NCBI GenBank assembly: GCA_903889895.1
Contig: CAISYZ010000121.1
Coordinates: 1,143 to 65,142 of the forward strand
DNA length: 64,000 nt
Reading direction: 5' to 3'
Source of the DNA: an uncultured Verrucomicrobia subdivision 3 bacterium
Lineage (GTDB): Bacteria; Verrucomicrobiota; Verrucomicrobiia; Limisphaerales; UBA11358
Shown: piece by piece, positions 1 to 64,000 of the stretch
How the letters are laid out: every line of letters starts with the position of its first letter
Position numbering within the stretch: the stretch's first letter is position 1
The notes under the pieces: model-generated
The model's input: only the letters and a program-made list of their open reading frames with translations
Databases searched by the model: none
Told to the model about the DNA's origin: nothing
Made by a program: the position numbers and the translations under genes

Positions 1-2166
1 CTTTTTATCGGCGATGGCCTTGTGAGTAAGATTGGCTCCGGTCATCGCGGCGTCGGCGTCGGCATCGGTTTCCGCGTTCGCGGTGATTTCCTTCAAGCCG
101 GGCTGGTCGGAATTCTTCACCGTGATTTCAAAGACCTTGACGCCATCCGCCGGCCGCGCCGAGCGCTCGGCGTCGCGCGCCTTGCCCAGGAGGAAATTCC
201 GCTCGCGTTCCTTCAACGCGTCGCGCTCGTTGATGGTGGCGGTTTTATCCGCCTGCATTTTCTGGAACTGCTCGATGTCTTGCTTGACGTAGAGGAAATC
301 CTGGTTCGTCGCAATGCGATCGTCGGAATGCGCCTTGAGCGCGGGCAGATACGGCTGGACGAAATTTAATTTCTCGTAGTTCGCCGGCTGGATGGTGTCC
401 CACGGCAGCGGGTTGTCCAAGGAGACTTCGCCCACCTGCGTGGAGTAGTTCAGCACATCCGGCAACACGATGTCCGGTTCCACGCCCTTGAGCTGCGTGG
501 ACGCGCCGCTGATGCGGTAGAATTTGCGGATGGTAATCTTGAGGTTGCCGGGATCATTTGAATTGCCATTCTCCGTCGGCAGCATGTAGGGCTTGAGCGG
601 GTTCAGGCTTTGCACCGTGCCCTTGCCGTGCGTCGAGATGTCGCCGACGATGAGCGCGCGGCCGTAATCCTGCAATGCCGCCGCGGCGATTTCCGAGGCG
701 GACGCGCTGAAGCGGTTGACCATCACCACCAGCGGCCCGGCGTAAAGCTCCGTGGGATCAGGGTCGGAATCCACCTGCACATGACCATCAGGGTCACGCG
801 CTTGCACGACCGGTCCTTCTTTAATGAACAGGCCGGTGAACTTGATGGCTTCTTCCAGCGAACCGCCGGGGTTGGTGCGCAAATCAATGATGATGCCGGA
901 AACTTTTTCCTGCTTGAGCCGCTTCACCAGTTTCGCCACGTCCACCGAAGTAGATTTCGGCGTGGTGTTGCCGTTGTCGCCCAGATTCACCGTCGCGTAA
1001 AATGACGGCAGGTCAATGATGCCGATGCGCTTGCCGCCGGGCAGCTCGACCAGCTTCGCCTTCGCCTCGGAATCTTCCAGTTTGATTTCGTCGCGGATGA
1101 GCTTCACGATCTTGCGCGCGCTGCGGTCGGCGGCGGGGCTGATGGTCAGGCGCACTTCGGTGCCTTTCGTCCCGCGAATTTGCTGGACGACTTTTTCCAA
1201 ATCCATGTCCACCACATCCACCGGCGGGGCGTTGCTCTGCGCCACGGCGATGATGCGGTCTTTTTCAAACACCTGCTTGCTTTTCGCCGCCGGCCCGCCG
1301 GGCACGAGCGAATGGATGGTGCAATAGCCGTCATCCTCGTTGAGTTGCGCACCGATGCCGAACAGCGAGAGGTTCATGCCGATGGAAAAATCTTGCGCGT
1401 GCGGCGCGCTGAAATAATCCGTGTGCGGATCGTAGGCGTGCGCCAGGCCGTTGAGATAAGCCTGCAACACCCCGTCGCTGTCCCAGTTCGTCGTCATGTG
1501 CAGGTTCCACTGGTAATGCCGTGCCAGCGTGGCGGGAATGTCCTTGGCCGCATCCGCCGGCAGCTTCACTGCAAACTCGTCATTCGTCGTGACGATTTCG
1601 CGCGAAAGTTTTTCCTGCAAATATTCATAGCGCAGCCGCTGCCGCCAGAGCGCCTTCGCCTCGTCCAAATCCTTCGGGAACGGCTCATGCCGGCGGTCGA
1701 GCATGATTTTTTCGTCCGCGCCAAACTTGAACTTCTCGTGCGCCAGCAAATCGGCGACGTAGGCATCGTGCTGCTGGATGCGGGCGGAATAACGGTCATA
1801 GACCGCGAAAGCCGGCGTGAGATCCGCCTTGCCCTGCTTGAGCGTCAAGCGATCGAGGTTCGTCCGGTAAACTTCAAAATCGGCGAGATCGCTCTGCAGA
1901 AAATTCTCGTGGCGCGGGTCCAGCGAATCAATATAGCCGTCGAAAAAGCGCTTGGACAATTCCGTGTCCAGCGGCCGTTGCAGATAGTGGAATTCCTCCA
2001 GCAACCGCGCCGCGATGAAGGCGGTGCGCGCATCGTTCGGGCCGGGCTTTAGGCTCGTCGGCGGCAGCGACGGCAAATCCGGCACGCTGGAACGGCTGGT
2101 TTCGCAGCCAACCCAGATGGCCAGCGCAATGACCGGAATCAGCAGCGCCAGGGAAAAGCGTTTCAT
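1..2166 (-). CDS. prc: Tail-specific (carboxy-terminal processing) protease, S41 family; 3' end runs off the window
   Basis: Not in the ORF track. My translation from ATG at 2166 gives MKRFSLALLIPVIALAIWVGC (lipoprotein-like), then a PDZ region (GIGAQL...GGPAAKS), DLRTNPGGSL, RFSASASEIAAAALQDYGRALIVG, THGKGTVQ and TIRKFYRISGASTQLKGVEPDI. The frame is open to base 1. Confidence 0.93.
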   Translation of the reverse strand, partial: MKRFSLALLIPVIALAIWVGCETSRSSVPDLPSLPPTSLKPGPNDARTAFIAARLLEEFHYLQRPLDTELSKRFFDGYIDSLDPRHENFLQSDLADFEVYRTNLDRLTLKQGKADLTPAFAVYDRYSARIQQHDAYVADLLAHEKFKFGADEKIMLDRRHEPFPKDLDEAKALWRQRLRYEYLQEKLSREIVTTNDEFAVKLPADAAKDIPATLARHYQWNLHMTTNWDSDGVLQAYLNGLAHAYDPHTDYFSAPHAQDFSIGMNLSLFGIGAQLNEDDGYCTIHSLVPGGPAAKSKQVFEKDRIIAVAQSNAPPVDVVDMDLEKVVQQIRGTKGTEVRLTISPAADRSARKIVKLIRDEIKLEDSEAKAKLVELPGGKRIGIIDLPSFYATVNLGDNGNTTPKSTSVDVAKLVKRLKQEKVSGIIIDLRTNPGGSLEEAIKFTGLFIKEGPVVQARDPDGHVQVDSDPDPTELYAGPLVVMVNRFSASASEIAAAALQDYGRALIVGDISTHGKGTVQSLNPLKPYMLPTENGNSNDPGNLKITIRKFYRISGASTQLKGVEPDIVLPDVLNYSTQVGEVSLDNPLPWDTIQPANYEKLNFVQPYLPALKAHSDDRIATNQDFLYVKQDIEQFQKMQADKTATINERDALKERERNFLLGKARDAERSARPADGVKVFEITVKNSDQPGLKEITANAETDADADAAMTGANLTHKAIADKK

Positions 2167-2249
2167 TTGATACATGATGGTTCGCGTAAGCACAATTGGA
2201 CTGAAGATAACCCAATCCGTTCATTGTGGAAAACAAATTGCGCGCGTTT

Positions 2250-2400
2250 CTCATTCAAACGGCGGGAGGATGACCAACCTCTTCACCGTCCACGAAAGGT
2301 CACGGACGACGAAGCCGCGTCCGGCGTGTCTGAGCCGTTCGCCTTCCGGCGGCGCGCAGCCGTTCCATGGACGGTCAGGCATGGGCGAAATATCCACGCC
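2250..2400 (-). pseudogene. Degenerate remnant of the C-terminal block of an N6/N4 DNA methyltransferase (second copy of 5385-5515)
   Basis: Minus strand reads GVDISP...PEGERLRHAGRGFVVRDLSWTVKRLVILPPFE*. DNA 2281-2360 aligns by eye with 5389-5468 (shared cggacgacgaagccgcgtccggcg). Confidence 0.7.
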
Positions 2401-2418
2401 AATCCTACGAGCGGATTT

Positions 2419-4143
2419 TTAAGTTTCGCCATATCCCTCTTCGGCGGCGGCTTGCTGTGCCCTTAGAATGTCGTGGAGCGTCAGAATTCCCATCAGCGGT
2501 TCATCCGCTTGTTCCTGGAGCAAAAGAAATCCAGTCTTGGATTCAATCAATTGCATTTCCACATCGCGCAAAGACAATTCCGGGCGGCAAACCGTGGCTT
2601 CCACCAAGACAGGCGGACGCTTTTCCCGGATTGCCAGCGTGGCTTCTTCCCGTGTCAGGACGCCGCGAATTTGTCCGTCAACCACCACCGGGAACTGGGT
2701 GTAAGGGTGGTTTTGGAGCAGGTGTTGAATTTGTTTCAACTCTAGCGAAGGGACAATCACGGGCTTGGGGTTGGCCAAGTGCGAGATCGGCTGCTTCTGC
2801 CATTCCCGCAGATCGCGGGGTGGCGCGAAGCGTTCCACGGCATGACCGTCTTGTTCCAACAGTGCGTCGTAAAAATTATGCCGCGCCAGACGCCGGCTGA
2901 TGGCCTGGCTGACTAATGCCGCCAACATCAACGGTGGCACCAGGGCAAATTGATGCGTCATTTCAAACACAATTAAAATGCTGGTCACCGGCGCACGCAC
3001 CACCGCGCCCAAGGTTGCGCTCATGCTGACGATGGTGAGCATGGCCACACCTTCCGGTGACAATCCAAAAACCGGCTGAAGAATGCCCGCGATGCCCAAC
3101 CCGGTCATGGCACCGAAGAATAATGTCGGCGAAAAAATACCGCCACATCCGCCCATGCCGTAACAGGCCACGGTGGCCACAAATTTTGCCGCCAGCAGCA
3201 GCGCCGCCGTCTGCCAGATTAATTTGCCGGTGAGCGCCTCGGACAAATCATCGTAACCCAAGCCAAACACGCCGAGCTTGCCGGTATAGCGAAAGACCGC
3301 CACGCCCAGCACCCAGCAAATCAAGGCACCGATGGCAGGTCGCAGCCACGCTGGAACTGCGCTTAATTTCTTTTGGCGGGCGCGCAGCCCGAGCGCCGAT
3401 TTTTGAAATGCCACGCCCACGAGCGTTCCTACCGCCGCCACCACCGGCACCAGCAAATAGGAATACCACGAGGGTTCGCCGATCGCCGCGAGTGAAAACG
3501 AAGGCTGCGGCCCGATGATGCCATGCGCCACCAGCGCGCCAATCATGGCACCGAGCAGCACGCTGCCGAGCAGACGGCTGTTCAAGTCGCCAATCAATTC
3601 CTCCAAAACAAACGTGACGCCGGCCAGCGGTGTGTTGAAGGCGGCGGCCAGACCGGCGGCGGCACCGGTGGCGGCGGCCAGTCGGCGTTTTTGTTTGGGT
3701 TCACCTGCCACGCCCGCCAGCAGTGAGCCGGCTGTGCCTGCCAGTTGCACACATGGACCTTCGCGGCCCAGGCTGCTGCCGCCGCCGATTTGCAGCGTGC
3801 CCGCGAGAAATTTCACCCACAGGACGCGGAAGGGCACAAAGCCGAAATTTTTCCAGAATGCCGCCTTCAACTGCGGAATGCCGCTGCCGGCGGCCTCCGT
3901 GCAAAACGAATTGAGCAGCCAGCCGGAAATCAATGACGTCCCAACAATCAGCCCCAAGCTGCTCCACAGAAAGGTGGTGAACGAACATTGCGAAAGCCGC
4001 ACGATGCCGGCACGATAACAGCCGTTCAAGGCCAGCTGAAAGGCCACCGCCACCAGTCCGGCCACAAAGCCATACGCGCACGTTTTGAGAATCGTGCGCG
4101 GTCGTTCCGGCAATTTTGCCAGCCATTCAACCAAAAATTTCAC
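2419..4143 (-). CDS. ClC-family chloride channel / H+/Cl- antiporter with two C-terminal CBS domains
   Basis: ClC signatures GSGIP, GREGP and GGIFSP, many TM helices, and a CBS pair at the C-terminus. Confidence 0.93.
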   Translation of the reverse strand: MKFLVEWLAKLPERPRTILKTCAYGFVAGLVAVAFQLALNGCYRAGIVRLSQCSFTTFLWSSLGLIVGTSLISGWLLNSFCTEAAGSGIPQLKAAFWKNFGFVPFRVLWVKFLAGTLQIGGGSSLGREGPCVQLAGTAGSLLAGVAGEPKQKRRLAAATGAAAGLAAAFNTPLAGVTFVLEELIGDLNSRLLGSVLLGAMIGALVAHGIIGPQPSFSLAAIGEPSWYSYLLVPVVAAVGTLVGVAFQKSALGLRARQKKLSAVPAWLRPAIGALICWVLGVAVFRYTGKLGVFGLGYDDLSEALTGKLIWQTAALLLAAKFVATVACYGMGGCGGIFSPTLFFGAMTGLGIAGILQPVFGLSPEGVAMLTIVSMSATLGAVVRAPVTSILIVFEMTHQFALVPPLMLAALVSQAISRRLARHNFYDALLEQDGHAVERFAPPRDLREWQKQPISHLANPKPVIVPSLELKQIQHLLQNHPYTQFPVVVDGQIRGVLTREEATLAIREKRPPVLVEATVCRPELSLRDVEMQLIESKTGFLLLQEQADEPLMGILTLHDILRAQQAAAEEGYGET

Positions 4144-4180
4144 ACGCCATTATGTCTCGAAAATTGGTTTAAGGAAAGTT

Positions 4181-4822
4181 TCAACCCTCGCGCATCCACA
4201 AATCTGCGTGGGCAAAGCCGAAGTTAAAAAGCCGGCGGTCGGACAGCTTAAAACCAGCATTCGCTAAAAATTTATCTGGTGGCGTGAGCCAGCTTGCCGA
4301 CAGCGAGGTCATGAGTTTGAAAAACAAATAGAGCGAAGCGAGAATTGCACCCGCCCGCCAGCGTCGCCAACCTGCTTCGGGCACGCGAAAATCGGCCAGC
4401 AGCCAGATGGCATCGTCGGTCGCGCTTTCGGCCAGTTGCGGAATGAGTTTTTGAAGTTGCTCGGAACGAAAGCAGTCGAGAAAAAAGTTGGTGACCACCA
4501 AATCAAACTTTCCCGGCGGCGATGTCCAGCGCAGCGCATCCATTTGCTGGAAGCTGACGCGCGATACATCCAATTGTTCCCGAGCCAGGCGTTGCTGCGC
4601 CTGTTGAATCATGCCTGCGCATTGCTCGACGCAGGTGATTTGAATTCGCGGATTTACGCGCAACAGTTCCACCAGAAATTTCCCCGTGCCTTCACCAATC
4701 AGCAAGGCGTGGCGGCGGTCTTTTGTGTGGGCTAAAAAAGTTGTCCGACAGCGTTGCATCAGCCCGCCGGCAAAAATTTTTTCCATCCAGTGATAATGCG
4801 CGGCAAGACGGTCAAAGCTCAT
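4181..4822 (-). CDS. Class I SAM-dependent methyltransferase
   Basis: Probable start MSFDRLAAHY at 4822, overlapping the stop of the upstream gene. Motif I ALLIGEGTG; FDLVVTNFFLDCF. Confidence 0.85.
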   Translation of the reverse strand: MSFDRLAAHYHWMEKIFAGGLMQRCRTTFLAHTKDRRHALLIGEGTGKFLVELLRVNPRIQITCVEQCAGMIQQAQQRLAREQLDVSRVSFQQMDALRWTSPPGKFDLVVTNFFLDCFRSEQLQKLIPQLAESATDDAIWLLADFRVPEAGWRRWRAGAILASLYLFFKLMTSLSASWLTPPDKFLANAGFKLSDRRLFNFGFAHADLWMREG

Positions 4823-5234
4823 GCTGGCGCTGAATGGTTTTTTTAGCTGGGCGATTCCACCATAGGCAAGCCGCGCAGCCGCCAGCGGCGAAAAATAAAA
4901 CATCCCACGGATCAGCGACACCGATGTGGTAAAAAAACGGGCCGACGATTTTGCACATCACCGACCAGATGGCGAGGTGCGCAAACATCTCCGGCCAGGT
5001 GGGCAACCGGTCATGTTTCCGCAATCCCAGCAGCCGTTGAATCCACAGCACCACCGGCAGGGCGGCGGGCATCAGCAACAAATCATCGAAATGCGAATGC
5101 AAAAACGGCCACGCCCAAGGCAGATGCGCGTGAATAAATCCGGCCAGATGCGGCCGGACGACCAGCCGGTTGACGGCATAAGCCGCCAGGGAAAAACCGA
5201 ACAACCGGTCATGCAAATAACCAAATCGGCTCAT
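4812..5234 (-). CDS. Hypothetical membrane protein (3-4 TM helices)
   Basis: Hydrophobic 140-aa ORF with HFDDLLLMP and ADPWDVLFFAAGG motifs, overlapping the start of the methyltransferase. Confidence 0.7.
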   Translation of the reverse strand: MSRFGYLHDRLFGFSLAAYAVNRLVVRPHLAGFIHAHLPWAWPFLHSHFDDLLLMPAALPVVLWIQRLLGLRKHDRLPTWPEMFAHLAIWSVMCKIVGPFFYHIGVADPWDVLFFAAGGCAACLWWNRPAKKTIQRQHEL

Positions 5235-5384
5235 AATGCCAGCAGCACCCAGCCGGTGGATATCGCCAGTAGAGTTTTGATTAATAAAATCACAGCCCGT
5301 TCATGCTACCCACGACCGCAAGATGCGCCAGAAAGTTTTTAGGCTCTCAATTTTTTCTCATAGCCCCAATAATAAATGAGGTGC

Positions 5385-5515
5385 AGCTTCTCCACCGTCC
5401 ACGGCAGGTCGCGGACGACGAAGCCGCGTCCGGCGCGCCAGAGCGGTTCGCTTTCCGGCAACGCGCAGACATCTCGCAGGCGTTTGGCCATGACGCGGCA
5501 GGTTTCGCCGAAAAT
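5385..5515 (-). pseudogene. Remnant of the C-terminal block of an N6/N4 DNA methyltransferase
   Basis: Reads IFGETCRVMAKRLRDVCALPESEPLWRAGRGFVVRDLPWTVEKL. I recall this as the segment after the GIDISP motif in the MTase family whose N-terminal part lies at 7635-8099. Confidence 0.7.
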
Positions 5516-5544
5516 GCCAGAGTTCCAGTAATGCGAGTTCGCCA

Positions 5545-6627
5545 TTATTTCCCAGCCTTTTCCCTGTTGTGCTCTTTGCAAAGCATCTCGCAATTTTCAG
5601 GAATGGTCTTGCCGCCATCGTGCCACGGTTTTTTATGGTCGCCTTCCATTTCCTCAAACTTCCATTTCTTTTTTTCTTTGCACTTTGGACAAATTCCCTT
5701 TTGCCTTTCCCATGCCTCACGCTTTTGCTTGTCAGTAAAGGCACGAATGTTCAGGAACTTTTCCTTCCCATTTAGGACATAGGTGTAAATGCCTTTCTTG
5801 TTCGTCACATCCTCATCTTCCATCAACGTTGAGATTCTCTTTTCCAGCTTCTCAGGGTCAGGTTTTTCGTCCTTGTGCACATTGTAGAGACGGCCAAAGG
5901 GCACGCCCTTCATTTCACTACGATACTCTGGAAAGATAGTTTTGACCCATTTGATGACCACTTGAAAATACTGCCACAATTCTTTGGCGTCCTTGTGATC
6001 CTGATGGTCGGACATGTAGCCCTTGATGTCCCCGTTGGAAATCCAGTCAATAACCGTTTCTAAAAATTCCTGTCGAATCGCGACGCCGCTGAGATAGTCG
6101 TCGCCTAACTTTGGGCGATTAGCTTTGGAGAAATACCTTTTAGCATCCGTAACCCATGTCCCTGAGTAAACCGCATTTTTCAATTCTTGGGGTGTCAATT
6201 CTTCGCCAGAAATGTTGATTGTCTCGAACCAGTCCAACCGTTCGCTGTCCGTTCCTGAGCACAGATAAATCGTTAACTTGTAGTCCAAAATCTGTTTCTG
6301 CTCGTCGCCTTGAAGGTTGTGGAACTTCAGACCCTTAATCGAAAAATCCTTGTTCACATACCTACATATCGAAACTGTGCGTTGCTGCCCGTCAATAATC
6401 TCAAAATTGCCATCTGCGCGCACTGACCAATACATGACATTCAAGGGATAGTCCTGTCTGACGGTGTTGATAACAGCGTCTCGCTGCTTGTCCTTGTAAA
6501 TGAACTCGCGCTGATAGGGCGGGCGGATGTCGAGTTTGCCCCCGTAACCGCGAACGCCCTCTTCCTGCTTGTCCTCGTAACCCTTTGTCAGTTCGCGAAT
6601 AGTCAGTTGTAATGGCTGGATTTTCAT
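5545..6627 (-). CDS. DUF262 (GmrS/ParB-like) plus C-terminal HNH endonuclease; putative restriction enzyme
   Basis: DUF262 motifs PPYQREFIY, IIDGQQRT and FETIN; HNH/Zn motif CPKC...EGDHKKPWHDGGKT...NCEMLCKEHN. Start overlaps the MTase stop (ATGA). Lower GC than the flanks. Confidence 0.9.
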   Translation of the reverse strand: MKIQPLQLTIRELTKGYEDKQEEGVRGYGGKLDIRPPYQREFIYKDKQRDAVINTVRQDYPLNVMYWSVRADGNFEIIDGQQRTVSICRYVNKDFSIKGLKFHNLQGDEQKQILDYKLTIYLCSGTDSERLDWFETINISGEELTPQELKNAVYSGTWVTDAKRYFSKANRPKLGDDYLSGVAIRQEFLETVIDWISNGDIKGYMSDHQDHKDAKELWQYFQVVIKWVKTIFPEYRSEMKGVPFGRLYNVHKDEKPDPEKLEKRISTLMEDEDVTNKKGIYTYVLNGKEKFLNIRAFTDKQKREAWERQKGICPKCKEKKKWKFEEMEGDHKKPWHDGGKTIPENCEMLCKEHNREKAGK

Positions 6628-7625
6628 TTTGGTCGTTCTGGATTTTTGTTTCGGATGAATAGGCGTTTGAAAGTTTCCTTGCCATTCAGATAAGAGCCAC
6701 GCCCATAAACCCCGTTCGGGTCTTGATCAACACCACGGTTGCAACCGAGAATCTCGAATTGTTCGGGGTTATACCTATCGAGAAATGTCACGGGCACGCC
6801 CATCACACCGTCGTAGTCAATCGGAATGTCCGCAGTTTTTGACACTTCAATTGCGTCGTAGTTGTCATATTTCGGATAATCTTTGCGATTGTAATTTTTA
6901 AACAAAATCAAATCCTCGTGACGCTTCTTGTTATCAATGTTCGTGAACCAGCAAGTTGTGTTCGTGGAAATGACTCGTTGCCCATTCTCCATACGAGCCT
7001 CAGTCCCACTCAAAGGGTAATGCTCGGGGACGATGAATCCTGAAAAATTGCGGTTACTGTTTACACCAATCCAAAGCTTGTTTTCCTTAATCAGCTTGAA
7101 AACTTCTATGTAGGTTATCACGTTCCAACTGCCGACAATTAGGAATTTCTTCTTGTGCGCCGCAAGTTGCGAAACATATTCCCTGAACAACGAAAAGGGC
7201 GGGTTGGTAACAACAATGTCGGATTGCTTAAGCAACTCAATGCACTCTTGGCTGCGAAAATCTCCGTCGCCCTTCAATTGTTTAATGTCCTTGTCCTTAT
7301 ACTTTGGAACGTTGCCGCCTTCGTCGCCGGTGTATTCCAAGTAAATTGCCCGTTCAACTTTGTGGCGGCTGAACAAATCCGCATCTTGATTCTTGTAGCA
7401 GGTCGTTATCAGTTTCTTCAAACCCAACTCCGCAAAGTTGTATGAAAAATAGTGGAAGAAATTACTTTTGCGAGGGTCGTCACAATTGCAAAACACGGTT
7501 TTCTTTTTGAAGTGCTTAACGTAGTGCGTCAGTTCTCTTTCGATGTCGGCAAGGATCGTGTAGAACTCGTCGTTCTTATCGCTTTTCGCCTTGTTCAAAA
7601 GCTTGTTGGTTGCGTTTCTTGCCAT
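6624..7625 (-). CDS. Adenine-specific DNA methyltransferase, EcoRI family
   Basis: N-terminus MARNATNKLLNKAKSDKNDEFYT...CNCDDP...SNFF closely resembles M.EcoRI; GDGDFRS and the catalytic TNPPFS are present. Confidence 0.93.
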   Translation of the reverse strand: MARNATNKLLNKAKSDKNDEFYTILADIERELTHYVKHFKKKTVFCNCDDPRKSNFFHYFSYNFAELGLKKLITTCYKNQDADLFSRHKVERAIYLEYTGDEGGNVPKYKDKDIKQLKGDGDFRSQECIELLKQSDIVVTNPPFSLFREYVSQLAAHKKKFLIVGSWNVITYIEVFKLIKENKLWIGVNSNRNFSGFIVPEHYPLSGTEARMENGQRVISTNTTCWFTNIDNKKRHEDLILFKNYNRKDYPKYDNYDAIEVSKTADIPIDYDGVMGVPVTFLDRYNPEQFEILGCNRGVDQDPNGVYGRGSYLNGKETFKRLFIRNKNPERPK

Positions 7626-7634
7626 TTTATTTGA

Positions 7635-8099
7635 TCAGTTAAAAAAATTATTTTCGCCGAAAATCCGTTCGAGCACAACCTTGACGTAGTGGCTGGCGTG
7701 CCAGTCGCAGTGGTAATAAAAGCTGCCGGTCTTTTTGAGGACGCGGGCGAGTTGCACGCAGCGCGGGCGCAGGTAGTCAATGTAAGCCCTGGTGTTCTCG
7801 TGGCGGTCTTCAAAGGCGCGCTTCTCCTTGGTCTCGCCCCAGACTGTGCCAGTCCGGCACGGACCGCCGCAATAAACCACGCGGGTGTCGAGGAGGCTGC
7901 CGGGCTTTGCCGGTTTGGTGGTGGTAGGGCGGCGTTGCTGCGCCGCCTTCCCTTCGCCCCGGCTGACCGGCAGGTCAGCCCTACCAGCGGAGGCTGGAGA
8001 AGTTTTCGCGCCGGAAAGCTTTTTGGCCATGCGCGGAAGTTTGCGCGGGAATATTTGCGGCGTCAATTCGGAGTTGGCCGGTTCGGCATTGTTCGGCAC
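7635..8099 (-). pseudogene. N-terminal remnant of an N6/N4 DNA methyltransferase lacking its catalytic DPP(F/Y) segment
   Basis: DTRVVYCG is followed almost directly by WGETKEKRAFEDRH...LARVLKKTGSFYYHCDWHASHYVKVVLERIFGENNF*. The expected D(L/V)IYIDPPF stretch is missing and the gene stops where the EcoRI-like cassette starts. Likely start MAKKL near 8030. Confidence 0.75.
7923..7985. repeat. GTAG-type REP doublet (REPIN-like), 63 bp, inserted in frame
   Basis: Outer inverted arms GGTAGGGC...GCCCTACC with two internal hairpins (ggcggcg-ttgctg-cgccgcc and ggctgacc-ggca-ggtcagcc). Confidence 0.7.
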
Positions 8100-8219
8100 T
8101 TGGTTGCTTGGACGGTTTAAACCGGTATTTATGTCTCAAATCCAAACAAAAGTGTCCTGCGCCTGCTTTATTTCAGGACGCCGCCAGATCGGGCGGAGCT
8201 GGGGTTCTTGGTTGCCGCC

Positions 8220-8534
8220 ATTTCCCAATATATAGATGGCATTTCCCAAACCTTCGGCGTCGTTCCGCAATATTGCGACACGGTTTCGCAACCTTGGGAA
8301 ATGATTTCCCAATATTGGGAAATCATTTTGAGATATTGCGAAAGGCCGCCAACCCCTTGGGTTGGCAACTTTAACCTTAAAAACCAACCTTCCCCACCCT
8401 GCCCCGGCTCTCCGCAATATTGCGAAATCATTTCGCAATATTGGGAAATGGTTTTGTAACCTTGGGAAATCGTTTCCCAAGGTTGGGAAATGCCGCCGAG
8501 ATATTGCGCCGCGACTTCGTTAGTTTGGGAAACT
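8220..8534. repeat. Tandem array of 21-bp units (15 positions in phase), consensus ATTTCSCAATATTGSGAAAT+1; each unit a 20-bp palindrome
   Basis: Units read directly: 8262 gttccgcaatattgcgacacg, 8283 gtttcgcaaccttgggaaatg, 8304 atttcccaatattgggaaatc, 8409 tctccgcaatattgcgaaatc, 8430 atttcgcaatattgggaaatg, 8472 gtttcccaaggttgggaaatg. Phase is kept across a degenerate 63-bp middle (8346-8408). Confidence 0.92.
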
Positions 8535-8692
8535 CCAGCCACGGACCGCCCCGCCCCGGTCAATTTTTCGGATTTTTTTTAGCGGCGTTAATCCACTTCA
8601 TCAGTATAAGTTATTATAATCAGTTGGTATGACTTAAGCTTATGTCCCACCGTCGGTAAAAAATAATAACAAACGAACAGAAAGAAAAAATC

Positions 8693-9313
8693 ATGATCAT
8701 TAAACCGGCCATTTCATGGCTTAACACAGACTCGGATTCCGAGCTGATCAACGACATCACCGTGGTCATCCTCGGTGTGGGCGGCAACCCGGCCATCTAC
8801 AGCAAACCCACGCCAGACATCCCCTCCATCCAGCTCGCGCTGAATAATTTCAGCACGGGCGTGGCGGCAACCGCGGATGGCGGACCCTCGGTCACGTCCA
8901 AGAAAAACAACCTGCGACTCATTGTCACCGGCATGGTGCGCCAGCTTGCGGGCTATGTGCAGACGGCTTGCGGCGGTGACATGACGAACCTGCTGTTGAG
9001 CGGGTTCCCGGTGCAAAAGCCCACGCGCGCGCCCATCGGCGTGTTGGCTGCGCCTAGCAATCCGGTGCTGGCGCTCGGCACCCGCAGCGGCGAACTGGAT
9101 GCGAGCGTCAACCCGGTGTTTGGGGCCTCTACCTACAACTGGAAGCTCACCAGCAGCGTCGCCGGTGCACCGGTGCTGACGGAGCAGACCACGGCCTCGT
9201 ATGTCACCTTTGCCAGTCTCACGCCAGGTGCGACCTTTACGATGACGTGCTACGTGGTGGGTGCCGCCGGCCCGAGCGATTGGAGCAAGGCTGTCAGCCA
9301 GATGGCGGTGTAA
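8693..9313 (+). CDS. Uncharacterised protein: N-terminal helical domain plus C-terminal fibronectin type III-like domain, no signal peptide
   Basis: 206 aa with a purine-rich RBS region. The C-terminal GELDASVNPVFGASTY...LTPGATF...VGAAGPSDWS is FN3-like. Homologous by eye to 50298..51020. Confidence 0.85.
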   Translation: MIIKPAISWLNTDSDSELINDITVVILGVGGNPAIYSKPTPDIPSIQLALNNFSTGVAATADGGPSVTSKKNNLRLIVTGMVRQLAGYVQTACGGDMTNLLLSGFPVQKPTRAPIGVLAAPSNPVLALGTRSGELDASVNPVFGASTYNWKLTSSVAGAPVLTEQTTASYVTFASLTPGATFTMTCYVVGAAGPSDWSKAVSQMAV

Positions 9314-9347
9314 CTACCAGCGTAGGCCGAACAGATAAAACCAAAAC

Positions 9348-9385
9348 GGGCGCGTCGGGATTGGATCCGACGCGCCTTTGATTTG
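9348..9385 (+). terminator. Probable intrinsic terminator
   Basis: GC stem ggcgcgtcgg...ccgacgcgcc followed by tttgattt, just after the 9313 stop. Confidence 0.6.
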
Positions 9386-9444
9386 CCACCCGGCCGTTTT
9401 TTGAACAAAAAGCGGATTGCCTTTGTCTGCTGAATCCAGAATTA

Positions 9445-10317
9445 TTGCTCCTCACGAATTTAACTATGAACCGCATGAAAACTATTGTCCTCGGATCCGC
9501 TGTCGTTTTCGGCTTCGTTGCCGCCACGTCCGCCGCCGATACCAACCTGCTCATCGACACCAAATCCCGCGTCAGCTATGCCATCGGCATGATGCTCGGC
9601 CATAACTGGGAACAGCAGGGCCTGGAAGTGAATCCCGATATCGCCGCCCGCGCCATCAAGGACGTGCAGGCCGGGGCGCCGACGTTGCTCACGCAGGAAG
9701 AAATGCAGCAGACGCTCACCAGCTTTCAGCAGGAATTCCGCGCCATCCAACAGAAGCGGAAAGCCGAGCTGGCCATCAAGAACAAGGCCGACGGCGCCGC
9801 GTTTCTGGAAGCCAACAAGGCCAAGCCCGGCGTGGTCGCCCTGCCTGATGGCCTGCAATACACCGTCCTCACCGCCGGCACCGGCACGACGATGCCCGGC
9901 GCGAGCGACACCGTGACGGTGAATTATCGCGGCACGCTGCTGGACGGCACCGAGTTCGACAGCTCCTACAAACGCAACCAGCCCGCTACGTTCCCAGTGG
10001 GCGGCGTGATCCACGGCTGGACCGAGGCGTTGCAGAAAATGACCGTCGGCTCCAAATGGAAACTGTTCATCCCGGCGGACCTCGCCTACGGCGAATCGGG
10101 CCGGCCCGGCATCCCGCCGAATTCCGTTTTGATTTTTGAAGTCGAGCTGCTCGATACCAAGGCGCCCGCGCCTGTCGTGGCCCCGACGCCGCCCCAGCCG
10201 CTCACCAGCGATATCATCAAGGTGCCGAGCGCCGAAGAAATGAAGAAGGGCGCCAAGATTGAAGTCATCAAGCCCGAGGACGCGGCCAAGGCGGCGGCGG
10301 CGGATGCGGCGAAATGA
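9445..10317 (+). CDS. FKBP-type peptidyl-prolyl cis-trans isomerase (FkpA/FklB-like), exported
   Basis: Signal peptide, FKBP_N (SYAIG) and FKBP domain (VNYRGTLLDGTEFDSS, VIHGWTEAL, LAYG, IPPNSVLIFEVELL). True start probably 9466 or 9475. Confidence 0.95.
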   Translation: MLLTNLTMNRMKTIVLGSAVVFGFVAATSAADTNLLIDTKSRVSYAIGMMLGHNWEQQGLEVNPDIAARAIKDVQAGAPTLLTQEEMQQTLTSFQQEFRAIQQKRKAELAIKNKADGAAFLEANKAKPGVVALPDGLQYTVLTAGTGTTMPGASDTVTVNYRGTLLDGTEFDSSYKRNQPATFPVGGVIHGWTEALQKMTVGSKWKLFIPADLAYGESGRPGIPPNSVLIFEVELLDTKAPAPVVAPTPPQPLTSDIIKVPSAEEMKKGAKIEVIKPEDAAKAAAADAAK

Positions 10318-10351
10318 TTTAGCGCCCCGGCCAGCAAATTTAAAACCAACC

Positions 10352-10381
10352 GCCCCTTCCCTTTTTTGGGAAGGGGTTTTT
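10352..10381 (+). terminator. Intrinsic terminator
   Basis: ccccttccc-tttttt-gggaagggg followed by a T tract. Confidence 0.75.
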
Positions 10382-10482
10382 GCTTGGTTGAACATTTTTT
10401 ACGGGTTAAGGTCAAAAACCACAATCATCAAAACTGAATGTTGATGGATTACCACAATTGATTAACTGTTGATTAACTGAAA

Positions 10483-11992
<1,510 letters not shown>

Positions 11993-11994
<2 letters not shown>

Positions 11995-12090
11995 TTTGCG
12001 ATTTACGATTGCCGATTTACGATTTGAAAAACGTCCGGACTGTCCGCTTTCCGACATCCATCGTAAATCGCAATTCGTATATCGTAAATT
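11993..12090. repeat. Inverted pair of 7-bp tandem repeat tracts
   Basis: (gatttac/gattgcc/gatttgc)n at 11993-12026 and the complementary (atcgtaa/atcgcaa)n at 12060-12090. Confidence 0.75.
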
Positions 12091-12145
12091 ATCCGGTGCC
12101 TTCCGGCTTTGACAAATCGCCGCTGACGGGCAAATTCATCGCCTG

Positions 12146-13081
12146 ATGTCCGTTCAATACAAAGATTATTACCAGAGCCTCGGCGTGGCGCGCACCGCCA
12201 GCGCCGACGAAATCAAAAAGGCGTTCCGCAAGCTCGCCCGCGAATTTCATCCCGATGTGGCCAAGGACAAGAAGAAGGCCGAGGAAAAATTCAAGGAGAT
12301 CAACGAGGCCTATGAAGTCCTTAGCGACGCCGACAAGCGGAAGAAATATGACGAGCTGGGCGCGAACTGGAAGTCCGGCGCAGAATTCCGACCACCGCCC
12401 GGGGCCGGCGGTTTCGGCGGCGGGTCCGGTTATCGCGGCCGGCCGATGAGCCGCGAAGATTTTCAGACGCACTTTGGCGGCACTGGCTTCAGCGATTTTT
12501 TTGAGCAGATGTTCGGCGGCCAGCGGCGCGGCAACGGCTTTGGCGGGCAGCCGGGTTTTGCCGAAGAACCGGAAGCCGAGGAAAGCCGCGATATCGAAGG
12601 CGACATTCTCGTCACGCTGGAAGAAGCCAAGCGCGGCTCCGTCCGCACCGTCACCGTGCGGCGCGAGAACCGCACCGACTCACATCAGGTCAAGATTCCC
12701 GCCGGCATCACCGAGGGCCAGAAGCTGCGCATCGCCGGGCGCGGCGAACACGGCGGCGATTTGTATCTACGCGTTCGGCTCGCGAAGCATCCCGAATTTG
12801 AAGTGGACGGACACAATCTCATTCACGAACTCGAACTCGCGCCGTGGGAAGCGGCGCTCGGCGCGGAGATTGCCGTGCCGACGCTTGCGGCCAAGGTGAA
12901 CATCAAGATTCCCGCCGGCACCGCGAGCGGGCAGAAATTCCGCGTGCGCGGCCACGGCCTCGGCAAGACCGGCGACCTGCACATCACCGTCAAAATCGTC
13001 GTGCCGGACAAGCTCACCGACGCACAGAAGAAACTTTGGGAACAGCTCGCCAAGGAATCGAAGTTCAATCCACGCGATTGA
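12146..13081 (+). CDS. cbpA: DnaJ-class co-chaperone lacking the zinc finger (CbpA-like)
   Basis: J domain with HPD, G/F-rich linker ([10 protein letters not shown]) and DnaJ C-terminal domain; no CxxCxGxG repeats. Confidence 0.9.
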
Positions 13082-13135
13082 AACACAGCGGACTTTCGGT
13101 AGATTGCCACAATTTTAGGGACTAAAAATTACAAA

Positions 13136-14899
13136 ATGAATAAACGCATTGGCTGGACGAAGAAAAATCTCCTGCTGGAATTGTTATTGGCAGTGGTGCT
13201 CTGCGCCGCATATTTCCACTTCGTAAAAGATTATGCTTTTGGAACCTATGCTTTGGGAACCCCCAATACGACAAATGCAAAGATTTTCATTTCTGGTTCT
13301 GCATCGTGCTTTCAAGTGGATTTAATTAATGACGTTTGGAAAGGCCGACTATCCGGGCTGCTGCTTTCGGGATATTTTTTCGATCTCTCGGTGAATCACA
13401 CTGCGGGCAGCTTTGACCAATTTAGTTTTGTCTTCGGATTTTATCAGGCCTTCTGGCTGTTCCTGCTGTTTCTGGTTGTGATTCTTGGGCTACGGCATTC
13501 TTTGTTCATCAACTTCGGCATCTTCCTCGGTGTGATGTATAATTTTTTCCCAATCTGCGGGCTTTATTTTTACCCATGGGACATTCCATCCACGCTATTT
13601 TTCACATTGGCGGTCTTATTCTTTGAACGACGGCAGATGGCTTTGATGGTGGCAACGATATGCGCCGGATGCTTTTTCAAGGAGACCGTGCTGGTGTGTG
13701 CGTTGCTAGTATTTTTCGCCGGCCAGTGGAAATGGTGGAGGCAGCTTTTAACTTTTGCCGGCATCATTGCCTTGTATTTGGTCGGGAAAAAATTTCTATT
13801 ACATGAGCTTCATCTTTCAGCGGCAGCCCTGTCCATGAATGATTCAAAAAACTTGTCCGAAATTTTTCACACCAGAGTTCTCTTCGAAAACATACAAACT
13901 ATTTTCTCGATAAATGGTCTTTATGTCCTGTTTGCCAACGCTGGGACTCTGGCGGCGGTTTTACTATTTGGATGGCAGCGACGATTTTGGCCTTACATGA
14001 TTTTGGTTTTGGCATTTTTGGCCGGACAAGCCATGTATGGTGCGTTTCTGGAATTTCGTATCTTCATGCAACTTCTGCCATTGAGCATGATGATTCTGTG
14101 CGAGCGTTATTTGGGGCAAGGCCAAGCTAATGAAAAAGCCGATAGCCTTGAAAAACTTTCCACACCTGAACCTGCATCCGTTTGGTCCTGGCGCAACACC
14201 TCTTCACTCCTAAAACCTGTTGCGGTTCTGTTAATAGTAATATCAACCTCACTGATAGCTTGGCGCTTTCTGGTTATTCATAAAAAAACAACCCAAGAGG
14301 CTGAAAAAATTCAAGCAAGCGAGGCGGACATAAATAATCTTGAGACAACAGCAGCATGGTTCAAAAATGCGGCGTCCGATGTTGAATTTAAGCTGTATGG
14401 CGCATCGGAGAAACAGACTCTAGAATTAGCAGATGGTTGGTTTGGAAATAGATTTTGCGACGTAGAAACCAAGCTTGGCGAAAACTTACAAGGTTTAGGT
14501 CGTAATTCTGAAGCTATTGAGCACTATCAGCTTGCTATGAGAGTGTTGGCATATTCCAAAACAAGCTCTGCCGGCTTGAACAATGATCTTGCTTGGATAT
14601 ATGCAGCAGCTTCCGAAGCTCATCTCCGTAACGGCAATGAAGCTGTGCGATTTGCTGAACAGGCATGTCAGTTAACTGAATATAAAGTGCCAATCATGAT
14701 TGGCACTCTTGCGGCTGCTTATGCCGAAGCTGGACAATTTCGCAACGCTGTTGTCACTTGCCAAAAAGCCCGTGACTTGGCTTTAGAACTAGGACAAAAG
14801 GATGTTGCAGAAATGAATAAACAACTTTTGAAATTGTATCAGTCCGGCAAGGCTTACCATGAAGATGAAAAGCCTGCTTCGACAATTACACCGAAATAA
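13136..14899 (+). CDS. Multi-pass membrane protein with C-terminal TPR region
   Basis: About 10 TM helices, then TPR-like NNDLAWIYA...GTLAAAYAEAGQF. Markedly more AT-rich than its neighbours. Confidence 0.75.
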   Translation: MNKRIGWTKKNLLLELLLAVVLCAAYFHFVKDYAFGTYALGTPNTTNAKIFISGSASCFQVDLINDVWKGRLSGLLLSGYFFDLSVNHTAGSFDQFSFVFGFYQAFWLFLLFLVVILGLRHSLFINFGIFLGVMYNFFPICGLYFYPWDIPSTLFFTLAVLFFERRQMALMVATICAGCFFKETVLVCALLVFFAGQWKWWRQLLTFAGIIALYLVGKKFLLHELHLSAAALSMNDSKNLSEIFHTRVLFENIQTIFSINGLYVLFANAGTLAAVLLFGWQRRFWPYMILVLAFLAGQAMYGAFLEFRIFMQLLPLSMMILCERYLGQGQANEKADSLEKLSTPEPASVWSWRNTSSLLKPVAVLLIVISTSLIAWRFLVIHKKTTQEAEKIQASEADINNLETTAAWFKNAASDVEFKLYGASEKQTLELADGWFGNRFCDVETKLGENLQGLGRNSEAIEHYQLAMRVLAYSKTSSAGLNNDLAWIYAAASEAHLRNGNEAVRFAEQACQLTEYKVPIMIGTLAAAYAEAGQFRNAVVTCQKARDLALELGQKDVAEMNKQLLKLYQSGKAYHEDEKPASTITPK

Positions 14900-14912
14900 T
14901 TAATATTTTAGC

Positions 14913-15173
14913 ATGGCGAACGCCAAAAAACCTAAACGCAAGGCCGCCCTACTCGGGGTCGGGCTGGATTCCGACGGGCACAAGCGCATCACTAAGGGTG
15001 AGAATTTCCTTCTCGTCGGCGGCACGCAGGAGACCCATGAGGTCATGACCGAGAAGACAATCAAGATCAACGAAAAGCTCAAGGCGCGCGGCAAGCAGTT
15101 GGAGACGGTCAGCAAAGAAGAGTTTGATGACATTGCCCACGAGGTTGGCCTGAAGAAGTTTCCCGCCAAATAA
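14913..15173 (+). CDS. Conserved hypothetical protein
   Basis: 86 aa with typical codon usage (LLGVGLDSDGHKRITKGENFLLVGGTQETHEVMTEK). Confidence 0.75.
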   Translation: MANAKKPKRKAALLGVGLDSDGHKRITKGENFLLVGGTQETHEVMTEKTIKINEKLKARGKQLETVSKEEFDDIAHEVGLKKFPAK

Positions 15174-15300
15174 TCTACCACGCGGACGGTCGCGGTCTTT
15201 TCTTCCTGTCGGCGCAAATCCACGGTATGCCTGCAATGTCTTCGCAAGCTCGTTTTGAAACTATTCGGATGTAACTGTTCTTCTTGTCACTCATCGACGA

Positions 15301-16644
15301 TTAAAAAGTTTGCATCGCCTTCTCAATCCTCGCCATGACGCGTTCTTTGCCGAGGACTTGGAGCAGGTGGTAAAGGCTCGGGCCGGAAGTCTTGCCGGTC
15401 ACAGCCAAGCGGCACGGATGCACCAGAAAGCCGGCTTTCACGCCCAGCGCTTTCGCCGTTTCCTTGAGTGCGGCTTCCAGCGTCTCGGCATTGAACGCCG
15501 GGGCATGCGCAAACGCGTCGCGGAGTTTTTCCAAGCGCGGTTTGTTCTCCGGCACAAAATCCTTCTTCGCCGCTTCGGCATCGTAGGTCACGGTGTCGGT
15601 GAAATAAAACCCGGCATACGCGGGCAGTTCCGCAAAGGTCTTGAGCTTGCCCTTGCAGGTGTTGAGCGCGGCCTTGACGAAATGGACATCAAACTTGTTG
15701 GTGTCCACGCCGGCCTTGGCGAGCGCATGGACGGACATCTCGTAAAAGCGGTCGTCCGGCAGTTCGCGGCAGTATTCGCCCTGCAACCAGAGGAGTTTCT
15801 CCATGTCGAACTTGGCGTTGTGCCGGAGAATCTGCGGCAGGTCAAAGCGCTTGGCGACGTCCTTGAGGGAAAGCTTCTCGGTGTTGTCCTTCGGCGACCA
15901 GCCGAGGAGGCAGAGATAATTGTTCACGGCTTCGGCCAGAAAACCTTCATCGAGATAGGTGGTGAGGCTGGCGCCCCGGTCGCGCTTGCTCATCTTGCTG
16001 CCGTCGCCGTTAAGGATGAGCGGAATGTGCGCGTATTTGGGCGGCTCCACGCCGAACGCGCGGAAGAGCGCGATGTGTTTGGCGGTGTTGCTCAAATGGT
16101 CCTCGCCGCGGATGACGTGGGTGATGCCCATCTCCAAATCGTCAATGACGTTGACAAGGTGGAACACCGGCTGGCCGTCGCTGCGGACGAGCACCCAGTC
16201 GGGGTCCTGTTCCTCGCGGTCGGTGAGCGGGCGCAACACGTCGCCGACAACGAGGTCGGGAATGAGAATCGGTTCGCGCGTCATGCGGAAGCGGATGGCC
16301 CCATCCTTTTCATAGGCGAGGTCGCGGGAGAGCAAGGCCTCAACGCGCTTGAGATAATTTTCCTTCCGTTGCGATTGGAAATACGGGCCGCGATCGCCCT
16401 TGCTCGGACCGGTGGCATCGCCGGTGATGGGCCCTTCATCCCAATCGAGGCCAAGCCAGCGCAGGCCGTTGAGGATGACATCCACGGCTTCCTGGGAATT
16501 GCGCGCGGCGTCGGTGTCCTCAATGCGCAGAACAAAGGTGCCGCCGGTGTGGCGGGCATAAAGCCAGTTGAACAAAGCGGTGCGCGCACCGCCGATGTGA
16601 AGATAACCGGTGGGCGAAGGAGCAAAGCGAACGCGAGGTTTCAT
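15301..16644 (-). CDS. gltX: Glutamate--tRNA ligase
   Basis: RFAPSPTGYLHIGGAR, LRIEDTD, IRGEDHL and KMSKR motifs, plus an anticodon-binding C-terminus. Confidence 0.97.
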   Translation of the reverse strand: MKPRVRFAPSPTGYLHIGGARTALFNWLYARHTGGTFVLRIEDTDAARNSQEAVDVILNGLRWLGLDWDEGPITGDATGPSKGDRGPYFQSQRKENYLKRVEALLSRDLAYEKDGAIRFRMTREPILIPDLVVGDVLRPLTDREEQDPDWVLVRSDGQPVFHLVNVIDDLEMGITHVIRGEDHLSNTAKHIALFRAFGVEPPKYAHIPLILNGDGSKMSKRDRGASLTTYLDEGFLAEAVNNYLCLLGWSPKDNTEKLSLKDVAKRFDLPQILRHNAKFDMEKLLWLQGEYCRELPDDRFYEMSVHALAKAGVDTNKFDVHFVKAALNTCKGKLKTFAELPAYAGFYFTDTVTYDAEAAKKDFVPENKPRLEKLRDAFAHAPAFNAETLEAALKETAKALGVKAGFLVHPCRLAVTGKTSGPSLYHLLQVLGKERVMARIEKAMQTF

Positions 16645-16840
16645 AGTTTCCGCGAAGATAACAAAGTGCGCCGAGGGTGAAAAGAAACTTGCGCGCCCGG
16701 ATTTAGGAAAAGCCGATCACCCACAAAAAATTTGCGCGAAGACCTAGCAGAAACGGGAATCCCGTGGCGGCAGCCGACCAAAACATAAACCCGCCGGGAT
16801 TTCCGCCAGACGGGTTGGTTTATGGTGAAAGATGGCGCGG

Positions 16841-17938
16841 TCAGTGTTCCGACTGGCCGGGAATTTCCGGGATGCCCGGGTCGTCGAGAATTTGCACGGC
16901 GGTAGCATCGCCGAGCGTCTGCCAGTCCTGCAGCACCCAGACCACCTTTTTGTCCGGCGTGACCTCGACAAGCTGGGGGCTTTTGCCCGCGCCGCCGCGC
17001 GAGCAGAAAATGGTGTTGCCATTGGCAAGCCGCGTGCAGGTTTGCGGTGCCTGATTGAAGCGATACGCTTCGGGCAGATCGGTGTTGTTGAATTCCCAGA
17101 CCGTCTTGCCGGCCGCATCCACTTCGCGCGTGAGGCTGTCGCGTTCATCCGTGATGAGGGTGTGGCCGTTCTTAAGCCGGAGCGCAGCCCACGGTGAGCG
17201 GATGGCGTAGCTCCACACCGGCTGGAAATCTTTGTCAAACTCCACCACTTTGCCCTGACTCATGTAGGAAACCAGATAAGTGCTCTGCGCGGTGAAGCGG
17301 GTGCGGCGGAACTGGCCGTGAATGGTCTTGGGGCTTTCCGAAGGCGGATAGGGAAGCACGTGATTCACCTCCACCGCGCCGCTCCGAGTGTTGACCACCA
17401 TCAATCGGGGCGGCAGGCCGTTGAGGACGAACATGACCTTGTCCCGACCGATGGGCTGGCAGGTGTGGACTTCCGTGTGGTTGGTGCCGGGGCTGTTGTC
17501 GCAATCGTAACGCCACACCACCTGCTTGTCCGGCGTGATCTCAGCGACATATTGCATCCGCGTGAAGAGGATGTTGCCGTTGGAAAGCATCCAGGCATCG
17601 TCGTATTCGTAGCCTTTGCCGGTCTGATAAGTCCAGACAACCTTGCCGTCGTTGACGAGAAACATCTTGGTGAAATTTTCGCCGACGTAGAGCAGCGGAT
17701 GTTCTGCGAGGCCGCGCCCCGGCAACCCGGCGGGCGCGGGAGCGTTTGTCCATCGGCCCACAGGGGATTCGGTTTCGGCCGGTCCCAAAGTCGGCACCTT
17801 GGCGGCGGTGAAGCGGCCCAGCTGGTCCATGCACGGCGTGGCCGAAGAAACCTTGGCGGCGGGCGGCGTCTGGCAGCCAGTCAATGCCAGGCCAAGGATG
17901 GAAAACCAAGCGAGCGCAAAACACTTTTGGGTATGCAT
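16841..17938 (-). CDS. Lipoprotein with beta-propeller-like repeats
   Basis: Lipobox LALTGC; repeated L(S/K/A)NG(N/H) and E(I/V)TPDKxVVW blades. Confidence 0.75.
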   Translation of the reverse strand: MHTQKCFALAWFSILGLALTGCQTPPAAKVSSATPCMDQLGRFTAAKVPTLGPAETESPVGRWTNAPAPAGLPGRGLAEHPLLYVGENFTKMFLVNDGKVVWTYQTGKGYEYDDAWMLSNGNILFTRMQYVAEITPDKQVVWRYDCDNSPGTNHTEVHTCQPIGRDKVMFVLNGLPPRLMVVNTRSGAVEVNHVLPYPPSESPKTIHGQFRRTRFTAQSTYLVSYMSQGKVVEFDKDFQPVWSYAIRSPWAALRLKNGHTLITDERDSLTREVDAAGKTVWEFNNTDLPEAYRFNQAPQTCTRLANGNTIFCSRGGAGKSPQLVEVTPDKKVVWVLQDWQTLGDATAVQILDDPGIPEIPGQSEH

Positions 17939-18081
17939 GGGAATTGTGGAAACAGATTCAGGCGGATTTCTCCACCGGAGTCGAGGAATTTCCCGCTAGC
18001 AGAAACCGGCGCCAAAAAATTATGACTTGCTCAGCCCCTAGTGAGCGGGCGGAGCATAAATGCCGGCGGAAAACACCCGTG

Positions 18082-18735
18082 CTATTGCGGGGCGATGGCG
18101 TGGACGGAACCGTCGGCATGCACTTCCACCCCCAGACCGGCGTAGATGCTTTCGTGGGTGATCTGCTTCGCCGGGAATTGTTTTAGGTTCTTCTCCTGCG
18201 CTTTCACTTCCACCAAGTTGTTGAACTTTCGTTCCACAATGGTCCGCTCGGCGACATCCAGTAGGAAACGGTTTTCCAGAAGCGAATAATCGCGGTAAGC
18301 CTGAACCAGCAGTTGGTTCGTCTGCGCAAGGCCGGCCTCGGTCGAAGCCATCCGTCCTTGAAGCGTCGTGAGCTGGTTGGTCAGGTCGATGAGATTCTGA
18401 GTGAGCGCCTGATTGGCGGTGCCCGCCGCCGTGACCTGCTGGTTCAGGGCGGTGATTTGATCCGCCTTGGCGGCGAGGCTGGACTGGGCGTCGGAGAGCT
18501 GGTTGGAAAGCGTCACAGACGCCGCGCTGCATTCGGCGAGCGAGTTGGACAGGCTGTAAATGGCGCTGTCGCGCGCGGCGACCTGCGCCTGCGCGGCCTC
18601 GAGACGGTTCGAGCAATCCGTAAGCGAGGTGGCATCGGCCGCGAACTGCTCGGCGTCATTCTTTTTGGTCATGAACAGCACGCCGGCCAAGGCGACGCTG
18701 ACGACCGCAAAAACGATGATTAAATAAAGCTTCAT
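18082..18735 (-). CDS. Membrane-anchored coiled-coil hypothetical protein
   Basis: N-terminal hydrophobic helix followed by a long heptad-rich Q/L/A/T stretch. Confidence 0.7.
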   Translation of the reverse strand: MKLYLIIVFAVVSVALAGVLFMTKKNDAEQFAADATSLTDCSNRLEAAQAQVAARDSAIYSLSNSLAECSAASVTLSNQLSDAQSSLAAKADQITALNQQVTAAGTANQALTQNLIDLTNQLTTLQGRMASTEAGLAQTNQLLVQAYRDYSLLENRFLLDVAERTIVERKFNNLVEVKAQEKNLKQFPAKQITHESIYAGLGVEVHADGSVHAIAPQ

Positions 18736-18886
18736 GGCAAAATTTTTTTACCGGCATAGGTTGAAAACTTCACTTCCGCTTGGCAAGTGGATTTGATGAC
18801 TTTATCTGGACACGCGAAAAGTCCGCCGCCTTCGGCTGGTCATTCTTTGCCTTTTGAACCGGCCGCCGGTGAGCTATGCTCGCTGC

Positions 18887-19990
18887 GTGCTGCCTGACAT
18901 CAAATCCCTATCGCGCGAGGAAATCGAAACGCAATTCAAGGCGTGGAATGAACCAGCCTTCCGCGTGGCGCAATTGCTCGACTGGCTTTATGCCCGTCGC
19001 GCGACCAATTGGGACGCGATGTCCAACTTGCCCAAAGCCCTGCGTGAAAAGTTGCGCGTGAACTTCACACTGCAAATCCTCAAGCTCGCGAGCAAACAGG
19101 GCGCAAGCGATACCACGCAGAAATTTCTCTGGCAACTGGCCGATGGCGCGTTCATCGAAAGCGTTTTGATTCCCGCCAACCCGGCACTTTACGGAGAAGC
19201 CAGCGACCGCCATACACTCTGCATCTCCACGCAAGTCGGCTGCGCCTATGGCTGCAAATTTTGCGCAAGCGGTCTTGACGGCTGGAAGCGCAATCTTGGC
19301 GTGCATGAAATTGTTGAGCAAATATTCGCCGTGGAGCGTTGGCACGCAGCGCGGCCAAAGGAAGAAAGTCAGGAACCAGCTGCCGACCGCGTGGTGAACA
19401 ATATTGTCGTCATGGGCATGGGCGAGCCGCTGGCGAATTATGATAATTTGATCAAGGCGCTAAAAATCCTGAACGCGCCGTGGGGCGGCGGCATCGGAGC
19501 CCGGCGCATCACCATTTCCACCAGCGGTCTCGCGCCGCAAATCCGCAAGCTCGCCGTCGAGCCGTTGCAATTCCGCCTCGCCATCTCGCTGCACGGCGCG
19601 ACCGACGAGGCCCGCAACCGCATCATGCCGGTGAACAAAAAATATCCGCTCAGCGAACTGACCGCCGCGTGCGACGATTATCAAAAACTGAAAGGCCGGA
19701 TGATCACGCTGGAATATATTTTGATCGCCGGCGTGAACGATTCACTGGAACAGGCGCGCCCGCTGGCGGCGCTGGCCAAGAAACTTTACGCCAAGGTGAA
19801 TTTGATTCCTTACAACAAGGTGGAAGATTTGCCGTGGGTGCGCCCCGCCGAGGAAGTCTGCGAACGTTTCCTCGCCGCGCTGGAAAAGAACGACGTCACC
19901 GCCACGCTGCGCCGCGAAAAGGGCGGCGACATTGATGCCGCGTGCGGCCAGTTGCGACTGAAGACGGAACGCGCCCTTGCCAGCACTTAA
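18887..19990 (+). CDS. rlmN: 23S rRNA/tRNA m2A methyltransferase RlmN (radical SAM)
   Basis: CISTQVGCAYGCKFC, MGMGEPL, ISLH and DIDAACGQL motifs. Probable GTG start at 18887 within ORF 18854..19990. Confidence 0.95.
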   Translation: MLPDIKSLSREEIETQFKAWNEPAFRVAQLLDWLYARRATNWDAMSNLPKALREKLRVNFTLQILKLASKQGASDTTQKFLWQLADGAFIESVLIPANPALYGEASDRHTLCISTQVGCAYGCKFCASGLDGWKRNLGVHEIVEQIFAVERWHAARPKEESQEPAADRVVNNIVVMGMGEPLANYDNLIKALKILNAPWGGGIGARRITISTSGLAPQIRKLAVEPLQFRLAISLHGATDEARNRIMPVNKKYPLSELTAACDDYQKLKGRMITLEYILIAGVNDSLEQARPLAALAKKLYAKVNLIPYNKVEDLPWVRPAEEVCERFLAALEKNDVTATLRREKGGDIDAACGQLRLKTERALAST

Positions 19991-20011
19991 AACTTTGAAA
20001 AATTTACGACC

Positions 20012-20920
20012 ATGAACCTCAAGCGACGTGAATTTCTGAAGAAGTCCGCCCTCGGCGCGGGCGGCCTGCTGTTCGGGGCCTCGTTGCGCGCGGAAGAAAA
20101 GGCCGGGCCGGAGAAATTCCACGATCCTTTCACACTTGTGCCGCTGGGCAAGACAGACTTGAAATTTTCCCGCGTGTGCATGGGCACGGGCACGCACGGC
20201 TGGCATCGCAGCTCCAACCAAACGCGCAGGGGCCGCACCGCCTTTCAAAATTTATTACGCGACGCCCATGAGCGCGGCGTGCGGACGTTTGATCTCGCCG
20301 ACCTTTACGGCTCGCATACTTATTTGCCGCCGGCTTTGGCGGGAATCCCGCGTGAGAAATACAATCTGATTTCCAAAATCTGGTGGAACGACGGCGGCAT
20401 CGACGAGCCGGAACGCCCCGCCGCCGATGTTGTGGTCGCGCGGTTCTTGAAAGAATTAAAAACGGATTACATTGATTTGCTACTGCTGCATTGCGTCATC
20501 GCGCCAGACTGGCCGGAGCAACTGCGTTCGCAGATGGAGATTTTGTCGAAGCTCAAACAGCAGGGAAAAATCCGCGCCCTCGGCGTCTCGTGCCATTCCA
20601 TCGCCGCGCTGGAGGCCGCCGCAGCGGAACCGTGGGTGGAATCTGTCCACACGCGCATCAACCCTTACGGCATGAGTATGGACGGTCCGCCGGAAACTGT
20701 CGTGCCGGTGCTCAAAAAACTGCACGCCACCGGCAAAGGCGTCGTGGGCATGAAACTCATCGGTGAAGGCCGCTTGCGCAATGACGACGCGCGCCGCGAC
20801 GAGTCGGTAAAGTTTGCACTGAACCTCGGCTGCGTGGATGTGTTGAACGTGGGCTTCGAAAAAATCGCGGAAGTGGATGACTTCGCCGCGCGCGTGCGCA
20901 AGGTTCCCCTGCCCGCCTGA
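20012..20920 (+). CDS. Aldo/keto reductase with Tat signal peptide
   Basis: KRREFLK twin-arginine motif; LGKT, FDLADLYG, LKTDYIDLLLLH and GKIRALGVSCH motifs. Confidence 0.9.
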   Translation: MNLKRREFLKKSALGAGGLLFGASLRAEEKAGPEKFHDPFTLVPLGKTDLKFSRVCMGTGTHGWHRSSNQTRRGRTAFQNLLRDAHERGVRTFDLADLYGSHTYLPPALAGIPREKYNLISKIWWNDGGIDEPERPAADVVVARFLKELKTDYIDLLLLHCVIAPDWPEQLRSQMEILSKLKQQGKIRALGVSCHSIAALEAAAAEPWVESVHTRINPYGMSMDGPPETVVPVLKKLHATGKGVVGMKLIGEGRLRNDDARRDESVKFALNLGCVDVLNVGFEKIAEVDDFAARVRKVPLPA

Positions 20921-20968
20921 TAAAAATCGGTGTTTCATCTGGGTTTCATCTGTGGCTAGAATGGTCGC

Positions 20969-21589
20969 GTGATTGCTTTGCTTGATTACGGTTCTGGCAA
21001 CCTCCGCAGCGTCCACAAGTCGCTGCTCAAGGTCGGCGCGGACGTGCGCCTTGTGCAACGCCCCGATGAAATCGGCGACGCGCGCGGCCTCGTGCTGCCC
21101 GGCGTCGGCGCGTTCGACGACTGCATCCACGCGCTGCGCAAACAGGAACTGCTCGAAGCCGCCAAAGCTTTCATCAAAACCGGAAAACCTTTTCTCGGCA
21201 TCTGCGTCGGCTATCAGGCGTTGTTCGAGAAGAGTGAGGAATTTAATTCCTGCGCCGCCGGTCTCGGCGTGTTTCAGGGCAAAGTCGTTCGTTTCACCGA
21301 AAAACCGGGCCACAAGATTCCGCAAATCGGCTGGAACCAGCTAGAGATTTTGAAAACCGACTGTCCGCTTTATCGCGGCATCGCGAACGGCAGCTACGTT
21401 TATTTTGTCCACAGCTTTTATCCGCAGCCGGTGGATGCGTCCATCGTCGCGACCCGCACGGATTACGGCGACAACTTTGCGTCGTCCGTCTGGCGCGACA
21501 ATGTTTTCGCCACGCAGTTTCACCCGGAGAAAAGCCAGAAGGTCGGCCTGCAACTGTTGAAAAACTTTGTCGAGCTGACAAAAATTTAG
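20969..21589 (+). CDS. hisH: Imidazole glycerol phosphate synthase glutaminase subunit
   Basis: DYGSGNLRSV, LPGVGAF, LGICVGYQ, YFVHSF and QFHPEKS motifs. Confidence 0.97.
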   Translation: MIALLDYGSGNLRSVHKSLLKVGADVRLVQRPDEIGDARGLVLPGVGAFDDCIHALRKQELLEAAKAFIKTGKPFLGICVGYQALFEKSEEFNSCAAGLGVFQGKVVRFTEKPGHKIPQIGWNQLEILKTDCPLYRGIANGSYVYFVHSFYPQPVDASIVATRTDYGDNFASSVWRDNVFATQFHPEKSQKVGLQLLKNFVELTKI

Positions 21590-21671
21590 TTGTGCCGCCG
21601 TTTAAATAATTCCCGGCCGCATCTTCATGCGGTTGGCGCAACGGGAGATTGGAGTATATTTATTGTAATCC

Positions 21672-24600
21672 ATGCCCCCGAAGAAAATGTTGCCGCGTTC
21701 CGCTCTGGTGATTTCACTGCTGATTAGTTGCAGTTTCACTCCGCTCTTCGCCACCAACACGAGCGTGCATACAACGTGGCTTTGGCATTTGCATCAACCG
21801 ATTTACTGGCCGGACCGCGCGCCATATAACCACACTGCCGACCATTACCAGAATGCCTGGGATACCATCCAACTGGGCAACGCGCATCCAACCGACACCT
21901 CGTTGACCACCGTTTTCGGCACCGGCGACCGCGTGGCCGCCTATCAAGGCCAGCCCAATTCCACCGTGAGCGGCCTGCTGTATCTGCCCAACGCCGGCGC
22001 ACAGGTCAACATGTCCGGCGCGCTCATGGAAAATGTCCAGAGCCTCGCCGCGCAAGGCCAGCTTGGCTATTACAGCGGCTGGAACAACGCCAATGCCACT
22101 GCGCGCACTTGGACCACCAGCAGCGGCAAACCGCGCATGGACCTGGTCAACTTCACTTATCATCACGCCATGGCTCCACTCGTCAGTGATGAAACACTTC
22201 AGATGGAACTGACCATCCAACAGCGGCAGATGCAAATTTTCTGGGGCACGGGCGTCCCGCTTTCGCGCGGCTATTTCCCGGCGGAAACCTGTTTCAGCGA
22301 ACACATGATTCCCATCTTGAACAAAATGGGCATCGCGTGGGCGGTCGTGGCGAACAATCATCTTGCTCGCACCTGCCCGGACATGCCCATCGCCACCGGC
22401 AGCGGCGGCGAAATGTGCGATTTGCCGAACGCCGCCGACCAGATTAACCCCGCGCAAGGCACCGGCAATTATCAGCGCACGGCGATTGACCGCGGCTGCT
22501 CGCCGACGCAGGTGATGCCGTTTGGTTTTCAACTGCATTATGTGCGCTACGTTGACCCGAACACCGGCAATGCCACCAAGCTTATCCTCGCTCCGAGTGA
22601 TCAGGTGTTCGGCTGGAAGGATAGTTACAGCACTTGGGATTTGGGACTCATCGCGCCCATCGCCGCGCGCAACAATTCCGCTAAACCGTCACTCGTCCTG
22701 TGCGCGCACGACGGCGACAACGCGTGGAGTGGCGGCTCCAGTTACTATCAGCAATGGGTCGGACAAATGGCCAGCACCGCCGTCAGCGACGGTTACGAGC
22801 CGACGACTATAGAGCAGTTCATCAACGATTTTCCGCCGGACACGAATGACGTGGTTCACGTCGAGGACGGCGGCTGGGTTTTTGCCGACAGCGATTTTGG
22901 TTCGCCTAGCTTCATTAACTGGAACTGGCCACCAAGCTACGCGGACAGCAACGGAAACAACATCGTTGACCCCAGCCTCGGCGTGACCAGCAAAGGCGAC
23001 AACTGGCGCGTTATCATCGCTACCGAAAACCGCGTGAAGACCGCGCAGCAGATTGCCGGCCTCACGCCAAACGTTGACCAGGTGCGCGATCCCGGCAGCT
23101 ATTCCGGCACACCCAACGCGGTGGAGCTTGGCTGGCATTATTATCTCGCCGGCCTCGACAGCGGATTCATGTATTACGGCTGCACCGCCGACGAATGCCT
23201 CCGTGCCATCGTCGCGCAGTCGAACGCGGTGCGGAATGTGGATTCAATTTTGTCGAACACGGCCAACGACACGACGCCGCCAACGGTCTTCCTGCCGCAG
23301 CGGCATCCGTGGAATCCCGGCGGCACAAACTTTGGCGTGCAATATGGCTATAAAACGATTGTCGCTACGAATACGGATTTTTGGGTGTGGACTTATGCCT
23401 ACGATGTCTCGGGCATCACGAACGTAAGCCTGCACCTGCGCAATAACGGCGCGAATCCACCGACGAGCGACGTGTTCAAGACTTACGCTGGCGGCAACCC
23501 GGCCGGCACGTGGCAGACCACCAGCATGACTTATCGTTACGCCACGAACTCCAGCGGTTACACGCCGCAATATCAGGCTGACTATTACTACGCCAAAGTC
23601 ACCGGCATCACCAACGCCTATGTGGATTACTACGTCAGTGCCATGGACGCGCATGGCAACACTTTCAAAAGCCCGATTCAGCACGTTTGGGTTGCCGCCG
23701 GCAACGGCGGCGGCGGAAGCAGCAGTTCTAGCGGCAGTGTCGTCAGCGTCTCGCCTGCCGCGCCAGTCGCCGGCAATCCTGTGACTATTGCCTACGTTGC
23801 CACCGGGCGGGCGCTCGCGAGCGCAGCCAGCATTTATTTGCACCTCGGCTGGAATAATTATTCCACCATCGTCTCGCCTGACATCGCGATGACCTACAAT
23901 GCTTCGTCGAACTGGTGGCAATGCACCGTGACCATCACGAACCTCGCAGCGAGTTTGAACTGCACGTTTAACAACGGCTCCGGCACTTGGGACAATAATG
24001 GTGGTGCAAACTGGAACTTCACTGTCACCTCGAACAGCTCGCCATCCACGCCGTCGGCACCGGCCAGTCTCATTGCCACCGGTGTCAGCACAAACCAGAT
24101 TAATTTGTCATGGACCTCCTCCTCGGGCGCGAGCAGCTACTTCATCAAACGCGACAGTTCGACTATTGCGACGACAGCGGGAACAACCTTTTCCGACACC
24201 AGCCTGGCGGCAAATTCCTCGCACTGTTATTCCGTCACCGCTTCAAACAGCGTCGGACTCTCCGCCGCGAGCACAACGGCTTGCACCAACACGCTGGCCG
24301 TGATCACCAACCTTCCGACCTTCGTGCTGGACGGGAACTTTGATTATCCTGGCTACCTGCTTGCGAGCAGCGGTATGGTGCTTTACGGCGCGGTGCGCGG
24401 CACGACGCTTTACGTCGCGACGTGGTCGCCGGGAACAAACGGTGCGAATGATCATTTTATTTTCGTCACTGACCAGTTGCTGCCTGCCGCTACCGTCGCC
24501 GCGCCTTGGGCAAAATTTGGCAGCAACGCCGTAGCCGCCGCCAAACCGTATCTCGCCGGCGAAAGCACGACGAGCTACGTCAGTTGGTTCGCCAACAACT

Positions 24601-25103
24601 CCGCGACGAACTGGCCGTGCATCAAATCCATGACCAATTCTGGCGCAATGGCAGGCACGCTCGACCTTGTCGCAGCCTTCGGCTCCGTGCCCACCAATCT
24701 TTATCTCTGCGCCGTCGCCTACCAGACCGCCGATGGCGGCGTGCTGGCAAGCCAGTGTCCGGCGGCGGTTGTGGCGAACAGCAACCTTGAACCGAGTGAG
24801 TTTCTCATGCTGCCGCTAAGCGCGCTGCGGGACTCGCTTGGCAACGGCACGCTCGATTTGTGCGATCCCACGCGCGGCTTCAAAATATTCTCCACCGCCG
24901 CGCAAAGCACAAATCGCATCCTGAATTTCGCGGTGATGCCGGGACGGAATTATCAGGTGCAGTTCGCCAACTCGCTCAGTGGTGGCTGGACGAATTTCCC
25001 CGACACGAACTATGCCGCGCCGCCGCAGATGTTTTTGAATTTTACCGACACACCGGCAGCGGGCGCACCGCAGCGATTTTATCGCGTGAAGCTGCTGCCT
25101 TAA
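21672..25103 (+). CDS. Secreted GH57-like glycoside hydrolase (amylase-type) with CBM25-like and FN3 domains and a C-terminal FYR domain
   Basis: Signal peptide; WHLHQP, PAETCFS and AHDGDN (GH57/GH119-type motifs); IYLHLGWNN...FNNGSGTWDNNGGANW (CBM25-like); FN3; ends QRFYRVKLLP. Confidence 0.8.
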   Translation: MPPKKMLPRSALVISLLISCSFTPLFATNTSVHTTWLWHLHQPIYWPDRAPYNHTADHYQNAWDTIQLGNAHPTDTSLTTVFGTGDRVAAYQGQPNSTVSGLLYLPNAGAQVNMSGALMENVQSLAAQGQLGYYSGWNNANATARTWTTSSGKPRMDLVNFTYHHAMAPLVSDETLQMELTIQQRQMQIFWGTGVPLSRGYFPAETCFSEHMIPILNKMGIAWAVVANNHLARTCPDMPIATGSGGEMCDLPNAADQINPAQGTGNYQRTAIDRGCSPTQVMPFGFQLHYVRYVDPNTGNATKLILAPSDQVFGWKDSYSTWDLGLIAPIAARNNSAKPSLVLCAHDGDNAWSGGSSYYQQWVGQMASTAVSDGYEPTTIEQFINDFPPDTNDVVHVEDGGWVFADSDFGSPSFINWNWPPSYADSNGNNIVDPSLGVTSKGDNWRVIIATENRVKTAQQIAGLTPNVDQVRDPGSYSGTPNAVELGWHYYLAGLDSGFMYYGCTADECLRAIVAQSNAVRNVDSILSNTANDTTPPTVFLPQRHPWNPGGTNFGVQYGYKTIVATNTDFWVWTYAYDVSGITNVSLHLRNNGANPPTSDVFKTYAGGNPAGTWQTTSMTYRYATNSSGYTPQYQADYYYAKVTGITNAYVDYYVSAMDAHGNTFKSPIQHVWVAAGNGGGGSSSSSGSVVSVSPAAPVAGNPVTIAYVATGRALASAASIYLHLGWNNYSTIVSPDIAMTYNASSNWWQCTVTITNLAASLNCTFNNGSGTWDNNGGANWNFTVTSNSSPSTPSAPASLIATGVSTNQINLSWTSSSGASSYFIKRDSSTIATTAGTTFSDTSLAANSSHCYSVTASNSVGLSAASTTACTNTLAVITNLPTFVLDGNFDYPGYLLASSGMVLYGAVRGTTLYVATWSPGTNGANDHFIFVTDQLLPAATVAAPWAKFGSNAVAAAKPYLAGESTTSYVSWFANNSATNWPCIKSMTNSGAMAGTLDLVAAFGSVPTNLYLCAVAYQTADGGVLASQCPAAVVANSNLEPSEFLMLPLSALRDSLGNGTLDLCDPTRGFKIFSTAAQSTNRILNFAVMPGRNYQVQFANSLSGGWTNFPDTNYAAPPQMFLNFTDTPAAGAPQRFYRVKLLP

Positions 25104-25161
25104 CTGGCGCCGCCAATTTCCGCCGCTTGTGCGCACGGCCGGGTGTGGGTATAATTTTTTT

Positions 25162-26610
25162 ATGAAATCCTTCAGGCTCCGTTTCCTCACGGTCATAGCT
25201 TTGATTTTTCTTACGGTTTTATTTTCGCAAACGGCGCGTGCGGTGGTGCTGTGGAGTTTGCCGGGTCCAATTACCGTTCATGAAAACGGCGCCGGCACAG
25301 ATATTCTCAACGGCGCTGTGAAGCGCACGATCAAGGACAGCGGCGCGCTGTATTTCAAGTTCCGCGTGAATCCGCTTTCGGACGTGGCCAAGGAGGAATA
25401 CTACGCGGGCTTCCAGCTTTTTGAGGGCGATGAGGAGCGGCTCGGCGTCGGTAATTCATTGAAAGCTTGGGCTTACAGTGCTTTTAACACCGAGGACACG
25501 GGCGAATACAACAAAGTTTTCGGAGACTTCGATTTGCGCTCGGCCAATCCGGAATCCTACGCACCGGGAACTTTTCTCGCCTACGAACTGCCCCGGCAGG
25601 GCATTACGCGGACAATCATTTTCAAGGTCCAGTTTATCCCCAACAGCGATGCGCTGGTGACCGTCTGGATGGAACCGGACTTGACGCCAGGAGCGACGGA
25701 GGATAGCCAGCTCACGCTGCTAACCACACAAGTCCGCGCCAAGGCGACGTTTAATCAAATCCGCCTCCGGCACGGCGGCAACGGCGAAGGCTGGACGTTC
25801 AGCGATATGGCTGTGGCCACCACGTTCGAGGACTTCATCGTGCGCCCGGTGTGGCAGCAAGGCTGGTTTCTTTTCGGCATTGCGATCGTTTTGCTGATTG
25901 CCGTCGGCACTACGGTGCGGGTGGTGGAACGGAAAAAATTCAGGCTGCAGCTGCAACGCGCCGAGCAGCAGCACGCGTTGGAACGCGAGCGCGGCCGCAT
26001 CGCGATGGATTTGCATGATGAACTCGGCTCGTCACTGACGCAGATTTCCCTGCTCGGCGGATTGCTGCGCGCGGAAAAGGATAGTCCAGCGCAAGTGGAA
26101 ATCCACGCGACCAAGCTGGCGGAAGCCGCCGACGAATCCGTCCGCGCGCTTGAAGAAATCGTCTGGGCGGTGCGCCCAGGCAGCGACACACTGCAAGGCC
26201 TGCTGGACTACATCGCACATTTTGCCAATGAGCTGTTTGCAAACAACAGCACGCGCTGCCGCCAGGATTTGCCGGCGAGCCTGCCGACCTGCGCGCTGCC
26301 GCCAGACGTGCGCCACAACATTTTCCTCATCGTCAAGGAGGCTTTGAACAACGTATTGAAACACGCGGGCGGCAGCGTGGTAAATTTACAGGTGCAGCTC
26401 GATGGCCAAAAATTGAAAATTGTGATTGCAGACGACGGCAAAGGTTTCGCCCCTGACACCACCATGGCCAACGGTGGTCACAGCGGGCTGGAAAATATGC
26501 GGCAGCGGGCAGCGGCCGTCGGTGGCCAGTTGAGTCTCACCAGCGAACCCGGCAAAGGCACGCGCGTGGAATTAAGCGTAAATCTGCCGGTTGAATCCAA
26601 CCCAGCCTAA
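25162..26610 (+). CDS. Sensor histidine kinase (HisKA_3, NarX/DesK type) with an extracytoplasmic beta-rich domain
   Basis: ERGRIAMDLHDELGSSL, EALNNVLKHA, DDGKGF, GLENMRQRA and GKGT motifs; one TM helix before the kinase. Probable start ATG 25162. Confidence 0.92.
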   Translation: MKSFRLRFLTVIALIFLTVLFSQTARAVVLWSLPGPITVHENGAGTDILNGAVKRTIKDSGALYFKFRVNPLSDVAKEEYYAGFQLFEGDEERLGVGNSLKAWAYSAFNTEDTGEYNKVFGDFDLRSANPESYAPGTFLAYELPRQGITRTIIFKVQFIPNSDALVTVWMEPDLTPGATEDSQLTLLTTQVRAKATFNQIRLRHGGNGEGWTFSDMAVATTFEDFIVRPVWQQGWFLFGIAIVLLIAVGTTVRVVERKKFRLQLQRAEQQHALERERGRIAMDLHDELGSSLTQISLLGGLLRAEKDSPAQVEIHATKLAEAADESVRALEEIVWAVRPGSDTLQGLLDYIAHFANELFANNSTRCRQDLPASLPTCALPPDVRHNIFLIVKEALNNVLKHAGGSVVNLQVQLDGQKLKIVIADDGKGFAPDTTMANGGHSGLENMRQRAAAVGGQLSLTSEPGKGTRVELSVNLPVESNPA

Positions 26611-26615
26611 TTGTT

Positions 26616-27242
26616 ATGCAAATCAAAGTAGCCATCGTGGAAGACGACGCCGGCATCCGTGAGAGCTTATCAGCACTCATCCGGCGGGTGTCAGGCTTCA
26701 AGCTGGTGGGTGATTTTGCCGATGGTGAACGGGCTTTGAAAGAAATCCCCAAGCTGCTGCCGGATGTGGTGTTGATGGACGTCAATTTGCCCGGTATGAA
26801 AGGCTATGAGTGCGTGCGCCAGCTCAAGGCCGCGCATCCAACGGTGCAGTTTTTGATGCTGACAGTTTACGAGGACAGCGATTCGCTTTTCAATTCCCTG
26901 CGCGCCGGCGCAAGCGGCTACCTGCTCAAGCGCACGGCCTCGGCGCGGTTACTTGAGGCAATCCGCGACGTCCATGCGGGCGGTTCGCCGATGACACCGC
27001 AACTGGCTCGGCGCGTGGTGCAGTTTTTTTCCAAGCCCGCCGGCGAGTCCACACCGCTGGCCAAGTTGACACCGGCCGAGCGCGAATTTCTTGACCAGCT
27101 GGCCAACGGCTATGCCTACAAGGAAATTGCCGACCGAATGAACATCAGCATAGATACGGTGCGGAGCTATGTGCGGACGGTCTATGAAAAATTGCACGTC
27201 CACTCGCGAACCGAGGCCGTGGTTAAATATCTGCGCGGTTGA
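26616..27242 (+). CDS. NarL/LuxR-family response regulator
   Basis: REC domain (VEDD, DVVLMD, GYLLK) plus LuxR HTH (YKEIADRMNISIDTV...YEKLHV). Confidence 0.95.
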   Translation: MQIKVAIVEDDAGIRESLSALIRRVSGFKLVGDFADGERALKEIPKLLPDVVLMDVNLPGMKGYECVRQLKAAHPTVQFLMLTVYEDSDSLFNSLRAGASGYLLKRTASARLLEAIRDVHAGGSPMTPQLARRVVQFFSKPAGESTPLAKLTPAEREFLDQLANGYAYKEIADRMNISIDTVRSYVRTVYEKLHVHSRTEAVVKYLRG

Positions 27243-27331
27243 CCGCACAAAGATGCGATGGCCGAAGGGGAAACTCGTGCTATGTTGTTTCATCATCCGC
27301 AAAGCCTAACGCCAAAACCGTCACACCTTTT

Positions 27332-29764
27332 ATGAAAAATTGCCTACCCCAATCAGCCGCCTTCTCCACCCTGCTCACTGCCGGCTTAATGGTGCTCGCC
27401 AACCCAGCGAGCGCGACCAATTACGCCGGAAACGGTGACACCGGTTTCGGTGGCCCCGTTGGCAACGGCGTATTATCCGTGACGGATGACCACACCAATA
27501 TCACGGTCAACTTGCAGCGCGGCTCCAGTGGAAATTTCAATGACTGCCTCGTGATATACATAGACACCGGCACCGGCGGATATGCTAGCACCGCGAGTTT
27601 TACCGACACCGGCTATCCGGAACAACAAGGCATCTCAGGTTATGATGGCAGCAGCCGCAGCGTAATGAATTTTACCAACGGGTTCCGCCCCGCCTATGCC
27701 GTGGTCATCAAGGAGGAAAGCGGCGGATGGATGGATTTGTGGAGCTTGGCGAATCCCAGCAGTTTCATTTATTTGGCCGGCAACAGCGTGGGGGGAAGTT
27801 CCAGCGCGAATTACAGTTTGACTTTTAGTTGCACAAACCTCGGCCTAACCGCTGGGTCTCCTGCCACGTTAAGGATTTTTGGCACGCTGATTAATCCCAG
27901 CGGCGCGTATCGTTCAACCGAGGCAATTGCCGGCAATGACATCGCCAGCATCTACGGACAGGGGCCAAATCCGTTCACGAACACGGTTTATGCCAATTAC
28001 ATCTTTGCCGCACCGGTGGTCCCGACCAATCCGGTGACTTTCTCGGTGGACATGACCGCGCAGTTTGCCAATGGCTCATTCAATCCAAACAGCGGCGATG
28101 CAGTCTATGTCGGCGGATCATTTGAAAGCACCCCGTTTGCATTCAGCTTGCATCTGACCAACAATCCGACCGCCGCCAACACCAACATTTACTCAGGCAC
28201 CTACCCCGATCAAAACCTCACGAACACGATGGAGCAATACAAATTCAAGTTCTACAGCGTGGTCAGTAACATGGATTTTTATGACGCCGACCCGAACCGA
28301 ACGTTCACCCTCCATGGCGGCGGGCAGGTCGTGCCGCGAATCTATTTTAACAACATTCCCGCCAATCCCAGCGCGACGACCAACCACATTACGTTCCAGA
28401 TCGACATGGGGCCGCAGATTTATCTGACCCATTTTAATCCGGCCAGCGACCTGATTGAATTATCGGGCGGCTTCCAGTCGCCACAATTTTCCGCCGGCAT
28501 CATCCTGACCAACAACCAGACTGCTTCGAATTCAAATGTCTATTCGGCAACGGTCACAGATTACAATTATCCCGGCACCCAATATCTGCCGCCGGAAAAC
28601 GGTTATAAATATGTTATCGTCAGCGGTGGCACGAGCACTTATGAATCCGGCGCAAACCGCAGCCTTACCACCGTCACCAATTCCGGCACAATGCCGCTCG
28701 CATATTTTAACGGCGTCAGCACTTATGCGGCGATTCCCATCACCTTCTCGGTGGACATGACGGTGCCCATTGCAACAGGAATGTTTAATCCTGGCAGCGG
28801 CGACACTGCTGGTTGTGCGGGAACTTTTCAGACGAATCAGTGGACGGTCGGCAATGTCAGCAGTTTCATACTGACCAACAATCCGACTTCGGCCAACTCC
28901 AATGTTTACAGCGGAACCTACGTTGACCGCAATGCTCCCGGCTCAATTGAGGCATATAAATTTGTCATCAACACCAACGGTGGCGGCACGCTGTTTGAAA
29001 CCCCCAGTAGCACCGGCGGCGGCGACCGCGCTTTTGTGCTGGGCAGCAGCGCGGCGACAAATACGCTGGTGTTTTGGGGAGACACGAACAGCAGTCAGGT
29101 TCTGCTGACGCCCACCATAGTAACTTTCACGGTGGACATGGCCGGTGCGGTTGACACCTTCGGCTACCCATTTGATTACAATAACGACCTCGTTGTCATC
29201 GATGGTAATTTCGTGACGCCGCAATGGCCGAACATTTGGACTGACGCGACCTTGTATTATCCTTCAATTCAAAATGATTACGGCCCCGGCAACGGCGCGG
29301 GCAACCCCAACTTGGTTTTACAAACAACAGACAACCGGTTTTTTACTGGAACCTTTACAATTCCTGCCGGCCAGCCACATCAAGTTCTTTATAAATACGG
29401 CATTTACCATAATAATAGCTCCTTCAATACGAACTGTGATAATGAAGGCGGCTACGGACAGAACCATGTCCGCTATATCCGCAGTTCGGGCACTTATAAT
29501 TTTCCGGTGGACCTCTTTGGCGAACAACGCACCAATGCGTATGCCGCCGGCGCGGGGGAACTGCTTTACGGCATCGCTTCCGGCACAGTCTCTGCGGGGC
29601 ATCTCCCGGTTTCCTGGCTGGGTTTTTCCGGCGTGAATCTCCAAACCTGCACCAATCTGGCGAATCAAGTATGGCAGAATGTCAGCACCAATGGCACAGG
29701 CACGACCAACTGGCCAGCCACCGGCGCACCGCGCTATTTCCGCTTGTGGCCGACGCCACAATGA
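27332..29764 (+). CDS. Secreted non-catalytic protein with four repeated CBM20-like beta-sandwich modules (probable starch binding)
   Basis: Signal peptide from ATG 27332; repeats [24 protein letters not shown] and IVTFTVDM, three followed by LTNNxTxxNxNxYS; ends [11 protein letters not shown]. Confidence 0.65.
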
Positions 29765-29822
29765 CGAGAATAGCCATGCGCCCAGCATTGTGCTGACGTC
29801 GGCAGCAAACAGGGCAGACAAA

Positions 29823-30683
29823 ATGAAATCAAACCATACTAATTTAAATGGTGAGCGCCGGGATGGATTCACGCTCATCGAGTTGCTCGTGGTCATAGCA
29901 ATCATTGCCATCTTGGCGGCAATGCTTTTGCCGGCGCTGGCTGCCGCCAAGAAAAAAGCCCAAGCCATCAGTTGCTTAAATAATTACAAGCAACTCACAC
30001 TGGCCTGGCATATGTATGCCAACGACAACAACGACAATCTGGCCTATAATACGGATAGAAATACCCCTACCGTGCCAGGCACACCGAACAGCTGGGTGTA
30101 TAGCTCCATTTCGCAAAATCCAACAATGTATATGACTTGGGGAGTGGATGGTTATAACACCAACACCCAATATATGATCAACAGTCAGATCTCTTCGCTG
30201 GGTGATTACGTTTCAAAGTCAGTCGGCATTTTCCACTGTCCCTCAGACAATTATTTAAGCAGCGCACAACGCGGAGCCGGCTGGAACTATCGGGTCCGCA
30301 GTTGTGCCATGGATGCAGCCATTGGTGCCGGCACCAAATTTTATGCCGGCCAGCCTTGGTTCTATAATGTCAAAAAATCCTCCGGATTCCACACACCATC
30401 ACCAACTGATTCTTGGCTTTTCACGGATGAGCATCCGGATTCCATTGATGATGGGGCCATGTATACCGACCCCATTTATCCAGACCCGAATCAGACTACC
30501 TTCATCGAATTACCCGGCAGCAATCACGGCGGCTCCAGCGGCATTGCCTTTGCGGACGGCCATTCCGAATTGCATAAGATGCATAGCGGCGTCGTGCCCG
30601 TCTCTTACACCGCTTATACCGCGCACAACATATCTGATGCAATTGATTTGAGCTGGTTTGCCCTACATACCCCGCTAAATTAA
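29823..30683 (+). CDS. Prepilin-type N-terminal cleavage/methylation protein with H-X9-DG motif (DUF1559-like)
   Basis: [39 protein letters not shown] and [14 protein letters not shown]. Confidence 0.92.
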
Positions 30684-30754
30684 TTAATCAGCGCCACAAA
30701 ACTCCCCTTAATCGGTTGGCATCCGAAGGAAAACAAGGGTAATTAAATTCAACT

Positions 30755-32140
30755 ATGAAGCTTCATCAACTGACCAAAGGCCTGACTGCGCTAACCGCTG
30801 GATTATTAATTTCTTTCAGCGCCCACGCCGATGCCAATGTTTCCGCGGCTACAGCCCGCCCTTCGCCGGAGTGGCTGCGTAGTGGCACCATCTATGAAAT
30901 ATTTCCGCGAGACTTTTCCGCCGCCGGCAATCTCATCGGTGTCACTGCCAAACTGGATGAGTTGAAGGATCTTGGCGTCACCGTGCTCTGGATGATGCCC
31001 ATCCATCCCATCGGCACCAAATACCGCAAGGGCGATTTTGGCAGCCCGTATTCCATCCGTGACTACTACGCCATTGATCCAAATTACGGCACGCTCGCCG
31101 ATTTCAAGGCACTCGTCGCCGGCGCCCACCAGCGCGGCATGAAAGTCATCATGGATCTGGTCGCCAACCACACCGCGTGGGACAGCGTAATGATGAGCAA
31201 CAAGGATTTTTACAAGCAGGATGCGAATCACAACGTTATTCCACCGGTGCCAAGCTGGACCGATGTCGCCGGTTTGAATTACAACAGCGCCGCACTCCGT
31301 CAATACATGATTACGATGCTCAAATATTGGATTAATGAGGCGGATGTGGATGGCTTCCGCTGCGACGTTGCCTACATGGTGCCCACGGATTTTTGGGAAC
31401 AGGTCCGCACCGAACTCACCAAGGTCAAGCCTGACATCATGATGCTGGCCGAGGCCAGCAAACCGGAGCTACTAGTCAAGGCATTTGACCTTGATTATTC
31501 GTGGCCACTGCTTGCCACGCTGAATAATGTGTTGCTACGCAACGCCCCGGCAATTGATTTGCGCAAGTCTTGGGAAGAAAGCCGACGCGAGTTTCCGAAA
31601 AATGCCCTGCACCTGCGTATCTCCGATGACCATGATGAGGCTCGAGCCGTGGCACGCTACGGCATCAACGGCGCACTGGCCGCATCCGCATTTATGTTCA
31701 CGCTCGACGGCGTGCCACTCATTTACAATGGCATGGAAGTCGGTGACGCGACCGAATCCGGCGACCCCGCGCTCTTCGACAAGCTGAACATTTTCTGGGA
31801 TCCCAAGGAGCGCCCGCAATTGCGCAGCATCTACCACGACCTCATCCAACTTCGCAAACAATACGCCGCGTTGCGCACGGACAGCGTGATGTGGCTGCGC
31901 AATTCGGATGAGGCCAAGCTTATTACCTTCCTGCGCGGCGACGACCACGATGAATTTCTTGTCGTCATCAACTTTTCCAACCGTCCGCTGCTCGGCAAGG
32001 TGGATTTGCGAAATGTAGCCGGCTTCACGCCCGTTAAAATCAATGGCCTTGACGCATCCGATGCGGGACCGCTCCCGACGTTTCACCTGAACGGCTTTGA
32101 ATGGCGCATCTATCACCGCGTCGTTGTGCCAGCCAAGTGA
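30755..32140 (+). CDS. GH13 alpha-amylase-family glycosidase, exported
   Basis: IYEIFPR, DLVANH, DGFRCDVA, MLAE and DDHD conserved regions. Confidence 0.93.
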   Translation: MKLHQLTKGLTALTAGLLISFSAHADANVSAATARPSPEWLRSGTIYEIFPRDFSAAGNLIGVTAKLDELKDLGVTVLWMMPIHPIGTKYRKGDFGSPYSIRDYYAIDPNYGTLADFKALVAGAHQRGMKVIMDLVANHTAWDSVMMSNKDFYKQDANHNVIPPVPSWTDVAGLNYNSAALRQYMITMLKYWINEADVDGFRCDVAYMVPTDFWEQVRTELTKVKPDIMMLAEASKPELLVKAFDLDYSWPLLATLNNVLLRNAPAIDLRKSWEESRREFPKNALHLRISDDHDEARAVARYGINGALAASAFMFTLDGVPLIYNGMEVGDATESGDPALFDKLNIFWDPKERPQLRSIYHDLIQLRKQYAALRTDSVMWLRNSDEAKLITFLRGDDHDEFLVVINFSNRPLLGKVDLRNVAGFTPVKINGLDASDAGPLPTFHLNGFEWRIYHRVVVPAK

Positions 32141-32176
32141 TATCCCCTGCCTGTCAAATTTATTCAATCAGCTTCA

Positions 32177-33514
32177 ATGCAAAAACCTCAACTCAGCTTC
32201 TGGCAGATCTGGAACATGAGCTTCGGCTTTCTCGGCATCCAGTTCGGCTGGGGCTTGCAGATGGCCAACATGAGCGCCATCTACGGCTACCTCGGCGCGG
32301 ACCCCGACAAGCTTGCGCTACTCTGGCTCGCTGCGCCCGTCACCGGCGTGCTCATCCAACCGCTCATCGGCCAGACCAGCGACCGCTGCTGGACGCGCCT
32401 CGGTCGGCGGCGGCCGTTTATTCTCGGCGGCGCGATTCTCGCCTCGCTCGCATTGCTGCTCATGCCCAACAGCCCGTCCGTCTGGATGGCGGCAGGACTG
32501 CTCTGGGTTTTGGACGGCACCATCAACGCCTCCATGCAGCCGTTTCGCGCGCTGGTGGCGGACAATTTGCCGGAGGAGCAAAACTCCCAAGGTTTCGCGA
32601 TTCAATCCCTGTTCATCGGTCTCGGCGGCACCATCGCCTCGGCTTTGCCGTGGATGATGACCAACTGGTTTGGCCTCGCGGCGGACGCCGGCGGCAACGG
32701 CCACATTCCGCAGTCGGTTAAGCTCTCGTTTGACATCGGCGCCGTGGCGTTCATGGGCGCGGTGCTGTGGACAGTTTTTTCAACAAAAGAATATCCACCG
32801 AGCGAAAAGGATTTGGCGGCGATTCGCGCGCGCAAGTTCGACTGGACGCTTGGCTTGGGCGACATCTTCGCGCTGGTGTTCCACCTGCCGCGCCGGATGT
32901 GGGAACTTGGCCTCGTGCAATTCTTCACTTGGATCGGGATGTTTGCGATGTGGGTATATTTCTCGCCCGCCGTCGCCAAAAATATTTTCCACGCCTTGAA
33001 AGGGACTCCGGAAATGGAGGCAGCCGGCGCGTGGTCGGGATTTTGTTTCGCCGCCTACAACGCCGTGTGTTTCCTGTTCTCGTTCGTGCTGCTCTGGGGC
33101 ACGCGGTTCACCGGTCCAAAATTGATGCACGTTTTTTGCCTCGGCATCGGCGCGCTCGGCCTAGCCTCGGTGCCACTGATGACCGACAAGCACCAATTGC
33201 TGCTGTCCATGACCGCCGTCGGCATCGCGTGGGCGAGCATCCTATCCATGCCCTATGCCATGCTTGCGCCGGCACTGCCCAAGGAAAAAGTCGGCGTGAT
33301 GATGGGCATGTTCAACCTTTTCATTGTCCTGCCGCAAATCGCCGCTTCCAGCTTGCTGGGTATTGTGCTGAAAACTTTCCTGCACAACGAACCGATGAAT
33401 GCCCTCGTCCTCGGCGGCGTGAGCATGAGTCTGGCGGCGCTGCTGACTTTTCTGGTTGTATCATTCAAGAAATCCGCCACCGGCACGCGGACGCTGGGCG
33501 GGGCGGGACATTAA
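32177..33514 (+). CDS. MFS sugar transporter (maltose/sucrose GPH/SLC45-like)
   Basis: IWNMSFGFLGIQFGWGLQ, SDR..TRLGRRRPF, MQPFRALVAD and GIAWASILSMPY motifs; about 12 TM helices. Confidence 0.92.
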   Translation: MQKPQLSFWQIWNMSFGFLGIQFGWGLQMANMSAIYGYLGADPDKLALLWLAAPVTGVLIQPLIGQTSDRCWTRLGRRRPFILGGAILASLALLLMPNSPSVWMAAGLLWVLDGTINASMQPFRALVADNLPEEQNSQGFAIQSLFIGLGGTIASALPWMMTNWFGLAADAGGNGHIPQSVKLSFDIGAVAFMGAVLWTVFSTKEYPPSEKDLAAIRARKFDWTLGLGDIFALVFHLPRRMWELGLVQFFTWIGMFAMWVYFSPAVAKNIFHALKGTPEMEAAGAWSGFCFAAYNAVCFLFSFVLLWGTRFTGPKLMHVFCLGIGALGLASVPLMTDKHQLLLSMTAVGIAWASILSMPYAMLAPALPKEKVGVMMGMFNLFIVLPQIAASSLLGIVLKTFLHNEPMNALVLGGVSMSLAALLTFLVVSFKKSATGTRTLGGAGH

Positions 33515-33548
33515 CTCATTTGGGCGGGCTAAATCGCCTTGCAAAATA

Positions 33549-33586
33549 AAAACGCGCCGGCAAAAAAGCCCGGCGCGCACGTTTTG
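33549..33586. terminator. Possible bidirectional terminator between convergent genes
   Basis: aaaa-cgcgccgg...ccggcgcg...tttt. Confidence 0.55.
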
Positions 33587-33602
33587 GAATTTTCCCCGGC
33601 GA

Positions 33603-34475
33603 TTATTTAAAAATTGGCTCGCCAGAAACCTTCGTCAGCGCGTGATATTCCGCAATGAGCTTGAGCGTGAGCGCGCCGGGCTGGCCGTGACCGATGACGC
33701 GGCCGTCAATCTTGATGACCGGCATGATTTCCGCGCCGGTGCCGGTGAGAAAACATTCGTCCGCGTTGAACAAATCGTAGCGCGTTAGGTTCGTCTCCGA
33801 AACCTTGATGCCGATTTGTTCCGCGAGTTCCATCACCGTGCTGCGCGTGATGCCGTAAAGCGCGCCCGCATAATTCGGCGGCGTGTGCAACGTGCCATTC
33901 TTGATGATGAACAGATTGTCCGCCGTGCACTCGGACACAAAACCTTCAGCGTTCAACATCACGGCCTCTTCCACGCCGGCGTTGTTTGCCTCGATTTTCG
34001 CGAGGATGTTGTTTAGATAATTCAGCGACTTGATGGCGGGATTCACCGCGCTGTGCAAATTGCGCACTGTCGGCACGGTCACGATGTCCATGCCGCGCGC
34101 GTAAAGTTCCGCCGGATACACCTGGATCTTGCCCGCGATGATGATGACGGATGGCTTTTTGCAACTGCGCGGATTCAAGCCGAGCGTGCCGACGCCGCGT
34201 GTCACGATGAGGCGGATGTAGCAATCACGCAATTTGTTCGCGCGAACGGTTTCGACCGTGGCCTGCATCATCTGCGCGTGCGTCAGCGGGATTTCGAGCA
34301 GAATCGCCTTGGCGGAATAATACAGACGGTCAATGTGCTCCTTGAGCTTGAACACGCGGCCGTTGTAGGCGCGGATGCCCTCGAACACGCCGTCACCGTA
34401 AAGCAAACCGTGGTCAAATACAGACACCTTGGCGTCACGTTCACTGAAAAACTTACCATCGATAAAAATTTTCAT
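33603..34475 (-). CDS. ilvE: Branched-chain amino acid aminotransferase (class IV PLP)
   Basis: DHGLLYGDGVFEGIR, KSLNYLNN, EC..DNLF, GITR and DECFLTGT motifs; start MKIFIDG at 34475. Confidence 0.93.
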   Translation of the reverse strand: MKIFIDGKFFSERDAKVSVFDHGLLYGDGVFEGIRAYNGRVFKLKEHIDRLYYSAKAILLEIPLTHAQMMQATVETVRANKLRDCYIRLIVTRGVGTLGLNPRSCKKPSVIIIAGKIQVYPAELYARGMDIVTVPTVRNLHSAVNPAIKSLNYLNNILAKIEANNAGVEEAVMLNAEGFVSECTADNLFIIKNGTLHTPPNYAGALYGITRSTVMELAEQIGIKVSETNLTRYDLFNADECFLTGTGAEIMPVIKIDGRVIGHGQPGALTLKLIAEYHALTKVSGEPIFK

Positions 34476-34570
34476 GTAAAGAACGCATACTACGCAAAAA
34501 AACTGTCGAAGCAAACGTGAATTTCCGCGTGACAAGCTCTGTTTGGCTGATATATTTCACGGCCTTTCGT

Positions 34571-34645
34571 GACCCTATGGTCTAGCGGTTAGGACACCTC
34601 CCTTTCACGGAGGTAGCCCGGGTTCGATTCCCGGTAGGGTCGCCA
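34571..34645 (+). tRNA. tRNA-Glu (anticodon TTC)
   Basis: Acceptor stem gacccta/tagggtc, D loop ctagcggttagg, anticodon arm cctcc-ctTTCac-ggagg, T loop ggttcgattcc, encoded CCA. Confidence 0.97.
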
Positions 34646-34920
34646 TTCACGAACACAAGGATTTCGCAGCGCTTCTCAAATGAAATCAATGTTTGCAAGT
34701 CTTCCGTAATGTTTGATTCGCGCTGATTCGCGTTTGTTCAAATGCTTTGCAACATGGCACTATTTGGCATCGGCCATTCTGAAAAAAGGTAGGGTCGAGG
34801 CTGATGGTTTTGCTGACAGCGGCCCTGCCCTGCCGGGCAACGCGATGGCGGCGGACGGATTCCAAAAATTGCCGCAAAAAATAATGGCCGGAACGTGACC
34901 CCGCCGACTAGACTCGGTTC

Positions 34921-36657
34921 ATGGCCCAAATGTCCAGCCGCGGCACCCAGCTTTTTTGTTCCCTATTCATCGTCATCGGCCTGGTCGCCGTGGGCGTGGG
35001 CGTTTGGATCCTCACCAAAAGCTTGCGCGCGGAAAACTGGCCGGTGACCGACGGCCTCATCCAGTCGGCGGAGATGAAATCCCATCAGGGCAGCAAGGGC
35101 GGCACGACTTACTCCGCAGAAGTCACCTACACGTTTCAGGTGGCCGGCACGGGCTACACGGGCAACAAAGTCGCCATCGGACAGATGTCCGCTTCCGCGG
35201 AATATGCGCGGCGCATCCTTGATCGCTATCCCGTCGGCAAAAAAATTTCCGTGCATTACGCGCCGGGCGACCCGGCGGACGCCGTGTTGGAAACCGGCAT
35301 CCACGGCGGCGTGTGGATTTGCCTGGGCGTGGGCACGCTGTTCACGCTGATCGGGAGTCTGTTCCTGCAAATCAGCCGGGCCGCCGCGCGGGCGCAAGTG
35401 CCGGGAGCGGCCGAAGCGGCCACCGTCCACGTGCAACCGGATGGCAGCGTGACGATGGACAAACCGCCGGTGCTGATGGGTGTGATTTTCCTGCTGGCGG
35501 GCCTCGGCCTCACTTGTATGCACCCGGACAGCGACAAACCGCGCTGGCTGATGTATGCCGTGGGCGGAATGTTTGCGTCCGGCGGGCTGCTGCTGCTGCT
35601 GATGCGGCTGGAGAACAAAGTCTATTCCAAGCTCGCCACGCTGCTGATGCTGGCGGGCTTTCTGGCGGTTTTTCACTGGGCAGCCTTTGGCATCGGTGAC
35701 CGCACCGGCACGGTGAGCGGCCCGTTTTCCGTGATGCACGGCGCGAATGTGCGGACGCCGTTTGCCATCTTCACCATCCTGATGGACGTGCTGCTGGCGG
35801 CGGGATTTATCCACGGGCTGCTCACCGCGCGCTTCGTGGCCGAAAATAATTTAAAAGTGCCGCTGGCGGCAGGGCTGATTTTATTGCTGGCGCTGGGAGG
35901 AATCTATTGGGCGTATCCTAATAAAGCTCCGTCATTGCCACCGTCAACGGAAGCGCCCTTTGTGTCCACGCCGATTGACGACGCGTTCTGGCTCAAGCTC
36001 GACCGCCGCCGTTCCGACAAATATCGCCAGCAGCTCAAGGCCACGCCGCCGGTGCTGGTGGTGCGGGAGAGTCATTATGCGTTTAATAACCAGAACGGCA
36101 TGAATATGCATTACGGCTGGCTGGATGGCCGGTTGGCGAACCTGCACATCACCTTCTCCGAACTCGTGGCGACCGCCTACGGCCAGGATTATCCGCACAC
36201 GGAATTCCCCGAGGCGTGGACGCAGGGCCAATGGACCAATTGCTATGACGTGATTGTGACCGTCACCAACCAGCCCCAGGCCGCCCTGCAATCGGCCGCC
36301 CGCCGCTTCCTCCGGCAGCAATATGGGCTGGCATGGCATCGGGCGACCCGTGACACCGAGGTGCTGGTGCTCCGCGCCAAAGACCGGCCGCTATTGCAAA
36401 CGAAGGTCACCACGGATTTTGCGCACAGCAAATCCATCCCGGAATTCATCGGCGAACTGGAGAATTATTTTGGCCAGCCCGTGCTGGACGAAACCGGGGC
36501 GACCGACCGCTACGACAAAACGATTGGGGAGGTCCCCGCGCGCTGGGTCAATGGCCGTTCCACCGACTTGGATTATAACAACCAGTTTCTGGCCACCATC
36601 GGGCTGGAGCTGACGCCCGCCAACCGACCGCAGGAATGGCTGCTCTTGGACCGGTGA
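34921..36657 (+). CDS. Membrane protein: N-terminal DUF3592-like domain, TM region and C-terminal TIGR03435/DUF3738-like domain
   Basis: WPVTDGLI...YPVGKKISVHYAPGDP..AVLE (DUF3592-like); ELVATAY, YDVIV, R.TEVLVL, PVLDETGATDRYD and GLEL (TIGR03435-like). Confidence 0.65.
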   Translation: MAQMSSRGTQLFCSLFIVIGLVAVGVGVWILTKSLRAENWPVTDGLIQSAEMKSHQGSKGGTTYSAEVTYTFQVAGTGYTGNKVAIGQMSASAEYARRILDRYPVGKKISVHYAPGDPADAVLETGIHGGVWICLGVGTLFTLIGSLFLQISRAAARAQVPGAAEAATVHVQPDGSVTMDKPPVLMGVIFLLAGLGLTCMHPDSDKPRWLMYAVGGMFASGGLLLLLMRLENKVYSKLATLLMLAGFLAVFHWAAFGIGDRTGTVSGPFSVMHGANVRTPFAIFTILMDVLLAAGFIHGLLTARFVAENNLKVPLAAGLILLLALGGIYWAYPNKAPSLPPSTEAPFVSTPIDDAFWLKLDRRRSDKYRQQLKATPPVLVVRESHYAFNNQNGMNMHYGWLDGRLANLHITFSELVATAYGQDYPHTEFPEAWTQGQWTNCYDVIVTVTNQPQAALQSAARRFLRQQYGLAWHRATRDTEVLVLRAKDRPLLQTKVTTDFAHSKSIPEFIGELENYFGQPVLDETGATDRYDKTIGEVPARWVNGRSTDLDYNNQFLATIGLELTPANRPQEWLLLDR

Positions 36658-36668
36658 ACCGGCAGCGG

Positions 36669-38528
36669 TTACCTGACCGGCCAGATTTTGAAGGTTTGCA
36701 ATCCATTGGCGGAAATTTCAAACGGGCCGGGAAAGGGATTGTTTCGGTTCCGCTTTTTACCGAAGTAATCGGTGTTGAGGCGCAGCGGCGAGCCGTCAGG
36801 GTTTTCGTAGGCGCAATCCGGCACTTTGGCCTTGCCCAGCAATTTCGTCGTTACCAATGGGTGCGCCGTCGCCTCGCGCCATGAATTATCTTCAGCCAAC
36901 GTGAGATACCAGCCATCGGGCTTCTGCTCCAGTTTCAAGCCGGCGGCAAATTCCGGCTGGGGCAGCGCGCTGGTGGCAAACTTGGATGCCGGCGCATTGC
37001 CGGTGAAAACATTTCCGGCGGCAAAGCACGGGAGCGCCGACTTCTCCATCGGCTGCAGGCTGTCGGGCGCGAGGAATACGTTGTTATAAAAGCGGCAGTC
37101 GCCGCTGTCGTTCTGCGGTGAATCCGGGTGCAGGCCGGCAATTTCCGTGGAATGAGCCCGCTGAAACGGCGTGGCGCGACGGTCACCGCGTTTATTGGCA
37201 ATGGCGCCGACAATCAGGTTATGGGCAAAGGCAATTCCCTGCGCATTCAAAGTGCAAGCGTGTTTCGACAGCAGCAGATTATTGGCAAACAAAATTGGTC
37301 CGTGCTGCATCTCGCAAAAAACATCGCCGCAGTTCTCCAGGTTATCGTGCAGCAAATTGCCAGTGACCTGCGCGCCTTGCGCCATCCAGTCGAGCCAGAT
37401 GCCGGCAACCGAACCACAGCGGTAGATATGATTGCCGCTGATGACGACATCAATCGCCCCGTGAAACTTGATGCCCGCCATTTCCGCGCCCCCAAAGGTT
37501 TGCCCAAGATGAATATCATGAATTTCGTTGCCGGTAACCGTGCTGAACGCGCAGCCGAGGCTGCCGACGATGCCGGTCTGCCCGCAGTGGTGGATGTGAT
37601 TATTGCGCACAAGGTGGCTGCCAACGGTTGCCTGATTCCAGCCGTTGGTCAGCGCGCGCCGGACGCAGGCAGTGTAGGGATCGGCAGTGCCCTGTTGGTT
37701 GGAGTTGTCAAATTCATCACTGTATTTTCCCAGCGCGATGCCACTGCAACGCGAGTAACTAACCTCGTTGCCTTCGATGATCCAGCCCTTGCACCAATAG
37801 GCGGAAATAATTCCAAACTGTCCGGCCGAGGGCGGCGCCCACGGCGTGGCGGCATTGCGCAGGTCAAACCCGCGCACGGTAAGGAAATTGACGCCCGGCT
37901 GCTCCGGCGTGAACACGGTCTGCCGGACATTGATTTCGACGGAACGCGCGTTGGGATCCATGTCCTTGAATTGCGCCCAAATCGTGGTCGTATCGGCATC
38001 GACCTGGCCAAACCAGAGGGGGTTTTCAGCGCCCGGTGCCAGCGTGGCCGCCAGCGTCGGGGCTTCGCTCAACCATTCGCCGTCGAGATAAACTGCGCCG
38101 GAGTGATGCGTCCGGCCTTTCGGGTCAAACCAATCGCCATGAATCCGGTCCGCGTAGGGATTGAATTTGCCGAAGCATGAATTGGGTAAAGTTACTTTCC
38201 AGGTATCGTTCGTCACCAGCGTCCAGTTCTTCACCATTTCCGAACCGGTAATCACAACCTTCTCGCCCGGCGCAGCCTGGTAGGTGATGCGCCTTTTAGC
38301 GGAGGTGCCGCCGCGCGGCGGATGGACGCGCTCGCGATAGATGCCGGCGTGAACCGTGATCACATCGCCCGGTTGGGCCCGTTCGGCCGCTTGCTGGATG
38401 GTGCGCAATGGAGATTGTTTCGTGCCGGCATTTGCGTCGCTGCCGTTGGTCGCCACTTGGAATTCAGTGGCGAAAGCCCCGGACATTAGCGCCATGATGC
38501 TGATGGCGATTAACAGGTTTTGTTTCAT
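36669..38528 (-). CDS. Secreted right-handed beta-helix glycoside hydrolase, GH120 beta-xylosidase-like
   Basis: G.D.N.GT...PLRTIQ.AA..AQPGD.ITVHAGIYRE, AATPWAPP, GIVGSLG, EMAGIKFHGAID and GIWLDWMAQG motifs. Confidence 0.82.
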   Translation of the reverse strand: MKQNLLIAISIMALMSGAFATEFQVATNGSDANAGTKQSPLRTIQQAAERAQPGDVITVHAGIYRERVHPPRGGTSAKRRITYQAAPGEKVVITGSEMVKNWTLVTNDTWKVTLPNSCFGKFNPYADRIHGDWFDPKGRTHHSGAVYLDGEWLSEAPTLAATLAPGAENPLWFGQVDADTTTIWAQFKDMDPNARSVEINVRQTVFTPEQPGVNFLTVRGFDLRNAATPWAPPSAGQFGIISAYWCKGWIIEGNEVSYSRCSGIALGKYSDEFDNSNQQGTADPYTACVRRALTNGWNQATVGSHLVRNNHIHHCGQTGIVGSLGCAFSTVTGNEIHDIHLGQTFGGAEMAGIKFHGAIDVVISGNHIYRCGSVAGIWLDWMAQGAQVTGNLLHDNLENCGDVFCEMQHGPILFANNLLLSKHACTLNAQGIAFAHNLIVGAIANKRGDRRATPFQRAHSTEIAGLHPDSPQNDSGDCRFYNNVFLAPDSLQPMEKSALPCFAAGNVFTGNAPASKFATSALPQPEFAAGLKLEQKPDGWYLTLAEDNSWREATAHPLVTTKLLGKAKVPDCAYENPDGSPLRLNTDYFGKKRNRNNPFPGPFEISANGLQTFKIWPVR

Positions 38529-38943
38529 GTAAAAATTAAATCTCCGCAGCAATCCCGGTGATTGGCAAGCTGGAATTCATTATTTTGGACGGTGAAACTT
38601 TCAAGGACGGCAGTTAGGACGCGCTCCACCGCGTCCCCAATTGAAATCAGGGACGATGTGGAAATCGTCCTTACCAAAAACGTAACGTGGCTTGCCCATG
38701 GGTCAATTGCCTTAATGTCAGGCCGCACAAATGACAGTGCTACCCTGAGTCGGCACAAGCGACAGAAATCAACCCCGCAATGATTAAAATCTTTTAATCA
38801 TCGCCACCTGCATAATTTTACATTCCCGTGGTATCGTGAAATCATGCCCTTAGGTTGATTTTCAGGATGGGCTTTACATAAATTGCCGTGACACCGCCAA
38901 ATTTGGTGAGTGATGTCAGACAGATTAAATAGAAAGAAAGTTT

Positions 38944-41061
38944 ATGAAGCCGAAACCTTGCAGAGCGATGTATTTAACCGGGCTGGCCATGATGCTGGCT
39001 AGCTTGAGCCTCCTGGCGGCACCGCTGACGTGGTATCCCGGCGCGTTCCTCCCCACGCCCGCGAGCGGTTCGGCCACCGTGGTGAACGGAGGCAAGATCA
39101 TCCTCACCGGCGGCGATGCGTTTGCCTTTTATGGTTATCCGCTGAGCTATCCGTTCAGTTTCGCGGCCACCAACAATTATTGGACCACGCTCGCGCCGTT
39201 TTACAGTCTCAACATCGCCCCCGGCGCGGTGGTCAGCGACGGCAACCTGATCATCTACGGCGGCAGCGACGGCACCAGCGCGCAAAATGTCACCCTCAAC
39301 AACAATCTCTCCGGCGACACCGTGCCGGCGTTGCCCAACCTTAATGTGCCGCGCGCTTATCTGGGTTCGGCGCCAGACCGCAACGGCAACGCCTACGCCT
39401 TCGGCGGGTTGGACGACAACGGCAATCCGCTGGCTTCCGCCGAGAAATTGAATCCGACCGCCACCAAACCCGTGTGGACTTACATTGCCAGCCTGCCGCA
39501 GGCGCGCTTAAATTTTCCCGCCGTGTTTAACCGGACGAATTACATCTATATTTTTGGCGGGCTGACCAATCCGGCGGCTGGCAGTGAAATCAGTTCCGTG
39601 CTGCGTTACTCGGTCAGCGGCAACAGTTGGACCAGTCTGGCGCCGCTGCCGGTGGCCGTGGCCGGCAGCGCGGCGACGCTGGGGCCGGATGGAAACATTT
39701 ATGTGGTCGGCGGAACGAGCGGCGGCATCTCGACCAACGTCGTGCAAGTTTACAATCCCGCCGCGAATGCGTGGACACTGGCCACACCGTTGCCGGAAGG
39801 GTTGAGCCTGACCTCCGTGGGCGTGGATAGCTGGAACCGGCTCGTCGTGGCGGGTGGTGTGGATACGAACGGCAACGACACAGCCGATGTCTGGTATTCG
39901 CAGCCGATCGGCCTGGCGGACAGCGCGCCGGTGTTCACCAATTTTCCCGCCACGGCCGCCGCGTATCGCGGAGCCTACGTCTCGGCCATCAATGCCGCCG
40001 GCAATCCGCCGCCGGTTTATTCACTGGTGAGCGGTCCGCCGGGGATGCAGGTGGATTATTTCAGCGGAACCATCACGTGGACGCCGCAGGCGCTAAACGA
40101 GATAGGAACTAATCCGGTGACGGTGATGGCCACCAATTACGCGGGTGCAACGAACTATACTTTCAACATCGTCGTGCCCAATCCGGGGCCGAGTCTGCCG
40201 ACCAATTTCACCGTTGTCAGCGTGACCGATAATTCCGCCACCATTTCCTGGTCGCCCCAGGATCCGGCGGTTGGGCCGGTGACTTATTCCATCGCCATCC
40301 CGCACGCGTATCACAGCCCACGGGGCAGCGGCGGGGGCGTGACGTATCAAACCATTGCCACCGGCATCACGACCAATGTCATCACCATCGGCGGGTTGAG
40401 CCCCGGCAGCAGTGCGAGCTACGCGCTCAGCGTGTCGGCCATCGGTGGAGGCATACCCTACTCTTACAGCACCTGGTTTTCGGCTTACACCACGGCGCCC
40501 CAGTCGCCGGCCAATGTCTCGCTCGCCGGACTCACCTCCACCTCGGTGACCTTGGATTGGACGCCGTCGCCCGGGCTGGATCAAGGCCCGCAGTATTCAA
40601 TCATCACCAGTTATGCCATTGCCGAGTTTATTCCCGGCGGCAGCGGGGTGCCCTCCACCAGCAAGCTGTGGCTGACGGGTATTCCGACCAACACCCTGAC
40701 GGCCACCGTGACCGGTCTGACGCCGGGCCAATCGCATTACTGGTATGTGGCGGGCGTGGATGCCCAGGGATTTAGCTCCGGTTACACGGGCTTGCCATTC
40801 ACCTTTGTGAATGTGGCCAATCCGCTGCCGCAACCGGCGGCGCTGGCGGCGGTTTCGTCGGCGCCGGCAACGGGCGGCTTTCAATTCAATGTCCAGCCCA
40901 ACGTCTCTCAAACCACTTTGATTCAGGCGACCACCAATATCTCCGATCCGAATGCCTGGACAACCATCGCCACCAATCCGCCCGCCGGCACGTCGTTCAA
41001 TTTTACGGACACCAATTCTGGCCAATTTCCTACGCGTTACTACCGCGTGGTGACCCAATAA
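38944..41061 (+). CDS. Secreted Kelch-repeat protein with Ig-like and FN3 domains and a C-terminal FYR domain
   Basis: Kelch blades (IYIFGG, IYVVGG, YNPAANAW), GPPGMQVD..SGTITWTP, two FN3 domains; ends TRYYRVVTQ. Confidence 0.82.
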   Translation: MKPKPCRAMYLTGLAMMLASLSLLAAPLTWYPGAFLPTPASGSATVVNGGKIILTGGDAFAFYGYPLSYPFSFAATNNYWTTLAPFYSLNIAPGAVVSDGNLIIYGGSDGTSAQNVTLNNNLSGDTVPALPNLNVPRAYLGSAPDRNGNAYAFGGLDDNGNPLASAEKLNPTATKPVWTYIASLPQARLNFPAVFNRTNYIYIFGGLTNPAAGSEISSVLRYSVSGNSWTSLAPLPVAVAGSAATLGPDGNIYVVGGTSGGISTNVVQVYNPAANAWTLATPLPEGLSLTSVGVDSWNRLVVAGGVDTNGNDTADVWYSQPIGLADSAPVFTNFPATAAAYRGAYVSAINAAGNPPPVYSLVSGPPGMQVDYFSGTITWTPQALNEIGTNPVTVMATNYAGATNYTFNIVVPNPGPSLPTNFTVVSVTDNSATISWSPQDPAVGPVTYSIAIPHAYHSPRGSGGGVTYQTIATGITTNVITIGGLSPGSSASYALSVSAIGGGIPYSYSTWFSAYTTAPQSPANVSLAGLTSTSVTLDWTPSPGLDQGPQYSIITSYAIAEFIPGGSGVPSTSKLWLTGIPTNTLTATVTGLTPGQSHYWYVAGVDAQGFSSGYTGLPFTFVNVANPLPQPAALAAVSSAPATGGFQFNVQPNVSQTTLIQATTNISDPNAWTTIATNPPAGTSFNFTDTNSGQFPTRYYRVVTQ

Positions 41062-42209
41062 GGACGGAACCCGAACGCACCGGAACATCTGTGTGCAAAG
41101 TTTTTTCGGTGGCTAAAAAACTTAACGTCGCTGGGTTTAGGCATTGTAAAATTGGCAACCGCTGCCGGCAGAAAAGTCAGAACGCGCGCCAGCGCCAGTT
41201 CGTTGCCGAAGAATTTTTCGCGGGCAAGGTTTAGGCGATACCGGCCAAGCTGCCCCAGAAACTCCTGCATCTTCACGGAAAAATCCCGCAGGTCATCGCA
41301 CATCAAGCCGTAGCCCAAATCTTGGAGATAGCAGGCATTCAGCCATTGCTCGAACTGCCACGCCACCGGCAGCGAGAACACCGGCTTGCCGAGATACAGC
41401 GCCTCGCTCATCAAAGTGTAGCCGCCGTTGGTCAGCACCCAGGAGGCGCTGCCAACCTCTTCAATGAACCGTTCGTCCGCGCGGGGATAATAACTGATGT
41501 TCCCGTCGTCGCCCGACCGTTCTTCAAAGGCGAAAACCTTGAAGTGAAACGGCAGTTGCTTGAGCAGTTCCGGCAACCGCGTGACTGAACTGCTGGTCTG
41601 ATAAACCACCACATGACCGTCATCGCGCGGGGCGATATCCAAAACTTTCTGCCGGAGGATGGGCGGAAAGAATTCCACGTTCGTGCCGGGCGGCAGCGGC
41701 GGATAATAGAACGACGTGGCGAAATGCGCCTCCGTGTGATAATCGGTCAGCCACACCACCGAGCGCGCGGCCAGTGCAGGAATCTGCTGGTCCAGCGGCA
41801 AAGCGGGGCGCGCGAAGGGAATGACGCCTTGATGATCCAGGCTGATGCAGCGCAAGCCGGTCAGTTCGGCGGCGCGCGGCAGGAACGGCTCAAAATCGGT
41901 GATGGCCAAGTGCGGCTGCCAAGCTTCAATCAGCTGGGTGATTTGGTGGATGACGCGACCGCGTTGACGGACCAGCGGCAGGTTGCCCCAAAAGCTGGCG
42001 AGAAGTTCCACGCGGTTGTGCCGATAGACAAAGGTGAACCCGGGGATTTCCTGCACGTCCGGCAGGCGCGGTTGCAACACTTTGAAGGCCTTGTGGCTGG
42101 CGAGGATTTTTACTTCATGACCGAGGCTGGTCAGCGCCCGCGTGAGGGTGAGCACGCGCGAGGAATGCCCCTGCCCTTCGCCGCAGCAGCTATAAAGGAT
42201 GCGCGCCAT
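41040..42209 (-). CDS. GT-B glycosyltransferase (MJ1255/VC2487-like)
   Basis: ILYSCCGEGQGHSSR, ITDFEP, SLDHQ, NGGYTLMSEALYLGKP and QFEQ motifs. Confidence 0.88.
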   Translation of the reverse strand: MARILYSCCGEGQGHSSRVLTLTRALTSLGHEVKILASHKAFKVLQPRLPDVQEIPGFTFVYRHNRVELLASFWGNLPLVRQRGRVIHQITQLIEAWQPHLAITDFEPFLPRAAELTGLRCISLDHQGVIPFARPALPLDQQIPALAARSVVWLTDYHTEAHFATSFYYPPLPPGTNVEFFPPILRQKVLDIAPRDDGHVVVYQTSSSVTRLPELLKQLPFHFKVFAFEERSGDDGNISYYPRADERFIEEVGSASWVLTNGGYTLMSEALYLGKPVFSLPVAWQFEQWLNACYLQDLGYGLMCDDLRDFSVKMQEFLGQLGRYRLNLAREKFFGNELALARVLTFLPAAVANFTMPKPSDVKFFSHRKNFAHRCSGAFGFRPYWVTTR

Positions 42210-42346
42210 TTTCGCGGGCCATTTTCACCCGGTTGCCGGCCGGAAGCAAATGACAGGTTGGTGACATTTTTTTACAAGCTATCCGTGCCGACGCACCCCT
42301 GGCTTGGTTTTTTATCTGGAAATCACTTGCCTGTTTTAAAAAGTCA

Positions 42347-45300
42347 GTGAAGTATTCCTCGTTAATTAAACCGCCCGGCCTTGGGGAAATTATGGCTGTT
42401 CAAGGAAATCAAAACAATTTAGGGCACACGCAGCGGAACACCTTCTGGCGTTCTCGATTTCTTCGCTATGGTTTCGCCATCCTGATGTCAGCGCTCACGC
42501 TGGCGGCGCGGATGAGTTTTTCTACGTGGATCATCACCGATCGTCCCATCCTGGTCATTTATTTCCTGCCAATTCTTTTCAGCGCCTATGTCGGCGGTCT
42601 GGGGCCGGGTTTATTGGCGACCGCTATTTCCGCCATCGGCGCGAATTATTTTCTGCTCCAGCCAATCCACAGCTACACGATTAATCGGCTGCTGGATTGG
42701 GTGCAATTGCTGGCCCTAATCGGCGGCGGCGTGGTGGCCAGCATCCTGACCGAGTCCCTGCATCGCGCCCGCAATCGCGCCATCAACAGCCAGCGAACCT
42801 ATGCAGTGACGCTGGCCAGCATCGGCGACGCCGTCATCACCACGGACATCCAGGGCCGGATCAACTTCATGAACCGGGAAGCCGAACGTTTGACCGGCTG
42901 GCCATATGCCGAGGCCGCCGGCCAATTGTTGCCAGCGGTGTTCCACATCATCAGCGAGGAAACGCGGGCGATGGTGGATAACCCGGTGGAAAAAGTGTTG
43001 CGCACCCACGGCGTGGTGGGGCTGGCCAACCACACCATCCTGATCGCCCGCGACGGCAAGGAATGGGTCATTGATGACAGCGCAGCCCCCATTCAACAAC
43101 AGGATGGAACCACGATCGGCGTGGTGCTGGTGTTTCGGGATAACTCGGAAAAGATGCAGGCTGAAACTGCGGTTCGCGTGAGCGAGGAACGGCTGCGCTT
43201 TGCGCTGGAAACCATCCATACCGGCGCCTGGAGCCTTAATCTGGCGAATCACACCGCCTATCGGTCACTCGAACACAGCCGGATTTTTGGCTACGATGAA
43301 GTTCTGTCGGAATGGAGCTACGAAAAATTTCTGTCCCACGTGCTGCCGGAAGACCGGGCGCTGGTGGATGAAAAATTTAAGCAGGCCCTGCAGAGCCGGG
43401 GCGATTGGAGCTTCGAGTGCCGCATCCAGCGCACGGACGGCGCCGTCCGCTGGATCTGGGCGGCGGGACGCCATCATCAGGAAGCTGCCGGCGCCCCGTT
43501 TCAAATGTCAGGAATCGTCCAAGACATCACCGAACGCCGGCAGCGCGAAGCGGCATTTCACCAGAGCCGGGAGCGATTGGAACAGGTTGTGCATCAAACC
43601 CGCTGCATCATCAATACCGGCGAGGTCACCGGCCCGGCGGGTTGGGAGAAAAGGGCATTGGAACCCGAATCGCCATTCGTCTGGAATTTTCCCGTCATCA
43701 ACCCCGAGATGGCGCAGGCGGTCCTGCCGTTGGAATTGCAGCCGGACGAACCCTATGAGCAGGGCTGGAAACGCCGCCGGTGGCCGCAGGATCATGCACA
43801 GATGAACTTAAATTCCGGCCGGGCGTTGCTGGAGGGCAGCCCGTTTTACCGGAATGAATTTCGCTGCACCGACCGGACGGGCAAGGTGCACTGGATGCAG
43901 CAGCAGGTCACCGTCCAGAAAATCTCCGAAGGCCGCTGGCAGCTGTTCGGCATCACCACGGATGTCTCCGAACTGAAAGCCACCGAGGCGCGCTATCAAC
44001 AGGAGCATGACCTGCTCTGCACCCTGATTGACCTGGCCCCGGATTTCATCTTCATCAAGGACACGGCCAGCCGGTATCTGATGGTCAACCGATCGCTCGC
44101 CAAACGCTACGACCTAAGTCCGGAAGCGATGCTGGGCAAAACCGACGCGGATTTGCTGCCGGCCGAACTGGCAACCCGTTTTCGCGCCGGCGAGCAGAAG
44201 GCACTAGCGGCTGAAAGCTGCTACACCGTTGAGGATGCATTCACCTTCCCCGATGGCGAGAGCTGCACCGTGGTGACCAACATGCGGGCTTTTGCAATCC
44301 CCAGGGAAAAGTGATCGGCCTGGTGGGCGTCGGCCGCGACATCACCCGGCAAAAAACCGCCGAACAGTCTTTGCGGGAAAGCGAGTCCCGCCTGTCCACC
44401 ATCTTTCATTCCAGCCCGATCGGCATCGTCATCACCCGCTTTGACGGCGGCCAAGTTTGGGAGGCCAATGAAGCTTTTGCCAGCAGCCTGGGTTACCCGC
44501 TGGCCGAAATCCTGGATGGCCATTTCAACGCGCGGCGCCTGTGGGCCGATCCGCAACAGCGGAAGCAGCTGTTGGAACGGCTGAGCACGCAGCACCGGTG
44601 CCGCGAACTCGAGGTCAAAATGCGCCGGAAAGACGGCGCCGAAGTGGAGCGCGTCCTTTCGGTTGAAATCATCCATCTGGCGGGAGAAAAATGTCTGCTC
44701 GGCCTGATGCAGGATCACACCGAACGCAAACAGGCCGAAGCCGGACTGCGGCGGCTCGCCGCCATTGTCAATTTTTCGGAAGACGCCATCATCAGCAAAA
44801 CTTTGGAGGGTGTCATCACCAGTTGGAACCACGGCGCGGAACAAATATTGGGCTACCCGGCGGCGGAAGTCATCGGCAAGCCCCTGCGGATGCTGTTTCC
44901 GCCGGATCGCCAGCATGAGGAGGAGGAAATCCTGAACAAAATCAGCCGCGGCGAAAACGTGACACATTTTGAAACGGTGCGCCTGCGGAAAGATGGCAAG
45001 CGCATTAATGTTTCGGTGACGATTTCCCCGCTCAAGGACAGCAGCGGCAAAATCATCGGCGCCTCCAAGGTGGCGCGCGACATCACGGGGCTTAAACTGC
45101 TGGAGGAGCAGCTCCGCCACTCCCAGAAAATGGAGGCCATCGGCCAGCTCGCCGGCGGCGTGGCGCATGATTTCAACAACATTCTGGCCATCATCCAGCT
45201 GCAGATCGACCTGCTGGCATCGTCCGGCTCCCTGCTGCCGGCGCAGCAGGATTATGCGGAGGAGATCAGCAAAGCCACCGAACGCGCGGCCAACCTCACC

Positions 45301-46269
45301 CGGCAGCTGCTGTTGTTCAGCCGCAAACAACAACCTCAGCAGCGCGACCTCAACCTGAATGACCTTGTCGTTGATATCACCAAAATGATTCAGCGCGCGT
45401 TGGGCGAACTCGTGCTGCTCAATTTCCAATTGTCCCAGGAGACCTTGTTCATCCACGCCGACCCGGGCATGATCGATCAGTTGTTGGTGAACCTGGCGGT
45501 GAATGCCCGCGATGCCATGCCGAACGGCGGCCACCTGCTCGTGGAAACTGCCGCCGCCGAATTTGACGAAACCACCGCCGCGCTGGTGCCGCAAGCGCGC
45601 CCCGGCGCGTTCGCCTGCCTGACGGTGAGCGACACCGGCTGCGGCATCCCGCCGCAGGTGCTGCCAAGGATTTTTGAACCCTTCTTCACCACCAAGGACA
45701 TAGGCAAAGGCACCGGTCTGGGGCTGGCCACGGTCTTTGGCATCGTCCAGCAGCATCACGGCTGGATCAATGTTCACAGCGAAGTGGGCCAGGGAGCCTC
45801 GTTTCGAATTTATCTGCCGCGCTTGGCCCAATCCATTCTGCCGGCCTCCGCGACCAGCACGTTTGGCGGCGTGCGCGGCGGCCAAGAAACCATCCTCGTC
45901 GTTGAAGATGAAGCCGCCTTACGCAACGTGGTCAGGATGGTTCTCTCGGGCCTCGGTTATAAGATAATCGAGGCCGCTTCCGGCGCCAGCGCCTTGGACA
46001 TATGGCAGGCATACCGGAATGAAATAAAATTGATGATCACGGACCTGGTGATGCCCGGCGGCGTGAATGGCAAGGAACTTGCCCAGCGCCTGCTGGCGGA
46101 ATCACCGGACTTAAAAGTCATCTACGTCAGCGGTTACAGCGCCGACATCGCCGGAACTGATTTGTTTTTGCAGGAGGGTGTCAATTTTCTCGCCAAGCCC
46201 TTTATGGTTCATAAACTCGCCCAAACCATCCGGAACCGGCTGGATGAGGCGGTGGACGGGACACGCTAA
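42347..46269 (+). pseudogene. Multi-PAS hybrid sensor histidine kinase (DUF4118-like TM, PAS x5-6, HisKA, HATPase, REC) split by a frameshift near 44293
   Basis: ORF 42347..44314 ends inside a PAC motif (TNMRAF|AIPREK*) and ORF 44311..46269 continues it. Restoring one base gives ...RAF-x-NPQGKVIGLVGVGRDIT. [19 protein letters not shown] and REC follow. Confidence 0.8.
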
Positions 46270-46453
46270 TTCATTCAGTTCGGCGGATAATCCAACGGGG
46301 CGCTTCCCGGCGCTGGCAATGGATCGTTCCACTACGGCCCCGACTGAAATCTTGGACGACTGGCTGCTGGCGCCAGCATAATTCTCAAAGTATTTCGCAG
46401 AATTATCAATACTCCCATGCCGGTGCCTATGGTAAGCTTGCGTTTCCTATCCC

Positions 46454-49400
46454 ATGGCGAATTTTTTCAAGCATTTGTTTTGGCTGGCCTTGTCCGGTTT
46501 GTTGACGGGCTCGCTGCAGGCACAATTGCTGAGCGTGGACATCAACGGAGCCGCCGGCACGCAAAACACCGCCCCGGGCTTTGTCGCGTGGAACCTGTCG
46601 CCGCAGACCGGCGCTGGCATCCTGTCCGCCGCGCAAGCTTTTACTAATTACACCTATGCCTTCGATCCTGACACCGGTTTGCCAACGGCGACCAACATCA
46701 GCCTCATCATTCCCTGCAAGGTGACGATGACCCATCCGGCGGCGGCCAGTTCCACGAATTATCTGAACGCCAAGAATGCGAACAAGGCCGGCTATTCCAG
46801 CAGCACCGATCCCAATGCCGGCTGGCGGTTGTCCATTGACGGCTGCATGGCGTATTGGTTCGACTCTAGCGTGACGCCCAACATTGATCAGCCCAACACC
46901 AACGGCGGCGCCATCAGCCTGACCATTTCCAACCTGCCCGCCGGCGTCCATTCCATCACCACCTATCACAATGATCCGTGGGGACCGGCGGGAGCGACCT
47001 GGCACACGGGCGTGACCAACCTCAGCCGGTGCATCGTCAGCGCCAACGGCGTGCCGGTGTTCACCAACACGCCGACGATTGTATCCACCAATGACAGCCG
47101 TTGCGGCTTCGCGTTTTTTTACATCACCAACAGTTACGACGGCCAGCCGGTGGTCATCAATTTCGATCCCGACCACAGCAGCGCGCTGGACTTCACCATC
47201 CTGAACGGCTTTGAAATCGACCGGCCCAGCCCGCCGGGCACGCAGGCGCAGCCGATCTTCCCCGCCGCCGGCGATGAACATGTTTCGGCGAACAACGACG
47301 TGCCGCTGCCGGGCACGGCTAATGCCGGTTATCTGACCTTGCAATGGGAGCCGGCCGGGTTTGCGATCTCCAACTATCTTTACTTCGGCACCAACAGCAG
47401 CGCGGTGCTGAGTGCGACCACGGCGTCACCGCAATTTCTCCAAGCCTCCGCCGCCGTCACCGGCACCACGAATGCATTCAACGTGACGAACCTGAACAGC
47501 GCCTTGACCTATTACTGGCGCGTGGACCAGTTGGACATCGCCAACGGGCAGACGAATCTGGTGAAAGGTGCCGCCTGGGAATTCCGCACGCGGCATCTGG
47601 CCTTTCCCACCGCCGAGGGCTATGGCCGCTGGGCACGCGGCGGTCGCGGCGGCGTGGTGATCGAGGTGACGAATCTGAATGACAGCGGCCCGGGCAGCTA
47701 TCGTGCGGCCATCTCCGCCAGCGGCCCGCGGACGATTGTCTTCAAAGTCTCCGGCGTCATCTGGCTGCAATCGCAGTGCATCGTCGGGAACGGCTATGTG
47801 ACCATCGCCGGCCAGACTGCGCCGGGCGACGGCATCTGTCTGGCCAACTGGCGCGCGGGCCTGAGCGGACCCAATGACGTCATCATGCGGTTCCTCCGCT
47901 TTCGCGTCGGTGACGGCGCCCAGCAATCCATGGATGCGATGAGTCCCGGCAGCGCGACGCAATCCATTTTTGACCACCTCACCTCCAGTTGGTCGCTCGA
48001 TGTCGCGTGCAATTCATTGCAGAGCGGCAACGTCGGCAGCGCTTCGGCGATGACCAGCTATCAGCATAACATCATTTCCGAGCCGTTGAATTATTCCTAC
48101 CACTACAACGATGCGGAACGCGCGGCCACCTGCAAGACGAACAACTGCTGCACCGACTGCTATCAAGCGCACGCCTTCGCCGCCTCCATCAGCGGCGAGA
48201 TTGGGAGCTACCATCACAACCTCATCGCGCATTCCACCGACCGCAACTGGTCGCTCGCGGGCGGCCTCGACCAGAGCGTGCATTACGCCGGTTCGCTCGA
48301 TATCCGCAACAACGTCGTTTACAACTGGACGGCGCGCACCACGGACGGCGGCTGCGAACGCTGCAATTACGAGAGCAACTATTACAAACCCTTCATGCCA
48401 AACAGTCCGGTGACCTGGCTGCTCAAGCTCGACAGCATCAACACCAATTGGGGCACGGAATATTATTACATGGCGGGCAATGTGATGCAGGGGCAGACGT
48501 ATTACACCAACAACTGGATGACCGGCTCCTTTTACAATGGCCTGCCTTTGACCGGATTGGTGACCACCAATGCCGAGATATTCCCCGGTTATATTTCCAC
48601 CCAAACGGCGAGCAACGCCTACAAGGTGGTGCTGTCCGATGTCGGCTGCAATCTGCCCGCGCAGGATTTGATTGACCGGCGCGTCATCGGCGAAGTGCTC
48701 GATGGCACGACGCATTACGAAGGCACGAACGGTCCGCATTACACCATCAACGGCGTGGTGCAGGCCACGCCGGGACCGGATTATCCCGGCATGATTGATT
48801 CGGAGCTGGACGTGAAAGATTACACGAACAATCCAGCCGCCCCGAACTACTCGCCGAACTGGCCGTGGCCGCCCTACTCCACTTACAACGCCTGGCCGGA
48901 TTCGGATCACGACGGTCTGCCGGACTGGTGGGAACAGATTCGCGGGACCAACCCCAATTCCGCGCCCGGTGATTTTTCCGATGCGAACGCTGATTTGGTG
49001 GGCGACGGCTATACGGAATTGGAGCGTTATTTGAACTGGCTGGCGCAGCCCCACTACCAGTGCACGAATGGCATGGTTCTCAGTGTGGACCTGACGCAAT
49101 TCACGCGCGGCTTTACCAACAACAGTCCCACCTATGCGGTCTTCGGGGCGACCAATGGCACCGTGGGGCTGAATGCGGGCGGGCGGACGGCGCTGTTCAC
49201 CAATTCGGTCGGCACCAACGCGCTCGGCAGTTTTCTCTTCAAGGTCACGGATGCGTCCGGCTTCGCCTACACCAACAGCATCAACCTCCATATCCTCGGC
49301 ACCAACAACACGCCGCCGGTTTTAGCGACCATCGCAGGACGCACCATCAATGTCGGCGCCAATCTGCTTATCACCAACACCGCCACGGACACCGATGTGC

Positions 49401-49819
49401 CGGCGCAGACGTTGACTTACAGTTTGCCGGTCGGCCCGACGAACGCCGCCATCGTTGCCACCAACGGCCTGCTCAGTTGGCGACCGCTGGTGACGCAGGC
49501 CAACACGACCAATCCGTTCAGCGTGGTCGTCACGGACAACGGCACGCCCAATCTGAGCGCCACCCAGAGTTTCAGCGTGCTGGTCAATCCGCTGACGGCG
49601 CCGACCTTTTCCGCCCCCGCGCTGACGGGCGGCCAGATTGGGTTTGCCATTAACGGCCAAGCCGGGCCGGATTATGCCGTGCAGGTTTCGAGCAACCTGA
49701 CGAGTTGGAACACGCTCTTCATCACCAACTCGCCCGCGATGCCGTTCACGTGGACGACGAATGCGGGCGCGGCGCGGTCACAGTTCTATCGCATCAAGAC
49801 CGGCCCGCCCCTGCCCTGA
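46454..49819 (+). CDS. Secreted pectate lyase (PL1-like) with Ig/cadherin-like domains and a C-terminal FYR domain
   Basis: AFPTAEGYGRWARGGRGG.V..VTNLNDSGPGS.R, TIAGQTAPGDG, IFDH.T.SW, NNVVYNW and DSDHDGLPDWWE; ends QFYRIKTGPPLP. Confidence 0.9.
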   Translation: MANFFKHLFWLALSGLLTGSLQAQLLSVDINGAAGTQNTAPGFVAWNLSPQTGAGILSAAQAFTNYTYAFDPDTGLPTATNISLIIPCKVTMTHPAAASSTNYLNAKNANKAGYSSSTDPNAGWRLSIDGCMAYWFDSSVTPNIDQPNTNGGAISLTISNLPAGVHSITTYHNDPWGPAGATWHTGVTNLSRCIVSANGVPVFTNTPTIVSTNDSRCGFAFFYITNSYDGQPVVINFDPDHSSALDFTILNGFEIDRPSPPGTQAQPIFPAAGDEHVSANNDVPLPGTANAGYLTLQWEPAGFAISNYLYFGTNSSAVLSATTASPQFLQASAAVTGTTNAFNVTNLNSALTYYWRVDQLDIANGQTNLVKGAAWEFRTRHLAFPTAEGYGRWARGGRGGVVIEVTNLNDSGPGSYRAAISASGPRTIVFKVSGVIWLQSQCIVGNGYVTIAGQTAPGDGICLANWRAGLSGPNDVIMRFLRFRVGDGAQQSMDAMSPGSATQSIFDHLTSSWSLDVACNSLQSGNVGSASAMTSYQHNIISEPLNYSYHYNDAERAATCKTNNCCTDCYQAHAFAASISGEIGSYHHNLIAHSTDRNWSLAGGLDQSVHYAGSLDIRNNVVYNWTARTTDGGCERCNYESNYYKPFMPNSPVTWLLKLDSINTNWGTEYYYMAGNVMQGQTYYTNNWMTGSFYNGLPLTGLVTTNAEIFPGYISTQTASNAYKVVLSDVGCNLPAQDLIDRRVIGEVLDGTTHYEGTNGPHYTINGVVQATPGPDYPGMIDSELDVKDYTNNPAAPNYSPNWPWPPYSTYNAWPDSDHDGLPDWWEQIRGTNPNSAPGDFSDANADLVGDGYTELERYLNWLAQPHYQCTNGMVLSVDLTQFTRGFTNNSPTYAVFGATNGTVGLNAGGRTALFTNSVGTNALGSFLFKVTDASGFAYTNSINLHILGTNNTPPVLATIAGRTINVGANLLITNTATDTDVPAQTLTYSLPVGPTNAAIVATNGLLSWRPLVTQANTTNPFSVVVTDNGTPNLSATQSFSVLVNPLTAPTFSAPALTGGQIGFAINGQAGPDYAVQVSSNLTSWNTLFITNSPAMPFTWTTNAGAARSQFYRIKTGPPLP

Positions 49820-49889
49820 AAGCCACTCATTGAAAGCCGGCTCCCGCGATTCCTCCCCCAAGCAACCGGGGGGCGGGAACTTCCGGCCG

Positions 49890-50174
49890 TTACGACCCCT
49901 TGAGCGCCTGCAACATCAGATCCGACTGCGCGCCGACCGACTGCACCTCAGCCTGCGTCAGCGGATCCGCGTCGGAGATGTTCAGCGGACTCATCGTCGA
50001 GAGTTGATTATCCAGCGCATCCCAGCGCGCCTGGTGCGCGGCCAGTTGCGCCTGCAACGCGGTCACCTGACTTTGCAGCGCGGTGTTCTGGTCGTTCAAG
50101 GCGTTGAACTGGTTGCGTAATTCCGCCGCCACGATGGGCGCATTGTTCACGGGTAAAGATGGATTGAAAGCCAT
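49890..50174 (-). CDS. Small coiled-coil hypothetical protein, downstream of and co-oriented with the FN3 gene
   Basis: 94 aa: MAFNPSLPVNNAPIVAAELRNQFNAL, a heptad stretch, then DPLTQAEVQ. Confidence 0.75.
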   Translation of the reverse strand: MAFNPSLPVNNAPIVAAELRNQFNALNDQNTALQSQVTALQAQLAAHQARWDALDNQLSTMSPLNISDADPLTQAEVQSVGAQSDLMLQALKGS

Positions 50175-50183
50175 AACAATAGA

Positions 50184-50292
50184 GAATTAAGAATTAGGAA
50201 GGCAGAATGACGAAGGGAAGGCCGTGGCCGGCGACCATGATGCTGACGCGCGGACATTTGCTTCATCATTCATCATTCAACCTTCTGCCTTC
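50184..50292. repeat. Inverted pair of 7-bp tandem repeat tracts
   Basis: gaattaa-gaattag-gaaggca-gaatgac-gaaggga (50184-50218) versus atcattc-atcattc-aaccttc-tgccttc (50265-50292). Confidence 0.7.
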
Positions 50293-50297
50293 GAGGT

Positions 50298-51020
50298 TTA
50301 GGGGACGATCTTCGAGATTTCGCTGCTGAAGTTGCCTTCGCCGCCCGTGCCGATGGCGCGCACGCGCACCCAGATGCGCGCCCCGCTGGTGAAGCCCGGC
50401 AACACCGCCGACGACTTCGTCACGCTCTTGGTCTTGGACCAGCTCGTCGCCGTGAAGGGATCGGGGCTGGTTTGCACCTCGTAGGTTTTGGCGCCGGGCA
50501 CCGGGTCCCATTGCGCATTCAGTTCCCCGTCGTGGTCGCCTGCCGTCACTGCCAGGTTCATCACCTGCGGCGGCACACCCGCCGGCGTCTTGTTGGCGCG
50601 CGAACTGAAATTCGCGCTTTGGATGGTCGCCACCGGATCGGCCGCGCTGGCGGCCGTGAGTTCCACATAATTGCCGCGCTGGGTGAGCGCCGATTCCAGC
50701 GCCGCCCGCGCGGTGTCTTTGTTGGTGGTGGCCAGCTTGGCCGCCGCCTGCGCCGTGTTGAAGGTCCCCAGCGCGGCAGCGTAAGCCGCCCGCACGGACG
50801 TGAATTCCGTCACGGGCGGCAACGGCGTGGTGAAGTTGGGGTTGCCCGTCATCGCCGTCTCGTGCCCCTCCGCGAACGGCAGCAGGTCGTTGTCCGTTTT
50901 ATTGAATAGGTCCAGTTTGACTTTCGCTTTTTTCATGATGTTGAACAGTTGCGGCGGCACCGGGTCGGCGTAAGTCAGCCCGCTGTCATACGTCGAGGAG
51001 GGGTCATCATAGTCGGCCAC
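50298..51020 (-). CDS. Uncharacterised protein: N-terminal helical domain plus C-terminal FN3 domain, no signal peptide (homologue of 8693..9313)
   Basis: GNPNFTTPLP, GNYVE and GELNAQWDPVPGAKTYEVQ...WVRVRAIGTGGEGNFS. Start is either GTG 51020 or ATG 50936. Confidence 0.85.
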   Translation of the reverse strand: MADYDDPSSTYDSGLTYADPVPPQLFNIMKKAKVKLDLFNKTDNDLLPFAEGHETAMTGNPNFTTPLPPVTEFTSVRAAYAAALGTFNTAQAAAKLATTNKDTARAALESALTQRGNYVELTAASAADPVATIQSANFSSRANKTPAGVPPQVMNLAVTAGDHDGELNAQWDPVPGAKTYEVQTSPDPFTATSWSKTKSVTKSSAVLPGFTSGARIWVRVRAIGTGGEGNFSSEISKIVP

Positions 51021-51203
51021 GGCTCTGCCTTTGGTTTAGGTTTATTATGTTTGTTTTCGCTGGCAGGGCAAACCGGCTGGCTTGCTGGGAATGGCGGCGC
51101 CGCAGCGTCGCCCTGCCTTCCCGTTCCCGCTGTCCAATAAACCACGATTCCCCCGCCCGGCCTATTGCTCAATTCGGGAAAAATTGCAATCGGGTCAGGA
51201 CCA

Positions 51204-51518
51204 GGTGGTGCCGCCTCCAAGCCGGCCGGAGGAGATGCAACCCGAAGGAAAATGACTTCTGCCCGAAGTTTAGTCGCTACAACCTTGAGTTTAGCCGTTA
51301 CAAAACTTTGTGCCGTAGCTACCGCTTCAAGTTTAGTAGCTACAAAACTTCGTGTAGTAACTACTGCTTTAAGTTTAGTAGCTACAATTCTTCGTGTAGT
51401 AACTACTAAACATTGTTTAGTAGCTACAACATCAAGTTTAGTAGCTTCAATATTTAGTTTAGTAGTCTCAATATTTAATATTGAAGTTTCAACATTTAAT
51501 ATTGAAGTCTCAAAAACG
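51204..51518. repeat. Tandem array of 21-bp units (12 clear, 51267-51518, plus about 3 degenerate), consensus AGTTTAGTAGCTACAAAACT+1; quasi-palindromic
   Basis: Units: 51267 agtttagtcgctacaaccttg, 51330 agtttagtagctacaaaactt, 51351 cgtgtagtaactactgcttta, 51372 agtttagtagctacaattctt, 51393 cgtgtagtaactactaaacat, 51435 agtttagtagcttcaatattt, 51477 aatattgaagtttcaacattt. Confidence 0.92.
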
Positions 51519-51639
51519 GCCAAAATGGCCAGAAAACCCGTTTTTTTGCCAATTTTGGTGAAAACTGAGGTTTCCGCCCTACCTGCCCTACGCCGCCCAC
51601 GGACGGATGGGGTCCCTTGACCCAGCGGGATAGCATCCG

Positions 51640-53754
51640 TCAGCCCAGCGTCTTGAGCCGGCGATCCAAATCTTTCCGGGTGATGAGGTCGATGACCTGC
51701 AAATGGTCGGGGTGCAGCCGGAAGAGCAGCCGGTAATCCGACCCGATCCGTTGCCGCATCACATTGGGCACGGCCTTGAGCCGGAGCGCGCCGACGAAAG
51801 CCGCCGGTTCGCCCGCCGCCAGCCGCCCCGCCATGATCATGGCGGCCCGGGCGACGGGACGCGGAAAACCCGCGAGCACCAGCTGAAACCCCTTGGGAAA
51901 CTCGATCAGCCGCACCGGGTGGACATCCACCGCATCCGGCGGCAGCAATAATTCGTCCTCGCGGTCCGGGGCTTCCGCCTCCTCGGGCGCCCCGGCGGCG
52001 GCGGCGTTTTGCTGCAGCGTTTCCAGGTGCGCGAGCGCCTGCTGCAAATCGCGCCGCAAATCATTCCGTTCGTGATGCCGTTCCTTGAGCGCTGATTTCA
52101 AGCCGTCCACTTTGCGCCGCAATTCCTTCAGGGCCGGCTCGTCCGCCGGATTGGGCGCAACGGGCGGCACGGGCTGGGCCGGGCCGGCGGCTTTCTGTTC
52201 CCGCCGGCTGATTTCCTTTTGCAGGCGCGCCAGGGATTCCTTGAGTTCCTGCACCTCCTGCGCCTTGGCGGCAAATTTCTGGCGGGTCGCGCGCAGTTCG
52301 GCCGATTCCTTTTTATGCGTATCCTCCGGTTCGGCAAAGCGCTGGTCGAACAGTTCCGCAATCGGGTCGTCCGGCGACAGGTTCAACTGGTCGCGCGTGC
52401 GCAGGATTTCCTCAAACACCCGGCTCGCCTGCTTTTGCGGCAGGATGGGGATGGCGCCGCGCCCGACGAGGATGCCCAGCGCGCGGAAGCGGGAATACAT
52501 CAGCGCGATGGCCGAACCCTCCAGCTCCGCCGGTTCGTCTTCTTTCAGGGCCTCGGTGGCGCTTTCATCCAGCAATTTGATCAGTTCCGCCGGGTCATCT
52601 TCGGCCAGCAACAGCGCCGCGCCCATGTAGATATCATCCGGCAACTTGACCGGGTCGGGATGAACTTTCACCAGCCGGCGGAGCGCGGCCTTGTGCCCGG
52701 CACGGGTGGCCAGGACCATGACCTGCTGCCACAATTCCTTGCGCTCCGGCGCGTAGCCGAGCAGTTCAAAGGCGGTGGCGGCCTGGTCGAACAGATTGCA
52801 GGCGGCGAGCCGCAAAAAATAAGCTTCCCGCAGCGCGGCGGGAATTTTTACGGGATCCAGGCGGGCCAGTTCATACGGCTCGATTTTTTCCAGCCGTTCG
52901 GCGGTCAGGTAATCCTCCAGTTTCGCGCAGAGCTCCTCATGCGTCACCCCGGCCACGTCGGAGGAATGGTGCAGCCGCGCCTCATCCTTGGCGATGCAGC
53001 AGTGCTTGTATTTTTTGCCGCTGCCGCAGGGGCAGCGTTCGTTGCGGCCCACGCGCGGCACGGCCCGCCGCATGGTCTGGCCTTCGGCCAGCGTCTGCTT
53101 GGGTTTTTCGCCCACGTAGTCCAGCATGGATTTCTGGTAACCCGCCAGGATCTGCGCGCTTAACTCCGGGGCACGCGCGTCGAAGTCCTGCCATTCCTTG
53201 GCCGACATGGAGGGAAACCGCTGCCGCAGCAACTGGATCAGCCCGGCATCTTGCGTCAGCCTCGCCAGCAGGCACACGAACGTAAAAATCTTCACCTCAT
53301 CGTCATCATGATTCTTTTGCTTCACCTGCCGGGCCACCGCCCGGACCAGCGGCATGAATTTATCCGGCAGCACGCCGCCACGATGATCCCGGCACCACGC
53401 CCACAGCAGATGCAGCGCCGCCGCCTCGCACCCCCGGTCCAGCCGCGTCGTCGTCAGCGCCGTGAGCAAGGGCTCCACGATGTCCCCGTGCATCCGCACC
53501 ACCACCCGGCCCATCCAGCCATAGTAGGGAAACATCATCGCACCGCCGGCCAGATGCCGCGCGTCCATCCGCCGGCCCGCGCCCGCCGCCGCCACGAACA
53601 CATACATGAACCACTTGAGATTCTTGGACGCCACCACCTCGGCCAGCAGTTCATCCAGCGCCGCGTCCTCCGCCGGCAGCAGCTTGATGGTCTGCTCCAC
53701 CACCGACAGTTGAAACTGGGTCTCCTCGATGAACTGGCTCAATTCAGGGCTCAT
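51640..53754 (-). CDS. SEC-C zinc-motif protein with helical repeats, a coiled coil and a C-terminal RelE/ParE-like domain
   Basis: [19 protein letters not shown]; coiled coil around aa 480-590; C-terminal [21 protein letters not shown]...[10 protein letters not shown] resembles the RelE/ParE fold. Confidence 0.75.
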
Positions 53755-53932
53755 AAACCGATGGCGGGGGTGAACGCAGATGACATGCCCGCTAGTATCA
53801 GCCCGGCCCCGGGCCGAATGCCGGTCTTTTTTGGCGAATTTTCCAACGCCAATTGTCCCGCGCGGCGGCGGCGGGAAAGGCGGCGGCGGAACGGCTTTAC
53901 CCCGAGCGGCGGCGGGCCGGCCAATTTGGCAA

Positions 53933-54076
53933 AAATAGCCCAGCCATTGATGGCTGGGTTACCGCACCGCGTTGGGGAAAAGTCCCGTGAGGGACGGCAG
54001 AAGGAATCTTTCGTCCCGGACGGGACTGGGGAAATTTACCGGGCTTTGCACCCAGCCTTGAAAGGCTGGGCTATTT
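53933..54076. repeat. Nested palindromic REP/REPIN-like element
   Basis: Outer inverted arms aaatagcccagcc(attgat)ggctggg and cccagcc(ttgaaa)ggctgggctattt; inner inverted pair agtcccgt...acgggact. Confidence 0.7.
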
Positions 54077-54146
54077 CCAAAGCCTATTTCAGGCCGATTA
54101 TCCCGAGCGGCACGGTGAGGGTTGGCACTAATTCAGTCAATGAAGG

Positions 54147-54914
54147 CTAAAGCTTGAAATCTGAAGCACTTTTTTCAACCTCATATTCATAGTCATTAAC
54201 CAATTGCTCGTAAGACAAAAATTTGACTCGTTTTGGCGCAACGATTTCTTGGAATGCAGCAGATTGAAGACGACTATCAAATTCCTTCCTCCGGTTTGCT
54301 GCGGATACAATTACCATTCGCGAATAGAAATCTTGCAGGTCATTAAACTTGATTAGCGAATTTTTCATGTCCGTTCCGTGCTCAACCTCAAAGAATGAAT
54401 TTGGCATCTTTCGCTCATTGAACCAAATCACGTCAACCGTGGAGCTGCGGTCAACGAGATGGTCATAGGAGAATGCCGGGATGGTCTGCAAGCTACGCAT
54501 CGAACCCAAAGATTCATTCAGAAATTTTTTATTCTTGTCCTGATTAGGAGACCAGCAATCCAATTTGCGCAATTTGCCAATGATGAGCAAAAGACCCTGA
54601 TAGTAGGTGTGACCAAAGGAAGCAACCTCGTTAGAATCTTTATTCTTGGCCGTCTCTTCAATCATCCCCTTCGATTCGTTATCGGTCTTTTTTGAAACCA
54701 ATCCATAGAGTCCTGGTTTGATTTTATAAATGGCCTTGTTGAGTTGGACAATGCGTCGAATGCTCGCCGTTGGCGTCTTCGTGCCCCAAGCACATTCTTT
54801 GATTTTGAAAACCTCGGAGTATAGCTGGCCCAGAGTTGCGACCCCACCAAGACTTTCCATCGTGCTAATTACCGCCTCATGCTGTGTCATGGAATAAAGA
54901 ATTACTCCGCTCAC
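54147..54914 (-). CDS. Putative restriction endonuclease: N-terminal winged HTH plus PD-(D/E)xK-type domain
   Basis: LGGVATLGQLY...KTPTASIRRIVQ (HARE-HTH-like); HTYYQGLL...VDVIWF...FFEVEH; AT-rich; directly downstream of an MTase. Confidence 0.75.
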   Translation of the reverse strand: MSGVILYSMTQHEAVISTMESLGGVATLGQLYSEVFKIKECAWGTKTPTASIRRIVQLNKAIYKIKPGLYGLVSKKTDNESKGMIEETAKNKDSNEVASFGHTYYQGLLLIIGKLRKLDCWSPNQDKNKKFLNESLGSMRSLQTIPAFSYDHLVDRSSTVDVIWFNERKMPNSFFEVEHGTDMKNSLIKFNDLQDFYSRMVIVSAANRRKEFDSRLQSAAFQEIVAPKRVKFLSYEQLVNDYEYEVEKSASDFKL

Positions 54915-54923
54915 AAATCAATG

Positions 54924-56324
54924 TCACGGCTTTATTCTCAAAATCTCCGTCTCGCATTTGACGATATGTGTGGTCTCGCGTTTCTTGCCGTTCGGCGTTT
55001 TCGCCCACGCTTCTTGCAGGCTCACATCCACGGTCGTATGCACCACCGCGCCGCGTTCCACTTGGGCAGCGGAAAGGAACACGAACTTGCATTCGTGATA
55101 AATCCTTTCGGTTGGCACTGCCGGTTTGTCGTCCACAACTGATCCTTTGATCGAATTTAAAAACAGATCAAGATCATTTTCGGTAAAAATTGCTACGGTT
55201 AGTAGCACTTGATGCTGACGCAACCAAATGTTGATTATTTCGCCATCAATGCGTTTCTCGGCAAGTTTGGCATGGTTGGCGTCGAGTTCGATACCGACGC
55301 AGCCGCGTTTTAATCTAATGGCCGCGACGGCCGTCGTGCCGCCGCCGAGAAACGGGTCGAGCACCAAATCGCCTTCGTTGGTGGAGGCCAGCAGGCAACG
55401 CTCTATCAGGGCCACGGGCTTTTGCGTGGGATGTTTGCCAAAGGTCTTCTCCGCCCCGCTGGGCGCGGTCATGGTCCAGATGGGGGAAATATCGAATTCA
55501 GAATTTCGAGTTTCGAATTCAGACTTCGCAATTGTCCCCGGTTCGTCATTCGCAATTTGAAATTCGGAATTTCTCCAGACGGTTTTCATCTGCTTGCCGG
55601 TCACCTTGCGCATCTCCTGATAGTTGAACCGGTGCTTGCTCTTTTCATTCTTCGCGGCCCACAAAACGGTCTCGGTGCTGTGCGTGAAGTAGCGGCAGGA
55701 GAGATTCGGCGGCGGGTTGGGTTTCTCCCACGCGATGTCGTTGAGCAGCTTGTAGCCGAGCTGTTGCAGGGCGTAGCCAATGGAAAAAATGACGTGGTGG
55801 GTGCCGGAAACCCAGAGGGTGCCGTTGGGCTTGAGGACGCGCTGGCAACGCTTGAGCCATTCCCGGTTAAACTCGTGGTTGAGTTCGGGTCCGCGGGATT
55901 TGTCCCAGTCGCCCTTGTCCACCTTGACCATTTTGCCGGCGTGGCAACTGATGCCGCCGTTGGAGAGAAAATACGGCGGGTCGGCAAAGATGGCATCGAA
56001 GCGGCCTTCGGGATATTTGGCGGCAATGGCATCGAGGAGTTCAAGGCAGTTGCCCTGATAGAGCCAGAGCGCGCGGTCGGGGTCGGCAAAAGCAAGCCGG
56101 GGCGGGTCCTGCGGACGGCCACCGTGCGGATGGTCACCATTTTCTGCTCGGTGGCTCGGTGGCTCGGTGGCTAACTGGATGCTGCCGTCGTCCTTGAGTT
56201 CAAAGGGCAGTGTGGCCACGGGTTGGCCGTGAACAAAGTCAGCGTCAGCGTTGGCGGGAGCCGGTTTTGGCGCCGGAGGTTTCTGGCGGTAAAGGGGTTT
56301 GTCGGATTTGGGCTTGCGCGGCAC
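54924..56324 (-). CDS. Beta-class N6-adenine DNA methyltransferase (DpnA/M2.DpnII-like) with N- and C-terminal extensions
   Basis: IFADPPYFLSNGG, KGDWD, WEKPNPPPNLSCRYFTHSTE, KQMK.VW, HPTQKP and LDPFLGGGTT motifs. Confidence 0.92.
   Translation of the reverse strand: MPRKPKSDKPLYRQKPPAPKPAPANADADFVHGQPVATLPFELKDDGSIQLATEPPSHRAENGDHPHGGRPQDPPRLAFADPDRALWLYQGNCLELLDAIAAKYPEGRFDAIFADPPYFLSNGGISCHAGKMVKVDKGDWDKSRGPELNHEFNREWLKRCQRVLKPNGTLWVSGTHHVIFSIGYALQQLGYKLLNDIAWEKPNPPPNLSCRYFTHSTETVLWAAKNEKSKHRFNYQEMRKVTGKQMKTVWRNSEFQIANDEPGTIAKSEFETRNSEFDISPIWTMTAPSGAEKTFGKHPTQKPVALIERCLLASTNEGDLVLDPFLGGGTTAVAAIRLKRGCVGIELDANHAKLAEKRIDGEIINIWLRQHQVLLTVAIFTENDLDLFLNSIKGSVVDDKPAVPTERIYHECKFVFLSAAQVERGAVVHTTVDVSLQEAWAKTPNGKKRETTHIVKCETEILRIKP
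55487..55575. repeat. 7-bp repeat tracts inserted in frame in the MTase
   Basis: atcgaat-tcagaat-ttcgagt-ttcgaat-tcagact ... attcgca-atttgaa-attcgga-atttctc; encodes RNSEFQIANDEPGTIAKSEFETRNSEFDIS. Confidence 0.7.
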
Positions 56325-56516
56325 GCCCAGATCAATTGATCAGAAGTGGGGATCGGATCAAGGCTAATCGGCGGGGGTGCGCCGGCCAAATTATGCGCTT
56401 GCCAAGCGGGGGCGGTTGGGCGAATGCTTTCCCGGTCTCCCTTGGGCCGGGCCGTTGGGTTGCGTTGGGCCGGGTCACGGGCAAATTCAATGCAATGGTA
56501 ATGGAAAGGGTCCTTC

Positions 56517-56918
56517 ATGAAATCATACATGGTGCTGCGAAAGGCGTTCAAAAAGGTCGGCAGCAAAGCCGTGGCGGCGGAACTGAAACTCTCCCCCTCG
56601 CTGGTCTATCAGTGGTCGCGCGGACGGGCGGGCCAAAGCGCCGCGGCCAATCCGCTGGACCGCGTGGCGCAACTGGTGGCGTTGACGGGCGATGCCGGGT
56701 TGCTGGACTGGTTGTGCGCGCAGGCGGGCGGCCTGTTCGTGCGCCCGGGGCAACTGCCGGCGCAGCTGAAGGAATATGAGCAGCTGTTGTTCACGGAGAT
56801 TGAAAACACTTTCAAGCCATTGATCACGCCGCCGCCAGCCCTGCCGCAAGGCGGGCCGCAATGTCCGTTCCGCCGGCGCGGTCGCCGCTGCAACTTTCCC
56901 CAGCCGGCGCGGAACTAA
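56517..56918 (+). CDS. Phage regulatory CII-like HTH protein
   Basis: SKAVAAELKLSPSLVYQWS HTH; ANPLDRV...LLDWLCAQAGGLFV. The C-terminus looks atypical. Confidence 0.65.
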   Translation: MKSYMVLRKAFKKVGSKAVAAELKLSPSLVYQWSRGRAGQSAAANPLDRVAQLVALTGDAGLLDWLCAQAGGLFVRPGQLPAQLKEYEQLLFTEIENTFKPLITPPPALPQGGPQCPFRRRGRRCNFPQPARN

Positions 56919-56932
56919 CTTCCACAACCGCG

Positions 56933-57268
56933 TCAGGAGCGGAGCATGGTGAGCAGCCTCTTGAACCGCTGGCTGGCCTTGACCGCGTGCGGTTGGCCGG
57001 CGGGCAGCAGGATCATCTCCCCGCCCGCCACGCGCTGCGGCTGGCCGGCGACCGTGATTTCGGCCGCGCCTTCGAGCACCTGCACCAGCGCCGCGAACGG
57101 CGCGGTGTGCTCGCTCAACCCCTGCCCTTCGTCAAAGGCAAAGAGCGTGACGCTGCCGCTGGGTTGCCGGAGAATCTCCCGGCTCACGACCGCGCCCTCC
57201 TGATAGCTGACGAAGCCGGCGGTCGGGGTCGGCTGTGCGGCGGGGAGTCCCTTGGCTTTGGTTTTCAT
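56933..57268 (-). CDS. Cupin-domain protein
   Basis: YQEGAVVSR, TLFAFDEGQGLSEHTAP and PAGQPHAVKA; start MKTKAK at 57268. Confidence 0.88.
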   Translation of the reverse strand: MKTKAKGLPAAQPTPTAGFVSYQEGAVVSREILRQPSGSVTLFAFDEGQGLSEHTAPFAALVQVLEGAAEITVAGQPQRVAGGEMILLPAGQPHAVKASQRFKRLLTMLRS

Positions 57269-57429
57269 AAATGGATGGGGCCGGGGCGTCCGGCTTCGGG
57301 CGAGCGGCGGCGACTGTCCCAGCGTAAGGCCCGCCGGCCGGCGCGTCAATGGCGGGGGCGGTCAGGCGGATGACCCATTGAAGGTTCCCGGCGACGAGGG
57401 CGTCGCCGCTACTTTGTTTTGCCGCGGTC

Positions 57430-57535
57430 TCCGAAAGGGTTGAAATGGATTCGGGGACGTGAACCCAGGGTAGCTCCTCGCCCGTCCGGCTCGGACCAAC
57501 CCCGGGCTGAAGGCTTTGAATCCCTTGCGGTGTAA
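57430..57535. repeat. Degenerate REP-like palindromic element
   Basis: aacccagggtag...caaccccgggct hairpin flanked by ggattc/gaatcc arms in an intergenic region. Confidence 0.4.
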
Positions 57536-57732
57536 CCTTGCACTCGCCCCTGCCCCACCGGGCGGGAATGGTTTTGAGCCAGGGTGCGGCGGGCAAGGCT
57601 TGGGTTCAAGGGCGGACATAATTCCCGAGTTCTCGGGATGGCAAAATATGCGAACCGGTGCATATTATCGGGCAATATCACCCTCATACGTTAAGCTTTG
57701 AAGCCACCCCAATATTGTTGAGAAGCGGAGAG

Positions 57733-60700
57733 ATGATTTACGCCTGGCAACAACGCATGCAAACGCCTGACCTTTTCCATCCCAAAACCAAGCTGGCGCG
57801 GCTGGGCCAATCCGTTCGCCCGGCCCGGCGGCGGGGATTGATTTGGTTGGCGCTGGCGATGGGCTTGGGCCTGTCAGCCGTGAGCGGCCGGGCGGCCACC
57901 ATCAACTGGGGCACGCCAGTAACCATCAGTGGCGACTCGGATGTCACCAATGCGGGCACCGGGATCGGCGCCTATTTTGAAGGCGGTGCCGGAGCGAACC
58001 AGACCATCAACGGCGTCACGTTCACGAACATGGGCGGCACGACGACGTGGGGCAACCTGACTTTCTCCGGCAGCGGCACGTTCGCTTACAACACCAACGG
58101 CATGGGCAACAACGTCGGCACGTTTGCCAGTCTAAGCGCCGCCTATTCCAACGCGCTTTCCGGGGGCATCTGGATCCCGGGCAACGCGGCGGTTACCGTG
58201 ACCTTGAATAATCTGACGGTCGGCCATCAATACACCGTTCAGTATTGGGCGAATGACAGCCGGTATCCCGGCGTGCAAACCAACCGCTACAGCACGATCA
58301 GCGGCAACTGGGGCAGCGGAAATAAACTGCTGTTCAACACCACCCATGTGGCCGGCGGCGTCGGCCAGTATGTGCTGGGCACCTTTTTGGCCGATGCGAC
58401 CAGCCAGGCGTTCGTCATCACCGGAGGCAACCTCACCAGCGGCGGTTCGGCCGACGCCCAAACCGCGGCCATTCAGGTGCGGGACAATGGCGCGTATGTT
58501 TACACCCCGCCGTCATTCACCGCGACGCGGGTGAATCTGGCCAAGTATCAACCGGTGACCACGGATTCCACGAACGGATCACAGGGCGCGCAGTTTATCA
58601 CGGACGGCCTGACGGTGAATGACAGCTACTGGCAGAGCGGTGGAGTCGCGCCGCATTGGGCGCAGGTGACCTTTCCGTTTCCGGTGCCGGTGGGCAGCGT
58701 CCAACTGGCCATGGGTCTGGACAGCGTGCCGCCGCCGACAATTTTCAAGTTGCAGTATTTGACCAATGGAACCTGGATGAACGTGCCCGGCACCAGCGTG
58801 GGCAGCAACACCAACAAGGAAGTGAACCTGGTATTCACCACGCCAATCACGGCGTCCTCATTCCGGTTTTACGATTCGCTGGACGGGAATGTTTATATCC
58901 GGGAAATGGCACTCTATCCGCCGAATGGCACGAATGGTTATCCCTTTGGGACGGATTTCAATATTGATCTGGCGCGCAAACAGCCGACCTATGCGACCGC
59001 CAATACCTATGGCAACTGGCCCTTGCTGGCCACGGACGGGCGGGTCAATGCGGCGTCCGCCTGGGAAACCACGCTGGTGGGGAGCAATGCCTTGCAGATC
59101 AACCTGCAGTTCACGAACACGATCGGCAGCGCCCATCTGTATTCCGGCGCGACGGGCGTGCCGCCGCTGACCAACTTTGTTCTGCAATACTGGACGGCGG
59201 GCGCCTGGGCGAATATTCCCGGCGGTAGTGTAACGGGCAACACCAATGGAGCGCTGGTCATTCCCTTCACCACGCCGGTGACGACAACCAAGGTGCAACT
59301 GGTGTTCACCAATGCCGGCGTGAGCGCGGTGCAGGAATTATGCATTTTCTCAGCGAACAGCAACGGCGGTTATCCGCTGGGCACCGGCGTGACCACCAAT
59401 CTGCCGGTCGCGGCGAAATATGATACTTACACCGACTCTTATTACTACTTGAGCAATTCAGCGACCGCCCAAGTAATCATCGAGAGCAACGGGGTGCCGG
59501 TGCCGGGCCCGGCGGCCGGGACGAACTGGGCCGGGCAATATCAGGTGCTGTTAAATTATGACAATGGCTCTTATCGCTTGATCAACCGCAACACCGGCCT
59601 GTGCCTGGCGGGGGCGCAGTTGACGACCAATGCCGGGGCAGCCTTGGTCGATGAGGACTATGCCGCGCTGCCGGATCAAGACTGGTTTTTACAGCCCATC
59701 GATGGCGTGAATTATTATCTGGTGAACCAATTCAGCGGGTTGGGGCTGGACCAGCAAGGCGGAGCGCTGGTGCAGAATGTCCCGACCAACCGCACCAGTC
59801 AATACTGGCAGATTTCCCCTGCCAAAATCTTCCCCAAGAAAGGCATCGCTGGCTCGTGGGGCGGTTATCCCGTCACCTTCGCCGGCAATTGGACTTATGG
59901 CTGGTGGTATGGCTCGAACCCGAATTTACCCGGGGTCAATTATTTTCCCATGGATCCCGACACTTGGTATCGCGGCAGCACCGTGGCGGGAAATCTATGG
60001 ACCTTGCAGCCCGGCTGGCGGAAGGCGGGCTATTCGTTGAATGTCATGGGCTACAATGAGCCGGACATGGTAGGCCAGGCCGATATTGATGCGACCAATG
60101 GCGCCATCTATTGGATGAACGATCAAAATCTGGATTTGCCGCTGGCGGGACCGGCGGCGGGCAATGTGAACGGCACCTGGAATCAAATATTCTACGGATA
60201 CATCACCAATTGGGGCTGCCACGTGGATTACCTGCCCGCCCATGAATACCCCGGTAACAATTCCAGCGGATCGTCCGGCATTTGGATCAACACCTTGAAT
60301 ACCGCCTACAATACCTATGGCATCCCCATGTGGATGACTGAATTCGGGGTGGTGGACTGGGGTGGCACCGGTTATTGGAACGAGGAGGATAATTACACCG
60401 CCATGGCCGAATTTTTGTGGCGGGCGGAAAGTGTGACTTGGCTGCGAAAGTATTCCATGTTTATTTTCAGAGGCGCCATGGCTACCAATCTGTGGACGCG
60501 AACCACGCCCGCTCCGACCTCAAACGCCTATGATACCAATGGCGTCTTGACTCCCTTCGGCGAACTCTATGCGGCGTGGGATGATGATGCGAACGTGGAG
60601 ACCAACAAGGCTTATTTTGTTTTCAACAGCAGCACGCGCAAACAACTGGCCAACCTGCTCGACCCGCAATATCCCGATGCCAAAAGCATTCTCGTGCGGG

Positions 60701-62391
60701 ACAGCGCCACCCAATGGACATTGCAGCCCGCGCCTACCACCGGAAAGTATTACTTGGTTTCGGCTCTGGACGGACGGCGACTTAGCTATAATGGAACTAA
60801 CGTCACACTGGCTGCGCCGGGCACCACGGGCACGACCGTCCAATGGTCGCTGGCCTCCTATCAATACGGCTGGTATTATCTGCAGCATCCCGCCACCGGC
60901 AAAGAGCTGTCACTAGCCTATAACAACTCATCTTTGACCGCCACCTACAGCATGGTGACCAACACCACCACCGGCACCGCCGTCGAGTGGCGCTTCATCG
61001 TGCCTTACACTCCCCCTGTCATCGTTTGGACGGGAGGCACCAACGCCTCATGGATTTCGCCCGCCAATTGGGATTCCATCAATTTGAATCCCATCATCAA
61101 CCAGAGAGGGGATTTTGCGGTGGCCTTCAATAATCTCTCCACCAACAACCTGAACACGGTGCTGAATTTTGCGAATAATCCCGCCGTCTCGAATAACTTC
61201 ACCGTTTATGGCATTACGGTGAGCAACCCGCCCGGGCCCGTCACCATCGAGGCGACCAACACCCTGACGGTTGGCAATTTTATTGACCTTTCCGGGGCCA
61301 GCCAGAACCTGACCATCAATTCACCGTTGTTCATCGGAGAGCAGCAGGGTTACGCGCGGCATTTCTGGACGGTAGCCAGCACGCGCACGTTAAGCCTTAA
61401 CGGTGGCGTAACCGGAGCCAACGACCTGATCATTGCCGGCGGCGGCACGGTATCGCTGGGCGGGACCAACACTTATACCGGCAATACGATTATCAGCAAC
61501 AACACGCTGCTGACGATTAGTGGAGCGGGACAGTTGGGCGGTGGCAACTACACTTCGGCCATCACGGATAATGGAACTTTCAACTACAACAGTGCCGCCG
61601 ACCAGACCTTGTCCGGGAACATTTCCGGCACCGGATCGGTGACTGTGAATGGCATGGGCAACTTGACGCTTTCCGGCACCAACACCTACACCGGCAACAC
61701 CACAATCAACAGCGGTGGCACACTTGCTTTGAGCGGCAGCGGTTGGCTGGCCAGTCAGAAAATCATCGTGGCCGGCGGGGGAACTTTTGACATTTCAGCG
61801 ACAACGACCACCTTTACGTTTGGCAGCGGCGTCAAATTGACGAACAGTTCGGCGGGGGCGTTGATCAACGGCAACAACGATTGCACCGTGGGCACTCTCT
61901 GGCTGGTGACCGATGGCATCAACCCCGCTTTCATCCAAACGAATGGCACAATGACCTTGTCCGCAAGCGCGGTATTCATGGTCAACAACACCGGCACCAT
62001 ACTGGGTGTCGGCCATCACACGATCATTGCGGCGGCGACGGCAGGCAATCAAGGGCGGGTGACAGGCCCGCTGCCATCCGTTGCGGTCACGGGCAGCGGC
62101 ACGGCAGGAACGGTTGCCTTGCAAACCAATGCCACGGGCGGTTTGGATTTGGTGGTGACCAGCAGCACTTCAACGTCGCCGACGAGTCTGAATTTTGGGT
62201 TCAGCAGCGGTGCGCTGACACTGACCTGGCCGGCGGATCACCTGGGTTGGATTGCACAGTCCAATGCAGTGAATTTGGGAAACTCGAACTACTGGTTTGA
62301 CATCCCCGGTTCAGAATCGGCTACGAACCTCAGCATACCCATCAAACCAGCCGTGCCTCAGGTGTTTTATCGACTCCGCTATCCATTCTGA
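57733..62391 (+). CDS. Large secreted GH128-like glycoside hydrolase with discoidin-like, ricin-B and autotransporter-associated beta-strand repeats and a C-terminal FYR domain
   Basis: Signal peptide ending GRA-ATI; two discoidin-like repeats; QxW ricin repeats; catalytic KKG...MGYNEPD...DYLPAHEY...PMWMTEFG; L(S/G)GTNTYTGNT repeats; ends QVFYRLRYPF. Start uncertain (ORF open from 57658). Confidence 0.8.
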   Translation: MIYAWQQRMQTPDLFHPKTKLARLGQSVRPARRRGLIWLALAMGLGLSAVSGRAATINWGTPVTISGDSDVTNAGTGIGAYFEGGAGANQTINGVTFTNMGGTTTWGNLTFSGSGTFAYNTNGMGNNVGTFASLSAAYSNALSGGIWIPGNAAVTVTLNNLTVGHQYTVQYWANDSRYPGVQTNRYSTISGNWGSGNKLLFNTTHVAGGVGQYVLGTFLADATSQAFVITGGNLTSGGSADAQTAAIQVRDNGAYVYTPPSFTATRVNLAKYQPVTTDSTNGSQGAQFITDGLTVNDSYWQSGGVAPHWAQVTFPFPVPVGSVQLAMGLDSVPPPTIFKLQYLTNGTWMNVPGTSVGSNTNKEVNLVFTTPITASSFRFYDSLDGNVYIREMALYPPNGTNGYPFGTDFNIDLARKQPTYATANTYGNWPLLATDGRVNAASAWETTLVGSNALQINLQFTNTIGSAHLYSGATGVPPLTNFVLQYWTAGAWANIPGGSVTGNTNGALVIPFTTPVTTTKVQLVFTNAGVSAVQELCIFSANSNGGYPLGTGVTTNLPVAAKYDTYTDSYYYLSNSATAQVIIESNGVPVPGPAAGTNWAGQYQVLLNYDNGSYRLINRNTGLCLAGAQLTTNAGAALVDEDYAALPDQDWFLQPIDGVNYYLVNQFSGLGLDQQGGALVQNVPTNRTSQYWQISPAKIFPKKGIAGSWGGYPVTFAGNWTYGWWYGSNPNLPGVNYFPMDPDTWYRGSTVAGNLWTLQPGWRKAGYSLNVMGYNEPDMVGQADIDATNGAIYWMNDQNLDLPLAGPAAGNVNGTWNQIFYGYITNWGCHVDYLPAHEYPGNNSSGSSGIWINTLNTAYNTYGIPMWMTEFGVVDWGGTGYWNEEDNYTAMAEFLWRAESVTWLRKYSMFIFRGAMATNLWTRTTPAPTSNAYDTNGVLTPFGELYAAWDDDANVETNKAYFVFNSSTRKQLANLLDPQYPDAKSILVRDSATQWTLQPAPTTGKYYLVSALDGRRLSYNGTNVTLAAPGTTGTTVQWSLASYQYGWYYLQHPATGKELSLAYNNSSLTATYSMVTNTTTGTAVEWRFIVPYTPPVIVWTGGTNASWISPANWDSINLNPIINQRGDFAVAFNNLSTNNLNTVLNFANNPAVSNNFTVYGITVSNPPGPVTIEATNTLTVGNFIDLSGASQNLTINSPLFIGEQQGYARHFWTVASTRTLSLNGGVTGANDLIIAGGGTVSLGGTNTYTGNTIISNNTLLTISGAGQLGGGNYTSAITDNGTFNYNSAADQTLSGNISGTGSVTVNGMGNLTLSGTNTYTGNTTINSGGTLALSGSGWLASQKIIVAGGGTFDISATTTTFTFGSGVKLTNSSAGALINGNNDCTVGTLWLVTDGINPAFIQTNGTMTLSASAVFMVNNTGTILGVGHHTIIAAATAGNQGRVTGPLPSVAVTGSGTAGTVALQTNATGGLDLVVTSSTSTSPTSLNFGFSSGALTLTWPADHLGWIAQSNAVNLGNSNYWFDIPGSESATNLSIPIKPAVPQVFYRLRYPF

Positions 62392-62597
62392 TAATTAATG
62401 CCAGGGGGTGACTGGGGATTAATTGTGCGAACGAACGCGAAAATCAGCTTGCAAACTTCAGTGGCTGGCCAAGAATTTTAGCCTGTTCCCATCGCCCAAC
62501 GCGGGCATAAATCAGAATGGGAACCGCGCATAAAATACATTTATGATCCACCAGTTGAATGGGCGTTTCCGTCGTTGTCGCTGCCTGCTGGCCCTGA

Positions 62598-63263
62598 GTT
62601 TGGCGGTTTAACGTCCAGCCGCTCGTAGCCAACGGCGGGTTTGAGACGGGAGATTTTACAGGCTGGACGGCCAGCGGAAATTTTGTTTATTGCTCCGTCA
62701 GCAGCAGCAGCACTTACGTCCACTCGGGCACTTGGGGCGCGGAGATGGGGCCGTCCAGCACATTGGGATATTTGTCCCAAACCCTGACCACCACGCCGGG
62801 GCAGATTTACTCCCTGTCCTACTGGCTGATCAATCCCGCCACCGGCACGCCCAATGAATTCACCGCCGCGTGGAATGGAACCAACGTGGCGGACCTGGTG
62901 AACCTGGGCGCGAAGGGCTGGGTGAACCATCAATCCTATGTGGTGGCAACATCCAGCAGCACGGTGATTCAATTCGGTTTCCGCAACGATCCGAATTATC
63001 TGGGCTTTGACGATGTGACGGTCACGCCGGTGGCGGCGCCGACTTTCTCCAGCGCGGGCCGCAGCGGCAACAACCTCAACCTCGGCTGGGTCACCCAGTC
63101 CAATCTGATATATCAGGTGCAATATACGACGAATCTGGCACCGGCGAATTGGATCAATCTTGGCGGCACCATCACCGCCACCGGAACATCCTTGACGGTC
63201 ACGGATACGAATGCGGTTTCCACCCAGCCGCGCCGGTTCTATCGGTTGCAGATGCTGCCTTGA
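62598..63263 (+). pseudogene. 5'-truncated remnant of a secreted protein (CBM4/9- or DUF642-like domain plus C-terminal FYR domain)
   Basis: The frame of ORF 62745..63263 extends upstream to a stop at 62595-62597 and reads QPLVANGGFETGDFTGWT with no start codon or signal peptide. Ends RRFYRLQMLP. Confidence 0.65.
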
Positions 63264-63325
63264 CGCTTTTAAAATCTGGAAGCGGAACGGCTGGATTGAC
63301 TAGGCGGGACCACGGGAAACGGTAT

Positions 63326-63655
63326 TTAGGCGACAACAGGATTTTCGGCGGGGATATCCAGCTTGCCGCCGCAATGCCAGCAGGCGGCAAATCCGGCATT
63401 CATCGGCTCACCGCAGGCCAGGCAGCTTTTGTGAGGGAAATGCCGCAGCCGGGGAACGAGCCAGTTGCGGCAAAAGGTCATCGCCGGCAGATAATCGCGC
63501 AGGCGAAGAATCCAGAGCTCGCGCTGATGCGGCACGGCGGGAAGCAGCCGGGTGAAGCGGGTGGGCCGCAGCTCGCACGGCAGGCCCGCGCTTTCCAACA
63601 GGTTCTTCACCAGTTCCATTTCGGTGTCCTCGAGCGTGATGTGGATTTGCTTCAT
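63326..63655 (-). CDS. DUF2007-like putative signal-transducing protein with C-terminal zinc ribbon
   Basis: ELVKNLLESAGLPC...ELWIL; CLACGE....FAACWHCG. Confidence 0.65.
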   Translation of the reverse strand: MKQIHITLEDTEMELVKNLLESAGLPCELRPTRFTRLLPAVPHQRELWILRLRDYLPAMTFCRNWLVPRLRHFPHKSCLACGEPMNAGFAACWHCGGKLDIPAENPVVA

Positions 63656-63809
63656 AACCTGCCTCCGAAGGGGAAAGCATAGCTCATTTTAACGGAATGA
63701 CACCTTTTATATCAGCGGCCAGCGGGACCGCCTTTGCGCATACAAGGTGCCGGCGGCTTGGCTAATGGGCGCGGATTGACACCGTTTGGCGTCTGGCTAT
63801 GCTCTTGCC

Positions 63810-64000
63810 ATGGCCGCCCCCAATCCAATGACCGGCATCCGGCGCATCGACCGGCCGCAAAAAGGCATCCACGGCTTTGAAGCGCGGGTTAAGCGTGGCG
63901 GCAAATACCACAGCAAATTCTTTTCAGATAAAACCCACGGCGGACGCGAATCGGCGCTGACGGCCGCCCAAGACTATTATCCCTTGCTGCTGGAAAAGGT
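63810..64000 (+). CDS. AP2-like DNA-binding domain protein (partial, runs off the window)
   Basis: My translation: MAAPNPMTGIRRIDRPQKGIHGFEARVKRGGKYHSKFFSDKTHGGRESALTAAQDYY, matching the AP2 pattern (KFFS..xGG...AL.AA). Confidence 0.65.
   Translation, partial: MAAPNPMTGIRRIDRPQKGIHGFEARVKRGGKYHSKFFSDKTHGGRESALTAAQDYYPLLLEK

Follow-up and report, generated by a model that had tools for sequence, protein, structure and literature searches.

Strictly 21-bp-periodic arrays upstream of a helical+FN3 gene family in a freshwater Verrucomicrobia genome

An array and a gene in the window, and their second copy

We analysed a 64,000-nucleotide stretch (hereafter the window) of a freshwater Verrucomicrobia genome, in which a tandem array lies upstream of a gene for a 206-amino-acid protein. 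Array 1 (8220..8534, no strand assigned) consists of 15 phased 21-bp positions with the unit ATTTCSCAATATTGSGAAAT+1, the three units in the middle being degenerate. Re-reading bore out the register of 15 positions from 8220 described in the original prediction, along with its finer details: the unit at 8304 is a perfect palindrome (20/20), and the phase outlasts the degenerate middle, where three units (8346-8408) score 6/20 before the register returns at 8409. The unit at 8430 scores 18/20 and those at 8262 and 8472 score 16/20 each, and a repeat search returned overlapping palindromes. Tandem Repeats Finder detected the better halves only (8284-8343 and 8413-8491, both with period 21). With a peak lag-21 match of 0.52, array 1 is among the weaker arrays of its genome; it is well above chance expectation. 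Directly 3' of it lies a weak terminator-like hairpin with a T-run (8544..8561, + strand), a consensus match only. A restriction-modification islet adjoins the array.

The 206-aa gene (8693..9313, + strand), whose ATG lies 158 bp from the end of array 1 as had been noted, encodes a protein whose N-terminal half is helical and whose C-terminal half is FN3, and is followed by a terminator-like hairpin of 12 pairs, 9 of them G-C (9348..9377, + strand). Metatranscriptome contigs from four studies cover the gene at 100% identity, from 8663, 8668, 8678 and 8707 on. Array 1 was in no RNA contig of the four metatranscriptome runs, a contig gap that does not show an absent transcript.

Between the array and the gene lies a conserved candidate promoter, a new feature that the original prediction had missed. 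The sequence TGGTATGACTTAAGCT (8625..8640, + strand) resembles a sigma-54-type -24/-12 element; the sigma-54 consensus is TGGCAC-N5-TTGC, with the GG of the -24 element and the GC of the -12 element exactly 12 nt apart, and the same spacing is found here. This element lies 92 bp after array 1 and 53 nt before the ATG, and array 1 spans 92-406 bp upstream of its -24 part. Orthologues carry the form TGGCA(C/T)G-N4-TTGCT between array and ATG, with columns 80-99% conserved in a 54-locus consensus, and alignment A3 shows it as well. Of 80 metagenomic loci, 26 have an exact match to TGGYRY-N5-TTGCW on the strand of the gene and 53-128 nt ahead of it, as do 5/29 family loci from other genomes. The genome encodes RpoN (PF04552, one match, at C228) and about five sigma-54 activators, or bEBPs (PF00158, five strong matches). 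Sigma-54 promoters start transcription some 12 nt beyond the -12 GC; the RNA contigs from 8663, 8668 and 8678 begin 24-39 nt after it, and contig ends cannot fix a start.

The window had also been said to hold a second copy of array and homologous gene with another repeat sequence, and it does. Array 2 (51267..51513, no strand assigned) has about 12 21-bp units with a 42-bp super-period, AGTTTAGTAGCTACAAAACTT and CGTGTAGTAACTACTGCTTYA giving way to TCAATATTTAATATTGAAGTC at the distal end. Its gene (50298..51020, - strand) encodes a 240-aa helical+FN3 paralogue that matches the 206-aa protein with 26% identity over 160 aa (BLASTP E=1e-8). A sigma-70-like promoter match (TTGCCC-16-CATAAT; 51044..51071, - strand) lies between array 2 and this gene, and a terminator-like hairpin (51517..51531, - strand), again a consensus match only, lies between the array and an upstream 704-aa gene. 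Directly 3' of the paralogue is a 94-aa coiled-coil ORF (49890..50174, - strand); a 94-aa ORF occupies the equivalent position at two further loci, C48 and C96.

Arrays across the genome and their link to a gene family

We scanned the 4.1-Mb genome for arrays in 168-bp windows, requiring at least 55% self-match at lags from 5 to 49. This gave 55 arrays at lag 21, 57 at the harmonic lag 42 and 0-2 at each other lag. In all, the genome holds 55-68 arrays, array 1 being one among them, and every one has a period of 21 bp. Each comprises 5-21 contiguous units, and the unit sequence differs from array to array. The proposal that half-sites alternate every 10.5 bp fits array 1 but gives no general rule: the arrays have a W/S power of 0.109 at 10.5 bp and random 21-mers one of 0.117, and consensus palindromy, at a mean of 6.45/10 pairs versus 5.33 in random 21-mers, is modest or absent in many arrays. 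Phased A-tracts or bent DNA were dropped as an idea, since the W/S signal has no 10.5-bp periodicity. Several array copies lie at contig ends; arrays of this strict 21-bp kind disrupt short-read assemblies. A full-text search of the published literature returned no account of such arrays.

In the window's genome, 21 of the 68 arrays lie directly upstream of genes of the helical+FN3 family, which encode proteins of about 206-286 aa with the two-part architecture described above, and in 21/21 cases the gene is downstream of the array and reads away from it. That array and gene recur together, as anticipated from the two copies in the window, is seen in other species of the genus, where 17 of 26 loci have an upstream array (0/26 at eight control lags, 0/29 downstream). 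The same holds for metagenomic orthologue loci, 53 of 69 of which have a 21-bp array upstream; with the window's own locus the count is 54/70, against 0/70 at control lags and 0/51 downstream. At orthologue loci the gap from array to ATG has a median of 260 bp (range 122-494), and the upstream array is still present at orthologues with protein identity as low as 50%. The pairing is thus recurrent but not exclusive, as 47/68 arrays stand beside ordinary, housekeeping genes that are not family members.

The FN3 fold of the C-terminal half was recognized in a search of PDB profiles (1fnf, E=2.2e-8); Pfam fn3 falls below its cut-off for the window proteins and is precomputed for many orthologues. 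Searches of the family proteins against Pfam, NCBIfam, PADLOC, PHROGs and PDB profiles gave FN3 only and no DNA-binding domain, and the ESM Atlas gave unnamed or FN3 clusters only. Giant FN3-repeat proteins dominate the matches of a profile search against 1.84 billion representatives, which is no guide to the size of the family. It is unevenly distributed: genomes carry 0-21 copies, some of which have in-frame stops, and only 3/300 other genomes of the phylum were found to have the family. Neither a viral-contig scan nor a phage tblastn search returned viral or phage relatives. At genome level, arrays and family co-occur: family-positive genomes have array densities of 5 per 400 kb (G023), 1-2 per 400 kb (G053) and 55 in 4.1 Mb (G000), and three family-negative genomes (G048, G011 and G017) have 0 arrays at a match of at least 0.55 in 1.02 Mb, with one borderline match at 0.50, a co-occurrence that rests on five sampled genomes only.

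The orphan arrays occur in intergenic gaps whatever the orientation of the flanking genes. Convergent gaps hold 16/58 arrays, a larger share than the 77/485 for all gaps of at least 250 bp. The neighbours scanned were housekeeping, restriction-modification or unknown genes, with no integrase, transposase or ParA/ParB/Rep gene among them. At three arrays, an XRE-type gene reading towards the array ends 10-30 bp before it. XRE-Cys proteins were considered as general binders and set aside for the window's orthologue group, with 0 matches upstream of 53 of its metagenomic loci.

Constraint on the arrays and what might read them

Three options had been put forward for the arrays: a lattice for a binding protein, a long self-complementary RNA and a heptad peptide. 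Unit variability has no period-3 (z=-2.1; 3/47 arrays exceed their own 95th percentile), and mismatches on the gene strand of orthologue arrays are divided evenly between G.T (528) and A.C (534). In a set of 47 distinct consensus units from orthologues, complementarity holds in 327 of the 470 symmetric cells, compared with 237.3+-7.4 in shuffles (maximum 259), with up to 4 pair types per symmetric position. The earlier observation of C and G swapping together is not supported for changes within arrays, where compensatory double changes number 93 versus 91.1+-7.3 in shuffles; it finds support between orthologous arrays, whose half-sites change jointly. This joint change could be due to mutational palindrome correction as an alternative to selection. 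Because there is no codon periodicity, mismatches are strand-symmetric and half-sites change jointly, the arrays point to a site on double-stranded DNA that a dimeric protein would bind, and not to an RNA or a peptide. Of the three options, then, a protein-binding lattice on double-stranded DNA remains, and single-stranded RNA and peptide are disfavoured.

The idea that geometry is conserved over sequence agrees with what we found, namely that the period is kept while the unit sequence turns over. All that persists in the window's orthologue group is the 21-bp period, dyad symmetry and a loosely kept frame, TTTC-xxx-ATAT-xxx-GAAA. In two paralogous modules the flanking genes are 86% and 92% identical in DNA, but the arrays are without detectable similarity. 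Such rapid change would probably come about by slippage or unequal exchange, spreading a mutated unit through an array.

Array 1 is probably an oversized binding platform for a regulator of the gene. We read the lattice as an enhancer or operator because array 1 ends upstream of a conserved sigma-54 promoter, at the distance of 92 bp given above; tentatively, it could well be a much enlarged enhancer (UAS) or operator for a trans-acting regulator of the helical+FN3 gene. The array would then act in cis as a double-stranded DNA lattice of putative binding sites, and dyad-symmetric sites spaced at two helical turns (21 bp) would align dimers on one face of the DNA and favour cooperative binding. 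The regulator would most simply be a sigma-54 activator controlling the helical+FN3 gene. That a protein binds, which protein it would be and whether it would activate or repress are points that we infer. A second, unrelated case is an orphan array (in L088) with a perfect TTGGCACCGGCTTTGCT and a prepilin-type gene 280 bp beyond it. Orphan arrays as a group show no enrichment of the sigma-54 motif nearby, its pattern occurring in 5/40 orphan loci and being plausibly placed only in this one. The enhancer reading cannot account for every array, because no sigma-54 element was found, with up to two mismatches allowed, at copy 2 or at L002, L006 and L211. We also count against it that no activator gene adjoins the arrays (PF00158 genes were absent both from the window and from the surroundings of the arrays examined, the bEBP genes being on other contigs or far away), that most arrays stand beside housekeeping genes and convergent gaps have more than their share, that known enhancers have 2-5 sites and the arrays 10-20, that several arrays are non-palindromic, and that compensation within arrays shows no excess. 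Finally, 68 different unit sequences are too many for about five bEBPs to read specifically.

A more doubtful alternative, and the leading option of the original prediction, is that the helical+FN3 protein itself binds. Each paralogue would cover the array next to it, either to regulate itself or to form a lattice like that of a centromere, with the orphans as further landing sites. The family is the only gene consistently adjoining the arrays, and the two co-occur at genome level, a link that comes from only 5 sampled genomes. Whether the repeat tracks the protein phylogeny had been proposed as a check, and when run it gave a positive but ambiguous answer: unit similarity declines with protein identity (Mantel rho 0.22, reached by 0/500 permutations), which common descent alone would also give. 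Against direct binding, the profile searches detected FN3 only and no DNA-binding domain, about 25 paralogues face 68 arrays, and paralogues 92% identical in DNA have arrays without detectable similarity.

Just as doubtful, in our judgement, is a lineage-restricted system in which the helical+FN3 family or a co-occurring factor reads the 21-bp periodic geometry and not a fixed sequence. If this were true, any unit in the two-turn register would make a high-affinity lattice, which would explain why dozens of arrays of unrelated sequence coexist in family-carrying genomes and were not found in the family-negative samples. Quick birth, homogenisation and replacement of arrays would then be compatible with function as enhancers, insulators or chromosome-organising sites, and recognition of geometry alone would be a new principle of bacterial DNA recognition.

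A quite unlikely reading sees the arrays as minisatellites that serve little function or none, grown from a seed such as an operator by slippage and quasi-palindrome correction and riding with a mobile or fast-evolving cassette. Their rapid sequence turnover would suit such an origin, as would the array upstream of citrate synthase, which is missing at that position in all 27 other species (0/27; 26 with the full 1,500 bp) and marks a break in synteny. So would one array that its 99% identical units show to be recent, the occurrence of orphans in every gap orientation, and the patchy family, with its in-frame stops and its 3/300 genomes. A neutral process, however, does not account for a period that is invariably 21, with no case of 20 or 22, for the persistence of arrays at a bounded distance before orthologues that share as little as 50% protein identity, or for the retention of the sequence frame and dyad symmetry.

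We consider it improbable that a mobile element or cassette system uses the arrays for recognition or recombination, reading their structure and not their sequence in the manner of attC. Their insertion-like presence and absence, with the break in synteny, could be taken this way, and a conserved leader, AATTGGCTTTTTTTATACA, abuts four arrays, the unit of one differing from that of the other three. Two arrays stand in tandem beside a lost gene, and array 1 is beside a restriction-modification islet. Yet the neighbours scanned include no integrase or transposase, neither target-site duplications nor terminal repeats were identified at the arrays, viral or phage relatives were not found, and the arrays keep their orthologous positions even between deeply diverged relatives.

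Still less probable is that the arrays are transcribed into a structured RNA of tandem hairpins or a long self-complementary duplex. The units are self-complementary, the leader abutting four arrays is promoter-like and directed into them, XRE-type genes read towards three arrays, and a weak terminator-like site follows array 1. These features are set against the equal numbers of G.T and A.C mismatches on the gene strand, the absence of compensation within arrays, the many non-palindromic arrays and the exact 21-nt unit, which serves no RNA need. Rfam holds no family for the array, its only match being rox1 at 24.1 bits, far under the 58-bit gathering score.

A heptad-repeat peptide, for which 21 nt would give 7 codons and some frames give plausible a/d heptads ((AEEFGRL)n in G023, ISQYWEM in array 1), can practically be dismissed and was rejected, as unit variability lacks period-3, no single ORF spans array 1, array-spanning ORFs are mixed in strand relative to the gene (3 same, 3 opposite), and heptads arise in all six frames of any 21-bp repeat.

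Comparison with known systems

The arrays share with CRISPR and TIGR arrays short, partly palindromic repeats that sometimes have a leader. They are not CRISPR, as the original prediction had recognized, since their units abut and there are no spacers. PADLOC gave no match for proteins adjacent to the arrays, and their constraint is strand-symmetric, unlike that of an RNA.

REP/BIME and BOX-type repeats are likewise described as intergenic, palindromic and clustered, often at gene ends including convergent gaps (PMC3733652). The REP elements of a genome belong to one or a few sequence families and are variably spaced, whereas each of the arrays is unique and strictly 21-bp periodic.

The arrays also resemble plasmid centromeres and iterons in having tandem, helically phased and often palindromic repeats suited to a cooperative nucleoprotein lattice. 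Examples of these are F sopC (12 x 43 bp), R1 parC and the lambda ori iterons. Unlike them, the arrays are chromosomal, number 55-68 per genome, are associated with a promoter and with genes of a non-partition family, and have no ParA/ParB/Rep gene among the neighbours scanned.

For the reading of the arrays as enhancers or operators, the closest comparison is with bEBP-bound sigma-54 enhancers, such as the NtrC sites at glnAp2 and the PilR tandem sites before pilA. Like the arrays, these consist of dyad-symmetric, helically phased sites about 100-400 bp upstream of a -24/-12 promoter, on which dimers can oligomerise, and the orphan array in L088, with its sigma-54 promoter and prepilin-type gene downstream, adds to the likeness. 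Known bEBP enhancers have 2-5 sites of one conserved sequence per regulon, and their activator is often encoded nearby. The arrays differ in having 5-21 contiguous units in an exact, gapless 21-bp register, each array with its own sequence, with no adjacent activator gene and, in many cases, no nearby sigma-54 promoter.

Strict 21-bp autocorrelation is a simple signature for this class of loci in uncultured Verrucomicrobia. If the arrays are enhancers or operators, that signature would tie an uncharacterised, expressed protein family to sigma-54 control, and the arrays would represent regulatory DNA in which entire arrays of sites turn over in concert during evolution and helical phase and symmetry alone are retained. 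They would then be the largest and most regular bacterial enhancers or operators known to us.

The two arrays of the window and their surroundings

As the original prediction described, 21-bp units run in register from position 8220 (array 1, 8220-8534), the unit at 8304 forms a 20-bp palindrome without mismatch, phase is kept across three degenerate middle units and the array ends 158 bp before a 206-aa ORF (8693..9313). The units at 8262, 8283, 8409, 8430 and 8472 have palindrome scores of 14–18 of 20. Tandem Repeats Finder reported two better halves of the array (8284-8343 and 8413-8491, period 21), and a repeat search returned palindromes that overlap one another. The second copy is also real: array 2 (51267-51513), with a 42-bp super-period in addition to the period of 21, accompanies a 240-aa ORF on the minus strand (50298..51020) whose product is related to the 206-aa protein (E=1e-8, 26% identity).

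Immediately left of array 1 lies a minus-strand restriction-modification or defence islet (5545-8099): 5545..6627 codes for a GmrSD_N+HNH protein, 6624..7625 for an EcoRI-type adenine methyltransferase, and 7635..8099 for a truncated N6_N4 methylase fragment. The islet suggests that the neighborhood is variable and horizontally acquired. Reading towards array 2 on the minus strand is the gene for a 704-aa protein (51640-53754) that combines a SEC-C motif with a ParE-like toxin domain at its C-terminus, the latter below the Pfam cut-off; its SEC-C stretch gave weak PADLOC matches to PDC-S12 and E2-like.

A genome-wide class of arrays and a gene family

We scanned the source genome (a 4.14-Mb assembly of 260 contigs, 75.7% complete, with the window at 1143-65142 of contig C121) in 168-bp windows. 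At a self-match of at least 55%, there were 55 arrays at lag 21 and 57 at lag 42, and every other lag from 5 to 49 gave 0–2. Lowering the threshold to 50% produced 68 arrays at lag 21, with 1, 1, 4 and 5 at lags 20, 22, 24 and 18, respectively. Arrays span 113-452 bp, or 5–21 units, with limits that are sometimes set too wide, and the unit sequence is distinct for each array.

Arrays or family genes often lie 0–2.5 kb from contig ends (C48, C118, C96, C166, C159, C196 and C260), and one array is apparently divided between the end of C196 and the start of C159; the arrays seem to be points at which short-read assembly breaks. Identical copies of a 19-nt leader, AATTGGCTTTTTTTATACA, stand immediately 5' of four arrays (C2:24794, C96:830, C196:40831 and, on the minus strand, C196:7665), with a -35-like TTGACC/TTTGCC ahead of the leader. 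Three of these arrays have a common unit, the fourth a different one, and another species has a related leader (locus L033). On the minus strand of C196 (6960-7690), two unlike arrays stand in tandem: the leader precedes array A, array B comes next, and behind it is a ribosome-binding-site remnant resembling that before the family gene of C247, with no gene; this looks like a module minus its lost gene. In another genome, G023, an array in a divergent gap ahead of a signal-peptide gene (L183 14249-14490, on contig C1) consists of ~11 non-palindromic units that are 99% identical (GGCTGAGGAGTTCGGACGGTT), with one frame reading (AEEFGRL)n, and appears to be a very recent expansion.

A single-protein search found 11 paralogues in the source genome. 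Lag 21 was among the strongest autocorrelations upstream of 10 of them, the eleventh region being interrupted by a contig end. An iterated HMM extended the set to 25 ORFs of 206-338 aa, one superfamily with helical N-terminal and Ig/FN3-like C-terminal halves. The 206-aa protein has no counterpart of the Trp/Pro-rich N-terminal extension (for example MRIATWDSGDPEMYFDNPNLRWGSPSYLLEPGDPGY or ...TWN..G..W...) present in several paralogues (C70, C199, C257, C145, C96 and others). By six-frame search within 1.5 kb of each array, a family gene adjoins 21 of the 68 arrays, and in 21/21 cases it is downstream and points away from the array; at C25, the open frame extends back through the array and the homologous part begins past it.

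The pairing proposed from the window recurred upstream of homologues. Across 26 other species (one locus each, at least 440 bp upstream required), 17 of the 26 loci had a lag-21 array, with none at eight control lags and 0/29 downstream. A metagenome scan recovered 80 orthologue loci at 50–82% identity, and the DNA occurs in freshwater, lake and permafrost metagenomes. For 69 of these loci plus the window, each with at least 450 bp upstream, 54/70 reached 0.5 at lag 21 and 64/70 reached 0.45; control lags gave 0 and 7 at these thresholds, and downstream regions 0 and 2 of 51. Among orthologues, the median is 11 units per array and 260 bp (range 122-494) for the gap to the ATG.

Family members, with names such as 'Verrucomicrobiia bacterium', occur at E≤1e-8 in 34 of 61 genomes of the genus (a tally that includes the unpublished G073), with 0–21 copies each. 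Beyond the genus they are rare: among 300 other genomes of the phylum, 3 had the family, and one of these had 9 copies. In other species, many matches are interrupted by one or two in-frame stops (TAA, TAG or TGA). Judged from these genomes, the family is apparently gained, expanded and decaying fast. Family-positive genomes G023 and G053 had 5 arrays in 400 kb and 1–2 arrays, respectively, whereas no array reached 0.55 in 1.02 Mb of family-negative G048, G011 and G017, where a single borderline case scored 0.50; this suggests that arrays and family co-occur at the genome level (five sampled genomes).

The claim that array and gene form one unit held only in part: pairing upstream of the family is recurrent but not exclusive, as 47 of the 68 arrays lie elsewhere, with neither a family gene nor a family pseudogene in the surrounding 1.5 kb. 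Neighbors of these orphan arrays include genes for a Na/H exchanger, SIS protein, GT21 glycosyltransferase, MutY, OPT transporter, Band 7 protein, PurH, TatD, citrate synthase, class II tRNA synthetase, chromate transporter, RsmE and DnaJ. By rough gene calls, arrays are flanked by 18 divergent, 16 convergent and 24 tandem gene pairs (131, 77 and 277 for all gaps of at least 250 bp), and thus are not confined to promoter-upstream gaps.

Promoter, symmetry and proposed mechanism

Alignment of 54 orthologue loci revealed TGGCA(C/T)G-N4-TTGCT conserved in the final 130 nt before the ATG, which by consensus we take to be a sigma-54 -24/-12 element. The window version, TGGTATGACTTAAGCT (8625-8640), is the sole match in 64 kb to TGGYAY-N5-WWGCW; 0.79 matches are expected by chance, so position and conservation carry the promoter argument. 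At 26/80 metagenomic loci, the gene strand carries the stricter TGGYRY-N5-TTGCW 53-128 nt upstream of the gene, and the pattern also precedes 5/29 family genes from other genomes (L028, L036, L043, L044 and L051). Not every locus has the element: searches at copy 2, L002, L006 and L211 did not find it, and at copy 2 a sigma-70-like sequence stands between array and gene instead, with a terminator-like hairpin preceding the array. The source genome encodes rpoN and five strong matches to sigma-54 activators (bEBPs). An unrelated orphan array of ~13 units (L088 3010-3275 on C258, within the region 3010-3700; unit CATTCGGGGACCTCCCCAAGT) lies 280 bp upstream of a perfect TTGGCACCGGCTTTGCT sigma-54 element and a prepilin-type gene, whose product begins with the prepilin N-methylation motif MKQQTKKAFTLIELL. 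The 206-aa gene is expressed in nature: assembled metatranscriptome contigs from four studies cover it at 100% identity from 8663, 8668, 8678 and 8707, 5' ends compatible with a transcription start just past the -12 element.

Orthologous arrays share the frame (A/G)TTTC-xxx-ATAT-xxx-GAAA(T/C)-N, whose inner triplets vary between loci as symmetric pairs (CCA/TGG, GCC/GGC, GTG/CAC and GCA/TGC). Symmetric cells were complementary in 327 of 470 cases, compared with 237.3±7.4 in shuffles (maximum 259), and single positions had as many as four pair types; relatedness inflates these counts, yet five positions have three or more pair types. The joint change of C and G noted in the original prediction is supported between orthologous arrays but not within arrays, where compensating double changes showed no excess (93 versus 91.1±7.3 in shuffles). 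A constraint that is strand-symmetric and dyad-symmetric, with a two-turn period, is expected of a lattice of dimeric-protein sites on duplex DNA. Palindromy is weak or absent in many arrays. A general phased A-tract bend was rejected, W/S power at 10.5 bp equaling that of random 21-mers.

The best-supported mechanism for this locus, which we hold tentatively and at somewhat under even odds, is that array 1 serves as an enlarged enhancer or operator. A dimeric regulator would occupy roughly 12 phased dyad sites, 92-406 bp upstream of the sigma-54 promoter, cooperatively and along a single face of the helix, and would in turn control the helical+FN3 gene. The five bEBPs cannot read 68 different units specifically.

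Candidate binders, alternatives and known systems

The adjacent helical+FN3 protein, in which domain and profile searches recognized no DNA-binding domain, is a candidate binder, though an unlikely one. XRE regulators that have a C-terminal Cys motif are candidates for one branch of the family: all seven strong members in the source genome adjoin 21-bp arrays (C38, C190, C236, C247, C215, C132 and C25), and six of the seven genes point towards the array in the order XRE-array-gene, but none was found at the 53 metagenomic orthologue loci of the 206-aa gene.

Array sequence turns over quickly relative to that of flanking genes in the paralogous modules C215 and C132, where the upstream XRE genes are 86% identical over 432 nt and the family genes 92% over 721 nt; the arrays that separate these genes gave no blastn match and have only a loose GAA-n-TTC core in common. 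Unit similarity falls with protein identity, from 20.3 of 21 at ≥90% to 14.6 at 80–90%, 12.6 at 70–80% and about 11-11.7 below 70% (random 21-mers, 9.2). On the question, raised in the original prediction, whether unit consensus tracks protein phylogeny, the Mantel rho is 0.22 and was reached by 0/500 permutations.

Another array lies 500 bp 5' of the citrate synthase gene; it was not found in any of the 27 other species compared, 26 of which offered the full 1,500 bp, and synteny ends 167 bp before the gene. Next to this array, an 80-nt segment occurs in two copies (L096 228-308 and 561-641, on C250) that resemble the C-terminus of a prepilin-associated H-X9-DG type protein (...NVVFCDGHVES...) and are probably gene fragments at the synteny break.

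That the arrays are largely neutral minisatellites is improbable, and a mobile-element site is still less probable. A functional RNA ranks just below the latter, at a similarly low probability. A one-strand RNA hairpin should tolerate G.U and skew the mismatch counts, and at symmetric positions G.T and A.C were balanced both on the gene strand of orthologue arrays (528 versus 534) and in palindromic arrays of the source genome (234 versus 245); Rfam gave no match above threshold for the array. A heptad peptide is very improbable and was rejected: unit variability lacks codon periodicity (z-score -2.1; 3/47 arrays above their own 95th percentile) and no single ORF spans array 1.

In the abstracts returned by full-text literature searches, we found no published description of such arrays. 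The closest known systems are sigma-54 enhancers, plasmid centromeres and iterons, and REP/BIME clusters, from each of which the arrays described here differ in unit number, in strict register and in having one sequence per array.

Follow-up and report, generated by a model that had tools for sequence, protein, structure and literature searches.

An array of 21-bp units upstream of an FN3-family gene looks like a ruler that keeps two conserved control sites, a distal element (D) and a palindrome closer to the gene (P), on one face of the DNA helix. The positions of D, P and the array are conserved, the copy number of the units is polymorphic, and the interval from D to P keeps an exact 21-bp register. 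Our preferred reading, which we put forward tentatively, is that the array tunes expression of the gene by acting, between D and P, as a helically phase-locked, length-variable spacer or as a periodic protein scaffold; that a protein binds there, that it loops the DNA or spreads along it, and that expression is affected at all are inferences. The features in the window, i.e., the whole stretch of 64,000 nucleotides that was analyzed, are as follows.

8221–8530, no strand assigned: sister array (copy 1) with units TTTCCCAATATTGGGAAATCA, about 6 units, a 63-bp gap and about 6 units, all in phase
8693–9313, plus strand: homologous family gene of 206 aa downstream of copy 1 (BLASTP E 1e-08)
49890–50174, minus strand: 94-aa coiled-coil ORF downstream of the FN3-family gene (ORF; weak coiled-coil Pfam matches only)
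50298–51020, minus strand: FN3-family gene of 240 aa (ORF, GTG start at 51020)
51044–51071, minus strand: sigma-70-like promoter match, TTGCCC-16 nt-CATAAT (consensus match only; 1 found, 0.6 expected in shuffles)
51159–51191, minus strand: element P, a conserved palindrome, GATTGCRAT-~11 nt-ATYGCAAT (alignment of 11 orthologous upstream regions)
51192–51266, no strand assigned: spacer without recognizable unit sequence, in 21-bp register, part of the D–P interval
51267–51518, no strand assigned: clear array, 12 units of 21 bp plus a 42-bp higher-order repeat
51506–51577, minus strand: element D, conserved distal 72 nt with A/T tracts every ~10–11 bp (alignment of 14 orthologous distal flanks; nhmmer profile)

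The array and the adjoining gene

The preliminary description of this DNA had placed 12 clear 21-bp units at 51267–51518, and TRF recovered them there, with period 21 at 51267–51498 (11.0 copies) and a distal sub-array of the same period at 51447–51513 (3.2 copies). The 42-bp higher-order repeat was found as well (period 42 at 51288–51429, 3.4 copies, 82% matches). The unit core is GTAGCTAC, and the units at the distal end drift to AATATTGAAG..TTCAA. The array is AT-rich in a GC-rich context, as had been described, with a GC content of 0.32 inside versus ~0.6 in the surroundings. In the phase first proposed, the best unit, at 51330, is self-complementary at 9/10 positions and the divergent distal unit at 51477 at 8/10, and the symmetry claimed for the latter is thereby upheld. 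The proximal clear unit and the GTG start of the minus-strand ORF are 247 bp apart, close to the ~250 bp previously given. The units run head to tail and unique spacers between the repeats are absent, which does not match a CRISPR array. About three degenerate in-phase units reaching to 51204 had also been described. By sequence these did not stand, as the stretch is only 3–4/10 self-complementary and homology with the sister array on C156 begins near 51255; by register they did, since the D–P length is always 2 mod 21 and the 75 bp without visible units thus behave as an in-phase spacer. The sequencing runs that contain the stretch are labeled freshwater, lake-water and permafrost metagenomes.

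The protein encoded beside the array has a disordered, conserved N-terminus (MAxYDSxxxTYDSGxxYD), a helical domain (43–135) and an FN3 domain (~149–240), and no signal peptide is evident in its 240 aa. The GTG start is conserved in the alignment of homologs. Pfam fn3 (PF00041) matches the ORF below the cut-off of 25 bits (18.2 bits, E 0.003), and paralogs pass it with 29.1 and 29.2 bits. The AlphaFold model (pLDDT 84) matches FN3 domains with Z 16.1 and an rmsd of 1.2 over 90 residues, and Foldseek gave FN3 matches too. On the evidence of this model, the C-terminus has the predicted FN3 fold, and the FN3 identity first assigned to the gene is supported despite the sub-threshold Pfam score. Both structure searches were filled by FN3 matches, none of them informative on the N-terminal helical domain. 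Among 228 homologs, all named ones are called “hypothetical protein”; the PHROGs matches are confined to the FN3 part of tail-protein families, and the protein atlas matches are hypothetical proteins only. Compared with the gene beside the copy-1 array, the protein shows 26% identity over 160 aa. Copies 1 and 2 are thus alike in geometry and adjoin homologous genes, as the preliminary description had it, and relatives of copy 1 were found on contigs C229 and C192.

The 94-aa ORF that follows the gene has homologs after two other family members, as seen from a cluster of three 94-aa ORFs ~1 kb from arrays A8, A16 and A19. Contigs of two RNA libraries cover 50080–50391 and 50091–50262, across the junction of the FN3-family gene and the 94-aa ORF, and the two are probably co-transcribed. 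The contigs of these two libraries lie only on 50080–50391, with none on the array, and are no evidence against transcription of the array.

Conserved elements and the 21-bp register

Both elements that bound the array are conserved. The nhmmer profile of P matches position 52333 of contig C121, which is 51191 in the window, and P is retained in the paralog on C143 with 90% identity over 94 bp; from its sequence it appears operator-like. D, which contains a terminator-like hairpin (51517–51531) and overlaps the last array unit, shows 96% identity over 74 bp in the same paralog. Ortholog alignments and C143, which has both flanks in common with the window locus and a different array, show that D and P are retained while the units between them turn over. 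A joint skipping 51192–51504 in one DNA run is not a deletion but the paralog C143. In the stretch from array to family gene, paralogs differ in their promoter motifs; by eye and unscored, CRP-like TGTGA-N6-TCACA was seen in two of them and sigma-54-like TGGYAYG-N4-AAGCT in two.

All 17 orthologous loci from metagenomes (58–100% protein identity) carry an array with a 21-bp period upstream, counting arrays detected only as periods 42 to 126 and the near-duplicates L150–L153, and these arrays end 197–662 bp from the start codon. The link between array and FN3-family gene suggested in the preliminary description is thus conserved, with differing unit sequences, which range from the GTAGCTAC type to unrelated types, e.g., CCATGG or GCAAGC, and differ even among orthologs with 81–85% protein identity. 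Therefore, any protein that reads the units must tolerate most positions, a point against the phase-locked reading. An array was also found upstream in 15/31 genome_contigs loci, among them several with only a short stretch of upstream DNA, and in 4/10 loci from relatives. Copy number differs between strains: L141, with a protein identical to that of the window, is exactly 42 bp longer and has one extra higher-order unit (14 units versus 12), and L150 has 7.7 array copies versus 8.7 in L151–153. In this respect the array resembles a promoter-proximal VNTR, as a tandem repeat 5′ of a gene with a copy number that is polymorphic between close strains.

In 13/13 loci where nhmmer profiles matched both anchors, the interval between the end of D and the start of P has a length of 2 mod 21. 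The lengths are 233, 275, 296 (twice), 317 (twice), 338, 359 (twice), 443 (three times) and 485 bp, corresponding to 8 distinct values and to 11 to 23 units; the 13 loci are partly related, and lengths are shared in pairs or triples. When string or regular-expression anchors were used, the same register was found in 10/10 loci, to which nhmmer anchoring adds the window, paralog C143 and L155. As a control, the distances from P to the start codon (117–284 bp among orthologs) are scattered mod 21 in the 10 string-anchored loci, and the ortholog alignment contains 1-nt and 11–12-nt indels directly downstream of P. A net small indel is absent from 13/13 D–P intervals, whereas neighboring non-coding DNA has them. 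In all four other homologous array comparisons, the length differences are whole units. Besides the 42 bp between the window locus and L141, C121 and C143 differ by 84 bp, C132 and C215 by a single gap of 252 bp or 12 units, and C190 and C215 by 21 bp (arithmetic from array lengths and alignment). Judged from these alignments, the whole D–P interval behaves as though it changes length only by whole units. Two turns of B-DNA correspond to 21 bp, and units can therefore be added or removed with a change in the distance between D and P but none in their rotational setting.

Whole-unit slippage alone would also yield multiples of 21, and the register argument therefore rests on the missing small indels. 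This is where the spacer reading meets its main alternative, a neutral or selfish minisatellite. Under such circumstances, one ancestral 21-bp array would have spread by duplication and insertion, unequal exchange would keep the period and renew the sequence, the link to gene families would reflect co-duplication only, and the register and the dyads would be by-products of in-register slippage and of template switching in quasi-palindromes. Bacteria usually show a deletion bias, which makes the retention of an array at every one of the 17 orthologous loci notable. Together with the conservation of D and P at both ends and the missing small indels in all the D–P intervals, this retention weakens the minisatellite explanation.

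Distribution, mobility and symmetry of the arrays

TRF was run on the 4.14-Mb assembly, which is 76% complete, and rows with at least 3 copies were counted. Period 21 accounts for 74 rows, period 42 for 29 and period 63 for 7, and any other period of at least 8 for at most 18 rows; this excess speaks against chance. The rows merge into 61 arrays of 67–670 bp, each with its own unit, and the arrays group into sequence families. Two families of genes encoding ~230 aa, both helical in the N-terminal part and ending in a beta sandwich, account for 18 of the 61 arrays: an array lies 169–261 bp 5′ of 10/16 small members of the FN3 family, in one of which the long ORF call overlaps the array, and 45–233 bp 5′ of 8/9 members of the second family. 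The other 43 are elsewhere. A system specific to FN3 genes, as first supposed, is not what the genome contains, and the position of these 43 arrays speaks against the phase-locked reading. According to a codon-usage gene caller, 22 arrays lie between tandem genes, 17 between convergent genes and 11 between divergent genes, with 11 at contig edges, so that convergent pairs make up 17/50 of the classifiable arrays, which also counts against that reading.

No motif common to all arrays was found. Enrichment of k-mers in the flanks gave only partial motifs (ACGGGAA at 14 arrays, AATTGGC at 12, some of these being degenerate units); the best k-mers for a common unit core occur in 7–8/56 arrays, compared with a 95th percentile of 6 for the null maximum; and no dyad grammar valid for all arrays was found. 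GTAG is present in the core of the array at 51267–51518 and not generally among the other arrays. Another genome of the genus had 0 period-21 arrays in 179 kb sampled, and the samples from the four related genomes used for array density (179 kb, 38 kb, 55 kb and 40 kb) are too small for a firm statement.

Several arrays appear to have moved. The C156 array is collinear with the array at 51267–51518 unit by unit, with one 21-bp indel, and sits in an insertion of ~530 bp between nfeD and an SPFH gene. This array is present in 0/19 relatives, and the two genes nearly abut in all 19. Similarly, the arrays at upp and nhaP are present in 0/16 and 0/12 relatives. These arrays beside housekeeping genes contrast with the retained array at the FN3-family gene. 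The flanks of the C156 insertion have no other copy in the genome, and a search by eye for terminal inverted repeats or a target duplication gave a doubtful match only. These cases of recent presence, the sequence families, the occurrence of all context classes, the polymorphic copy number and the lack of arrays in the 179-kb sample are all in keeping with the minisatellite explanation, which, set against the retention and the conserved ends described above, we consider a serious possibility but an unlikely one.

Sequence turnover is well illustrated by two XRE–array–gene cassettes, C132 and C215. Their flanking DNA is ~90% identical, including the ends of both flanking genes, and their XRE and downstream proteins are near-identical on reading of the sequences. 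The arrays are alike only in an AAGTT core that recurs every 21 columns; more generally, divergence of the rest of an array leaves an in-phase core (AAGTT, ACGAAGTT) in place. Near-identical proteins that flank otherwise unrelated arrays argue against co-evolution of the arrays with neighboring proteins, one of the two explanations offered in the preliminary description.

At least 7/10 dyad pairs were found in 30/61 array consensus units versus 7.4% of 5000 random 21-mers, and dyad symmetry is common among arrays, not universal. Among units of the GTAGCTAC family (61 units from five arrays, the relatedness of which inflates the figures), the arms pair in 68.0% of cells versus 63.6 ± 1.1% when shuffled (0/500 shuffles reach it), the covariation score is 0.226 versus 0.183 (0/500), and slid controls pair at most at 49.8%. 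Across 53 arrays the aggregate z is 4.4, with z above 2 in only 9 arrays. Covariation between arms, which had been named as a check, is thus detectable in this family, but its extent is modest. Dyad enrichment and arm covariation are as expected for dimer sites.

In another reading, each array would be a set of operator sites that co-evolve with a sequence-specific dimeric regulator, and would titrate or cooperatively bind its own HTH protein. The units are operator-sized palindromes, their arms covary, XRE HTH genes adjoin 5 arrays, and ORFs beside 2 further arrays may be winged-helix (ArsR-like), by reading alone and without a profile match. However, the arrays of C132 and C215 share only their 5-nt core, the units of a single array differ from each other at mirrored positions, and ~30 or more different regulators would be required. 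A Pfam scan of the neighbors found no regulator gene adjoining the array at 51267–51518. We regard this explanation as improbable.

A role of the nucleic acid structure itself, i.e., a hairpin or cruciform serving as a REP/BIME-like terminator, mRNA stabilizer or supercoil sink, would be consistent with the predicted fold of the array strand (−110.2 kcal/mol, z −7.06 versus shuffles), with the REP-like location of arrays in operon gaps and 3′ regions, and with the terminator-like hairpin at the distal array edge. On the sense strand, G-T mismatches (G-U in RNA) and A-C mismatches number 201 and 215, and this balance gives no sign of RNA-level selection; among orthologs they number 179 and 127, an excess driven by related arrays. 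Selection on nucleic-acid structure had been suggested for this locus; at the level of RNA it is not supported. Clear symmetry is missing in half of the arrays, no family in Rfam 15 was matched (best 31.8 bits versus a gathering score of 110), and the REPs on either side of the RAYT in this genome are of another kind, tagged with GTAG. A hairpin or cruciform role is therefore quite improbable in our view.

Intrinsic curvature, in which the 21-bp period would sum in-phase bends upstream of the promoter, has in its favor that the period equals two helical turns and that D has A/T tracts every 10–11 bp. By prediction from a wedge table, with figures that are indicative only, no excess curvature was found in 53 arrays relative to column-permuted controls (mean percentile 0.47), and the array at 51267–51518 is among the straightest, with an end-to-end ratio of 0.969 (percentile 0.935). 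Curvature is thus a very unlikely explanation. Even less credence, close to none, can be given to a protein-coding heptad repeat of 7 codons per unit. Open frames do span the array on both strands, but these are explained by a stop-free palindromic unit with a length that is a multiple of 3. Only 1/48 arrays shows 3-base periodicity of variability at P < 0.05 (mean z −0.45), and the reading as simply a coiled-coil gene, which the preliminary description had kept in reserve, was rejected for this lack of codon periodicity.

A possible mechanism and its relation to known systems

In the phase-locked spacer or scaffold that we prefer, the module would be ordered as D (phased A/T tracts), n × 21 bp, P (palindrome), promoter and FN3-family gene. 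Gain or loss of units would change the D–P length and leave D and P in the same rotational relation. A protein or complex would bridge D and P, and would either loop the spacer or polymerize along the array in 21-bp steps, in the latter case perhaps touching the short core in each dyad-symmetric unit. The torsional phase dependence of DNA looping weakens above ~300 bp, which is a point against this mechanism. Transcription of the gene could then be tuned heritably through gain or loss of units. No cognate binding protein for D, the array or P was identified.

Extended to the genome, the arrays may represent an undescribed class of regulatory DNA in Limisphaerales, in which mobile, self-renewing minisatellites with a period of exactly two turns serve as rulers or tracks that vary in length, preserve phase and run from a conserved nucleation element to an operator close to the promoter; we think this broader proposal doubtful. 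If it is true, dozens of accessory genes would each have an expression state that is heritable and tunable, and neighboring genes would be rewired by new insertions, e.g., that between nfeD and the SPFH gene. If the register is selected, the arrays are a natural experiment in helical phasing, in which a hypervariable spacer changes length and never phase; selection would account for the persistence of 61 arrays with one exact period in a single genome, and would open a way into how large, unannotated gene families are regulated in uncultured Verrucomicrobia from fresh water and peat. Should the register come from mutation alone, the arrays remain a clean model for the concerted evolution and mobility of bacterial minisatellites. 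In either case, the mod-21 distance between conserved anchors is a simple sequence test that can be applied to other repeats. A full-text literature search found no description of such arrays, nor of a length-variable, phase-fixed spacer design in bacterial promoters.

Known systems share some of these properties. Promoter repeats at contingency loci include the 7-bp repeats before hmw1A/hmw2A in Haemophilus influenzae, the TAAA tract of nadA and the T-tract rheostat of Helicobacter sabA. Like these, the arrays are tandem repeats 5′ of a promoter with strain-variable copy number and would be expected to tune expression. Contingency-locus units are 1–7 bp long and change spacing or phase, whereas the array unit is two helical turns and keeps the phase; unlike contingency loci, the arrays are 230–490 bp long, dyad-symmetric, sequence-renewing and flanked by the conserved D and P.

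REP/BIME elements are extragenic palindromes, some in tandem reiteration, that are RAYT-associated, mobile and located in operon gaps and 3′ regions, with one consensus per genome and a GTAG or CGTC tag (PMC3733652). The arrays resemble them in being extragenic, palindromic, tandem, mobile and present in operon gaps and 3′ regions; they are unlike them in that the 61 arrays differ in consensus unit, keep a strict 21-bp period and have no common tag. PF01797 (Y1 transposase) genes are present in the genome, and the C23 copy has hairpins of the GTAGCCCACAGC type on its flanks instead of array units.

The dRS3/NIME repeats of Neisseria, too, are dyad-symmetric, ~20 bp long and arrayed between genes, in many cases close to genes for surface proteins. 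In that likeness there is a difference of construction: the ends of dRS3 copies are conserved and longer RS segments come between the copies, whereas the array units abut directly and are specific to their locus. Plasmid iterons and centromere-like repeats (parC, tubC) are phased, cooperatively bound and replicon-specific in sequence. The arrays are likewise phased short repeats, but they number 61 in one chromosome and are palindromic instead of direct, and a Pfam scan of 94/188 neighbor ORFs found no rep or par genes beside the array at 51267–51518 or the first 29 arrays. Finally, helical-phase-dependent DNA looping is known from the lac, ara, gal and deo operators. There, as at the locus described here, two conserved sites have their separation held to whole helical turns; the spacers of those operators are unique in sequence and fixed in length, whereas here the spacer is a minisatellite that varies by 2n turns.

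Core sequence of the diverged arrays and heptamer repeats

A short in-phase core, AAGTT and often ACGAAGTT, persists where the arrays have otherwise fully diverged, as in those on contigs C132 and C215 of the genome assembly, which belong to XRE-array-gene cassettes, and in the orthologous arrays of metagenomic loci L141-L150. Of 56 arrays, 7 have this core in at least half of their units, and five of these seven adjoin the two gene families (the FN3 family and the second family behind arrays) or their XRE partner.

Tandem repeats of 7 bp are in excess across the assembly, with 71 TRF rows of at least three copies, compared with no more than 7 rows for each of periods 5, 6 and 8. These repeats are located in intergenic DNA, and a second genome of the genus carries 12 of them in 179 kb. 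Three of them lie in the window:
11993-12025
12060-12089
50262-50279
A connection between the heptamers and the 21-bp arrays is possible, since 7 × 3 = 21.

Array-gene intervals and the encoded N-terminus

Promoter-like motifs were read by eye between arrays and genes. A perfect CRP-type palindrome (TGTGA-N6-TCACA) lies in the array-gene interval of two family paralogues, and a sigma-54-like TGGYAYG-N4-AAGCT is found beside copy 1 (the sister array in the window) and on contig C166. The motif-bearing regions are:
C144:36852-37079
C166:2369-2538
window ~8643-8659

The 5′ leaders of L144, L146 and L148 contain further hairpin elements of the CTCTCTCCCCGCC..GGGGAGAGAG type. In some orthologues such hairpins are inserted between the conserved palindrome P and the start codon, and much of the length variation in this interval is due to these insertions.

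Residues 1-20 of the FN3-family protein (gene 50298-51020), MAxYDSxxxTYDSGxxYD, are almost invariant across 27 homologues and predicted to be disordered, and paralogues carry W/Y-N/D-rich variants (TWNSG, WDSG..PSYLLEPGDPGY). This conserved N-terminus could act as a signal for targeting or packaging.

Genomic neighbours of the arrays

An array is accompanied by a terminator-like hairpin and a sigma-70-like promoter in a ~530-bp insertion between nfeD and the SPFH gene (C156:3219-3779, L042). The insertion is missing from 19 of 19 relatives, and the nfeD-SPFH operon may therefore have been rewired.

Restriction-modification genes adjoin both window arrays, and a further gene is situated immediately upstream of the conserved distal element D; the ParE-like match in its product is weak (E 0.00039):
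5545-8099, near copy 1: GmrSD/HNH, EcoRI-type methylase, truncated N6_N4 methylase
54147-56324, near copy 2: N6_N4 methylase and a 255-aa ORF
51640-53754 (−): 704-aa protein, SEC-C motif and C-terminal ParE-like toxin domain

Another array, A2, lies 484 bp from a Y1 (RAYT-like) transposase gene (C23:3650-4750) flanked by GTAG-tagged REP hairpins. The transposase and its tagged hairpins are a classical REP system, separate from the arrays.
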